The position numbers and the translations under genes are program-made. Shown piece after piece: positions 1 through 64,000 of a stretch of DNA of 64,000 nt. The stretch lies in NCBI GenBank assembly GCA_964016885.1, contig OZ024740.1, positions 14,198,001 through 14,262,000 of the forward strand, written 5' to 3'. Below the pieces are notes generated by a model. It worked only from the letters and a program-made list of their open reading frames with translations, did not search any database and was not told where the DNA came from. This DNA is from Eledone cirrhosa (taxonomy: Eukaryota). Within the stretch, counting starts at the first letter, position 1, and every line of letters starts with the position of its first letter.

Positions 1-194
1 TTCAGTGGAACTCCATTCACATGTAGAGTGCACTAATGAACTTCCCCATCCTCTTCAGTGGAACTCCATTCACATGTAGAGTGCACTAATGAACTTCCCC
101 ATCTGCTTCAGTGGAACTCCATTCACATGTAGAGTGCACTAATGAACTTCCCCATCTGCTTCAGTGGAACTCCATTCACATGTAGAGTGCACTA
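1..194. repeat. 53-bp tandem repeat (about 3.6 copies, open at window start)
   Basis: The unit TTCAGTGGAACTCCATTCACATGTAGAGTGCACTAATGAACTTCCCCATC(CTC/TGC) restarts at 1, 54, 107 and 160. Confidence 0.95.
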
Positions 195-579
195 TGCAGG
201 CTTCCTTGAAAGGGCGAGTGTTTCAGTCTTCATACCACTGATCTGCATTCCAGCCATGCAACACTCGGCATGAAACCTATTAAGTGCAGGTCGGAGAAAC
301 CTATTAAGTAACACCATGTCGTCTGCAAATTCCAGCCAACTGATTTTATACTCGCCTCATTTTGGTCATTCCATGAGAGTATCTTGGTCAACCTATGAAC
401 CTTTTAGCTTATGAAGGACTGATGCTAGAGCTGTGAAATCTTGCATGCATTAATTTCAACTCTTATTAACAACTACATTGATACTTTCCAGGGCTATGTT
501 AAAAATTAAACCTAATTTGGTTATCCCATGAGAGTATCTTGGTCAGCCTATGAATTCTTCATCCAACCCTCATATATAC

Positions 580-915
580 ATCAAGCCGTATATACAGCCA
601 CCCGTATATACAGCCAGCCGTATATACAGCCACCCGTATATACAGCCACCCGCATATACAGCCACCCGTATATACAGCCATCCGTATATACAGCCAGCCG
701 TATATACAGCCATCCGTATATACAGCCACCCCTATATACAGCCACCCGTATATACAGCCACCCGTATATACAGCCATCCGTATATACAGCCAGCCGTATA
801 TACAGCCATCCGTATATACAGCCACCCGTATATACAGCCATCCGTATATACAGCCATCCGTATATACAGCCAGCCGTATATACAGCCATCCGTATATACA
901 GCCAGCCGTATATTA
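580..915. repeat. 16-bp minisatellite (CAGCCAYCCGTATATA)n, about 20 copies
   Basis: Directly visible. It produces the 16-aa periodic ORFs at 528-996. Confidence 0.95.
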
Positions 916-1236
916 GCCGAAAGTTCGGCAGAGCTGGAATTAAAGAGTCAGGCAATTAACACAGTAATTAATTTACGTCATAAATTAATTTGTTGACGTT
1001 AAAGAAAAGCTTCTTAATAAACAGTTCTGTTTTTCACACACAGCCACACATATATATATACACACATTCAAACACATATATAAATACATATGCACATATA
1101 CACATTCACACACATAGACATACACACAAATACACACATATACATATGAGCAAACACATATAGAGATGTATGTTTGTGTATGTATGTAAGCATATATGTG
1201 AGCGAATGCATATATATATGTATGTATGTATGATTA

Positions 1237-1823
1237 TGTCAGGTCACCAGTTGGTGCTACTGGTAACATGTATCCCAGTATAACCTGTCTCATGGTCGGG
1301 TCGTTGGCGACTAAACTGGCAACCCCACCAAGGTTTCTTGGTGAGGAGGGTGGCTTTGGACATCCTGCAGGACTAAAAACAAAATCTGTCAACAGGCAAA
1401 GGGGCTCCTAAGAGTCAATGGCCATCCAAAATCATCGGGAGAGATGACCCCTTAGCCTTTGTCAAGGTAGAATTCTAGGAGGACAACTCTGATATAGCAC
1501 CTGCAACCCTGATGGTATCCAATGATGTTGACTTGTTCTTCTTTTTGGTAAATATCATCTTGGTTAAGAGAGTGGGACTGGCTTTGTGCAGTGCCTTTGC
1601 TCACTATAAAAGCTTCATGGATCTGGAGATCTCTGCACTTGTCGTCACATGGTACCATGTGCCCAGCACTATGTGTCATTAATTGTCACAGGTGTAGTGT
1701 TTGTACCAGAGTTTTCAAGTCGCTGGCTGGACTAAAAAGTCACACTCGTTCAACGCATCGGTAGGGGTTCTCCTACATGGATATAAAGTAGTGGCCGTAC
1801 TCGAAAACGAGTTGGCAGCCACC
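1237..1823 (+). mobile_element. Non-autonomous retroelement (SINE or LINE-derived) with a simple-repeat tail, copy 1
   Basis: 1354-1823 is near-identical to 21299-21789. Both end in ...GAGTTGGCAGCCACC followed by microsatellite, and both sit inside TA/TG microsatellites. The family is not identified. Confidence 0.7.
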
Positions 1824-2010
1824 ATGTATGTATGTATGCATGTATGTATGTATGTATGTATGTATGTATGTATGTATGTATGTATGTATGTATGTATGTA
1901 TGTATGTATGTATGTATGTATGTATGTATGTATGTATGTATGTATGCATGCATGCATGTATGTATGTATGTATGTATGTATGTATGTATGTATGTATGTA
2001 TATATATATG

Positions 2011-2042
<32 letters not shown>

Positions 2043-2068
2043 TGTATGTATGTATGTATGTATGTATA
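1824..2068. repeat. (TATG)n microsatellite
   Basis: Directly visible. Confidence 0.98.
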
Positions 2069-2286
2069 TTCTTCTGGTTTTATAATTTCACAGATTTTTC
2101 CCAATAGAGAGAGAGTCGGTTTCTAACATAGACACAAGACTCTCTCATTGGAATTTACACATCAACTAGATAGATTATGTATGCATGTGTAGATATGGAT
2201 GTTATTGTATGTGTGGATGTGGATGTTTTGAGTTGTAGGTGTGCATGTGTATATGCTTTGTATCTGTACATGTGTATATGCAGTTA

Positions 2287-2860
2287 TTAGATGCAGAATC
2301 TTTGGAATGTTTTACATATTTTTACTGTTCCATTAATGGATTGTACTTGTAATTTCCTAACTAGTTGTGTTCTTTCTGTTGCCGTGAAGCCTAGCTTCTC
2401 AAGATTTGTATCGAGGCAGTTACTAATATATCCCAGTGCCCCAATAATCACAGGCATAAGTCTGAAGGTGTAATCAGGGAGGAGTATCTGCAGATTTCTC
2501 ATTATTCTACATAAATATTCTCCTTTTCGCCAATCTTTGATATTATATTGGCATCTGCTGGGCAGCTAATTTCCACTACTGTGCATGCCTTCTTTTCCCC
2601 GTCCCACATCATTATATCTTTTTTGTTATGCCTGCATTTTATTGGGGTTTTTACTGGAACATTCCACCAGTACTCTTTCATATGTATATGTATGTCTTCC
2701 ACATTGCTGTAGCGTTTAATGTGTTTATTGTCGAGGCTATCTTTTCTACGGATTGCATTGTACAGTGTTTTGGCCACTACATCATACCTCATAGATACCG
2801 CGATAACATCTTTGGACAGCTGCTGAGGACATGGGTCACATCTAGGTGTTTTGCCTGCAT
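2287..2860 (-). pseudogene. Decayed 3' fragment of a non-LTR retrotransposon with a restriction-like endonuclease (R2/R4/NeSL/CRE group)
   Basis: Minus-strand frames give HVLSSC (end of the CCHC knuckle), RYDVVAK (RHD motif), NKKDIMMWD...VVEISCPAD...EK (PD-(D/E)xK-type nuclease) and PVIIGALG, broken by stops and frameshifts. Confidence 0.8.
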
Positions 2861-3472
2861 CCCTATCTCTTTTGTGAATCAGGTATTTCGTGTATGTATG
2901 TAAGTATGTATGTGTATGAATACATTTGACTTAGTGGTTAGAGCGTTGTGCTCACAATCATGAGGTTAAGATCCTTCTTTGATTAACAGTTTACTTACTA
3001 ACGCCACTCCACTTACTCTCTCTGTATCCCTCTCTCTCTCACACACACATTCTCTCTATCTATTTCTCTCTCACACACATTCTCTCTTCTGTTTTGACGA
3101 AAGTCTATTAATTTCTCCCTTCTTCCAGTGTTACCATTTATACAACTTCTCTGTGTCATATTCTGTCCTGTTTCAAGCCATTCTTCTTCTTCGCCCTCTT
3201 ATTCCTGAGAGGGTCTTAGGGGCAGAGTCCTCAAACACTCCTTCCAGCGGGTCCTGTGTAGAGAGAAATAGTGAGAGAGAGAAAGAGTGAGAGAGAGAAA
3301 GAGTGAGAGAATGAGAGAGAGAAATAGTGAGAAAATCAGAGAGAGAAAGAGAGTAGGTGGTTGTAGCAATATAATTCTTTCCATATCGAAACATTCATTC
3401 ATTTGTTTAATCTTGTGAAACTAATAAACCTTTGTTCGTACTGCCTCTCTGTTTTGTTCCCGCCCCATGTTT

Positions 3473-3990
<518 letters not shown>

Positions 3991-4479
3991 GGAAATGATG
4001 GACACTCGTTTACAATGGTGAAAAAATCAACAAAAGTAAAGAGAAAAAACGCTTATTAGGTTATTTTAAAACAAAATAAAAGAAATATGATATTATCTCC
4101 TTATAATATATAACCAGCAATTTCTCTGCCTGTCTGTCCGACAGTGGAAACACGTGCGCGCGTGCGAATGTTTTTTGCGCACGCGTAGAGAGAGAGTGAG
4201 AGTGAAAGAAAGAGACAGACTACGAGAGGGGGATAGTGGGCGGGAGAGAGGGAGAGAGAGAGAGTAAATAGACGCTAAAACACGTGCGTGCGTGCGAATG
4301 TTTTTTGCGCACGCGTAGAGAGAGAGTGAGAGTGAAAGAAAGAGACAGACTACAAGAGGAGGATAGCGGGAGGGAGAGAGGGGAGAATTGAGGAGTGCTA
4401 CAGAAACATATATACATTTCTGTGTGTGTGTAATATATATATATATACACACAGAAATATATATACATTTCTGTGTGTG

Positions 4480-4530
<51 letters not shown>

Positions 4531-4603
4531 GAAATATATATACATTTCTGTGTGTGTAATATATATACTAGCAGAAAACCACCCGGGGGCGGTTTTCTGC
4601 TAC

Positions 4604-5511
4604 TCTATATATATAGAACTGAGGATGTCTGTCTGTGTGTGTGAGTTTGAATCCCTAAAACTCGAGAAGCACCCAACCGACGGTTTTCAAACTTTACACA
4701 TGTTTCAGGGAGTGTTCTGAGCAAAAGAAAATTTAAATTTTCAATGCCCTAGGGACCGCATTAGGCGAATTAGCGATCTCTCTCTATAATTCTTAGTCTT
4801 TCTCTTTTTAGATAGATACATACATATAACGTCGCACCCTTATAATATCTGTCTGTATGTCTGGCTGTCTGCATTACGTCAATTCCCTGAGGATGTGTGT
4901 GTGTGTGCGTGTGTGTGTGTGTGTGTGTCTGTGAGTTTGAATCCCTAAAACTCGAGAAGTACGCAACCGATATTTTTCAAACTTTACATGTGTATTACTT
5001 ATCTTTCAAGGAGTTTTATGCACATAAAACATTTCATCTTGCTAGGGCATTAGGTGAAAAACTGCGTTCTTTTAAGCTTTTTAGAGGTTTTTTTTAGGCA
5101 TTACGTCAGACCGATTTCCTTGAAATTGTAACTATGTATGAGTCAGTCTCTTCTTCATACCGTGAGCAAACAAAATTCAACTTTTTTATGGCCTTAGGTG
5201 AAAAACTTCATTTTTTCAGCTTTTTAGGGCTTTATGGAGGCGTTACGTCTAGCCGATTATCCCGAAATTTCAAAGCATATTATGCACATAAAAAAAAATT
5301 CATTTTCTTGATCCGCTAGGACCCGCGTTAGGTGAAAACCTGCATTTTTCCTGCTTCATCGAGGAAAATATTAAAGATTATCCAGCCATCAGAGTATTCG
5401 GTTTATTTTCTTTACATATTGTCCAGGCATGCAGTTTTTCCACGATTAGGTTTGTTGGTGGCCCGCGTTCCAAAATACTTTATCCCGTGCAACGCCGGGT
5501 TCCACTGCTAG
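4604..5511 (+). mobile_element. Non-autonomous Helitron-like element (copy A)
   Basis: 5' end TCTATATATATAGAACTGAGGATGTCTGTC. 3' end has the hairpin CCCG-TGCAACGC-CGGG (5484-5499) then CTAG|T at 5508-5512. Homologous to 36298-36925 on the minus strand. Confidence 0.75.
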
Positions 5512-5641
5512 TATACAATAAACATATGTATCGCCTCGCTGCCGAACAAAAATATTTTCTCATAACGAAATAAAAACGAAACGAAACGAAAAAATTATGT
5601 TTTTTTATTTTCCTCTATATACAAATGACCACTTTCAGTCT

Positions 5642-5890
5642 ATAGGGCGGTGGAACCATTTTTGAATTGTGTGTGGGGGAGGGTGGCGGGGTATTTGGGC
5701 AATTTAGTTGTAGTGATTAGTTTAGCGCTTTGCACTCTAAAATGGTCAGAAAACTTTGATACGCGATAAACATAACATGTAGATAAATTGTAGCGCATGT
5801 CGAAATAGATGTGTTTTGGTAGTTTGGGGAGAAAATATAATTATTGGAGGGGGCGGGGCATGTCCTCCCCACTAGTTCCACCCCACTGTA
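5642..5890. mobile_element. Possible small MITE
   Basis: Imperfect terminal inverted repeats AGGGCGGTGGAAC / GTTCCACCCCACT with TA flanks. Confidence 0.3.
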
Positions 5891-6001
5891 TATATATAAT
5901 TTTTTTTTAAATTATGCTCTGTGCCCTTTCCTAAGGGGTTAATATATCGAGATTCTTCGCATTTGGTAAGAAACTGGTATTACACTTAATTTATTCATCT
6001 C

Positions 6002-6066
<65 letters not shown>

Positions 6067-6069
6067 TAC

Positions 6070-6124
<55 letters not shown>

Positions 6125-6792
6125 GATATATATATATATATGTAAAAGGTAAACAGAAATAACAACACAAAATACAATTCGTTCATCTGATACAACACAA
6201 TAAAGACTAAAGTGTTTAAAAAAAAAAATCGGTACAGTATATGGAAGGTATATATTAGGTTAACGCTTGATAGAGCAGGAAGAGGGTCTTAACGTTTCGG
6301 ACGTTAGTCTATATATATAAAACAGAGGATGTCTGTCTGTGTGTCTGTTTCCCTAAAACTCGAGAAGTACCCAATCGTTTTTTTTTAAACTTTACATATG
6401 TAACCTGTATGGCCCCGGAAGTGTTTTGAGCAAAAATTTCAAATATTAGGCGATTTAGCGATCTCTTTCTCTTTCTCTTAGGCTTTCTCTTTTTAGATAG
6501 GTACATAGATATGACATCGCGCCTTCATAATATCTGTCTGTATGCCTGGCTGTCTGCATTACGACATTATGACGCGATCAGTGTGTGTGTGTATATATAT
6601 ATATATTCTTATACCAGGGAGCGTCTTCACGAACCAAAGTATCGTCTTCCTGTTTTCTTCGGTTGCAACGTTTTTCGAAATATTTACATCTGCGTTCACA
6701 GATTGATTTTTTTAGTTTGAGAAGATCCCGTTAAGGTTGAAAGCAACGATTCTTTGCTTAAACATTAATATACTATTTTAATATAGACAATT

Positions 6793-6975
6793 GGTGGATT
6801 GGCAGTATCGGTAGAGAGTCGGACACCATGCTTTGCAGCATAGAGTTACGTCCCTTTATGATCTGAGTTCAAATCCCGCCGAGGTTAACTTTGCCTTTCA
6901 TCCTTACGGGGTCGATAAAATAAAGTACCAGTAATGTACTGGGTAATTCCTGGCCTTGTGCCTAAAATAGAAACA
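6793..6975 (+). mobile_element. tRNA-derived SINE (Nin/Deu-like core)
   Basis: Box A-like TGGCAGTATCGG, box B GAGTTCAAATCCC, then the core GCCTTTCATCCTTACGGGGTCGATAAAATAAAGTACCAG. Related copies lie at about 31320-31450 and 33800-33975. Confidence 0.8.
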
Positions 6976-7266
6976 CTTATTTTAATATAGATATTCGTGT
7001 ACAGATATTTTTGCATAGGCAAAAACAAAATATAAACAAACAAGGCTGGCGATTACATAATCACATGCATCACTGACAGATATTTTTGCATACACAAAAA
7101 TAAAATATAAACATACAAGGCCAACGATTACATCAGTTAGTCTTAGTGTACTTCATACTGCTTTTAGGTAGAAGATTCCGTTAAAGGTGAAAGCAGTGAT
7201 TCTTTGCTTAAACTTTAATCTGTTATTTTAATATATATATATATATATATAGTTTTAATATAGATG

Positions 7267-7317
7267 AGATTCTACAGGACTAGAACTGTTTCATTCATTA
7301 GAAATCATCAGGAATCT
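7267..7317 (-). ncRNA. Type I hammerhead ribozyme (3' pLTR of the Naiad-like PLE)
   Basis: The minus strand reads AGAUUC-CUGAUGA-U-UUC-UAAU-GAA-U-GAA-ACAG-UUCUAGUC-CUGU-A-GAAUCU. Stems I, II and III and the core are intact, with a GUA cleavage triplet. Confidence 0.85.
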
Positions 7318-7789
7318 GGGTATCAAAAAATAAATATGGTATTTATAGGTCTCTACAAGTGGTAGGAGAGGGTGGGGAGTGGGATGGGTGCAGGTCATTG
7401 GTTGATAGAAAAGGGAATTCATTAAAAGCTAATTCTACAAAGCTATAGTTTATTTTTATTTATTTTTTTATGTTTTTAGAGTAACAAGGGCAGACAGAAT
7501 TCTATAAACAGGTTCCGGATGGCATACCATTCCTTGTCAATAAGTTTCTCTTAAGCTAACAGATGTCTATAAAATCAGTGGGGGGTCAGTCATGGTCGAT
7601 AGAATTAAAGAAAAGGGAGATTCTTTAAAAGCTAATATCATTAAGGTTCTACTAAGTGACAAAGGTCTAGAGAATTCTGCAGACAGATTCAAAATACTGA
7701 GTGCATATCTTACTATTATCTTCGAACTTCTCTTAAACTAATCAACTATATGCCAAAAATCAACGGACACATTCACAAAAAAACAAAAA

Positions 7790-7911
7790 AACACACATAC
7801 TCACTCACACACTTACGCGCAACCATAAACACACACACAAACACATATACACACATAAAAACACACACACATATATAAAAAATATATTCATGTACACACA
7901 CATACATACAC

Positions 7912-7992
<81 letters not shown>

Positions 7993-8197
7993 TAAGTATA
8001 TACACATATATACACACACACATATATATATATACACATACACACACACATACACATACATACACACACACACACACACACATATATACACAAATAAATA
8101 CACTCACACGCATACATACAAACACAAATATACATGTGTATACATATATACACAAATACATATAGACATATATACATACACATACACAGACACAAAT

Positions 8198-8250
<53 letters not shown>

Positions 8251-8344
8251 TACACACATACATACATACACATATATATATACACACACACATACGTATA
8301 CACATACATACATATATATACACACATATACACACACATACATG

Positions 8345-8376
<32 letters not shown>

Positions 8377-8520
8377 CATATAAAAAAAACCCATACACAC
8401 ACATATATATACATATACACACACATACACACAAACACACACACACATATATATACACATATGCATATATATATATATATACACATTCATATATATAACC
8501 ACATACATATATACATACAT

Positions 8521-8570
<50 letters not shown>

Positions 8571-8628
8571 ATATACACACATAAACGAACAAATATATAT
8601 ACATACAAACACACACACACATACATAC

Positions 8629-8691
<63 letters not shown>

Positions 8692-8729
8692 TACACACCT
8701 ATATATACACATATATAAGGAAAAAGCAC

Positions 8730-8769
<40 letters not shown>

Positions 8770-8807
8770 TATATATACACATATATACACATATACACAC
8801 ACACACA

Positions 8808-8847
<40 letters not shown>

Positions 8848-8949
8848 TATACACACATATATATATATATACATACATATATACACACACCCACACATAT
8901 ACATATATATATATATATACACACATACATACACACACATACACATATA

Positions 8950-8987
<38 letters not shown>

Positions 8988-9064
8988 CACACAAAAATAT
9001 ACAAATATATAAAAATATACACACATATATACATACATACACACACACATACATATACATATAC

Positions 9065-9095
<31 letters not shown>

Positions 9096-9379
9096 TATAC
9101 ATATATATATATACACATACATACACATATATATATATATACACATACAAACACACATACAAACATACATATACACATACATACATATAAACATATATAT
9201 ACACACATATATATACACGCATGTACATACATATATACATATACATATATATATATATACACATATATATATACACATATATACACATATACATACATAT
9301 ACTTACACACACATATACATATTATATATACAGATATACACACACATACACACACACACATATATACACATACATACAT

Positions 9380-9430
<51 letters not shown>

Positions 9431-9441
9431 TATATACACAT

Positions 9442-9502
<61 letters not shown>

Positions 9503-9634
9503 CATACAAGTACACACACATATATATACATGCACACACATATATATATACACACATATATATACACATACACACACACACACACATACACATGCATATG
9601 TATAAATATCCATACACACACATATATACATATA

Positions 9635-9691
<57 letters not shown>

Positions 9692-9788
9692 CCATACATA
9701 TACAAACATACACATACATACACAGACCTATACATAAATATACACATATATATACAGACATATAACGCATATATACACACACATATAC

Positions 9789-9847
<59 letters not shown>

Positions 9848-9934
9848 CACACGCGCATACACACATGCACACACACACACACAAATATATATACACACTC
9901 TCTCTCTCACGCACATATATATATATATATATAC

Positions 9935-9992
<58 letters not shown>

Positions 9993-10027
9993 ACACGTAT
10001 ACATATATACATACACACACATACATA

Positions 10028-10073
<46 letters not shown>

Positions 10074-10082
10074 TACACACAT

Positions 10083-10115
<33 letters not shown>

Positions 10116-10120
10116 AATAC

Positions 10121-10187
<67 letters not shown>

Positions 10188-10188
10188 A

Positions 10189-10229
<41 letters not shown>

Positions 10230-10239
10230 CACACCTGCC

Positions 10240-10283
<44 letters not shown>

Positions 10284-10341
10284 TATATATATATATACAC
10301 ACCTGCCCACTCAACTATATATATATATATATACACATATA

Positions 10342-10407
<66 letters not shown>

Positions 10408-10424
10408 AGCACACACATACATAC

Positions 10425-10475
<51 letters not shown>

Positions 10476-10498
10476 TATATAAACATATACATATACAT

Positions 10499-10537
<39 letters not shown>

Positions 10538-10790
10538 CACATACATATACATACACACACACATACATAAACTTACATACATACATACACATACATACAT
10601 ACATACAAACATACACATATATACATATATATACATATATATACACATATATACATACATATACATACATAAATATACACACATAAAACACATATACACA
10701 CAAACATATATATATATATATATATATATACATACACACACACATACATATACACACATACAAACAAATATATACACATACAAATAAATA
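7790..10790. repeat. About 3-kb compound (CA)/(TA)/(CATA) microsatellite inside the PLE 3' region
   Basis: Directly visible. It lies between the ORF stop and the 3' terminal repeat. Confidence 0.97.
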
Positions 10791-10960
10791 GGTACTCAAT
10801 AAATATACGCATATACGCAGGCACATAAAGACACCTCTACAGGCAGAAAATGTAGATACGAAAGAGGTACTCACATAACCATAGTGGCCGTATTTCAGGT
10901 TGAGGAGGGGTGGGGGTAGGGTGGGGAGGAGGTATAGGGGCCAATAGGGGGAGGTCGTTT

Positions 10961-13102
10961 TTAGCCATCGGGCTTTAACACTGGCTTAAAGTGTTTGAAA
11001 GTTGCAAAGTTCTTGTGCATGCAGTTCGGGCAGTGTTCAGAGAGTTTGTTCAGTAGCGGGCCCTTGGCGAATAAAATTTCGTAGCTCTCTGAAATACAAA
11101 GGTCGCAGCCCTTGTGTCCTCCGTTGTAAGAGCGCGCTTTCTGGAGTATTTTCCAATTAAGCGTGAAGGGGGTGGAGTTCCTTTTGAGGTCCCAAACGTA
11201 GGAGGCGAGTGTTGTCTGATTTGCTTTATCTGGTCTTCTGAAGGAGTGGGTATGGGCATACCAACGGGTCTTAAAGTTGTTGGAGGTCATGCCGATGTAA
11301 GTTTTTTTGCAATCCTCGGTGCCTGAGATGACATCGCATTTGTATACGATGTCATTTGTGAGGCATTTGTTTTCAAGTGGGCATGCTTCCTTATTTAGGC
11401 AATTACATAGAGCCCCAGTCCGGGGATTGGTTTCGGAGGTGGTTGGCTTATTTAGTTTAGAATTGTGGTTGGCTATATTCCTAGCTAGGTTAGGTGTGGT
11501 GGAGTAAGACAGTCTTATAGTGTTCTTATTAAAGATGGTGTAGTACCTATGTTGTATGGGGAAGTGTAATTTCAGTAAAGTGAAGAAAATCCTAGCTATC
11601 GGAGTAGATACCTCTCTATTGAAGGGAGGGTTGTACCAGCTAATCTGCCTATGTCTATTCCTCCTCTGCAATCTTGCGGTGGTTTCTAGGTAAGTTATCT
11701 TATCTTTAAATCCGCTACGGGCCAGGGCGTCATTGTAGTAGGAGGCAGATGCATTAAAAATATCTTTGTTGGCGGAGAGGCCAGATATTCTAATAGAGAC
11801 GCTTTTTACTAGGTTATCAGTAATGTTTTGGGGGTGGTTTGAATTAACATTAATATATTTAAGGGACTCGTTAGGTTTGTGGTACGGGTAATAGAGGGAA
11901 GTATCTAGGTCGAGAGTGACATCTAAGAAGTTGGCCCTAGTCAAATTAGAATCTATAGTTATACTAAATCCTAGATTAGAGAAGAAAGAGCTTAAGTTTT
12001 TCCGAAACCCATCGGTGGTTCTGGGGCTAACCTTATGCAGGGAGAAGAGGCCGTCGTCTCGGTATAAACCTCCCGTTAGGCCGGTAAAGAGGTTCTTCAG
12101 GTTATGTAGGATGTACAGGCCCACAAGGTCGCTAATTTCAGCCGAGTCACTCGCCCCCATGCTAACGTCAAATGGGGTCTGAGATTTCTTGTTGATCCAG
12201 TAAGATCCATCGTGGTATAGAAAGGTCTTACGAGCGTGGAGGATAATAACTTGCTCAGCATCGGTAATGGTGGTAAAATTCCTGGCAAAGTTAATTGCGT
12301 CCTTCAGGAGGGGCTCCGAGATAGAGGCATAGTAGTTTTCTATGTCGAGTTGCAGGAAGCGAGTGTGGTGTTTATCGGGTAATTCTTGGAACCATGATAT
12401 TGCCTCAGATGTTCTACTCCAGAGTGGAAGTGGTGAGGCTGCCCGCAATGATGGTAGAACTCTATCCAGGATCTTCTTACTGATAGAGCCGATGTCAGAA
12501 CGAGTGGGGTTGATAAGTCTGACTGATGGTTTGTTGAGGAAATTTCCCTTATGGTCCTTCAGGGTAAAGTGCGGGGTCTTTACCCTTAAAGGTTCGGTTC
12601 GGTCATGTAATTTAAGGGACTTGACGATTTCTTTTCCGGCCGCGTTTGTCTCAGTCAGTGCCCTCTCTATTACCTTTTTGTAGGTGGTCGTGATGGTATT
12701 TTTTGCCAGCTTATTGTAGGTCTGTGGGTCTACCTCATAAACGTTTTTGGTTTTATCGGAGGAGACATAAAGATTAGGGGATTTTTTTATATTCCGTAAT
12801 TCGGCATTTAAGTAGGCCTGGAATGGTGTGGTGGCTCTACGGAATTTAATATCCTTGATCATCTTGAAGAGGTCTTCTTCAAATGGTTGGAGTAGGCTGT
12901 TGGTGGGTGGTGTCTTATTCGTTTTGAAGCCGAACTTCTCATCATTGGTAGATGCTACATCAGGGTTGTCGAGGAAGAAGGCCCTCCATCTAATTCGCTT
13001 GATGAACTCGTCGGTACGTCTGATGAGTGTTTTTAAGTATAGTTTCCTTGGAGGGATAGGGATGTTCTTCAAGGAAATATCAAGGTCGAGTTTGGTCAGC
13101 AT
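10961..13102 (-). CDS. PLE polyprotein: reverse transcriptase plus C-terminal GIY-YIG endonuclease (Naiad-like), uninterrupted
   Basis: RT motifs LQLDIENYY, VSMGASDSAEISDLVG, LYRDDG, NFLDVTL, YHKPN and SNHP. Linker CNCLNKEACPL (CxCx5C), nuclease DIVYKC...TYIGMT...FKTRW...H, and CDLC. The frame is open from 13198 and the first ATG is at 13102. Confidence 0.92.
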   Translation of the reverse strand: MLTKLDLDISLKNIPIPPRKLYLKTLIRRTDEFIKRIRWRAFFLDNPDVASTNDEKFGFKTNKTPPTNSLLQPFEEDLFKMIKDIKFRRATTPFQAYLNAELRNIKKSPNLYVSSDKTKNVYEVDPQTYNKLAKNTITTTYKKVIERALTETNAAGKEIVKSLKLHDRTEPLRVKTPHFTLKDHKGNFLNKPSVRLINPTRSDIGSISKKILDRVLPSLRAASPLPLWSRTSEAISWFQELPDKHHTRFLQLDIENYYASISEPLLKDAINFARNFTTITDAEQVIILHARKTFLYHDGSYWINKKSQTPFDVSMGASDSAEISDLVGLYILHNLKNLFTGLTGGLYRDDGLFSLHKVSPRTTDGFRKNLSSFFSNLGFSITIDSNLTRANFLDVTLDLDTSLYYPYHKPNESLKYINVNSNHPQNITDNLVKSVSIRISGLSANKDIFNASASYYNDALARSGFKDKITYLETTARLQRRNRHRQISWYNPPFNREVSTPIARIFFTLLKLHFPIQHRYYTIFNKNTIRLSYSTTPNLARNIANHNSKLNKPTTSETNPRTGALCNCLNKEACPLENKCLTNDIVYKCDVISGTEDCKKTYIGMTSNNFKTRWYAHTHSFRRPDKANQTTLASYVWDLKRNSTPFTLNWKILQKARSYNGGHKGCDLCISESYEILFAKGPLLNKLSEHCPNCMHKNFATFKHFKPVLKPDG

Positions 13103-13232
13103 GGTTTCTTGATGATGGTTATAAGGGGCACAGAGAGTGCTAAAATGTACGTTATTCCGGGTTGAATCGGAGGTAACCACAGTAAGTAAGGTACTCAATA
13201 CATAGCAGAGTATAAAAGTTTTAATATAGATG

Positions 13233-13283
13233 AGATTCTACAGGACTAGAACTGTTTCATTCATTAGAAATCATCAGGAATCT
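13233..13283 (-). ncRNA. Type I hammerhead ribozyme (5' pLTR of the Naiad-like PLE)
   Basis: Identical to 7267-7317. Confidence 0.85.
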
Positions 13284-13451
13284 GGGTATATATATAATTA
13301 TATATTCGTGTACAGATATTTTTGCATACACAATATATAAACAAACTATAAACAAACGTATTTATTTCACGAGGCTCGATAAGGATAAATATATATCAAA
13401 TATATAAGAACCCTAGAGCAAATCCCGAGCAACGCCAGGCCATTCTGCTAG

Positions 13452-14835
<1,384 letters not shown>

Positions 14836-15444
14836 TATATATAAAAGGAAGTCGGTCTGTGTGTGTCTGTCTGTGTACAAATACTAGGCTCCTTTTAACT
14901 TTTGAAGTACCAGGCCGATTTCAACCAAATTTGGCAGACGTATTGCTTATATGCCAGAGCAGGTTTTGGACAAAGACAAATTTGAAAAGAAATCTATATT
15001 GGGGCCGAAAAATCGATTTTGTGTGTGTATATGTTTGTGTACAAATACTAGGCTCCTTTTAACTTTTGAAGTGCTAGGTCGATTTGCTTCAAGGAATGAT
15101 ATTTCTATGTCCAGTGGATGGTCAACGTGATAGTGGCAGCGCCATCTTACGCATAGGGTTTAGTCTACTGAAGGACATACGGTGCGTCTATTCCATCTTT
15201 ATCCCCTTACTCATACCTACTACAGCAAGGCCGGACCTGAAATCATTCACGTCAATTAACTCAAGCTACCCCATGAATTGTTTTTATGTTGCCATTTATT
15301 TAACTCAATCATGTCACTGTACACCCATTTTGTGAAACCTTTTTTTACAATTACATTTCAATTCTTTGCTCAACCTTTGGCTCTCTTTATACGGACAAAC
15401 AGGCTGTCATTCATTTCCCGAGTAACGCCGGGTACATCTGCTAG
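14836..15444 (+). mobile_element. Helitron-like element (copy D, different subfamily)
   Basis: Follows copy C directly and ends in the hairpin CCCG-AGTAACGC-CGGG then CTGCTAG|T. No clear 5' TC. Confidence 0.6.
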
Positions 15445-15558
15445 TATATATAAAGTTAGAGAGGAAAGCGACATCAGTGACGGAAGAAACAAGTAAAACA
15501 AGCACATAATGAAACTAATAACAACTTTATCTCCTCTGTCTCTCCCGTGTTTGTTTGT

Positions 15559-15682
<124 letters not shown>

Positions 15683-16044
15683 CAGAAATAGCCGTCGAAA
15701 TGGCCTGAGCTCTGCCGTCGGGGTCCTGAACCTTTTCCTATATATATATATACTATAAAGTATGTCTATAGAATCATTTGATAATATATATACACCATTT
15801 CCTCTCCCAATTAGCATAATCAACCACACAAAAAATCAATTAAACCAGGCTATAAGATTAAAAGGCACCTATGAAGAAATAGTAGATAAATAAACGACAG
15901 CAATTTATTCGCGATCAACCGCTATACAATATTTACCCAACATTTCAATAGCACGTGGAAATCGATTAAATATACCGTCAACCATACACAATTAGGTATA
16001 AAATTACTTAGAAGAAAAAATGCATATACACATACCAGGATTAC

Positions 16045-16125
16045 GTTTCTATCCTTAGGGTTTCGTTCGCTTTCGGAAATATCCTATCAAGGATAAATTC
16101 TCGAGCTTCGAACTCATCAGGAAAC
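16045..16125 (-). ncRNA. Type I hammerhead ribozyme in a solo pLTR remnant
   Basis: Minus strand: GUUUC-CUGAUGA-GUUCG...CGAAC-GAA-ACCCUAAGGAU-A-GAAAC. One mismatch in stem III. Confidence 0.75.
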
Positions 16126-16173
16126 AAACTCACTTGGACAAGGATTTCTCTTAAATGATCCCCGCCAGAAACG

Positions 16174-16221
<48 letters not shown>

Positions 16222-16225
<4 letters not shown>

Positions 16226-16380
16226 ACAGGTACACATGTTGTTGAAGTGTGTTTTACTCCGTCAATACATCGATATGTCCAGCTCCTGGGTATGTTGTTA
16301 TTCCTACGAGGAACTGGGATCATATAATAAAGGAAGCCAAATTTTACATATTTGACTTAATTATTTTATATATATATATA
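16222..16380. repeat. Dispersed repeat, inverted copy of 23085-23240
   Basis: Near-identical reverse complement. The ORF track shows the same peptide at 16249(+) and 23213(-). Confidence 0.9.
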
Positions 16381-16383
16381 CAT

Positions 16384-16437
<54 letters not shown>

Positions 16438-16602
16438 ATTAGAATTGGCGCTCTGAAATAGCGATATATATATGAATGTATATATAGTGTATTTTGCAAT
16501 ACACTGTATGCTTAATTAAAAGCATTTCGAAGACCTTACGCTATTGTTTTAGAGTAGTGACAGTCTCACTTACTTTAAATTTTCAGTAAACAGGGGAGAT
16601 AA

Positions 16603-16647
16603 AGCTGACAGAGCTGTGTTTCGTACTGATTGGTACTTATCAAAGCC
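16603..16647 (-). ncRNA. Hammerhead ribozyme, U3-A8 core variant (left arm)
   Basis: GGCU-UUGAUAA-GUAC-CAAUCA-GUAC-GAA-ACA-CAGCUC-UGU-C-AGCU. Confidence 0.65.
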
Positions 16648-16681
16648 AAGTACTCCACCAGTTTAAACAGGTGGAGTACTT

Positions 16682-16726
16682 GGCTTTGATAAGTACCAAT
16701 CAGTACGAAACATAGCTCTGTCAGCT
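16682..16726 (+). ncRNA. Hammerhead ribozyme, U3-A8 core variant (right arm)
   Basis: GGCU-UUGAUAA-GUAC-CAAUCA-GUAC-GAA-ACA-UAGCUC-UGU-C-AGCU. Confidence 0.65.
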
Positions 16727-16852
16727 TTATCTCCCCTGTTTACTGAAAATTTAAAGTAAGTGAGACTGTCACTACTCTAAAACAATAGCGTAAGGTCTTC
16801 GAAATGCTTTTAATTAAGCATACAGTGTATTGCAAAATACAGTATATATACA

Positions 16853-16939
<87 letters not shown>

Positions 16940-17308
16940 ATATATTAATAAAAGGAATTCCAACTTTGTCTGATTTACTCGTTTTATTTATAATCCTTTA
17001 AAATTAAAATGATATTATAATGAAATAGTATGGTAGAATATTAAATGTTAAATGTTGATTGAACAAGTACTTTCATGCTTTCGCAATCTTCAATGGTGAC
17101 AGTCAAGTTTGCAATTTTCAACTTGAAAAATTGCAATCTTGACTGTCACCACTGAATATGAACATGAAGATTGCAAAAGCATGAAAGTACTTGTTCAATC
17201 AACATTTAACATTTAATATTCTACCATACTATTTCATTATAATATCATTTTAATTTTAAAGGATTATAAATAAAACGAGTAAATCAGACAAAGTTGGAAT
17301 TCCTTTTA

Positions 17309-17315
<7 letters not shown>
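16940..17315. repeat. About 370-bp palindrome (second inverted pLTR pair) with degenerate minimal HHRs
   Basis: The arms are reverse-complementary around about 17122, with a short indel. The right arm at 17160-17196 reads GAAC-AUGAAGA-U-UGC-AAAA-GCA-U-GAA-A-GUAC-U-U-GUUC. Confidence 0.9.
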
Positions 17316-17391
<76 letters not shown>

Positions 17392-18725
17392 TTTTATTTT
17401 ATTTTATTTTATTTTTATCTAAACATTCCTCATGAAAAATTAAGCTACCCTAAAAGCTGATGCTCCAAATTTTTTGAATAAACCTTACACTAGATAAACT
17501 TCTATATTAAATATAAGAACATATGTAGACCTAATTGGACATCATAATCTTTTTGAAATGATCTTTGCTAGATGTGATTTGATAGATAATTTTTGGCTTT
17601 GTCTTGTAATGAACTTGGCAATATATTGTCAATTAACTTTGAAGGGTTGATCTTTGTGGTTTATTTTTATTTTTATTTTTATTTTTATTTTTTTATTTTT
17701 ATTATTGTAGTATTCTATAATATTTTTTATTTTTATTTTATTTTTAATATCTTTAATATGTAAATTTTTAATACGTAATATTTTTTAATACGTAGTATGT
17801 TTAATATATAATATTTTTATTATGTAATATTCTTTCGTAATATTTTTTTAATTTTCTATTCTATATTTTTACTTATTATTATTATTATTATCTTTTTATT
17901 TTTAGTTTTGTTTATGATATATATTTTTATTAGTATATTGAAATCTGCTCTCTATTTCTGCTTGATAGATAATCTTGTAGAGTAATGACAGGAATAATAA
18001 TACACATATTTGTATGCTCAAATTTTTATACCACATTGAGAATGTTTTCCGTGAACTTAGAGTTTGCAGAGTGAATCAGTTGGATTCGCATGGATGTTTG
18101 TAGCTGTCACATAAACATATGAATTTTTTAAAACTAAACATAAGATAATTAATTTTCACACATTATGGATACTTGTCTCATTCAGGAATACTGATATTTA
18201 CAATATAGTGTAAGTTTTATAAATACTAATACATTAAAACATAGGGTTTTTACGCCTCGAATATATCTGGCTATTTTTAAATTTTTTTCTCTCGCTATTT
18301 TTTTCCTCTCTCTATATTCTTTCTCTCTCTATATATCTCCCTTACATTAATACTTGAGCTAAATAAATAAATAAATAAATAAACGTATCATTGATACATT
18401 TACTCAAAATGACCTCCCACTACCTAATTTTCTCTATATATATGTATCTATCTCTATTTCCTCTCTCTCTATATATATATATCTCTTTCTGTTTCTTTAC
18501 ATGAAGTTCTTCGCTTTATCTATCTTTCCATCTCTCTATTTTGTTCCATGCATTTCCTCTTTCTCTTCTTTTTCTTCCTTTTCTTCGTTTTCTGTCTTTC
18601 TTTCTGTTTTCTCTCTTTCTTTCTCTCTGTGTAAAATTTTTTCACTGCCAGCTTAAACCTCTTCAAATGAAGTCGGTGTTATAACGGTATGTCGAATCTA
18701 TTTATCTATAAAACTGTTTATATTG

Positions 18726-18791
18726 TATTTTGTCTGATGAAGGCATAGCATATTGTTAATATGATATCCCCGAAATATATATAATGAAATA
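18726..18791 (+). ncRNA. Minimal type I hammerhead ribozyme (pLTR remnant)
   Basis: UAUUUUGU-CUGAUGA-AGG...CAUAUU/AAUAUG...CCC-GAA-AU-AUAU-AU-A-AUGAAAUA. Stem III is short with a palindromic loop, as is typical of PLE HHRs. Confidence 0.7.
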
Positions 18792-19480
18792 AATATGGTT
18801 TTATAAATATAGTTTTCCATTTATTTAATATTGTAAATATACTCCAAATATTTGTCGAGTGCTTTTATATCAGTTATAAATATTTACTAGTTGTAACCCA
18901 ACAATTTTAAATATAACTTTCCATATATATATATATATATATTAAGACAGGGGGGAAGAAAAAATGGCTTCACTTGTGCTTTCAACAAATTTATTTTCTT
19001 CACAAAATCCAAAAAGAATTTTTCTTAAAAAAAATTATTTTATAAATTAAGTTGTTGGTTGTTGGTTAGGTCTTAGGAGTTCTTGGTTAACGTAGGAGGT
19101 ATTGTTTCGTTTTTAGAAAGACGCTGAGGTGCGCTTGTCAAACTGATGTGTATGTGGTGTGTTGTTCTATATATAGGGATTTAACATGTCTGTGGTGTGG
19201 TGGGGGTTTCTTTTCTCCCCCTTTAATAAGTGCATGGGTGTAGGTGTGTTGAAAAAGTGTTCATAACAGTAATGAGTTGAGACGGTGAGTAGGGTTGGGC
19301 GGGGAGAAATGTAGCAAGTGCGGCCTGCCCCGGTCATTCTCGAAAAATTCCTTTATTCAGGGGAAAAACCTTTTAGTATTGCTTTTGTGTTGAGAATGGT
19401 CACAGGCAAATCGCACCTGTCAAGTTTGTGAATAATTATTTTTTTCTTTTTTTCCTGAAGAATTTTTCTACGTCCATCCC

Positions 19481-20331
19481 TGACACACACCAATACTTAA
19501 ATTTCCGGTCAGCACACCCCTCACATACGAAAAGGAACATTCCCTTCAACATGGCAAGGCGCATCTGCACTATAGCAACACACCCCGTACTACAAGAAAA
19601 AAGATTATGTGACCTGAAAAAATTCCTTAAAAAACAAGAATATCCGATGAAACTCATCAACGCAGCCATCTCCAAGGCTAAGAACATCCCAATAACAACA
19701 CTGAGAAAACCAAACCCACAACATAAAAAAGAAAACCCTGCTATCTCTTTTGTCATCACTCACAGCCCAGGGAACATCAACATTGTGAAAACTGCTAAGC
19801 AGTATATCCCGATTCTACAGCAATCTACCAAAATGAATGCACTCTTAAAAAATAATTTATAGCAGACGCCAAGCACCCAACCTTAAAAAACTAATTACCA
19901 AGGCAAAATTTACGACCAACATGGAATCAATGCAAGTGACGAAATGCGGGGACCCTAGATGTGGAACCTGTGAACTCATCGAAGCGGGCAAACAGTTGTC
20001 CTTCAAAAACCATGATAATTTCAAGGTCAATGCTAACATGAACTGCAAAACGAAAAACCTAATATATTGCGCAACATGTCCACAGTGTAAAGAGTATTAC
20101 ATTGGGGAAACGGGAACGGGATTACATGATAAAGTCCGGGTACATAAACAACAAATTAAAGACCCCACAGTCAGAAATACCACATGTAGCGCACACTTTG
20201 CATCATGCGGGAAGGGAAAATTCACAATCTTCCCTTTCTTCAAGATATGGTCGGATAACGAACATTTCCGCAGATATAAAGAAGAACTCTTCATTGAAAA
20301 ATTTAAACCACTACTGAACACGAAAAAATGA
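19481..20331 (+). pseudogene. PLE RT C-terminus plus GIY-YIG endonuclease, truncated and frameshifted near 19860
   Basis: DTHQYLNFRSAHPSHTKRNIPFNMARRICTI...QEYP, then in the next frame SRRQAPNLKKLI...CGDPRCGTC...NLIYCATCPQCKEYYIGETG. Confidence 0.9.
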
Positions 20332-20419
20332 ATTAACACTCGGAGGTAAAATTCCATTTCACTACCACACCCCTCTTCTTATGTATACACATGAATATCT
20401 GAGTAAACGGTGAGACACA

Positions 20420-20487
20420 CACATATATGTGTGTAGGGATGTATGGATGTATGTACGTGTGTGTATATATGTATGTGGGTGTGTGTA

Positions 20488-20518
<31 letters not shown>

Positions 20519-20579
20519 GTATGGATGTGTGTATGTTTGTATGTGTGTGTGTATATATATATATATATATGTGTATATG

Positions 20580-20610
<31 letters not shown>

Positions 20611-20669
20611 GTGTATGTGTGTATATATGTGTATATGTACATGTATGTATGTGTATGTTTGTATATGTA

Positions 20670-20724
<55 letters not shown>

Positions 20725-21155
20725 ATAGATAGATATGTATGTTTATGTGTGTGTGTATGTATGTGTATGTACCTATATATATGTGTGTGTGTGTGTATGT
20801 ATGTGCATATATGTATATATGTGTGTACATATGTGTATGTTTCTGTTTGTGTATATGTATGTATGTATGTAGATGTATGTGTATATATATGTATATATAT
20901 ATATGTATATATATGTGTATATATGTGTATGTGTATGTGTGTCTTTATGTACTCGTGTGTACGCACATATATATATATGTATATATGTATGTGTGTATGT
21001 ATGTGTGTGTATGTGTATATATATGTATATATATATATATGTATGTATATATGTATATATATGTATATATATATATGTATGTATGTATGTACATGTATGT
21101 GTATGTATGTATGTGTGTATGTATGTACTTGTATGTGTATGTGTATGTGTATGTA

Positions 21156-21202
<47 letters not shown>

Positions 21203-21810
21203 ATATGTATGTGTATATATATGTATATGGATATATATGTATGTGCATGTGTATGTGTATGTGTATATGTGTGTATGTGTCTGTATGTGTTTATGTGACT
21301 TTGGACATCCTGCAGGACTAAAAACAAAACCTGTCAAAGGGCAAAAGAGCTCTAAAGAGTCAATGGCCATCCAAAATCACCGGGAGAGATGACCCCTTAG
21401 CCTTTGTCAAGGCAGAATTCTAGGAGAAGGAAAACTCTGACATAACACCTGCAACCCTGATGGTATCCAATGATGTTGACTTGTTCTTCTTTTTGGTAAA
21501 TATCATCTTGGTTAAGAGAGTGGGACTGGCTTTGTGCAGTGCCTTTGCTCACTATAAAAGCTTCACGGCACAGGCATTGCTTTGTATCTGGAGATCTCTC
21601 TGCACTTGTCACATGGTACCATGGGCCCAGCACTATGTGTCAATCATTGTCACAAGTGTAGTGTTTGTACCAGAGTTTTCAAGTCGCTGGCTGGACTAAA
21701 AAGTCGCACTCGTTCAGCGCATCGGTAGGGGTTCTCCTACATGGATATAAAGTAGTGGCCGTACTCGAAAACGAGTTGGCAGCCACCATATATATATATA
21801 TATATATATG

Positions 21811-21861
<51 letters not shown>

Positions 21862-21966
21862 GTGTGTATACCTCTCTCTTTATATGTGTATATATATATA
21901 GATGTATGTGTATGTGTGTGTGTGTATGCATGTATGTGTGAACGGAGGGGTATATATACGGACATA

Positions 21967-22014
<48 letters not shown>

Positions 22015-22470
22015 CACGTGCGTGTGTGTGTGTGTGTGTGTATGTGTGCGTGTATGTATATATATGTATATTTAGTTATGTATCTTTATGTGTGTATATG
22101 TATGTATATGTATGTATGTATATGTATGTATATATGTATATATATATATATATATGTGTGTGTGTATATATATATATATGTGTGTGTATGTGTGTGTATG
22201 TGTATATGTATGTATATATATATATATATATATGTATATGTGTATGTATGTATATGTGTATATATATATATACCCATGTGGAGGTATGAGTTCATATTCG
22301 TGTGTGTACGTATGTGTATGTGTGTTTTTATATGTGTCTCTATATGTTTTTGTGTATGTATGTGGATGTATTTGTACATGGGTGTGTGATTGATAGTGTG
22401 TGCCTATATATTCCTACATATGCCCGTGTGTGTATGTACGTATATGCGCACATATATGTGTGTGTGTTGA
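20420..22470. repeat. Compound (TG)/(TA)/(TATG) microsatellite in the PLE 3' region
   Basis: Directly visible. Interrupted by the element at 21299-21789. Confidence 0.95.
21299..21789 (+). mobile_element. 5'-truncated copy 2 of the 1237-1823 element, nested in the PLE microsatellite
   Basis: Near identity to 1354-1823. Confidence 0.75.
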
Positions 22471-23255
22471 ACAAAGGACTAACTTTGGGATGGACGTAGA
22501 AAAATTCTTCAGGAAAAAAAGAAAAAAAGAATTATTCACAAACTTGACAGGTGCGATTTGCCTGTGACCATTCTCAACACAAAAGCAATACTAAAAGGTT
22601 TTTCCCCTGAATAAAGGAATTTTTCGAGAATGACCGGGGCAGGCCGCACTTGCTACATTTCTCCCCACCCAACCCTTCTCACCGTCTCAACTCATTACTG
22701 CTATGAACACTTTTTCAACACACCTACACCCATGCACTTATTAAAGGGGGAGAAAAGAAACCCCCACCACACCACAGACATGTTAAATCCCTATATATAG
22801 AACAACACACCACATACACATCAGTTTGACAAGCGCACCTCAGCGTCTTTCTAAAAACGAAACAATACCTCCTACGTTAACCAAGAACTCCTAAGACCTA
22901 ACCAACAACCAACAACTTAATTTATAAAATAATTTTTTTTAAGAAAAATTCTTTTTGGATTTTGTGAAGAAAATAAATTTGTTGAAAGCACAAGTGAAGC
23001 CATTTTTTCTTCACCCCTGTCTTAATATACCTAACTGTACCAAGGATTACACACATTTTCCAATATATATATATATATATGTATGTATATATATAAAATA
23101 ATTAAGTCAAATATGTAAAATTTGGCTTCCTTTATTATATGATCCCAGTTCCTCGGAGGAATAATAACACACTCAGGAGCTGGACATATCGATGTATTGA
23201 CGGAGTAAAACACACTTCAACAACATGTGTACCTGTCTTTTCCACACCAATTCGG

Positions 23256-23310
23256 ACTGCCTGAAGAGGTGACACCCAATGATGGCTGTCACCGAAATAT
23301 ATATACCAGT
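23256..23310 (+). ncRNA. Minimal type I hammerhead ribozyme in a pLTR remnant with a partial inverted copy
   Basis: ACUG-C-CUGAAGA-GGUGACA...UGUCACC-GAA-AU-AUAU-AU-A-C-CAGU. About 23095-23140 and 23322-23368 are inverted repeats. Confidence 0.8.
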
Positions 23311-23468
23311 AATTTTTAATTTATAATAAACGAAGCCAAATTTTACATATTTGACTTAATTATTTTACATTACTCAGTAGTAAACAAACCAACCTGCGTA
23401 CTTCGTCGAGTGCTCCAATCTGCATACTGAGGTGTCGGTAAACAACAAACATATACTCAAAATTTATG

Positions 23469-24062
<594 letters not shown>

Positions 24063-24266
24063 TATTCAGCCATGTAGAGCGAACTTTTCTTTTCTTTTAT
24101 ATATATATCACAGAAAAAAGAGAATCAGTGTTGCGACGAAAGGAATTTATTGGACATATTACAATTGTTTCTCGGGCGACCAGCTCGAGGCACGATCGAT
24201 GTGGTGATCAAACCTGACTCTGAAACCGCGCGGTTCTCGGATACGTCTTGATTCTACGAAGCAGAT

Positions 24267-24321
<55 letters not shown>

Positions 24322-24415
24322 TCATAATATATGAATATGTGTTTGTTTGTTATAGAAGATCCGCATAAGTTGAAACAATTGTTCTCGGTATGGTGAACTA
24401 ACTGTTGTGTTACTA

Positions 24416-24460
<45 letters not shown>

Positions 24461-24666
24461 GAAGTAGTAGTAGTAACACATGTTAGTAGAACAACTGTTT
24501 CATTTTATTCGGATCCTCAGCGCGGTCTGAATGGAGCTGATGATCCGACTAAGGTGAAACAATTGTTCTCGGTATGATGAACTAACTATTGTGGAACTAC
24601 TTCTACCAAACTCGTCTCATGCACTGAATGCTCTACTACTACGGATATAAGCCTCCAGCGTTCTAC

Positions 24667-24779
<113 letters not shown>

Positions 24780-25277
24780 TAAACGGAATAGAAAATGCTG
24801 ACAAATTGTTCACAGTTGAAAAATGGTTTAATTAGGAATAAAAGAGTATTAGTGATTGTATGGGTTAGTATTCAGTTGTGGTTTTAAGTTTTTAAGTTTT
24901 TACCGGTTGCGCATTTCTAAATGCTTTTCAAAAATAATTTTGAGATAGAGTGTCCGTGTTGTTTGCTCTGATCTGATTAGTTTTGGGAATTCTACCTGTT
25001 TTTATGTTAAAAAAGTGGCTCCAGCGTTATTTTTGTGTTGCAAAAATGCTTGTGGTCAAAACAATTTTGATTGGTCGGTAGAGGTCATGTGAATGTAAAA
25101 AGTTGATTTTGCGCCAAGACCGTTTTATGTTAAAATGTTAAAAAAGTGGCTCCAGCAAAAATTCTTGGTCAAAACAATTTTGATTGGTCGGTAGAGGTCA
25201 TGTGGATAAAAAATTGGTTTTGCGCCAAGATTGAGAAATGACTCTTTCACAACAAATATGTGTGTGTGTGTGTGTGT

Positions 25278-25339
<62 letters not shown>

Positions 25340-25405
25340 TAGTAGTAAGGTGTTCGATGCTGCGACAATGGCCAGCAGCGATGTGTGTCAAATGGCTATT
25401 AAGAT

Positions 25406-25458
<53 letters not shown>

Positions 25459-25916
25459 GCAGAGTCATTCGAAGGTCAAAAGATATTTCTCAGCTTTTGT
25501 CTTATACGGAGAAGTGCGTGTGTGTGTGTGTGTGTATAAGTCTCTTTGTATGTTGATGTACGCGTGTGTATGTGTTTGTGTATATATGTGTGGGTGGACC
25601 AGTATTTTTTCCCCCTGGTAAAATGGTGTACATTATTCGATTTTTTCAGTAAAATCGGTTCTCTTAATAGAACATCAAAAATCTTAACAATAAAAGGTGT
25701 GAAATGATATTCACTATATATATATACACACATACATATATTCACTACATATATATATATATATATACACATATATACATACATATATATGCACATATAT
25801 TTTTTTTATTGCACCATAGATCATGTGTGTTTACGTGTGTCATTGTGTTTATATGTGGGTAGAGATGTGTGCTGATGTAGGTATGTAAGTTGACGTGTGT
25901 ATGTTGTGGGTTCGTC

Positions 25917-28242
25917 TTAGGGAGAAGTGTTTAGACGGGGTCCGTATTTGTTAATGAAGTAAGATTCCTTGCTGATGCGCTGGGTGTGGGTGGCATTATC
26001 TTTAAATTTGTAGATGGGAAAGATTCTGAAGTTGGGATGATTTTGGGCGGCACAGGTATCAATGTGTTCACTCAGTGGTATTTTCCTGTATTCCCGTATT
26101 TTAATTTGGGATCTATGGACAGTCATGCGTTGGCGGAGGCTGTTTTTGGTCTGGCCTATGTATTGTTCTCGACAACCTGAACAAGTTAATACATATATTA
26201 GATTTTCCGATGCACATGTGAAATTGTGTTTTACTATAAAACGTTGTCCATCTTTGAAATAGAATTCCGAACCCTCTATTAGGTTGATGCAAATGCCACA
26301 GTTGGGTCTATCGCATTTTTTTTACTGTGGGTTTCGTTGTTGTGGTTGGCAGCACTTTGGCATGTGTTAGGATGTTTTTCATTGATTTAGATTGTCTTTT
26401 GCTCTTTATGATATCGTGTGTTCGTAGAATTTGGTTCATTCTATGGTCCTTTTTCAATACAGGGATGTTCTGGAGGATGGTGTCAAAGGCCTCATTGTTG
26501 AGGGGGTTGTGTGTGGAGATGTATGGAAGAGCTTTTAGTTTTGGTTGATTTACTTTAGGGTGTCTAAGGTCCTGGGTACTGAGTTTTAGGGCACGTTGGA
26601 TTCCATTGTCAATTAGTGATGCAGGGTAGTCCCTGCCTATGAGTGTGTCCTTTAGTTCTTGTAGCCGTAAGTAGCAGATGTTTTTATTGGAGACTATAGT
26701 ACAGATTCTCTTGGCTAAGTTGTAGGGAATATTAATTTTAACGTGTCTAGGGTGGCAAGAGTTGAAGGGGAGGTATTGCTTGGAGTCTGTGGGCTTGTAG
26801 TATATGTCTGTTTCTATTTTTTTGTTATGAATCTTAATGAGGATGTCGAGGAAGGGGAGTTGTTGATGGCTGTATTCCATCGTGATGTTAATATTTGTGT
26901 TGAGCCCATTTATAAGGGTGTGAAATTCTTTAAGTTTTTCGATGTTTTCGTGCCAAAGGATGAAGCAGTCATCTAGATATCGCTTCCAGTTCCTTTCAAT
27001 GTGTAAGTGGAGGGTGTTTCCAAATTTGTTTAGGACTTTAGTGTAGAGGGTGATTTCCAGGTATCCCATGACTAGGTTGGCATAAGTAGGGGCTGTTTTC
27101 GTTCCCATAGCGGTCCCATATTTCTGCCTGTAAGGTTTGTTATTGAAAACGAAGTAATTGTTCTCCAAGATAAATTTGAGTCCCTCTATCACGAATTCTT
27201 TTTTGATGCGTTGTGGGAGTTCATTGTGGAAATTATCCAGCCAGAATTGGATAGCTTCTATTCCTAGGTTGTGGGGGATGTTGGAGTATAGGTTGACTAC
27301 ATCGAACGTCACTAGTAGGGTTTGTTCAGAAAGTGGCATATTAGGGAGGTGGTTGAGCATATCTAGGTCGTCCCTTATATAGCTTTTGATGTGCTTGAGG
27401 AAGGGTTTGAGAAGGGTATCAATGAAGTTGCTAAGACGGTGCGTTTCGCAAGCGGGGCCTGCTATTATAGGTCTTAATTTGAGATCATTGGGTGAGGGGA
27501 CATTGATGACTATGTCTGTGGCTTCCTTGCATGCCTTACTGATTGATTCGCTTTTATGTACTTTAGGGATACCGTAGAAAAGGCTGGATTTACTTGTGAA
27601 GTCTGTGATGAAGCTGAATTCCTTGTTAGTGAGTCCTTCTTTGTATTGGTTGATTAGAGTTTTTAGGTTTCTCATAATTTTCTGTTGATTGTAGTGTTCA
27701 GCCTTTTCGTAGTATGTTTCGTTTTCCAAAGTGGAGAGCACTAAGTTGATATAGAATTCTGTCTCCATTAGGACTACTGTACTCCCTTTATCAGCCTCTT
27801 TAATTGTAATGGTTCTGTCGGTTTTTAATCTATTTAATTCTTCCCATTCTTTCTTGTTGAGGTTTGGCTTGTGTTTTTGTCTGTGCAAGTGTTGGTAAGG
27901 GAAGTTTGTGATGTGTTCACAGAATTCGTCCAGGATTTTATTTCTACCTTTTGAAGGGGTGTAATTGCTTCTATTTCTGGCTAATGATTCATCCTCATTG
28001 TACTGGTCGAATAGTTGTTCACTAAGTCGTAACTTTCTACAGAAGTCTGTGATGTCTTCCTTCATTTCATAGTAGTTAGGACGTAGTGGGGTCGGTGTGA
28101 ATTTAAGACCTTTGGAGAGTAAGTTGATAAGGTTGGGTGTTGGTTCTGCACTAGTAAGATTGATAATTTTTATTACTATCGGTTTCTCCTCCCTGTCTTG
28201 TGTTATTTTGTTTGCCTGTATCTGTGTGCTGTGTCTAAAAAA
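25917..28242 (-). CDS. PLE RT plus GIY-YIG endonuclease (Neptune-like), with one 1-nt frameshift in a T8 run at 26316-26323
   Basis: Upstream of the annotated Met the frame reads IINLTS...LLSKGLKFTPTP. Then ADKG, FYGIPKVHK, LRPII, FDVVNLYSNIPH, GTAMG, RYLDD, FLD and YYKPTD. After removing one A it continues KCDRPNCGIC...NLIYVLTCSGCREQYIGQT...RMTVH to the stop at 25917. Confidence 0.9.
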
Positions 28243-29513
28243 TGGTTGGGGTAGAGGGGTTGTCTGCTGATGTTAAGTGGTCTCCTGTGTTTGTTATATT
28301 CCTTGTTGTTGTAAAATGTGGTTCGGGTTGGTGGTTGTAGATTGAATGGGGTGTTCCTGTACTGCGAGTATGGGTGTGTGTTTCTATGTGCCATGTTGTA
28401 TTGTGGTGTTATAAGTGGCCTACGTTGTTGGTTGTATCGTGTGGTGTGGGTTTGTTGTGTATTGTGGAAGTGAGAGTTGAGAAAATGGTAATTACCTTGC
28501 TGTCCCCTTGAAGCGGGGAAGTTGTTGCATCTATCATGGCGGTGGTATCTTTTCCCTATGTTTGACGATGAGGAATCCGCGTAGTAGTTGAGTGATTTGG
28601 TATGGTGTCTCCTTGAAGGGGGAAAGTTGTAAATGTCATTCTGAGGGAGATGATTTCTTGGGTTTTTGTTCCTTCTTATGGTAGCGAGGTTGGGAAGTTC
28701 ATCTTCGGTGTGGTGCTTCCTTCTTCGTTTGTTTGAGGCTTGGGGGTTTGAGAAGTTGTTGTGCGGTTCAGTTATGGGTTTTCCTATTTTTATGAACGGG
28801 TTATTGGAGGTGTAATCCGTTTGAAAAGTCGATTCATAGTGTAGGAACCAAGCGGCACTTTTTTCCCAGCGTTGAAGGGATTTCAGTTCTTCTCTGTTGC
28901 AGTCCCCTTTCCATAATTTGGAGATCTTCTCTACCTTGGGGCCTTCAGTTTTGTTGTTGATTTCCAGGAGGATCTCTTCATCGATGGTTTTGATTTTTTC
29001 CTCATTTGTCTGGGCCCTCAGTTTAAGAAGTTCAATTTCTGTCTTCATTTTTTCCAATGCCATTCTTTCCCTAAGGTGTCTTTGAGGTTCGGGTTCATTT
29101 GGAATGGACTTTATTTGTAGTTTACGGGGGAGAGTTAGAGGGGTTGAGTTAAGCCATTTTTCATATATCTCTGCTTTGTTGTGATTTTGTATCATCTTCC
29201 AGAATGAGAACTTTGTGTCTCTGAGGGATTTGTTGCATTTTGGAATTGTTCGAATTTTCATTTTGTGTGAATCAATCTCACATGGTTCTTCGTTGGTTTT
29301 TCCTGTGTCGGTAGTAGTGAACATAGTTTGGATAGTATCGCAAAGGTTTTGGAGTTTGTCGCCGATTTCGGAGGGTTTGTATCCGGTGGTGGTTTCCTTA
29401 TTTGTGGAGTCAAGTTTGTCGACCAGCAAAGATAGGTTGGTGTTGATTTTCTTGAGTTCCTGTAGGATCTCTTCATTTGAGTTGATGAGGGTTGTATCCG
29501 TTTTTGTTGGCAT
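28203..29513 (-). CDS. ORF1 of the PLE: coiled-coil N-terminal half and N/Q/H/Y/R-rich low-complexity C-terminal half, function unknown
   Basis: About 436 aa open frame (first ATG at 29513) inside the pLTRs and upstream of RT. Heptad-like segments EEILQELKKINTNLSLLVDKL and ALEKMKTEIELLKLRAQTNEEKIKTID. Confidence 0.8.
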   Translation of the reverse strand: MPTKTDTTLINSNEEILQELKKINTNLSLLVDKLDSTNKETTTGYKPSEIGDKLQNLCDTIQTMFTTTDTGKTNEEPCEIDSHKMKIRTIPKCNKSLRDTKFSFWKMIQNHNKAEIYEKWLNSTPLTLPRKLQIKSIPNEPEPQRHLRERMALEKMKTEIELLKLRAQTNEEKIKTIDEEILLEINNKTEGPKVEKISKLWKGDCNREELKSLQRWEKSAAWFLHYESTFQTDYTSNNPFIKIGKPITEPHNNFSNPQASNKRRRKHHTEDELPNLATIRRNKNPRNHLPQNDIYNFPPSRRHHTKSLNYYADSSSSNIGKRYHRHDRCNNFPASRGQQGNYHFLNSHFHNTQQTHTTRYNQQRRPLITPQYNMAHRNTHPYSQYRNTPFNLQPPTRTTFYNNKEYNKHRRPLNISRQPLYPNHFLDTAHRYRQTK

Positions 29514-30078
29514 TTTCTGTATCTCGTGTGAGGATATGATAGTTAAAAGAATAGAGGTGTAACACACAAGTTATTATATATTGGTAAACGGAATAGAAAA
29601 TGCTGACAAATTGTTCACAGTTGAAAAATGGTTTAATTAGGAATAAAAGAGTATTAGTGATTGTATGGGTTAGTATTCAGTTGTGGTTTTAAGTTTTTAA
29701 GTTTTTACCGGTTGCGCATTTCTAAATGCTTTTCAAAAATAATTTTGAGATAGAGTGTCCGTGCTGTTTGCTCTGATCTGATTAGTTTTGGGAATTCTAC
29801 CTGTTTTTATGTTAAAAAAGTGGCTCCAGCGTTATTTTTGTGTTGCAAAAATGCTTGTGGTCAAAACAATTTTGATTGGTCGGTAGAGGTCATGTGAATG
29901 TAAAAAGTTGATTTTGCGCCAAGACTGTTTTTATGTTAAAATGTTAAAAAAAGTGGCTCCAGCAAAAATTCTTAGTCAAAACAATTTTGATTGGTCGGTA
30001 GAGGTCATGTGGATAAAAAATTGGTTTTGCGCCAAGATTGAGAAATGACTCTTTCACAACAAATATGTGTGTGTGTGT

Positions 30079-30192
<114 letters not shown>

Positions 30193-30329
30193 TAGTAGTA
30201 GTAAGGTGTTCGATATATATATATATATATATATAGAAAGAGAGAGAGAGAGTATATATATTATATATACACACATATTACCTGTTCCAGCAGGCTGGAT
30301 GAGGCCATGCTGGGGTACCGTCTATATTG

Positions 30330-30950
30330 TTAGCCTTCCTTGGTTGACGACTGATATAAGAGGGAGTTTGCCCTTGTTTATAATTCGTTTCGTCTATTGG
30401 GTTGGTTCATCTGGGATCTTGATTAGCAGAGTATCGAGATATTTCTTGCAAATATCTCCATGTAGATCTCTCAGGTTTTTGGCAGCTTATTAAAAAGCAG
30501 GAGGCCTTTAAATCCCAGGCTACTGCATTATTTGGTCCTTATTCTAAATGTGCAGGATGGGAACTTTGGCACTACACCGTGACGTCCTATTCGAGGTTTG
30601 GTCCAGTTCTCAATACCAAGGTTTTCTGCTAGTCCTGCCAGTATCTTCCATGTCTATATCATTACATATCTCTCCCATCTTTGTTCCAGGGAGTAAAGTT
30701 TTAATTCTTTTAACCTTTCCCACTAGATCATCATCAAGGCAATCTTTGGATTGCTTCACGTTTTGCAGTTAGTTTGACCTTGTGGGGCGACCACAGCCGA
30801 GACAAGTGTCCACCAGAGGACCTACATAGTTTTCCGATCTCTTGTCCTGAATGTTCTCAGCCAGTCGCCTGCACATTACTGCCATTTTGGTGACATGATT
30901 GCTCATGTTAATACCCAGATCCCGTATTGATTTCCACTCGGGAATGTCGA
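30330..30950 (-). pseudogene. Decayed LINE RT C-terminal fragment (CR1/L2/Jockey group)
   Basis: The minus strand gives WLRTFRTRD, EAIQR and ELKLYSLEQRWERY..I.TWKILAG, with stops and frameshifts. Confidence 0.7.
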
Positions 30951-30980
30951 TTCCTTGCTGGCCGTGTGCCTAAATTAGAA

Positions 30981-31145
30981 ATCATCATCATCATCATCAT
31001 TGTTTAACGTCTATCTTCCAACTAGCATGGGTTAGACGGGAGTTGTTCCACTTGAGGCAAGATTAGTCGGATGACCGTGTCTCGCTCGTATAGGACTATC
31101 TGGCAGGTTTTCTACGGCTGGATGCCCTTCCTAACACCAACCATA
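30981..31145 (-). mobile_element. 3' end of a SINE or RTE-type retroelement with a (GAT)n tail
   Basis: The minus strand reads TGGTTGGTGTTAGGAAGGGCATCCAGCCGTAGAAA...GACGTTAAAC(AAT)(GAT)n. Confidence 0.6.
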
Positions 31146-31319
31146 TTTACAGTGTGGACTGGGAGCTTTTTACCGTGTTACCTACACGGCCACATTACAG
31201 CGTGGACTGTGTGTTGTTTTTTTGTCGTGACACCTACAATTTTTATTCCTCTTACAGCTTTATGTCATTGGTCTATGACCATGCTGGAGCGTTACCACCA
31301 AAGTTATAACCAATTCTAA

Positions 31320-31450
31320 TTCGCAGAGTGGTTAGAGAATAAGTCAAAATAACTTGTGATGTTTGATTCGAGTCGCTGTGTGGTGATTTCAAACGCCACC
31401 GAGGACAACTCTGCCTTTCACCCTTACGAAGTCGATATAATATACAGTAC
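31320..31450 (+). mobile_element. Degenerate tRNA-derived SINE
   Basis: TTCAAACGCCACCGAGGACAACTCTGCCTTTCACCCTTACGAAGTCGATA matches the core at 6865-6930. Confidence 0.65.
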
Positions 31451-31891
31451 CTTTCGAGTGCGGAGGATTAGTGACAGTGAGAATGGAACGAGTTACTTAG
31501 TTGTATTACTAACGGCTCTCTGTGTTCAAATCCCACCACGGCCTACTTGTGAGGAACAAATAAGAATAATCTGTCACCTGGTTTAACATCACCCTTTAAC
31601 GGAGCCCATTCTATTACCGGCGTTCACGTCAGGTCTTATGTATGAGAATACCTTCCTCTGTCCCACTCTCTCACCAATTTCAGAGACCATGAAAATGATC
31701 AAGATTTGAATACAGAGCTTAACTAAAGGGACATAACCCAGTGTATTTTGTCCTATGCCCCACCACAGTTCTGTCACTCCACCATTAATATGAATACTAA
31801 GGATCTTTTCTCTGGAAGGAAAACAGTTTACCTTTCTAGACCAGGACTTGATCATTAACTCTTACAATTAAAATGTCTTCGCTCCTAACAT

Positions 31892-32045
31892 TACCGTATT
31901 AGCCGGTGTAAAAGACGCACTTTTATACTACCTCCTCTGATTTGATGTCAAAATGTGCTTGCATAACAGTATTAAAAATACTAGTATTAATTTTTTTCTA
32001 CAAATAATGATGCGTCATATACACCGGTGCGTCTTATATCCTGGG
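31892..32045. mobile_element. Possible Tc1/mariner-pogo-type MITE remnant
   Basis: TA|CCGTATT start. CCGGTGTAAAAGACGCAC has inverted counterparts TGCGTCATATACACCGG and GTGCGTCTTATA. Confidence 0.45.
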
Positions 32046-33799
32046 ATCTGATCAACAGTTTGTTTTGATTCATTTACATTTATGTTTATATTACAACCAA
32101 TAAAAATAGCAGCAGTTTCCAAATTTCCCCTTTCAAGTTCTCCATATTAACATTTATGCTAATTTATGTTAATTTATGTTAATTTATGGTAATATTTATA
32201 CCCCGTCAAATGTGGTAGTTACGATATTAAATGAAGTATTAATATTATCAAAATGGCGGTTTACGAGTTGTGAATTTCTCATTATACTTGGTTACCATTA
32301 TCAACACTGTCACACCATCTCACCATCACCACCACCACCACCATCATCATCAATACCACTTTGCTTCTTCTTCTTCCTCCTCCTCCTCCTCATTGTCATC
32401 ATCATCAACATCATTTTCTCCTCTACTTTTTCATAATTTTCCTCCTCCTCCTCCTCCTCCTCCTCCCCCTCCTCCTTATCTCCACCCGCTACCCTCCTCT
32501 TTCATGTATTCTATTTCTCTGTGATTCCATTTTTCATCGTCTTTTCTGGCGACTTTAATCCCTTCTTCTTTTTGACTCCCCCTCCTCCCCCTCCTTCTAT
32601 TACGACAGCATCTCTTATAGTGATGTGTTTTCTCTGTTCTCTCCATAGATTTCTTCCATCTCCGACCAGGAATTATTCAATCATACTGCCTATTAATTCA
32701 ATGACATTAAAAGACAGCAGCTTCAAAGATGAAGTATATTACATATATAACAGCACCAATATTAAAAACAAAACAAAACAAGAATACAAGATAGAATCCT
32801 CTCTATGGTCTAAATGTCCATGCTTATATTGCGAGAATTTTCCTAAATTTTATATATAAGTATTCCTTCATAGACTGTAGATATTGTAAGACCTTCGATA
32901 GAAATAATGTTATGGTGAGTTATAGCTGAAACAAAACCTTCGTTCCTGATATAACCTGTATAAACAAAAGAAACCTCTGTAATACTAACCTGCAACATTT
33001 CCCCCATCTTTATAATTTCAACAAGTCTTTAACAGGTATATATTAGAAACTGAAACACTTCCAGTTATAATTCTTCATGGTTTTGACTGTTCAAAGAATT
33101 AATGAAAGCATAAAGGAAATATATTCGAAAACTCATCGAGACATGATTGGTAAAAAGTACATCAATATTTGATCGGGTGTTAAAAATATTTAGGATAATG
33201 AGCCACATTTCCATTTATTCATTACCATGTGTAAAAACACATGAGCAGAGGAAGCAACGCTTATTAATGAGGTTTTAATATAAGAAAGTGTTTGAAATAT
33301 CAGAACATCTTTCAAAATATTGCAAATTCATTGTATAGGAATGTTCAAGTGATCGAACAACCAATTGGTAATTAAGATTCCATCAATAAATCTCGACAGA
33401 TTTTTCTTCAAAACTGCGAAAATTGCAGTAGGACGTTATGTTCGCGAAGGGGCTAAAATCGAGCCCTTTAAAATAATTGACGTAGAGAAATGCATGTTCA
33501 ATAATAGTTATTATCGTATTATCCTTCAACTCCAGATATATTTGGATAATAATCAAGTAATTCGGTTTTCTGAGTGTCTGAATATATAATCTTCTGAATG
33601 CGAGAACTCTTTCATAAAAGGATTTTCAATGAACCCAATATAGTTTTTTTTCAGTTTCAGTCATCTCCAGTAGAGACTTAACACTGACCTGTTCAGTTCA
33701 GACTATGTAGAAAAATATGAAATGATGAAAATAAATATTAATATAGTCTCTGTCGATGTTACCTTCGAAGAATATCTTGAGTTATTTGTTCTGGCTGAG

Positions 33800-33975
33800 T
33801 TCTGAGTTCAAATCTCGACGAAGTAAATTTCACTTTTCATCCATTCGGCATTGACTAAATAAAGTACCAGTTGATGGTGGTATACTAGGGGAATTGGTAG
33901 AGAGTTGAACGAAATGCCCTGTGGTACCTTTTGCGGCACATTGCATTCTGAGTTCAAATTCGCCTTGAATTTCAA
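33800..33975 (+). mobile_element. Two degenerate tRNA-derived SINE fragments
   Basis: The TCTGAGTTCAAAT box B occurs at about 33801 and 33947, with the core TTTCATCCATTCGG...AATAAAGTACCAG. Confidence 0.65.
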
Positions 33976-34890
33976 GCCCCATAGATGGCTAAGTCTAATC
34001 AACTGATCACGGGACCACAACTGATTATGAAAGCTGCAGTGGGTGGAGGAGGGCTGAGCCTCTCTCTTACTGAAGTTGTTGTACTGTGAGGAAGACTGAA
34101 TGCGACTAGTGTACGTGTCTCATAGTGCACATGTTCACCCCCCTCCCCCCGTGTCTCACGTGGGATGACTCACGTGTCCACGTGGCTTGCATGCTCTGTC
34201 TTTACTATAACTACTCTGTTTTGTACAAAATAAACGACTTTATGCAACTGGACTTTATTGTACGGTTGGTTGTCTGGAACAGAAAGCCTAGGGTTTAACT
34301 GTCCAATTGTCGACAGCAGACCCTTTAAAGCATCGTAGTTGAACGATGATGATAAATGCCTTTATTTACCACAGATATATACCTTCCCGGTTTGCTTATT
34401 AAACACTATATTTCTTAGTCATCCATAACTCTACTTTATTTGGACATTTTGTCTGAGAGGCTGAGTGTACGGTTTTATGTTGTGAAACAGTAGAGCATAT
34501 GGTAAGTACTAGCTGTGACCAGAAACGACAAACCTAACAGCAAACAATACTGAAGGTTAAACTGACTAACCAGCAGCTACCGTCATAGTTGTTTACACAC
34601 ATAAACAGTTTAGCGAAATTGGTTTAAAATACAAAAAATATTTTAATACAGATAACATTTCCCGACTATTTGTATGAATAGAAATAAATAGCAATAAATA
34701 CAATGTACACATGTGTGCACATGTAGCCATGTTGATTATAATTAACATACTTATGTTAATTTATGAACTTAAGCATTCAACCAAACATATTGAGTAATAT
34801 ACACTCATTACTACTAACATACATTACACAGACACAATTACTCCTGTTACACATGCACATTTAAATGTGTTAAAACGAAAATATATAGAT

Positions 34891-34960
<70 letters not shown>

Positions 34961-35565
34961 TCGGAACATACACATATGCAGTTATAGCTATACAAACATC
35001 TATAGTTATACGTACAATAATACAAATACACACACAAACATGAAACTACACGTAACAAAGTTTCATATACACATCCTCGCAGGTACATGAACACACACAT
35101 AGATACACACACACAGAAACACACATACCTGACCTTAATGGCTGTGAATATTTGGTGACATTCCACCGAAGATAGGATTCTTGTCATGAACCGGAAGTGT
35201 ATCGATACGATGCCGGAAGCCATGACGGAAGAAAATCTATGCTTCGAATTAATCATGTTTTAGTAATAATCTAGGATTTTTCTTGTTGTTGTTGTTGTTG
35301 CTGTTGTAGATTTTATTGTTGTAGCTGTTGTAGATGTTGTTTTAACTGTTCTTGTTATCATAGTTGATGTTTCAGTGATTGTTGTTGTTGATGCTGTTGT
35401 TTATCCTCAGATGAGTTTTGGCAGTTGATCAAAGACCTCCCAGCCGTGACTATCCCGTTATTTTATTTTCAAGTAGAGTGTATACAATGTGTATACACAT
35501 TGTATTTAGATGTGTTATTTGGGGAGGGTTTCACTGACTGGAGGAGGATGTAGAGGCCGGGATCT

Positions 35566-36295
35566 GTGTGTCTATGTGTGTGTATGTATATATGTACGTG
35601 AGTGTGTGTGTGTGTGTATGTATATGTACGTGAGTGTGTGATAGTGTGTGTGTATGTATGTGTACGCCTGTGTGTGTGTGTATGTATATGTACGTGAGTG
35701 TGAGTGTGTGTGTATGTATATGTAGGTGTATGTGAGAGTGTGTGTATGTATATGTACGTGTGTGTGTGAGTGTGTGTGTGAGATTGTGTGTATGTATATG
35801 TACGTGTGTGTGTAAGTGTGTGTGTATGTATATGTACGTCTGTCAGTGTGTGTGTATGTATATGTACGTGTGAGTGTGTGTGTATGTATATGTACGTGTG
35901 TGTGTGTGAGTGTGTGTGTATGTATATGTACGTGTGTGAGTGTGTCTGTATATGTACGTCTGTGAGAGTGCGTGTATGTATATGTACGTGTGTGTGTGTG
36001 AGTGTGTGTGTATGTATATGTACGTGTGTGTGTGTGTGAGTTTGTGTGTATGTGTATGTACGTGTATATGTTTGAGTGTGTGTGTATGTATATGTACGTG
36101 TGTGTGTGAGTGTATGTGTATGTATATGTACGTCTGTGAGTGTGTGTGTATGTATATGTACGTGTGAGTGTGTGTGTATGTATGTATATGTACGTCTGTG
36201 AGTGTGTGTGTATGCATATGTACGTGTGAGTGTGTGTGTATGTATATGTACGTGTGTGTATGTGTATGTACGTATATATGTTTGAGTGTGTGTAT
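35566..36295. repeat. Microsatellite-derived minisatellite, (TG)n-TATGTATATGTACGTG units of about 24-32 bp
   Basis: Directly visible. Confidence 0.9.
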
Positions 36296-36297
36296 CT

Positions 36298-36925
36298 CCA
36301 AAAGCCCTAAAAAGCTGAAAAAATGAAGTTTTTCACTTAATGCGGGCCCGAGGCCATAAAAAAAGTTGGATTTTCTTTGCTCACGGTATGAAGAAGAGAC
36401 TAATACATAGTTACAATTTCAAGGAAATCGGTTTGACGTAACGCCTCAAAAAACCCCTAAAAAGCTTAAAAACGCAGTTTTTCACCTAATACTAATTTTT
36501 ATGTGGATAACACTCCCTGAAACATAAGTAATACACGTGTAAAGTTTGAAAAAAATCGGTTGGGTACTTCTCGAGTTTTAGGGATTCAAATGCACAGACA
36601 CATACACACACGCACACACACACATCCTCAGGGAAGTAACGTAATGCAGACAATCAGACATACAGACAGATATTATAAGGGCGCGAAGTTATATGTATGT
36701 AGCTATCTAAAAAGAGAAAGACTAAGAATTATATAGAGAGAGAGATCGCTAAATTGCCTAATGCGGTCGCTAGGGCATTGAAAATATTAATTAATCTTTG
36801 ATCAGAACACGCCCTGAAACATAAGTATTACATGTCTAAAGTTTGAAAACAGTCGGTTGGATGTTTCTCGAGCTTTAGGGATTCAAACTCACACAGACAG
36901 ACATCCTCAGTTTTATATATATAGA
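36298..36925 (-). mobile_element. 3'-truncated Helitron-like element (same family as 4604-5511)
   Basis: The minus strand starts TCTATATATATAAAACTGAGGATGTCTGTC and aligns to about 4604-5240. Confidence 0.75.
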
Positions 36926-36966
36926 TATAACAAAGAGCGTGTGGTAAGATACCGGGTGGACTATAA

Positions 36967-39900
36967 TGCACCAGAGTACTCAATACTTAGGGTAGTGGAG
37001 TGGATATATAATATAAGCAAGTATTGCACCAGAGTACTCAATAATTAGGGTAGTGGAGTGGATATATAATATAGGCAAGTATTGCACTAGAGTGCTCAAT
37101 ACTTAGGGTAGTGGAGTGGATATATAATATAAGCAAGTATTGCACCAGAGTACTCAATAATTAGGGTAGTGGAGTGGATATATAATATAAGCAAGTATTG
37201 CACCAGAGTACTCAATATTTAGGGTAGTGGAGTGGATATATAATATAAGCAAGTATTGCACTAGAGTACTCAAAACTTAGGGTAGTGGAGTGGATATATA
37301 ATATAAGCAAGTATTGCACCAGAGTACTCAATATTTAGGGTAGTGGAGTGGATATATAATATAAGCAAGTATTGCACCAGAGTACTCAATACTTAGGGTA
37401 GTGGAGTGGATATATAATATAAGCAAGTATTGCACCAGAGTACTCAATACTTAGGGTAGTGGTGTGGATATATAATATAAGCAAGTATTGCACCAGAGTA
37501 CTCAATACTTAGGGTAGTGGAGTGGATATATAATATAAGCAAGTATTGCACTAGAGTGCTCAATACTTAGGGTAGTGGAGTGGATATATAATATAAGCAA
37601 GTATTGCACCAGAGTACTCAATACTTAGGGTAGTGGAGTGGATATATAATATAAGCAAGTATTGCACTAGAGTGCTCAATACTTAGGGTAGTGGAGTGGA
37701 TATATAATATTAGCAAGTATTGCACTAGAGTACTCAATATTTAGGGTAGTGGAGTGGATATATAATAAAAGAAAGTATTGCACCAGAGTACTCAATATTT
37801 AGGGTAGTGGAGTGGATATATAATATAAGCAAGTATTGCACCAGAGTACTCAATATTTAGGGTAGTGGAGTGGATATATAATATCAGCAAGTATTGCACC
37901 AGAGTACTCAATACTTAGGGTAGTGGAGTGGATATATAATATAGGCAAGTATTGCACCAGAGTACTCAATATTTAGGGTAGTGGAGTGGATATATAATAT
38001 AAGCAAGTATTGCACTAGAGTACTCAATATTTAGGGTAGTGGAGTGGATATATAATATAAGCAAGTATTGCACTAGTGTACTCAATACTTAGGGTAGTGG
38101 AGTGGATATATAATATAGGCAAGAATTGCACCAGAGTACTCAATTCTTAGGGTAGTGGAGTGGATATATAATATAAGCAAGTATTCCACCAGAGTACTCA
38201 ATATTTAGGGTAGTGGAGTGGATGTATAAGATAAGCAAGTATTGCACTAGAGTACTCAATATTTAGGGTAGTGGAGTGGATATATAATTTAAGCAAGTAT
38301 TGCCCCAGACTAATCAATATTTAGGGTAGTGGAGTGGATATATAATATAAGCAAGTATTGCACCAGAGTACTCAATACTTACGGTAGTGGAGTGGATATA
38401 TAATATAAGCAATATTGCACCAGAGTACTCAATGATTAGGGTAGTGGAGTGGATATATAATATAAGCAAGTATTGCACCAGAGTACTCAATACTTAGGGT
38501 AGTGGAGTGGATATATAATATAAGCAAGTATTGCACTAGAGTGCTCAATACTTAGGGTAGTGGAGTGGATATATAATATTAGCAAGTATTGCACTAGAGT
38601 ACTCAATATTTAGGGTAGTGGAGTGGATATATAATAAAAGAAAGTATTGCACCAGAGTACTCAATATTTAGGGTAGTGGTGTGGATATATAATATAAGCA
38701 AGTATTGCAGCAGAGTACTCAATACTTAGGGTAGTGGAGTGGATATATAATATAAGCAAGTATTGCACCAGAGTACTCAATATTTAGGGTAGTGGAGTGG
38801 ATATATAATATAAGCAAGTATTGCACCAGAGTACTCAATATTTAGGGTAGTGGAGTGGATATATAATATCAGCAAGTATTGCACCATAGTACTCAATACT
38901 TAGGGTAGTGGAGTGGATATATAATATAAGCAAGTATTGCACCAGAATACTCAATATTTAGGCTAGTGGTGTGGATATATAATATAAGCAAGTATTGCAC
39001 CAGAGTACTCAATACTTAGGGTAGTGGAGTGGATATATAATATAAGCAAGTATTGCACCAGAGTACTCAATATTTAGGGTAGTGGTGTGGATATATAATA
39101 TAAGCAAGTATTGCACCAGAGTACTCAATACTTAGGGTAGTGGAGTGGATATATAATATAAGCAAGTATTGCACCAGAGTACTCAATATTTAGGGTAGTG
39201 GAGTGGATATATAATATAAGTAAGTATTGCACCAGAGTACTCAATATTTAGGGTAGTGGAGTGGATATATAATATAAGCAAGTATTGCACCAGAGTACTC
39301 AATACTTAGGGTAGTGGAGTGGATATATAATATAAGCAAGTATTGCACCAGTGTACTCAATATTTAGGGTAGTGGAGTGGATATATAATATAAGTAAGTA
39401 TTGCACCAGAGTACTCAATATTTAGGGTAGTGGAGTGGATATATAATATAAGCAAGTATTGCACCAGAGTACTCAATACTTAGGGTAGTGGAGTGGATAT
39501 ATAATATAAGCAAGTATTGCACCAGAGTACTCAATACTTAGGGTAGTGGTGTGGATATATAATATAAGCAAGTATTGCACCAGAGTACACAATACTTAGG
39601 GTAGTGGAGTGGATATATAATATAAGCAAGTATTGCACTAGAGTGCTCAATACTTAGGGTAGTGGAGTGGATATATAATATAAGCAAGTATTGCACCAGA
39701 GTACTCAATACTTAGGGTAGTGGAGTGGATATATAATATAAGCAAGTATTGCACTAGAGTGCTCAATACTTAGGGTAGTGGAGTGGATATATAATATTAG
39801 CAAGTATTGCACTAGAGTACTCAATATTTAGGGTAGTGGAGTGGATATATAATAAAAGAAAGTATTGCACCAGAGTACTCAATATTTAGGGTAGTGGAGT

Positions 39901-42900
39901 GGATATATAATATAAGCAAGTATTGCACTAGAGTACTCAAAACTTAGAGTAGTGGAGTGGATATATAATATAAGCAAGTATTGCACCAGAGTACTCAATA
40001 TTTAGGGTAGTGGAGTGGATATATAATATAAGCAAGTATTGCACCAGAGTACTCAATATTTAGGGTAGTGGAGTGGATATATAATATCAGCAAGTATTGC
40101 ACCAGAGTACTCAATACTTAGGGTAGTGGAGTGGATATATAATATAGGCAAGTATTGCACCAGAGTACTCAATATTTAGGGTAGTGGAGTGGATATATAA
40201 TATAAGCAAGTATTGCACTAGAGTACTCAATATTTAGGGTAGTGGAGTGGATATATAATATAAGCAAGTATTGCACTAGAGTACTCAATACTTAGGGTAG
40301 TGGAGTGGATATATAATATAGGCAAGAATTGCACCAGAGTACTCAATTCTTAGGGTAGTGGAGTGGATATATAATATAAGCAAGTATTCCACCAGAGTAC
40401 TCAATATTTAGGGTAGTGGAGTGGATATATAAGATAAGCAAGTATTGCACTAGAGTACTCAATATTTAGGGTAGTGGAGTGGATATATAATTTAAGCAAG
40501 TATTGCCCCAGACTAATCAATATTTAGGGTAGTGGAGTGGATATATAATATAAGCAAGTATTGCACCAGAGTACTCAATACTTACGGTAGTGGAGTGGAT
40601 ATATAATATAAGCAATATTGCACCAGAGTACTCAATGATTAGGGTAGTGGAGTGGATATATAATATAAGCAAGTATTGCACCAGAGTACTCAATACTTAG
40701 GGTAGTGGAGTGGATATATAATATAAGCAAGTATTGCACTAGAGTGCTCAATACTTAGGGTAGTGGAGTGGATATATAATATTAGCACGTATTGCACTAG
40801 AGTACTCAATATTTAGGGTAGTGGAGTGGATATATAATAAAAGAAAGTATTGCACCAGAGTACTCAATATTTAGGGTAGTGGTGTGGATATATAATACAA
40901 GCAAGTATTGCAGCAGAGTACTCAATACTTAGGGTAGTGGAGTGGATATATAATATAAGCAAGTATTGCACCAGAGTACTCAATATTTAGGGTAGTGGAG
41001 TGGATATATAATATAAGCAAGTATTGCACCAGAGTACTCAATATTTAGGGTAGTGGAGTGGATATATAATATCAGCAAGTATTGCACCATAGTACTCAAT
41101 ACTTAGGGTAGTGGAGTGGATATATAATATAAGCAAGTATTGCACCAGAATACTCAATATTTAGGCTAGTGGTGTGGATATATAATATAAGCAAGTATTG
41201 CACCAGAGTACTCAATACTTAGGGTAGTGGAGTGGATATATAATATAAGCAAGTATTGCACCAGAGTACTCAATATTTAGGGTAGTGGTGTGGATATATA
41301 ATATAAGCAAGTATTGCACCAGAGTACTCAATACTTAGGGTAGTGGAGTGGATATATAATATAAGCAAGTATTGCACCAGAGTACTCAATATTTAGGGTA
41401 GTGGAGTGGATATATAATATAAGTAAGTATTGCACCAGAGTACTCAATATTTAGGGTAGTGGAGTGGATATATAATATAAGCAAGTATTGCACCAGAGTA
41501 CTCAATACTTAGGGTAGTGGAGTGGATATATAATATAAGCAAGTATTGCACCAGTGTACTCAATATTTAGGGTAGTGGAGTGGATATATAATATAAGTAA
41601 GTATTGCACCAGAGTACTCAATATTTAGGGTAGTGGAGTGGATATATAATATAAGCAAGTATTGCACCAGAGTACTCAATATTTAGGGTAGTGGAGTGGA
41701 TATATAATATAAGCAAGTATTGCACTAGAGTGCTCAATACTTAGGGTAGTGGTGTGGATATATAATATAAGCAAGTATTGCACTAGAGTGCTCAATACTT
41801 AGGGTAGTGGAGTGGATATATAATATAAGCAAGTATTGCACCAGAGTACTCAATATTTAGGGTAGTGGAGTGGATATATAATATAAGCAAGTATTGCACT
41901 AGAGTGCTCAATACTTAGGCTAGTGGAGTGGATATATAATATAAGCAAGTATTGCACTAGAGTACTCAATATTTAGGGTAGTGGAGTGGATATATAATAT
42001 AAGCAAGTATTGCACCACAGTACTCAATACTTAGGGTAGTGGAGTGGATATATAATATAAGCAAGTATTGCACTAGAGCACTCAATATTTAGGGTAGTGG
42101 AGTGGATATATAATATAAGCAAGTATTGCACCAGAGTACTCAATACTTAGGGTAGTGGAGTGGATATATAATATAAGCAAGTATTGCACCAGATTACTCA
42201 ATATTTAGGGTAGTGGAGAGGATATATAATATAAGCAAGTATTGCACTAGAGTACTCAAAACTTAGGGTAGTGGAGTGGATATATAATATAAGCAAGTAT
42301 TGCACCAGAGTACTCAATATTTAGGGTTGTGGAGTGGATATATAATATCTGCAAGTATTGCACCAGAGTACTCAAAACTTACGGTAGTGGAGTGGATATA
42401 TAATATAAGCAAGTATTGCACCAGAGTACTCAATATTTAGGGTAGTGGAGTGGATATATAATATAAGCAAGTATTGCACTAGAGTACTCAATATTTAGGG
42501 TAGTGGAGTGGATATATAATATAAGCAAGTATTGCACTAGAGTACTCAATACTTAGGGTAGTGGAGTGGATATATAATATAGGCAAGAATTGCACCAGAG
42601 TACTCAATTCTTAGGGTAGTGGAGAGGATATATAATATAAGCAAGTATTCCACCAGAGTACTCAATATTTAGAGTAGTGGAGTGGATATATAAGATAAGC
42701 AAGTATTGCACTAGAGTACTCAATACTTAGGGTAGTGGAGTGGATATATAATATAGGCAAGAATTGCACCAGAGTACTCAATTCTTAGGGTAGTGGAGTG
42801 GATATATAATATAAGCAAGTATTCCACCAGAGTACTCAATATTTAGGGTAGTGGAGTGGATATATAAGATAAGCAAGTATTGCACTAGAGTACTCAATAT

Positions 42901-45900
42901 TTAGGGTAGTGGAGTGGATATATAATTTAAGCAAGTATTGCCCCAGACTAATCAATATTTAGGGTAGTGGAGTGGATATATAATATAAGCAAGTATTGCA
43001 CCAGAGTACTCAATACTTACGGTAGTGGAGTGGATATATAATATAAGCAATATTGCACCAGAGTACTCAATGATTAGGGTAGTGGAGTGGATATATAATA
43101 TAAGCAAGTATTGCACCAGAGTACTCAATACTTAGGGTAGTGGAGTGGATATATAATATAAGCAAGTATTGCACTAGAGTGCTCAATACTTAGGGTAGTG
43201 GAGTGGATATATAATATTAGCACGTATTGCACTAGAGTACTCAATATTTAGGGTAGTGGAGTGGATATATAATAAAAGAAAGTATTGCACCAGAGTACTC
43301 AATATTTAGGGTAGTGGTGTGGATATATAATATAAGCAAGTATTGCAGCAGAGTACTCAATACTTAGGGTAGTGGAGTGGATATATAATATAAGCAAGTA
43401 TTGCACCAGAGTACTCAATATTTAGGGTAGTGGAGTGGATATATAATATAAGCAAGTATTGCACCAGAGTACTCAATATTTAGGGTAGTGGAGTGGATAT
43501 ATAATATCAGCAAGTATTGCACCATAGTACTCAATACTTAGGGTAGTGGAGTGGATATATAATATAAGCAAGTATTGCACCAGAATACTCAATATTTAGG
43601 CTAGTGGTGTGGATATATAATATAAGCAAGTATTGCACCAGAGTACTCAATACTTAGGGTAGTGGAGTGGATATATAATATAAGCAAGTATTGCACCAGA
43701 GTACTCAATATTTAGGGTAGTGGAGTGGATATATAATATAAGCAAGTATTGCACCAGAGTACTCAATACTTAGGGTAGTGGAGTGGATATATAATATAAG
43801 CAAGTATTGCACCAGTGTACTCAATATTTAGGGTAGTGGAGTGGATATATAATATAAGTAAGTATTGCACCAGAGTACTCAATATTTAGGGTAGTGGAGT
43901 GGATATATAATATAAGCAAGTATTGCACCAGAGTACTCAATATTTAGGGTAGTGGAGTGGATATATAATATAAGCAAGTATTGCACTAGAGTGCTCAATA
44001 CTTAGAGTAGTGGTGTGGATATATAATATAAGCAAGTATTGCACTAGAGTGCTCAATACTTAGGGTAGTGGAGTGGATATATAATATAAGCAAGTATTGC
44101 ACCAGAGTACTCAATATTTAGGGTAGTGGAGTGGATATATAATATAAGCAAGTATTGCACTAGAGTGCTCAATACTTAGGGTAGTGGAGTGGATATATAA
44201 TATAAGCAAGTATTGCACTAGAGTACTCAATATTTAGGGTAGTGGAGTGGATATATAATATAAGCAAGTATTGCACCACAGTACTCAATACTTAGGGTAG
44301 TGGAGTGGATATATAATATAAGCAAGTATTGCACTAGAGCACTCAATATTTAGGGTAGTGGAGTGGATATATAATATAAGCAAGTATTGCACCAGAGTAC
44401 TCAATACTTAGGGTAGTGGAGTGGATATATAATATAAGCAAGTATTGCACCAGATTACTCAATATTTAGGGTAGTGGAGAGGATATATAATATAAGCAAG
44501 TATTGCACTAGAGTACTCAAAACTTAGGGTAGTGGAGTGGATATATAATATAAGCAAGTATTGCACCAGAGTACTCAATATTTAGGGTTGTGGAGTGGAT
44601 ATATAATATCTGCAAGTATTGCACCAGAGTACTCAAAACTTACGGTAGTGGAGTGGATATATAATATAAGCAAGTATTGCACCAGAGTACTCAATATTTA
44701 GGGTAGTGGAGTGGATATATAATATAAGCAAGTATTGCACTAGAGTACTCAATATTTAGGGTAGTGGAGTGGATATATAATATAAGCAAGTATTGCACTA
44801 GAGTACTCAATACTTAGGGTAGTGGAGTGGATATATAATATAGGCAAGAATTGCACCAGAGTACTCAATTCTTAGGGTAGTGGAGAGGATATATAATATA
44901 AGCAAGTATTCCACCAGAGTACTCAATATTTAGGGTAGTGGAGTGGATATATAAGATAAGCAAGTATTGCACTAGAGTACTCAATACTTAGGGTAGTGGA
45001 GTGGATATATAATATAGGCAAGAATTGCACCAGAGTACTCAATTCTTAGGGTAGTGGAGTGGATATATAATATAAGCAAGTATTCCACCAGAGTACTCAA
45101 TATTTAGGGTAGTGGAGTGGATATATAAGATAAGCAAGTATTGCACTAGAGTACTCAATATTTAGGGTAGTGGAGTGGATATATAATTTAAGCAAGTATT
45201 GCCCCAGACTAATCAATATTTAGGGTAGTGGAGTGGATATATAATATAAGCTAGTATTGCACCAGAGTACTCAATACTTACGGTAGTGGAGTGGATATAT
45301 AATATAAGCAATATTGCACCAGAGTACTCAATGATTAGGGTAGTGGAGTGGATATATAATATAAGCAAGTATTGCACCAGAGTACTCAATACTTAGGGTA
45401 GTGGAGTGGATATATAATATAAGCAAGTATTGCACTAGAGTGCTCAATACTTAGGGTAGTGGAGTGGATATATAATATTAGCACGTATTGCACTAGAGTA
45501 CTCAATATTTAGGGTAGTGGAGTGGATATATAATAAAAGAAAGTATTGCACCAGAGTACTCAATATTTAGGGTAGTGGTGTGGATATATAATATAAGCAA
45601 GTATTGCAGCAGAGTACTCAATACTTAGGGTAGTGGAGTGGATATATAATATAAGCAAGTATTGCACCAGAGTACTCAATATTTAGGGTAGTGGAGTGGA
45701 TATATAATATAAGCAAGTATTGCACCAGAGTACTCAATATTTAGGGTAGTGGAGTGGATATATAATATCAGCAAGTATTGCACCATAGTACTCAATACTT
45801 AGGGTAGTGGAGTGGATATATAATATAAGCAAGTATTGCACCAGAATACTCAATATTTAGGCTAGTGGTGTGGATATATAATATAAGCAAGTATTGCACC

Positions 45901-48900
45901 AGAGTACTCAATACTTAGGGTAGTGGAGTGGATATATAATATAAGCAAGTATTGCACCAGAGTACTCAATATTTAGGGTAGTGGTGTGGATATATAATAT
46001 AAGCAAGTATTGCACCAGAGTACTCAATACTTAGGGTAGTGGAGTGGATATATAATATAAGCAAGTATTGCACCAGAGTACTCAATATTTAGGGTAGTGG
46101 AGTGGATATATAATATAAGTAAGTATTGCACCAGAGTACTCAATATTTAGGGTAGTGGAGTGGATATATAATATAAGCAAGTATTGCACCAGAGTACTGA
46201 ATACTTAGGGTAGTGGAGTGGATATATAATATAAGCAAGTATTGCACCAGTGTACTCAATATTTAGGGTAGTGGAGTGGATATATAATATAAGTAAGTAT
46301 TGCACCAGAGTACTCAATATTTAGGGTAGTGGAGTGGATATATAATATAAGCAAGTATTGCATCAGAGTACTCAATATTTAGGGTAGTGGAGTGGATATA
46401 TAATATAAGCAAGTATTGCACTAGAGTGCTCAATACTTAGGGTAGTGGTGTGGATATATAATATAAGCAAGTATTGCACTAGAGTGCTCAATACTTAGGG
46501 TAGTGGAGTGGATATATAATATAAGCAAGTATTGCACCAGAGTACTCAATATTTAGGGTAGTGGAGTGGATATATAATATAAGCAAGTATTGCACTAGAG
46601 TGCTCAATACTTAGGGTAGTGGAGTGGATATATAATATAAGCAAGTATTGCACTAGAGTACTCAATATTTAGGGTAGTGGAGTGGATATATAATATAAGC
46701 AAGTATTGCACCACAGTACTCAATACTTAGGGTAGTGGAGTGGATATATAATATAAGCAAGTATTGCACTAGAGCACTCAATATTTAGGGTAGTGGAGTG
46801 GATATATAATATAAGCAAGTATTGCACCAGAGTACTCAATACTTAGGGTAGAGGAGTGGATATATAATATAAGCAAGTATTGCACCAGATTACTCAATAT
46901 TTAGGGTAGTGGAGAGGATATATAATATAAGCAAGTATTGCACTAGAGTACTCAAAACTTAGGGTAGTGGAGTGGATATATAATATAAGCAAGTATTGCA
47001 CCAGAGTACTCAATATTTAGGGTTGTGGAGTGGATATATAATATCTGCAAGTATTGCACCAGAGTACTCAAAACTTACGGTAGTGGAGTGGATATATAAT
47101 ATAAGTAAGTATTGCACCAGAGTACTCAATATTTAGGGTAGTGGAGTGGATATATAATATAAGCAAGTATTGCACTAGAGTACTCAATATTTAGGGTAGT
47201 GGAGTGGATATATAATATAAGCAAGTATTGCACTAGAGTACTCAATACTTAGGGTAGTGGAGTGGATATATAATATAGGCAAGAATTGCACCAGAGTACT
47301 CAATTCTTAGGGTAGTGGAGAGGATATATAATATAAGCAAGTATTCCACCAGAGTACTCAATATTTAGGGTAGTGGAGTGGATATATAAGATAAGCAAGT
47401 ATTGCACTAGAGTACTCAATATTTAGGGTAGTGCAGTGGATATATAAGATTAGCAAGTATTGCACCAGAGTACTCAATATTTAGGGTAGTGGAGTGGATA
47501 TATAATTTAAGCAAGTATTGCCCCAGACTAATCAATATTTAGGGTAGTGGAGTGGATATATAATATAAGCAAGTATTGCACCAGAGTACTCAATACTTAC
47601 GGTAGTGGAGTGGATATATAATATAAGCAATATTGCACCAGAGTACTCAATAATTAGGGTAGTGGAGTGGATATATAATATAAGCAAGTATTGCACTAGA
47701 GTACTCAATATTTAGGGTAGTGGAGTGGATATATAATATAAGCAAGTATTGCACCAGAGTACTCAATACTTACTGTAGTGGAGTGGATATATAATATGAG
47801 CAAGTATTGCACCAGAGTACTCAATATTTAGGGTAGTAGAGTGGATATATAATATAAGCAAGTATTGCACCAGAGTACTCAATATTTAGGGTAGTGGAGT
47901 GGATATATAATATAAGCAAGTATTGCACCTGAGTACTCAATATTTAGGGTAGTGGAGTGGATATATAATATAAGCAAGTATTGCACCAGAGTACTCAATA
48001 TTTAGGGTAGTGGAGTGGATATATAATATAAGCAAGTATTGAACCAGAGTACTCAATACTTACGGTAGTGGAGTGGATATATAATATAAGCAGGTATTGC
48101 ACCAGAGTACTCAATAATTAGGGTAGTGGAGTGGATATATAATATAAGCAAGTATTGCACCAGAGTACTCAATATTTAGGGTAGTGGAGTGGATATATAA
48201 TATAAACAAGTATTGCACCAGAGTACTCAATAATTAGGGTAGTGGAGTGGATATATAATATAAGCAAGTATTGCACCAGAGTACTCAATACTTAGGGTAG
48301 TGGTGTGGATATATAATATAAGCAAGTATTGCACTAGAGTGCTCAATACTTAGGGTAGTGGAGTGGATATATAATATAAGCAAGTATTGCACCAGAGTAC
48401 TCAATATTTAGGGTAGTGGAGTGGATATATAATATAAGCAAGTATTGCACTAGAGTGCTCAATACTTAGGGTAGTGGAGTGGATATATAATATTAGCAAG
48501 TATTGCACTAGAGTACTCAATATTTAGGGTAGTGGAGTGGATATATAATAAAAGAAAGTATTGCACCAGAGTACTCAATATTTAGGGTAGTGGAGTGGAT
48601 ATATAATATAAGCAAGTATTGCACTAGAGTACTCAAAACTTAGGGTAGTGGAGTGGATATATAATATAAGCAAGTATTGCACCAGAGTACTCAATATTTA
48701 GGGTAGTGGAGTGGATATATAATATAAGCAAGTATTGCACCAGAGAACTCAATATTTAGGGTAGTGGAGTGGATATATAATATCAGCAAGTATTGCACCA
48801 GAGTACTCAAAACTTACGGTAGTGGAGTGGATATATAATATAAGCAAGTATTGCACCAGAGTACTCAATATTTAGGGTAGTGGAGTGGATATATAATATA

Positions 48901-51900
48901 AGCAAGTATTGCACTAGAGTACTCAATATTTAGGGTAGTGGAGTGGATATATAATATGAGCAAGTATTGCACTAGAGTACTCAATACTTAGGGTAGTGGA
49001 GTGGATATATAATATAGGCAAGAATTGCACCAGAGTACTCAATTCTTAGGGTAGTGGAGTGGATATATAATATAAGCAAGTATTCCACCAGAGTACTCCA
49101 TATTTAGGGTAGTGGAGTGGATATATAAGATAAGCAAGTATTGCACTAGAGTACTCAATATTTAGGGTAGTGCAGTGGATATATAAGATTAGCAAGTATT
49201 GCACCAGAGTACTCAATATTTAGGGTAGTGGAGTGAATATATAATTTAAGCAAGTATTGCCCCAGACTAATCAATATTTAGGGTAGTGGAGTGGATATAT
49301 AATATAAGCAAGTATTGCACCAGAGTACTCAATACTTAGGGTAGTGGAGTGGATATATAATATAAGCAAGTATTGCACCAGAGTACTCAATATTTAGGGT
49401 AGTGGTGTGGATATATAATATAAGCAAGTATTGCACCAGAGTACTCAATACTTAGGGTAGTGGAGTGGATATATAATATAAGCTAGTATTGCACCAGAGT
49501 ACTCAATACTTACGGTAGTGGAGTGGATATATAATATAAGCAATATTGCACGAGAGTACTCAATCATTAGGGTAGTGGAGTGGATATATAATATAAGCAA
49601 GTATTGCACTAGAGTACTCAATATTTAGGGTAGTGGAGTGGATATATAATATAAGCAAGTATTGCACCAGAGTACTCAATACTTACGGTAGTGGAGTGGA
49701 TATATAATACAAGCAAGTATTGCACCAGAGTACTCAATACTTAGGGTAGTGGAGTGGATATATAATATGAGCAAGTATTGCACCAGAGTACTCAATATTT
49801 AGGGTAGTGGAGTGGATATATAATATAAGCAAGTATTGCACCAGAGTACTCAATACTTAGGGTAGTGGAGTGGATATATAATATAAGCAAGTATTGCACC
49901 TGAGTACTCAATATTTAGGGTAGTGGAGTGGATATATAATATAAGCAAGTATTGCACCAGAGTACTCAATATTTAGGGTAGTGGAGTGGATATATAATAT
50001 AAGCAAGTATTGCACCAGAGTACTCAATACTTACGGTAGTGGAGTGGATATATAATATAAGCAAGTATTGCACCAGAGTACTCAATAATTAGGGTAGTGG
50101 AGTGGATATATAATATAAGCAAGTATTGCACCAGAGTACTCAATATTTAGGGTAGTGGAGTGGATATATAATATAAGCAAGTATTGCACCAGAATACTCA
50201 ATAATTAGGGTAGTGGAGTGGATATATAATATAAGCAAGTATTGCACCAGAGTACTCAGTAATTAGGGTAGTGGAGTGGATATATAATATAAGCAAGTAT
50301 TGCACCAGAGTACTCAATACTTAGGGTAGTGGAGTGGATATATAATATAAGCAAGTATTGCACCTGAGTACTCAATATTTAGGGTAGTGGAGTGGATATA
50401 TAATATAAGCAAGGATTGCACCAGAGTACTCAATACTTAGGGTAGTGGAGTGGATATATAATATAAGCAAGTATTGCACCTGAGTACTCAATATTTAGGG
50501 TAGTGGAGTGGATATATAATATAAGCAAGTATTGCACTAGAGTACTCAATATTTGGGGTAGTGGAGTGGATATATAATATAAGCAAGTATTGCACTAGAG
50601 TACTCAATACTTAGGGTAGTGGAGTGGATATATAATATAGGCAAGAATTGCACCAGAGTACTCAATTCTTAGGGTAGTGGAGTGGATATATAATATAAGC
50701 AAGTATTCCACCAGAGTACTCAATATTTAGGGTAGTGGAGTGGATATATAAGATAAGCAAGTATTGCACTAGAGTACTCAATATTTAGGGTAGTGCAGAG
50801 GATATATAAGATTAGCAAGTATTGCACCAGAGTACTCAATATTTAGGGTAGTGGAGTGGATATATAATTTAAGCAAGTATTGCCCCAGACTAATCAATAT
50901 TTAGGGTAGTGGAGTGGATATATAATATAAGCAAGTATTGCACCAGAGTACTCAATACTTACGGTAGTGGAGTGGATATATAATATAAGCAATATTGCAC
51001 CAGAGTACTCAATAATTAGGGTAGTGGAGTGGATATATAATATAAGCAAGTATTGCACTAGAGTACTCAATATTTAGGGTAGTGGAGTGGATATATAATA
51101 TAAGCAAGTATTGCACCAGAGTACTCAATACTTACGGTAGTGGAGTGGATATATAATATAAGCAAGTATTGCACCAGAGTACTCAATACTTAGGGTAGTG
51201 GAGTGGATATATAATATAAGCAAGTATTGCACCTGAGTACTCAATATTTAGGGTAGTGGAGTGGATATATAATATAAGCAAGTATTGCACCAGAGTACTC
51301 AATATTTAGGGTAGTGGAGTGTATATATAATATAAGCAAGTATTGCACCAGAGTACTCAATACTTACGGTAGTGGAGTGGATATATAATATAAGCAAGTA
51401 TTGCACCAGAGTACTCAATAATTAGGGTAGTGGAGTGGATATATAATATAAGCAAGTATTGCACCAGAGTACTCAATATTTAGGGTAGTGGAGTGGATAT
51501 ATAATATAAGCAAGTATTGCACCAGAATACTCAATAATTAGGGTAGTGGAGTGGATATATAATATAAGCAAGTATTGCACCAGAGTACTCAATAATTAGG
51601 GTAGTGGAGTGGATATATAATATAAGCAAGTATTGCACCAGAGTACTCAATACTTAGGGTAGTGGAGTGGATATATAATATAAGCAAGTATTGCACCTGA
51701 GTACTCAATATTTAGGGTAGTGGAGTGGATATATAATATAAGCATGGATTGCACCAGAGTACTCAATAATTAGGGTAGTGGAATGGATATATAATATAAG
51801 CAAGTATTGCACCAGAGTACTCAATACTTAGGATAGTGGAGTGGATATATAATATAAGCAAGTATTGCACCTGAGTACTCAATATTTAGGGTAGTGGAGT

Positions 51901-54900
51901 GGATATATAATATAAGCAAGTATTGCACTAGAGTACTCAATATTTGGGGTAGTGGAGTGGATATATAATATAAGCAAGTATTGCACTAGAGTACTCAATA
52001 CTTAGGGTAGTGGAGTGGATATATAATATAGGCAAGAATTGCACCAGAGTACTCAATTCTTAGGGTAGTGGAGTGGATATATAATATAAGCAAGTATTCC
52101 ACCAGAGTACTCAATATTTAGGGTAGTGGAGTGGATATATAAGATAAGCAAGTATTGCACTAGAGTACTCAATATTTAGGGTAGTGCAGTGGATATATAA
52201 GATTAGCAAGTATTGCACCAGAGTACTCAATATTTAGGGTAGTGGAGTGGATATATAATTTAAGCAAGTATTGCCCCAGACTAATCAATATTTAGGGTAG
52301 TGGAGTGGATATATAATATAAGCAAGTATTGCACCAGAGTACTCAATACTTACGGTAGTGGAGTGGATATATAATATAAGCAATATTGCACCAGAGTACT
52401 CAATAATTAGGGTAGTGGAGTGGATATATAATATAAGCAAGTATTGCACTAGAGTACTCAATATTTAGGGTAGTGGAGTGGATATATAATATAAGCAAGT
52501 ATTGCACCAGAGTACTCAATACTTACGGTAGTGGAGTGGATATATAATATAAGCAAGTATTGCACCAGAGTACTCAATACTTAGGGTAGTGGAGTGGATA
52601 TATAATATGAGCAAGTATTGCACCAGAGTACTCAATATTTAGGGTAGTGGAGTGGATATATAATATAAGCAAGTATTGCACCAGAGTACTCAATACTTAG
52701 GGTAGTGGAGTGGATATATAAGATAAGCAAGTATTGCACTAGAGTACTCAATATTTAGGGTAGTGCAGTGGATATATAAGATTAGCAAGAATTGCACCAG
52801 AGTACTCAATATTTAGGGTAGTGGAGTGGATATATAATTTATGCAAGTATTGCCCCAGACTAATCAATATTTAGGGTAGTGGAGTGGATATATAATATAA
52901 GCAAGTATTGCACCAGAGTACTCAATACTTACGGTAGTGGAGTGGATATATAATATAAGCAATATTGCACCAGAGTACTCAATAATTTGGGTAGTGGAGT
53001 GGATATATAATATGAGCAAGTATTGCACCAGAGTACTCAATATTTAGGGTAGTGGAGTGGATATATAATATAAGCAAGTATTGCACCAGAGTACTCAATA
53101 CTTAGGGTAGTGGAGTGGATATATAATATAAGCAAGTATTGCATCTGAGTACTCAATATTTAGGGTAGTGGAGTGGATATATAATATAAGCAAGTATTGC
53201 ACCAGAGTACTCAATATTTAGGGTAGTGGAGTGGATATATAATATAAGCAAGTATTGCACCAGAGTACTCAATACTTACGGTAGTGGAGTGGATATATAA
53301 TATAAGCAAGTATTGCACCAGAGTACTCAATAATTAGGGTAGTGGAGTGGATATATAATATAAGCAAGTATTGCACCAGAGTACTCAATATTTAGGGTAG
53401 TGGAGTGGATATATAATATAAGCAAGTATTGCACCTGAGTACTCAATATTTAGGGTAGTGGAGTGGATATATAATATAAGCATGTATTGCACTAGAGTAC
53501 TAAATATTTAGGGTAGTGGAGTGGATATATAATATAAGCAAGTATTGCACTAGAGTACTCAATACTTAGGGTAGTGGAGTGGATATATAATATAGGCAAG
53601 AATTGCACCAGAGTACTCAATTCTTAGGGTAGTGGAGTGGATATATAATATAAGCAAGTATTCCACCAGAGTACTCAATATTTAGGGTAGTGGAGTGGAT
53701 ATATAAGATAAGCAAGTATTGCACTAGAGTACTCAATATTTAGGGTAGTGCAGTGGATATATAAGATTAGCAAGTATTGCACCAGAGTACTCAATATTTA
53801 GGGTACTGGAGTGGATATATAATTTATGCAAGTATTGCCCCAGACTAATCAATATTTAGGGTAGTGGAGTGGATATATAATATAAGCAAGTATTGCACCA
53901 GAGTACTCAATACTTACGGTAGTGGAGTGGATATATAATATAAGCAATATTGCACCAGAGTACTCAATAATTAGGGTAGTGGAGTGGATATATAATATAA
54001 GCAAGTATTGCACTAGAGTACTCAATATTTAGGGTAGTGGAGTGGATATATAATATAAGCAAGTATTGCACCAGAGTACTCAATACTTACGGTAGTGGAG
54101 TGGATATATAATATAAGCAAGTATTGCACCAGAGTACTCAATACTTAGGGTAGTGGAGTGGATATATAATATGAGCAAGTATTGCACCAGAGTACTCAAT
54201 ATTTAGGGTAGTGGAGTGGATATATAATATAAGCAAGTATTGCACCAGAGTACTCAATACTTAGGGTAGTAGAGTGGATATATAATATAAGCAAGTATTG
54301 CACCTGAGTACTCAATATTTAGGGTAGTGGAGTGGATATATAATATAAGCAAGTATTGCACCAGAGTACTCAATATTTAGGGTAGTGGAGTGGATATATA
54401 ATATAAGCAAGTATTGCACCAGAGTACTCAATACTTACGGTAGTGGAGTGGATATATAATATAAGCAAGTATTGCACCAGAGTACTCAATAATTAGGGTA
54501 GTGGAGTGGATATATAATATAAGCAAGTATTGCACCAGAGTACTCAATATTTAGGGTAGTGGAGTGGATATATAATATAAGCAAGTATTGCACCAGAGTA
54601 CTCAATAATTTGGGTAGTGGAGTGGATATATAATATAAGCAAGTATTGCACCAGAGTACTCAATACTTAGGGTAGTGGTGTGGATATATAATATAAGCAA
54701 GTATTGCACTAGAGTGCTCAATACTTAGGGTAGTGGAGTGGATATATAATATAAGCAAGTATTGCACCAGAGTACTCAATATTTAGGGTAGTGGAGTGGA
54801 TATATAATATAAGCAAGTATTGCACTAGAGTGCTCAATACTTAGGGTAGTGGAGTGGATATATAATATTAGCAAGTATTGCACTAGAGTACTCAATATTT

Positions 54901-57900
54901 AGGGTAGTGGAGTGGATATATAATAAAAGAAAGTATTGCACCAGAGTACTCAATATTTAGGGTAGTGGAGTGGATATATAATATAAGCAAGTATTGCACT
55001 AGAGTACTCAAAACTTAGGGTAGTGGAGTGGATATATAATATAAGCAAGTATTGCACCAGAGTACTCAATATTTAGGGTAGTGGAGTGGATATATAATAT
55101 CAGCAAGTATTGCACCAGAGTACTCAAAACTTACGGTAGTGGAGTGGATATATAATATAAGCAAGTATTGCACCAGAGCACTCAATATTTAGGGTAGTGG
55201 AGTGGATATATAATATAAGCAAGTATTGCACTAGAGTACTCAATATTTAGGGTAGTGGAGTGGATATATAATATAGGCAAGAATTGCACCAGAGTACTCA
55301 ATTCTTAGGGTAGTGGAGTGGATATATAATATAAGCAAGTATTCCACCAGAGTACTCAATATTTAGGGTAGTGGAGTGGATATATAAGATAAGCAAGTAT
55401 TGCACTAGAGTACTCAATATTTAGGGTAGTGCAGTGGATATATAAGATTAGCAAGTATTGCACCAGAGTACTCAATATTTAGGGTAGTGGAGTGGATATA
55501 TAATTTAAGCAAGTATTGCCCCAGACTAATCAATATTTAGGGTAGTGGAGTGGATATATAATATAAGCAAGTATTGCACCAGAGTACTCAATACTTACGG
55601 TAGTGGAGTGGATATATAATATAAGCAATATTGCACCAGAGTACTCAATAATTAGGGTAGTGGAGTGGATATATAATATAAGCAAGTATTGCACTAGAGT
55701 ACTCAATATTTAGGTTAGTGGAGTGGATATATAATATAAGCAAGTATTGCACCAGAGTACTCAATACTTACGGTAGTGGAGTGGATATATAATATAAGCA
55801 AGTATTGCACCAGAGTACTCAATACTTAGGGTAGTGGAGTGGATATATAATATGAGCAAGTATTGCACCAGAGTACTCAATATTTAGGGTAGTGGAGTGG
55901 ATATATAATATAAGCAAGTATTGCACCAGAGTACTCAATACTTAGGGTAGTGGAGTGGATATATAATATAAGCAAGTATTGCACCTGAGTACTCAATATT
56001 TAGGGTAGTGGAGTGGATATATAATATAAGCAAGTATTGCACCAGAGTACTCAATATTTAGGGTAGTGGAGTGGATATATAATATAAGCAAGTATTGCAC
56101 CAGAGTACTCAATACTTACGGTAGTGGAGTGGATATATAATATAAGCAAGTATTGCACCAGAGTACTCAATAATTAGGGTAGTGGAGTGGATATATAATA
56201 TAAGCAAGTATTGCACCAGAGTACTCAATATTTAGGGTAGTGGAGTGGATATATAATATAAGCAAGTATTGCACCAGAGTACTCAATAATTAGGGTAGTG
56301 GAGTGGATATATAATATAAGCAAGTATTGCACCAGAGTACTCAATAATTAGGGTAGTGGAGTGGATATATAATATAAGCAAGTATTGCACCAGAGTACTC
56401 AATACTTAGGGTAGTGGAGTGGATATATAATATAAGCAAGTATTGCACCTGAGTACTCAATATTTAGGGTAGTGGAGTGGATATATAATATAAGCAAGGA
56501 TTGCACCAGAGTACTCAATAATTAGGGTAGTGGAGTGGATATATAATATAAGCAAGTATTGCACCAGAGTACTCAATACTTAGGGTAGTGGAGTGGATAT
56601 ATAATATAAGCAAGTATTGCACCTGAGTACTCAATATTTAGGGTAGTGGAGTGGATATATAATATAAGCAAGGATTGCACCAGAGTACTCAATACTTAGG
56701 GTAGTGGAGTGGATATATATTATCAGCAAGTATTGCACCAGAGTACTCAAAACTTACGGTAGTGGAGTGGATATATAATATAAGCAAGTATTGCACCAGA
56801 GTACTCAATATTTAGGGTAGTGGAGTGGATATATAATATAAGTAAGTATTGCACCAGGGTACTCAATATTTAGGGTAGTGGAGTGGATATATAATATAAG
56901 CAAGTATTGCAACAGAGTACTCAATATTTAGCGTAGTGGAGTGTATATATTATTTAAGCAAGTATTGCACTAGAGTACTCAATATTTAGTGTAGTGGAGT
57001 GGATATATAATATAAGCAAGTATTGCACCAGAGTACTCAATATTTAGGGTAGTGGAGTGGATATATAATATAAGCAAGTATTGCACTAGAGTACTCAATA
57101 TTTAGGGTAGTGGAGTGGATATATAATATAAGCAAGTATGGACACCAGAGTACTCAATACTTAGGGTAGTGGAGTGGATATATAATATAAGCAAGTATTG
57201 CACCTGAGTACTCAATATTTAGGGTAGTGGAGTGGATATATAATATAAGCAAGTATTGCACCAGAGTACTAAATATTTAGGGTAGTGGAGTGGATATATA
57301 ATATAAGCAAGTATTGCACCAGAGTACTCAATACTTACGGTAGTGGAGTGGATATATAATATAAGCAAGTATTGCACCAGAGTACTCAATACTTAGGGTA
57401 GTGGAGTGGATATATAATATAAGCAAGTATTGCACCAGAGTACTCAATAATTAGGGTAGTGGATTGGATATATAATATAAGCAAGTATTGCACCAGAGTA
57501 CTCAATATTTAGGGTAGTGGAGTGGATATATAATATAAGCAAGTATTGCACCAGAGTACTCAATAATTAGGGTAGTGGATTGGATATATAATATAAGCAA
57601 GTATTGCACCAGAGTACTCAATATTTAGGGTAGTGGAGTGGATATATAATATAAGCAAGTATTGCACCAGAGTACTCAATACTTACGGTAGTGGAGTGGA
57701 TATATAATATAAGCAAGTATTGCACCAGAGTACTCAATACTTCCGGTAGTGGAGTGGATATATAATATAAGCAAGTATTGCACCAGAGTACTCAATACTT
57801 AGGGTAGTGGAGTGGATGTATAATATAAGCAAGTATTGCACCAGAGTACTCAATATTTAGGGTAGTGGAGTGGATATATAATATAAGCAAGTATTGCACC

Positions 57901-60900
57901 AGAGTACTCAATAATTAGGGTAGTGGAGTGGATATATAATATAAGCAAGTATTGCACCAGAGTACTCAATAATTAGGGCAGTGGATTGGATATATAATAT
58001 AAGCAAGTATTGCACCAGAGTACTCAATATTTAGGGTAGTGGAGTGGATATATAATATAAGCAAGTATTGCACCAGAGTACTCAATAACTAGGGTAGTGG
58101 AGTGGATATATAATATAAGCAAGTATTGCACCAGAGTACTCAATAATTAGGGTATTGGAGTGGATATATAATATAAGCAAGTATTGCACCAGAGTACTCA
58201 ATACTTAGGGTAGTGGAGTGGATATATAATATAAGCAAGTATTGCACCTGAGTACTCAATATTTAGGGTAGTGGAGTGGATATATAATATAAGCAAGGAT
58301 TGCACCAGAGTACTCAATAATTAGGGTAGTGGAGTGGATATATAATATAGCAAGTATTGCACCAGAGTACTCAATACTTAGGGTAGTGGAGTGGATATAT
58401 AATATAAGCAAGTATTGCAACTGAGTACTCAATATTTAGGGTAGTGGAGTGGATATATAATATAAGCAAGGATTGCACCAGAGTACTCAATACTTAGGGT
58501 AGTGGAGTGGATATATAATATAAGCAAGTATTGCACCAGAGTACTCAATACCTAGGGTAGTGGAGTGGATATATAATATAAGCAAGTATTGCACCAGAGT
58601 ACTCAATACTTAGGGTAGTGGAGTGGATATATAATATAAGCAAGTATTGCACCAGAGTACTCAATACTTAGGGTAGTGGAGTGGATATATAATATAAGCA
58701 AGTATTGCACCAGTTTACTCAATATTTAGGGTAGTGGAGTGGATATATAATATAAGCAAGTATTGCACCTGAGTACTCAATATTTAGGGTAGTGGAGTGG
58801 ATATATAATATAAGCAAGGATTGCACCAGAGTACTCAATAATTAGGGTAGTGGAGGGGATATATAATATAAGCAAGGATTGCACCAGAGTACTCAATACT
58901 TAGGGTAGTGGAGTGGATATATATTATCAGCAAGTATTGCACCACAGTACACAAAACTTACGGTAGTGGAGTGGATATATAATATAAGCAAGTATTGCAC
59001 CAGAGTACTCAATATTTAGGGTAGTGGAGTGGATATATAATATAAGTAAGTATTGCACCAGGGTACTCAATATTTAGGGTAGTGGAGTGGATATATAATA
59101 TAAGCAAGTATTGCACCAGAGTACTCAATATTTAGCGTAGTGGAGTGTATATATTATTTAAGCAAGTATTGCACTAGAGTACTCAATATTTAGTGTAGTG
59201 GAGTGGATATATAATATAAGCAAGTATTGCACCAGAGTACTCAATATTTAGGGTAGTGGAGTGGATATATAATATAAGCAAGTATTGCACTAGAGTACTC
59301 AATATTTAGGGTAGTGGAGTGGATATATAATATAAGCAAGTATTGCACTAGAGTACTCAATATTTAGGGTAGTGGAGTGGATATATAATATAAGCAAGTA
59401 TTGCACTAGAGTACTCAATACTTAGGGTAGTGGAGTGGATATATAATATAGGCAAGTATTGCACCAGAGTACTCAATTCTTAGGGTAGTGGAGTGGATAT
59501 ATAATATAAGCAAGTATTGCACCAGAGTACTCAATATTTAGGGTAGTGGAGTGGATATATAAGATAAGCAAGTATTGCACTAGAGTACTCAATATTTAGG
59601 GTAGAGGAGTGGATATATAAGATTAGCAAGTATTGCACCAGAGTACTCAATATTTAGGGTAGTGGAGTGGATATATAATTTAAGCAAGTATTGCCCCAGA
59701 CTAATAAATATTTAGGGTAGTGTAGTGCATATATAATATAAGCAAGTATTGCACCAGAGTACTCAATACTTACGGTAGTGGAGTGGATATATAATATAAG
59801 CAAGTATTGCACCAGAGTACTCAATACTTAGGGTAGTGGAGTGGATATATAATATGAGCAAGTACTGCACCAGAGTACTCAATATTTAGGGTAGTGGAGT
59901 GGATATATAATATAAGCAAGTATGGACACCAGAGTACTCAATACTTAGGGTAGTGGAGTGGATATATAATATAAGCAAGTATTGCACCTGAGTACTCAAT
60001 ATTTAGGGTAGTGGAGTGGATATATAATATAAGCAAGTATTGCACCAGAGTACTCAATATTTAGGGTAGTGGAGTGGATATATAATATAAGCAAGTATTG
60101 CACCAGAGTACTCAATACTTACGGTAGTGGAGTGGATATATAATATAAGCAAGTATTGCACCAGAGTACTCAATACTTAGGGTAGTGGAGTGGATATATA
60201 ATATAAGCAAGTATTGCACCAGAGTACTCAATAATTAGGGTAGTGGATTGGATATATAATATAAGCAAGTATTGCACCAGAGTACTCAATATTTAGGGTA
60301 GTGGAGTGGATATATAATATAAGCAAGTATTGCACCAGAGTACTCAATAATTAGGGTAGTGGATTGGATATATAATATAAGCAAGTATTGCACCAGAGTA
60401 CTCAATATTTAGGGTAGTGGAGTGGATATATAATATAAGCAAGTATTGCACCAGAGTACTCAATACTTACGGTAGTGGAGTGGATATATAATATAAGCAA
60501 GTATTGCACCAGAGTACTCAATACTTCCGGTAGTGGAGTGGATATATAATATAAGCAAGTATTGCACCAGAGTACTCAATACTTAGGGTAGTGGAGTGGA
60601 TGTATAATATAAGCAAGTATTGCACCAGAGTACTCAATATTTAGGGTAGTGGAGTGGATATATAATATAAGCAAGTATTGCACCAGAGTACTCAATAATT
60701 AGGGTAGTGGAGTGGATATATAATATAAGCAAGTATTGCACCAGAGTACTCAATAATTAGGGCAGTGGATTGGATATATAATATAAGCAAGTATTGCACC
60801 AGAGTACTCAATATTTAGGGTAGTGGAGTGGATATATAATATAAGCAAGTATTGCACCAGAGTACTCAATAACTAGGGTAGTGGAGTGGATATATAATAT

Positions 60901-63900
60901 AAGCAAGTATTGCACCAGAGTACTCAATAATTAGGGTATTGGAGTGGATATATAATATAAGCAAGTATTGCACCAGAGTACTCAATACTTAGGGTAGTGG
61001 AGTGGATATATAATATAAGCAAGTATTGCACCTGAGTACTCAATATTTAGGGTAGTGGAGTGGATATATAATATAAGCAAGGATTGCACCAGAGTACTCA
61101 ATAATTAGGGTAGTGGAGTGGATATATGATATAGCAAGTATTGCACCAGAGTACTCAATACTTAGGGTAGTGGAGTGGATATATAATATAAGCAAGTATT
61201 GCAACTGAGTACTCAATATTTAGGGTAGTGGAGTGGATATATAATATAAGCAAGGATTGCACCAGAGTACTCAATACTTAGGGTAGTGGAGTGGATATAT
61301 AATATAAGCAAGTATTGCACCAGAGTACTCAATAATTAGGGTAGTGGATTGGATATATAATATAAGCAAGTATTGCACCAGAGTACTCAATATTTAGGGT
61401 AGTGGAGTGGATATATAATATAAGCAAGTATTGCACCAGAGTACTCAATAATTAGGGTAGTGGATTGGATATATAATATAAGCAAGTATTGCACCAGAGT
61501 ACTCAATATTTAGGGTAGTGGAGTGGATATATAATATAAGCAAGTATTGCACCAGAGTACTCAATACTTACGGTAGTGGAGTGGATATATAATATAAGCA
61601 AGTATTGCACCAGAGTACTCAATACTTCCGGTAGTGGAGTGGATATATAATATAAGCAAGTATTGCACCAGAGTACTCAATACTTAGGGTAGTGGAGTGG
61701 ATGTATAATATAAGCAAGTATTGCACCAGAGTACTCAATATTTAGGGTAGTGGAGTGGATATATAATATAAGCAAGTATTGCACCAGAGTACTCAATAAT
61801 TAGGGTAGTGGAGTGGATATATAATATAAGCAAGTATTGCACCAGAGTACTCAATAATTAGGGCAGTGGATTGGATATATAATATAAGCAAGTATTGCAC
61901 CAGAGTACTCAATATTTAGGGTAGTGGAGTGGATATATAATATAAGCAAGTATTGCACCAGAGTACTCAATAACTAGGGTAGTGGAGTGGATATATAATA
62001 TAAGCAAGTATTGCACCAGAGTACTCAATAATTAGGGTATTGGAGTGGATATATAATATAAGCAAGTATTGCACCAGAGTACTCAATACTTAGGGTAGTG
62101 GAGTGGATATATAATATAAGCAAGTATTGCACCTGAGTACTCAATATTTAGGGTAGTGGAGTGGATATATAATATAAGCAAGGATTGCACCAGAGTACTC
62201 AATAATTAGGGTAGTGGAGTGGATATATAATATAGCAAGTATTGCACCAGAGTACTCAATACTTAGGGTAGTGGAGTGGATATATAATATAAGCAAGTAT
62301 TGCAACTGAGTACTCAATATTTAGGGTAGTGGAGTGGATATATAATATAAGCAAGGATTGCACCAGAGTACTCAATACTTAGGGTAGTGGAGTGGATATA
62401 TAATATAAGCAAGTATTGCACCAGAGTACTCAATACCTAGGGTAGTGGAGTGGATATATAATATAAGCAAGTATTGCACCAGAGTACTCAATACTTAGGG
62501 TAGTGGAGTGGATATATAATATAAGCAAGTATTGCACCAGAGTACTCAATACTTAGGGTAGTGGAGTGGATATATAATATAAGCAAGTATTGCACCAGTT
62601 TACTCAATATTTAGGGTAGTGGAGTGGATATATAATATAAGCAAGTATTGCACCTGAGTACTCAATATTTAGGGTAGTGGAGTGGATATATAATATAAGC
62701 AAGGATTGCACCAGAGTACTCAATAATTAGGGTAGTGGAGTGGATATATAATATAAGCAAGTATTGCACCAGAGTACTCAATACTTAGGGTAGTGGAGTG
62801 GATATATAATATAAGCAAGTATTGCACCTGAGTACTCAATATTTAGGGTAGTGGAGTGGATATATAATATAAGCAAGGATTGCACCAGAGTACTCAATAC
62901 TTAGGGTAGTGGAGTGGATATATAATATGAGCAAGTATTGCACCAGAGTACTCAAAACTTACGGTAGTGGAGTGGATATATAATATAAGCAAGTATTGCA
63001 CCAGAGTACTCAATATTTAGGGTAGTGGAGTGGATATATAATATAAGTAAGTATTGCACCAGGGTACTCAATATTTAAGGTAGTGGAGTGGATATATAAT
63101 ATAAGCAAGTATTGCACCAGAGTACTCAATATTTAGCGTAGTGGAGTGTATATATTATTTAAGCAAGTATTGCACTAGAGTACTCAATATTTAGTGTAGT
63201 GGAGTGGATATATAATATAAGCAAGTATTGCACCAGAGTACTCAATATTTAGGGTAGTGGAGTGGATATATAATATAAGCAAGTATTGCACTAGAGTACT
63301 CAATATTTAGGGTAGTGGAGTGGATATATAATATAAGCAAGTATTGCACTAGAGTACTCAATATTTAGGGTAGTGGAGTGGATATATAATATAAGCAAGT
63401 ATTGCACTAGAGTACTCAATACTTAGGGTAGTGGAGTGGATATATAATATAGGCAAGTATTGCACCAGAGTACTCAATTCTTAGGGTAGTGGAGTGGATA
63501 TATAATATAAGCAAGTATTGCACCAGAGTACTCAATATTTAGGGTAGTGGAGTGGATATATAAGATAAGCAAGTATTGCACTAGAGTACTCAATATTTAG
63601 GGTAGAGGAGTGGATATATAAGATTAGCAAGTATTGCACCAGAGTACTCAATATTTAGGGTTGTGGAGTGGATATATAATTTAAGCAAGTATTGCCCCAG
63701 ACTAATAAATATTTAGGGTAGTGTAGTGCATATATAATATAAGCAAGTATTGCACCAGAGTACTCAATACTTACGGTAGTGGAGTGGATATATAATATAA
63801 GCAAGTATTGCACCAGAGTACTCAATACTTAGGGTAGTGGAGTGGATATATAATATGAGCAAGTACTGCACCAGAGTACTCAATATTTAGGGTAGTGGAG

Positions 63901-64000
63901 TGGATATATAATATAAGCAAGTATGGACACCAGAGTACTCAATACTTAGGGTAGTGGAGTGGATATATAATATAAGCAAGTATTGCACCTGAGTACTCAA
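36967..64000. repeat. 58-bp satellite DNA array, over 27 kb (about 466 monomers), with higher-order structure
   Basis: Consensus GCAAGTATTGCACCAGAGTACTCAATA(C/T)TTAGGGTAGTGGAGTGGATATATAATATAA. The register shifts 2 nt per 60-nt line. The array is uninterrupted to the window end. Confidence 0.99.

Follow-up and report, generated by a model that had tools for sequence, protein, structure and literature searches.

The 436-aa ORF1 described here is probably the upstream gene of a two-frame Penelope-like element (PLE) of the Neptune type, encoding a putative RNA-packaging protein (ORF1p) and followed by a reverse transcriptase–endonuclease (RT-EN) that would be reached by −1 frameshifting. In the window, the whole stretch of 64,000 nucleotides that was analysed, the host element of ORF1 is a young Neptune-type PLE, and ORF1 is a conserved, unannotated, RT-linked protein that marks a subgroup of such elements. 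The window copy is laid out as follows.

29572..30214 (ends approximate), minus strand: upstream pseudo-LTR (pLTR), a copy of the element's 3' end
29517..29800, minus strand: 5'-UTR intron predicted from the sequence (CAG/GTAGAA ... ACAG/AAAATG), spanning the boundary between pLTR and body
28203..29513, minus strand: ORF1, 436 aa, with ATG at 29513 and TAA at 28205-28203
26308..28272, minus strand: RT reading frame, −1 relative to ORF1, 654 aa from stop to stop
26316..26323, minus strand: A8 run at the frame offset between RT and endonuclease
25917..26321, minus strand: Cx4CxxC linker and C-terminal GIY-YIG endonuclease with CCHH
24767..25916, minus strand: 3' UTR, terminating in the downstream pLTR copy (about 25358-24767), which adjoins (TA)n

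The two pLTRs are arranged as a partial tandem insertion, a membership feature of endonuclease-bearing PLEs, and are identical at 489 of 492 aligned non-microsatellite positions; the upstream one contains a (CA)n tract and an internal duplication of ~113 bp. The only AUG between the intron donor and ORF1, at 29719, would be taken out by the predicted splicing, and the same 5'-UTR intron arrangement is reported for Penelope and Chlamys-3 in the relevant section of PMC8557442. The RT frame matches RVT_1 just under the Pfam cut-off (E 9.8e-7), and its N-terminal motifs and DKG confirm it as a PLE-type RT. The endonuclease matches GIY-YIG (E 8.8e-8). Compared by eye with Fig. S2 of Craig et al. 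2021, the linker-endonuclease region resembles the Neptune rows, and the RT-EN linker, KKCDRPNCGICINL, has Cx2-5CxxC with a long spacer as in Neptune, not Nematis. A search for canonical hammerhead forms gave no Rfam match and no CTGANGA..GAAA core within the window element; such a core occurs after the RT-EN stop in other relatives, among them the DNA locus L002. The frame offset at the A8 run is a lesion or an assembly error. A programmed event at this break was rejected, since 62 of 70 long relatives, as well as L002, encode RT and endonuclease on one unbroken chain. Besides its ORF1/RT junction, the window copy thus has one further frame break, and indels do happen in this element.

ORF1 had been reported in an earlier note as an intact frame of about 436 aa, and this was confirmed at 29513-28203 on the minus strand, with all the motifs quoted there. 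A chance ORF was rejected: when the bases of the 1311 nt were shuffled 2000 times, the longest stop-free run had a median of 89 codons and never exceeded 216, against 436 in ORF1. The other two frames across ORF1 hold 15 and 27 stops. The protein is divided into four regions.

29316..29483 (aa 11-66), minus strand: N-terminal heptad helices, a predicted coiled coil (AlphaFold2 and family-wide 3.5-residue periodicity)
28815..29288 (aa 76-233), minus strand: predicted three-helix core, conserved, with an IxPRKF-type loop and conserved Trp residues
28710..28730 (aa 262-268), minus strand: basic patch KRRRKHH, a possible NLS, poorly conserved
28206..28715 (aa 267-436), minus strand: basic, N/R/H/P/Y/Q-rich tail, disordered by composition and AlphaFold2

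AlphaFold2 places helices at residues 11-42, 47-66, 76-122, 142-188 and 192-233, with a pLDDT of at least 90 over about aa 91-240 and mostly below 50 from aa 267 onward. The helical, Trp-containing N-terminal half described earlier is borne out by this model, but the coiled coil proposed with it is predicted only for aa 11-66: heptad periodicity across the family is clear for aa 11-40 and 48-66 (the 3.5-residue signal was reached by 0 of 2000 permutations for either helix) and not for the Trp-bearing helices. Residues 266-436 consist of N (14%), R (12%), H, P and T (9% each), Y (8%) and Q (7%), and by composition alone the tail has 20% N+Q and 17% R+K. Of 81 tails from relatives, 80 are disordered and all carry a net positive charge; their median N+Q is 22%. 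Judged by composition, the tail is a basic disordered region and not a typical low-charge prion domain, so that the label "prion-like" fits poorly. The proposed NLS fared little better, a basic patch akin to KRRRKHH recurring in 20 of 68 relatives.

No Pfam family matches the window ORF1, and none is matched by more than one of 135 aligned members, in agreement with the previous failure to recognise a domain. A PDB sequence-profile search returned generic coiled coils only, the best of them designed (E 8e-5), and Foldseek against the PDB and viral structures gave no match at E 0.001 or better. The best hits of a wide VIA-align fold search were generic three-helix bundles (Z 8.5, rmsd 6.2 over 124 residues), a Z too low to be trusted for helical models, with residues 1-73 barely covered. 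The ESM Atlas gave no usable match and a phage tblastn no match. These failed domain and fold searches do not establish a new fold.

Relatives of ORF1 form 489 clusters, the only named host being Octopus bimaculoides. A profile word-search yielded three proteins only. All but one of the best 150 are at most 473 aa long, and 149 of the 150 end without an RT. The linkage to a PLE RT claimed in the earlier note is upheld by the window, by L002, by four protein records in which ORF1 and RT are fused and by one dual-coded protein pair. The ORF1 profile matches 3 of 110 RT relatives, and the RT profile 1 of 151 ORF1 relatives. Three of the four fused records derive from gene models that are annotated or look spliced, and one fused record, P0067, has FFR in the RT frame. 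The pair P0117 and P0004 can be dual-coded in the −1 frame along 11 codons. No other pair among the 71 x 65 can, and the best +1-frame control reached 5 codons. Among 45 fetched loci, an ORF1 homologue was present in one, L002; in no other close relative (38% or more) does the DNA extend far upstream of the RT. More than 100 aa precede the RT in only 4 of 88 RT relatives. By eye, the helix-loop-helix-helix order of ORF1 looks like the N-terminal extension of single-ORF PLEs; a profile comparison of low sensitivity with single extensions of the L008/L011 type (H..L..C..KG) gave a probability of 0.2% each. No account of this ORF1, or of a slippery site in Neptune elements, was found in the literature searched, a search that left older PLE papers outside.

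At the junction, ORF1 and the −1 RT frame overlap by 70 nt (28272-28203). The position between pLTR and RT previously assigned to the ORF is correct, but ORF1 does not merely precede the RT. Two features of this overlap matter.

28236..28242, minus strand: in-phase slippery heptamer U_UUU_UUA (codons CAT TTT TTA GAC), the predicted −1 frameshift site
28203..28205, minus strand: ORF1 stop codon, exactly 30 nt (10 codons) after the heptamer

The heptamer is the sole run of five or more T in ORF1, and the overlap thus contains what defines a programmed −1 signal, an in-phase X_XXY_YYZ heptamer within a 0/−1 overlap. The −1 frame reads FFR...KIINLT...KGLKFTPTP, and its first AUG, at 28065, lies past the IINL and KGLKF motifs. 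Gag-pol-like programmed −1 frameshifting quite probably occurs at the junction. Against it counts that folding of the sequence 3' of the heptamer predicts neither a stimulatory hairpin nor a pseudoknot in the window copy, with 0 kcal/mol for 40 nt and a z of 0.08 for 63 nt. A conserved −1 slippery site coupling ORF1 to the RT had been missed by the earlier note. An indel artefact confined to a single copy was rejected, as L002 shares the −1 offset and nearly all of the best 150 relatives end without an RT.

The junction was followed through the 79 relatives, among the best 150 of the 489, that have at least 100 aa of tail. The dipeptide FL falls within the last 45 aa in 60 of these 79 (mean 4.1, maximum 11 in 1000 shuffles), as compared with 4 for LF and 1 in the preceding segment; a length-filtered sample gave 56 of 68. 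Three of the 19 without FL have FF instead. A residue with no codon ending in U never precedes FL (0/60; background 21%), and the codon after it has G as its first base in 48 cases of 60 (background 19%). FLG is the commonest peptide at the site (27/60). Of 60 relatives, 19 have a gap of exactly 10 codons between heptamer and stop, and none has a smaller one. These counts are not independent, because the +11 stop is largely confined to a single clade, a fork of 38 rows holding 19 of its 20 cases.

One related DNA locus, L002, has the same layout. Its ORF1 homologue (E 1.5e-43) is joined, in the −1 frame, by an RT-EN that is intact over 771 aa; the RT frame opens one codon before an in-phase T_TTT_TTG, a heptamer made non-canonical by its final G, and has its first Met at residue 140. 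In L014, a distant PLE (31% identity), the RT frame opens seven codons before an in-phase T_TTT_TTA G. The structure predicted after these heptamers is modest (z −1.5 in L002 and −0.75 in L014), with weak pseudoknot candidates only. Seven RT relatives, including two near duplicates and two picked by eye, have FFx 36-44 aa ahead of GLKF, and all seven place I/L/V and then an A/G codon where the +11 stop would fall. No FF was found in the stretch examined for 12 of 17 RT relatives with leaders of at least 45 aa, and for 30 of 88 RT relatives the called start lies at IINLS or beyond it.

The alternative that survives best, although still unlikely, is an RT translated independently, with TTTTTTAG serving as a 3' splice acceptor (for example with the pLTR donor 29800) or as a termination-reinitiation tether, and with a start at an AUG or near-cognate codon ~30 nt downstream, at the ORF1 stop. 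It would account for the G after the heptamer in 48 of 60 relatives and for the Met plus G-starting codon with which 25 of 39 short-leader RT relatives begin (background 26%). In the four ORF1 relatives closest to the window in the tree, Trp stands at +11 and an RT-frame AUG could be placed there as A-UGG; P0117/P0004 confirm a Met at this position. According to a passage of PMC8557442, a longer-intron isoform of Chlamys-3 yields a truncated protein. However, the G bias at +4 is confounded by dual coding and near-duplicate rows, the codon after FL starts otherwise than with G in 12 of 60 relatives, and neither a stop nor Trp stands at +11 in 38 of 81. The window and L002 both lack an RT-frame AUG before the first motif; in L002, moreover, no AG directly follows the T run (the first comes 12 nt on) and the next AUGs are out of frame. 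An acceptor needs no fixed phase relative to ORF1, yet FL dominates.

Less probable again is that the frameshift is real but ORF1p acts as a scaffold, nuclear-import or chromatin-targeting factor and not as an RNA chaperone. No RNA-binding domain was recognised in ORF1, a CCHC zinc knuckle is absent from the window protein and from all 68 relatives scanned (0/68), and the helices of the core carry almost no net charge. Against this stand the uniformly net positive tails and the Gag-like position and presumed stoichiometry, which would suit a structural protein that coats RNA. Polymerase slippage on the T6 run, whereby some transcripts would gain an extra U and so encode the fusion, is very improbable: the homopolymer and the lack of predicted downstream RNA structure in the window copy suit it, but slippage works in any phase, whereas the X_XXY_YYZ phase is kept in the family and in three DNA loci. 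A single long ORF, as in canonical endonuclease-bearing PLEs, with ORF1 an N-terminal extension severed by a one-base mutation or assembly error, is already largely refuted; the non-programmed break at A8 in the same copy, single-ORF PLEs with long N-termini among the fetched loci (L008, 1005 aa) and the four fused records speak for it, but relatives of ORF1 stop short of the RT in 149 of the best 150 cases, few RT relatives have long leaders, L002 shares the −1 offset, three fused records are gene models, annotated or seemingly spliced, and P0067 carries its FFR in the RT frame, to which the failure to find relatives of 764-2180 aa adds weak evidence.

Under the preferred frameshifting model, most ribosomes would stop at the end of ORF1, giving an abundant, likely RNA-binding helical protein, and a minority would slip one base back at U_UUU_UUA and produce an ORF1-RT-endonuclease fusion. 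By analogy with Gag and Gag-Pol, ORF1p may well self-associate through its heptad helices and coat the element RNA with its Arg-rich tail, and the fused RT-EN would be brought into the particle in cis, a set of steps only somewhat favoured over its negation. Since no downstream structure is predicted in the window copy, the roadblock that stimulates the shift is proposed, speculatively and with considerable doubt, to be a ribosome in the act of terminating at the stop, 11 codons ahead. Collided ribosomes lie 30 or 33 nt apart and pile up at stop codons, as stated in a section of PMC7784341, and the distance from heptamer to stop in the window matches this spacing. On this view, a gag-pol-like strategy with an undescribed all-helical structural protein might be shared by a widespread lineage of Neptune elements in marine invertebrates, and one of its branches might shift without RNA structure, the stop fixed 11 codons downstream blocking a trailing ribosome on U_UUU_UUA, a generalisation that is at best a tentative one. 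If so, termination and ribosome load would set the ratio of ORF1 to RT.

HIV-1 uses U_UUU_UUA as its gag-pol frameshift site. The window element shares this heptamer, the −1 logic and the order of structural before enzymatic ORF with retroviral and LTR gag-pol, but lacks a CCHC knuckle, protease, integrase and a predicted stem-loop stimulator; the FLG common among relatives is a further point of likeness. The ORF1p of LINE-1 (L1) has an RRM and a C-terminal domain, and L1 ORF2 is not known to be made by frameshifting. Like LINE-1 ORF1p, the present protein is a non-enzymatic upstream product that has coiled-coil-like helices near its N-terminus as well as basic, disordered sequence; unlike it, it is predicted to be all-helical. 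The L1 ORF1p- or Gag-like role suggested earlier is plausible; the oligomerisation and condensate formation proposed with it are conjectural.

In 2017, Arkhipova et al. reportedly described an ORF1 with a T6A frameshift site in Athena/Terminon PLEs. By description, not by sequence, that system is similar in its upstream helical ORF1 with a predicted coiled coil, its basic patch and its probable −1 frameshift at T6A into a PLE RT, and the window element differs in having a GIY-YIG endonuclease and no predicted pseudoknot. The legend of Fig. 1 in Craig et al. 2021 lists, for a PLE ORF1, a coiled coil, an NLS and a frameshift/pseudoknot. A frameshifted coiled-coil ORF1 has thus already been drawn for PLEs, to which the Neptune-type version adds a variant; of the undescribed PLE subgroup once suspected, the subgroup stands, and its novelty is lower in view of that legend. 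With Neptune-clade PLEs, whose endonuclease is C-terminal, the element shares the succession of RT, Cx4CxxC linker and GIY-YIG with CCHH, partial-tandem pLTRs and (TA)n flanks. Canonical endonuclease-bearing PLEs are described as single-ORF in passages of PMC8557442 and PMC11167929, from which the separate 436-aa ORF1 (also seen in L002 and in 149 of the best 150 relatives) and the overlapping −1 RT set this element apart; in the window copy, the search for a canonical hammerhead core found none. Chlamys-2/-5_cBra, also treated in part of PMC8557442, likewise have a separate ORF1 upstream in an endonuclease-bearing PLE, but theirs carries a Gag-like zinc knuckle, missing here, and their endonuclease is N-terminal and not C-terminal.

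Endonuclease-bearing PLEs are usually seen as single-ORF elements without a structural protein, and a conserved ORF1 with a retrovirus-type slippery site suggests a definite way in which one lineage might assemble its RNP and set enzyme dosage. Gene callers split such elements and lose ORF1, and recombinant work would need the fusion. The 489-cluster family is a candidate for a new Pfam entry. A fixed gap of 10 codons between heptamer and stop, without RNA structure, also raises a question for recoding in general, namely whether a terminating ribosome may act as a natural −1 stimulator.

ORF1 is a 436-aa frame upstream of the reverse transcriptase (RT) in a Neptune-type Penelope-like element (PLE), and every motif cited for it in the earlier note was found in its translation. 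Its length far exceeds chance, as the longest stop-free run in 2000 base shuffles had a median of 89 and a maximum of 216 codons. The surrounding sequence is animal DNA rich in microsatellites, and (TA)n adjoins the element at both ends. The nearest named RT relative comes from Octopus sinensis (67% identity), and the sole named ORF1 relative from Octopus bimaculoides, making an octopus the probable host.

Features of the ORF1-bearing element (window positions, listed in element order)
about 30214-29572, minus: 5' copy of the pseudo-LTR (pLTR), upstream of ORF1
29517-29800, minus: 5'-UTR intron over the pLTR/body boundary, predicted from sequence (donor 29800, acceptor 29517)
29513-28203, minus: ORF1, 436 aa, ATG to TAA
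28272-26308, minus: RT frame, after ORF1
28242-28236, minus: U_UUU_UUA heptamer, in the phase needed for a -1 slip
26323-26316, minus: A8 run at the RT/endonuclease frame offset
26321-25917, minus: GIY-YIG endonuclease frame, after RT
about 25358-24767, minus: second pLTR copy, closing the 3' UTR at the element's 3' end

The pLTR copies are identical at 489 of 492 aligned positions (microsatellite left out), so the insertion is young. By eye, the linker (Cx4CxxC) and endonuclease (CCHH) are similar to those of Neptune elements (Fig. S2 rows, Craig et al. 2021), and the predicted intron would repeat the layout described for Penelope and Chlamys-3. The break at the A8 run is judged to be a lesion or an assembly error, because RT and endonuclease form a single chain in 62/70 long relatives.

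The window contains further repeats. A second, unrelated PLE (10961-13237, minus) has an open 758-aa RT-GIY-YIG frame with about 21% identity to Neptune-type RTs; a hammerhead-like core lies just upstream (13255-13277) and recurs at 7289-7311. A related Neptune-type fragment (19377-20331, plus; thumb, linker, GIY-YIG) is 5'-truncated and frameshifted. At 23566-24061, MITE-like inverted arms (144 bp, 95% complementary, spacing 208 nt) enclose a hammerhead-like core (23720-23743). Between 24355 and 24605, each strand carries a hammerhead-like core (minus, 24498-24520; plus, 24537-24559), and a 67-bp direct repeat adjoins the element's (TA)n flank; this stretch is probably a further small PLE-derived insertion. 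A 58-bp satellite array (36967-64000; about 466 copies, 94% matches) fills the right 27 kb.

ORF1 is most likely coupled to RT through a programmed -1 frameshift, judging by sequence comparison. The earlier note correctly placed ORF1 upstream of RT but overlooked their overlap and its slippery site. ORF1 ends in CAT TTT TTA GAC, nine codons and TAA; the RT frame lies at -1 and overlaps it by 70 nt. The first RT-frame AUG (28065) lies downstream of the conserved motifs IINL and KGLKF. The heptamer, the only run of at least five T within ORF1, is the same as that of HIV-1 gag-pol. Among the best 150 of 489 relatives, 79 had at least 100 aa beyond the core, and 60 of these carry Phe-Leu within the final 45 aa of a tail that otherwise cannot be aligned, against a mean of 4.1 and a maximum of 11 in 1000 shuffles; Leu-Phe gives 4 and the preceding stretch 1. 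The residue ahead of Phe-Leu is W, M, K, E or Q in 0/60 (background 21%), as expected if that codon ends in U, and the following codon is G-initial in 48/60. Phe-Leu is absent from 19/79, three of which carry Phe-Phe. Two ORF1 relatives, P0157 and P0192, show Phe-Arg at the position of Phe-Leu in their closest kin, possibly a changed recoding signal. Among long-leader RT relatives, FFx occurs in 5/17 and is missing from 12/17; the called start lies at or past IINLS in 30/88 RT relatives.

A similar arrangement occurs at some RT loci from public genome contigs. In L002, an in-phase T_TTT_TTG follows one codon after the opening of the RT frame, whose first Met is residue 140. In L014, a distant PLE (31% identity; 3755-4022, plus), the RT frame opens seven codons ahead of an in-phase T_TTT_TTA G (position 3776) that is followed by a hairpin; this suggests that the frameshift extends past the ORF1 family; the upstream DNA is rearranged, without an ORF1 match. 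In L015, a decayed PLE, the RT frame opens in the same -1 relation straight after a short T run (3790-3810, plus), possibly a remnant of a slippery site.

RT might instead have its own start, reached through a splice to TTTTTTAG or through reinitiation. Of 39 short-leader RT relatives, 25 open with Met followed by a G-initial codon, and Trp at +11 (the eleventh codon after the heptamer, where ORF1 stops in the window) in the four nearest ORF1 relatives makes an RT-frame AUG possible. However, such an AUG is absent from both the window and L002, the AG is missing from L002 too, and the heptamer phase is fixed; this route is unlikely. Some family members may use both the frameshift and an independent start.

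No structure that might stimulate the frameshift was predicted in the 40 nt 3' of the window heptamer (0 kcal/mol), nor any credible pseudoknot; L002 and L014 have modest predicted hairpins (z -1.5 and -0.75). The gap from heptamer to ORF1 stop is constrained: it is never below 10 codons in the 60 Phe-Leu relatives and is exactly 10 in the window copy and 19/60 (20/56 under another filter); 7/7 FFx-bearing RT relatives, including two near duplicates and two picked by eye, allow a stop at +11. Because 19 of 20 +11-stop cases sit in one 38-row fork of the ORF1 tree (SH-aLRT 91, quick tree), they are not independent, although terminal branches are long and residues between heptamer and stop are not conserved. 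Excerpts from the literature give collided ribosomes a spacing of 30 or 33 nt and accumulation at stop codons (PMC7784341; PMC9661723). During termination at +11, a ribosome would keep the trailing one 33 nt back, with UUA in the A site of the latter. A termination-driven frameshift by collision, without RNA structure, is a tentative idea of low probability. Stop position also influences -1 frameshifting in SARS-CoV-2, but there an excerpt proposes pseudoknot refolding, a different route (PMC8168617).

In a full HMMER scan of 50%-identity representatives, 489 relatives reached E 0.001 or below, and all but one of the best 150 measure 473 aa or less. Conserved core residues are W105, Y117, W120, P129, E140, R148, D178, W201, E209, S212 and W216. 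AlphaFold2 predicts five helices (mean pLDDT 87 over aa 1-250), with pLDDT mostly below 50 past aa 267. A family-wide 3.5-residue periodicity is present in aa 11-40 and 48-66, marginal in helix 142-188 (p 0.06) and absent from the remaining two. The ORF1 of the earlier note was confirmed and belongs to a conserved PLE family, and the note's interpretation was borne out in part; its "prion-like" tail and NLS did not prove to be family traits. Among 81 full-tail sequences, 80 are disordered and all net positive (median N+Q 22%, R+K 18%), and a KRRR-like patch occurs in just 20/68 relatives; the tail is therefore a basic disordered region. No Pfam family covers ORF1, and a CCHC knuckle occurs in 0/68 relatives. 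That the protein has a role other than the proposed RNA binding is rather improbable.

A single search of public genome contigs with the RT alignment gave 45 loci (L001-L045), animal-type PLE RTs in GTDB bacterial genome bins that are probably host-animal contamination. One of them, L002, has an ORF1 homologue with one internal stop (E 1.5e-43) immediately upstream of an intact 771-aa RT-EN; L002 is the sole close relative with substantial DNA upstream of RT. The remaining close loci are truncated at or within RT, and all others are decayed or only distantly related. The ORF1 profile matches 3/110 RT relatives, and the RT profile 1/151 ORF1 relatives. One -1 overlap over 11 codons is possible between ORF1 relative P0117 and RT relative P0004, the sole compatible pair among 71 x 65 (best +1-frame control: 5 codons). 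L008 (188-3205, one 1005-aa ORF) and L011 (1-582), both plus, have another N-terminal domain (H..L..C..KG motif); by eye, its helix order resembles that of the ORF1 core, but homology was not detected in comparing these loci. Polymerase slippage, which needs no fixed phase, is very improbable, and a single ORF broken into two, contradicted by the family, is barely credible.

Athena/Terminon elements, reportedly treated by Arkhipova et al. in 2017, are said to have a frameshifted ORF1 layout with pseudoknot, coiled coil, NLS and a T6A site; unlike Athena, the window element has an endonuclease. The working logic would be that of gag-pol, but ORF1 differs from Gag in having no knuckle. In excerpts from Craig et al. 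2021 (PMC8557442), canonical endonuclease-bearing PLEs are termed single-ORF, a feature the window element fails, and the Fig. 1 legend names an ORF1 with coiled coil and NLS, separable by a frameshift with pseudoknot. An ORF1 of the window type is not described in excerpts of seven further papers (PMC6431247, PMC3846280, PMC5408684, PMC11167929, PMC5718144, PMC10294476, PMC7544508). A literature search that did not extend to key subscription papers or Repbase turned up no report of a slippery site for Neptune elements, so priority is uncertain. The ORF1 family of Neptune-type PLEs is genuine, conserved and so far unannotated.
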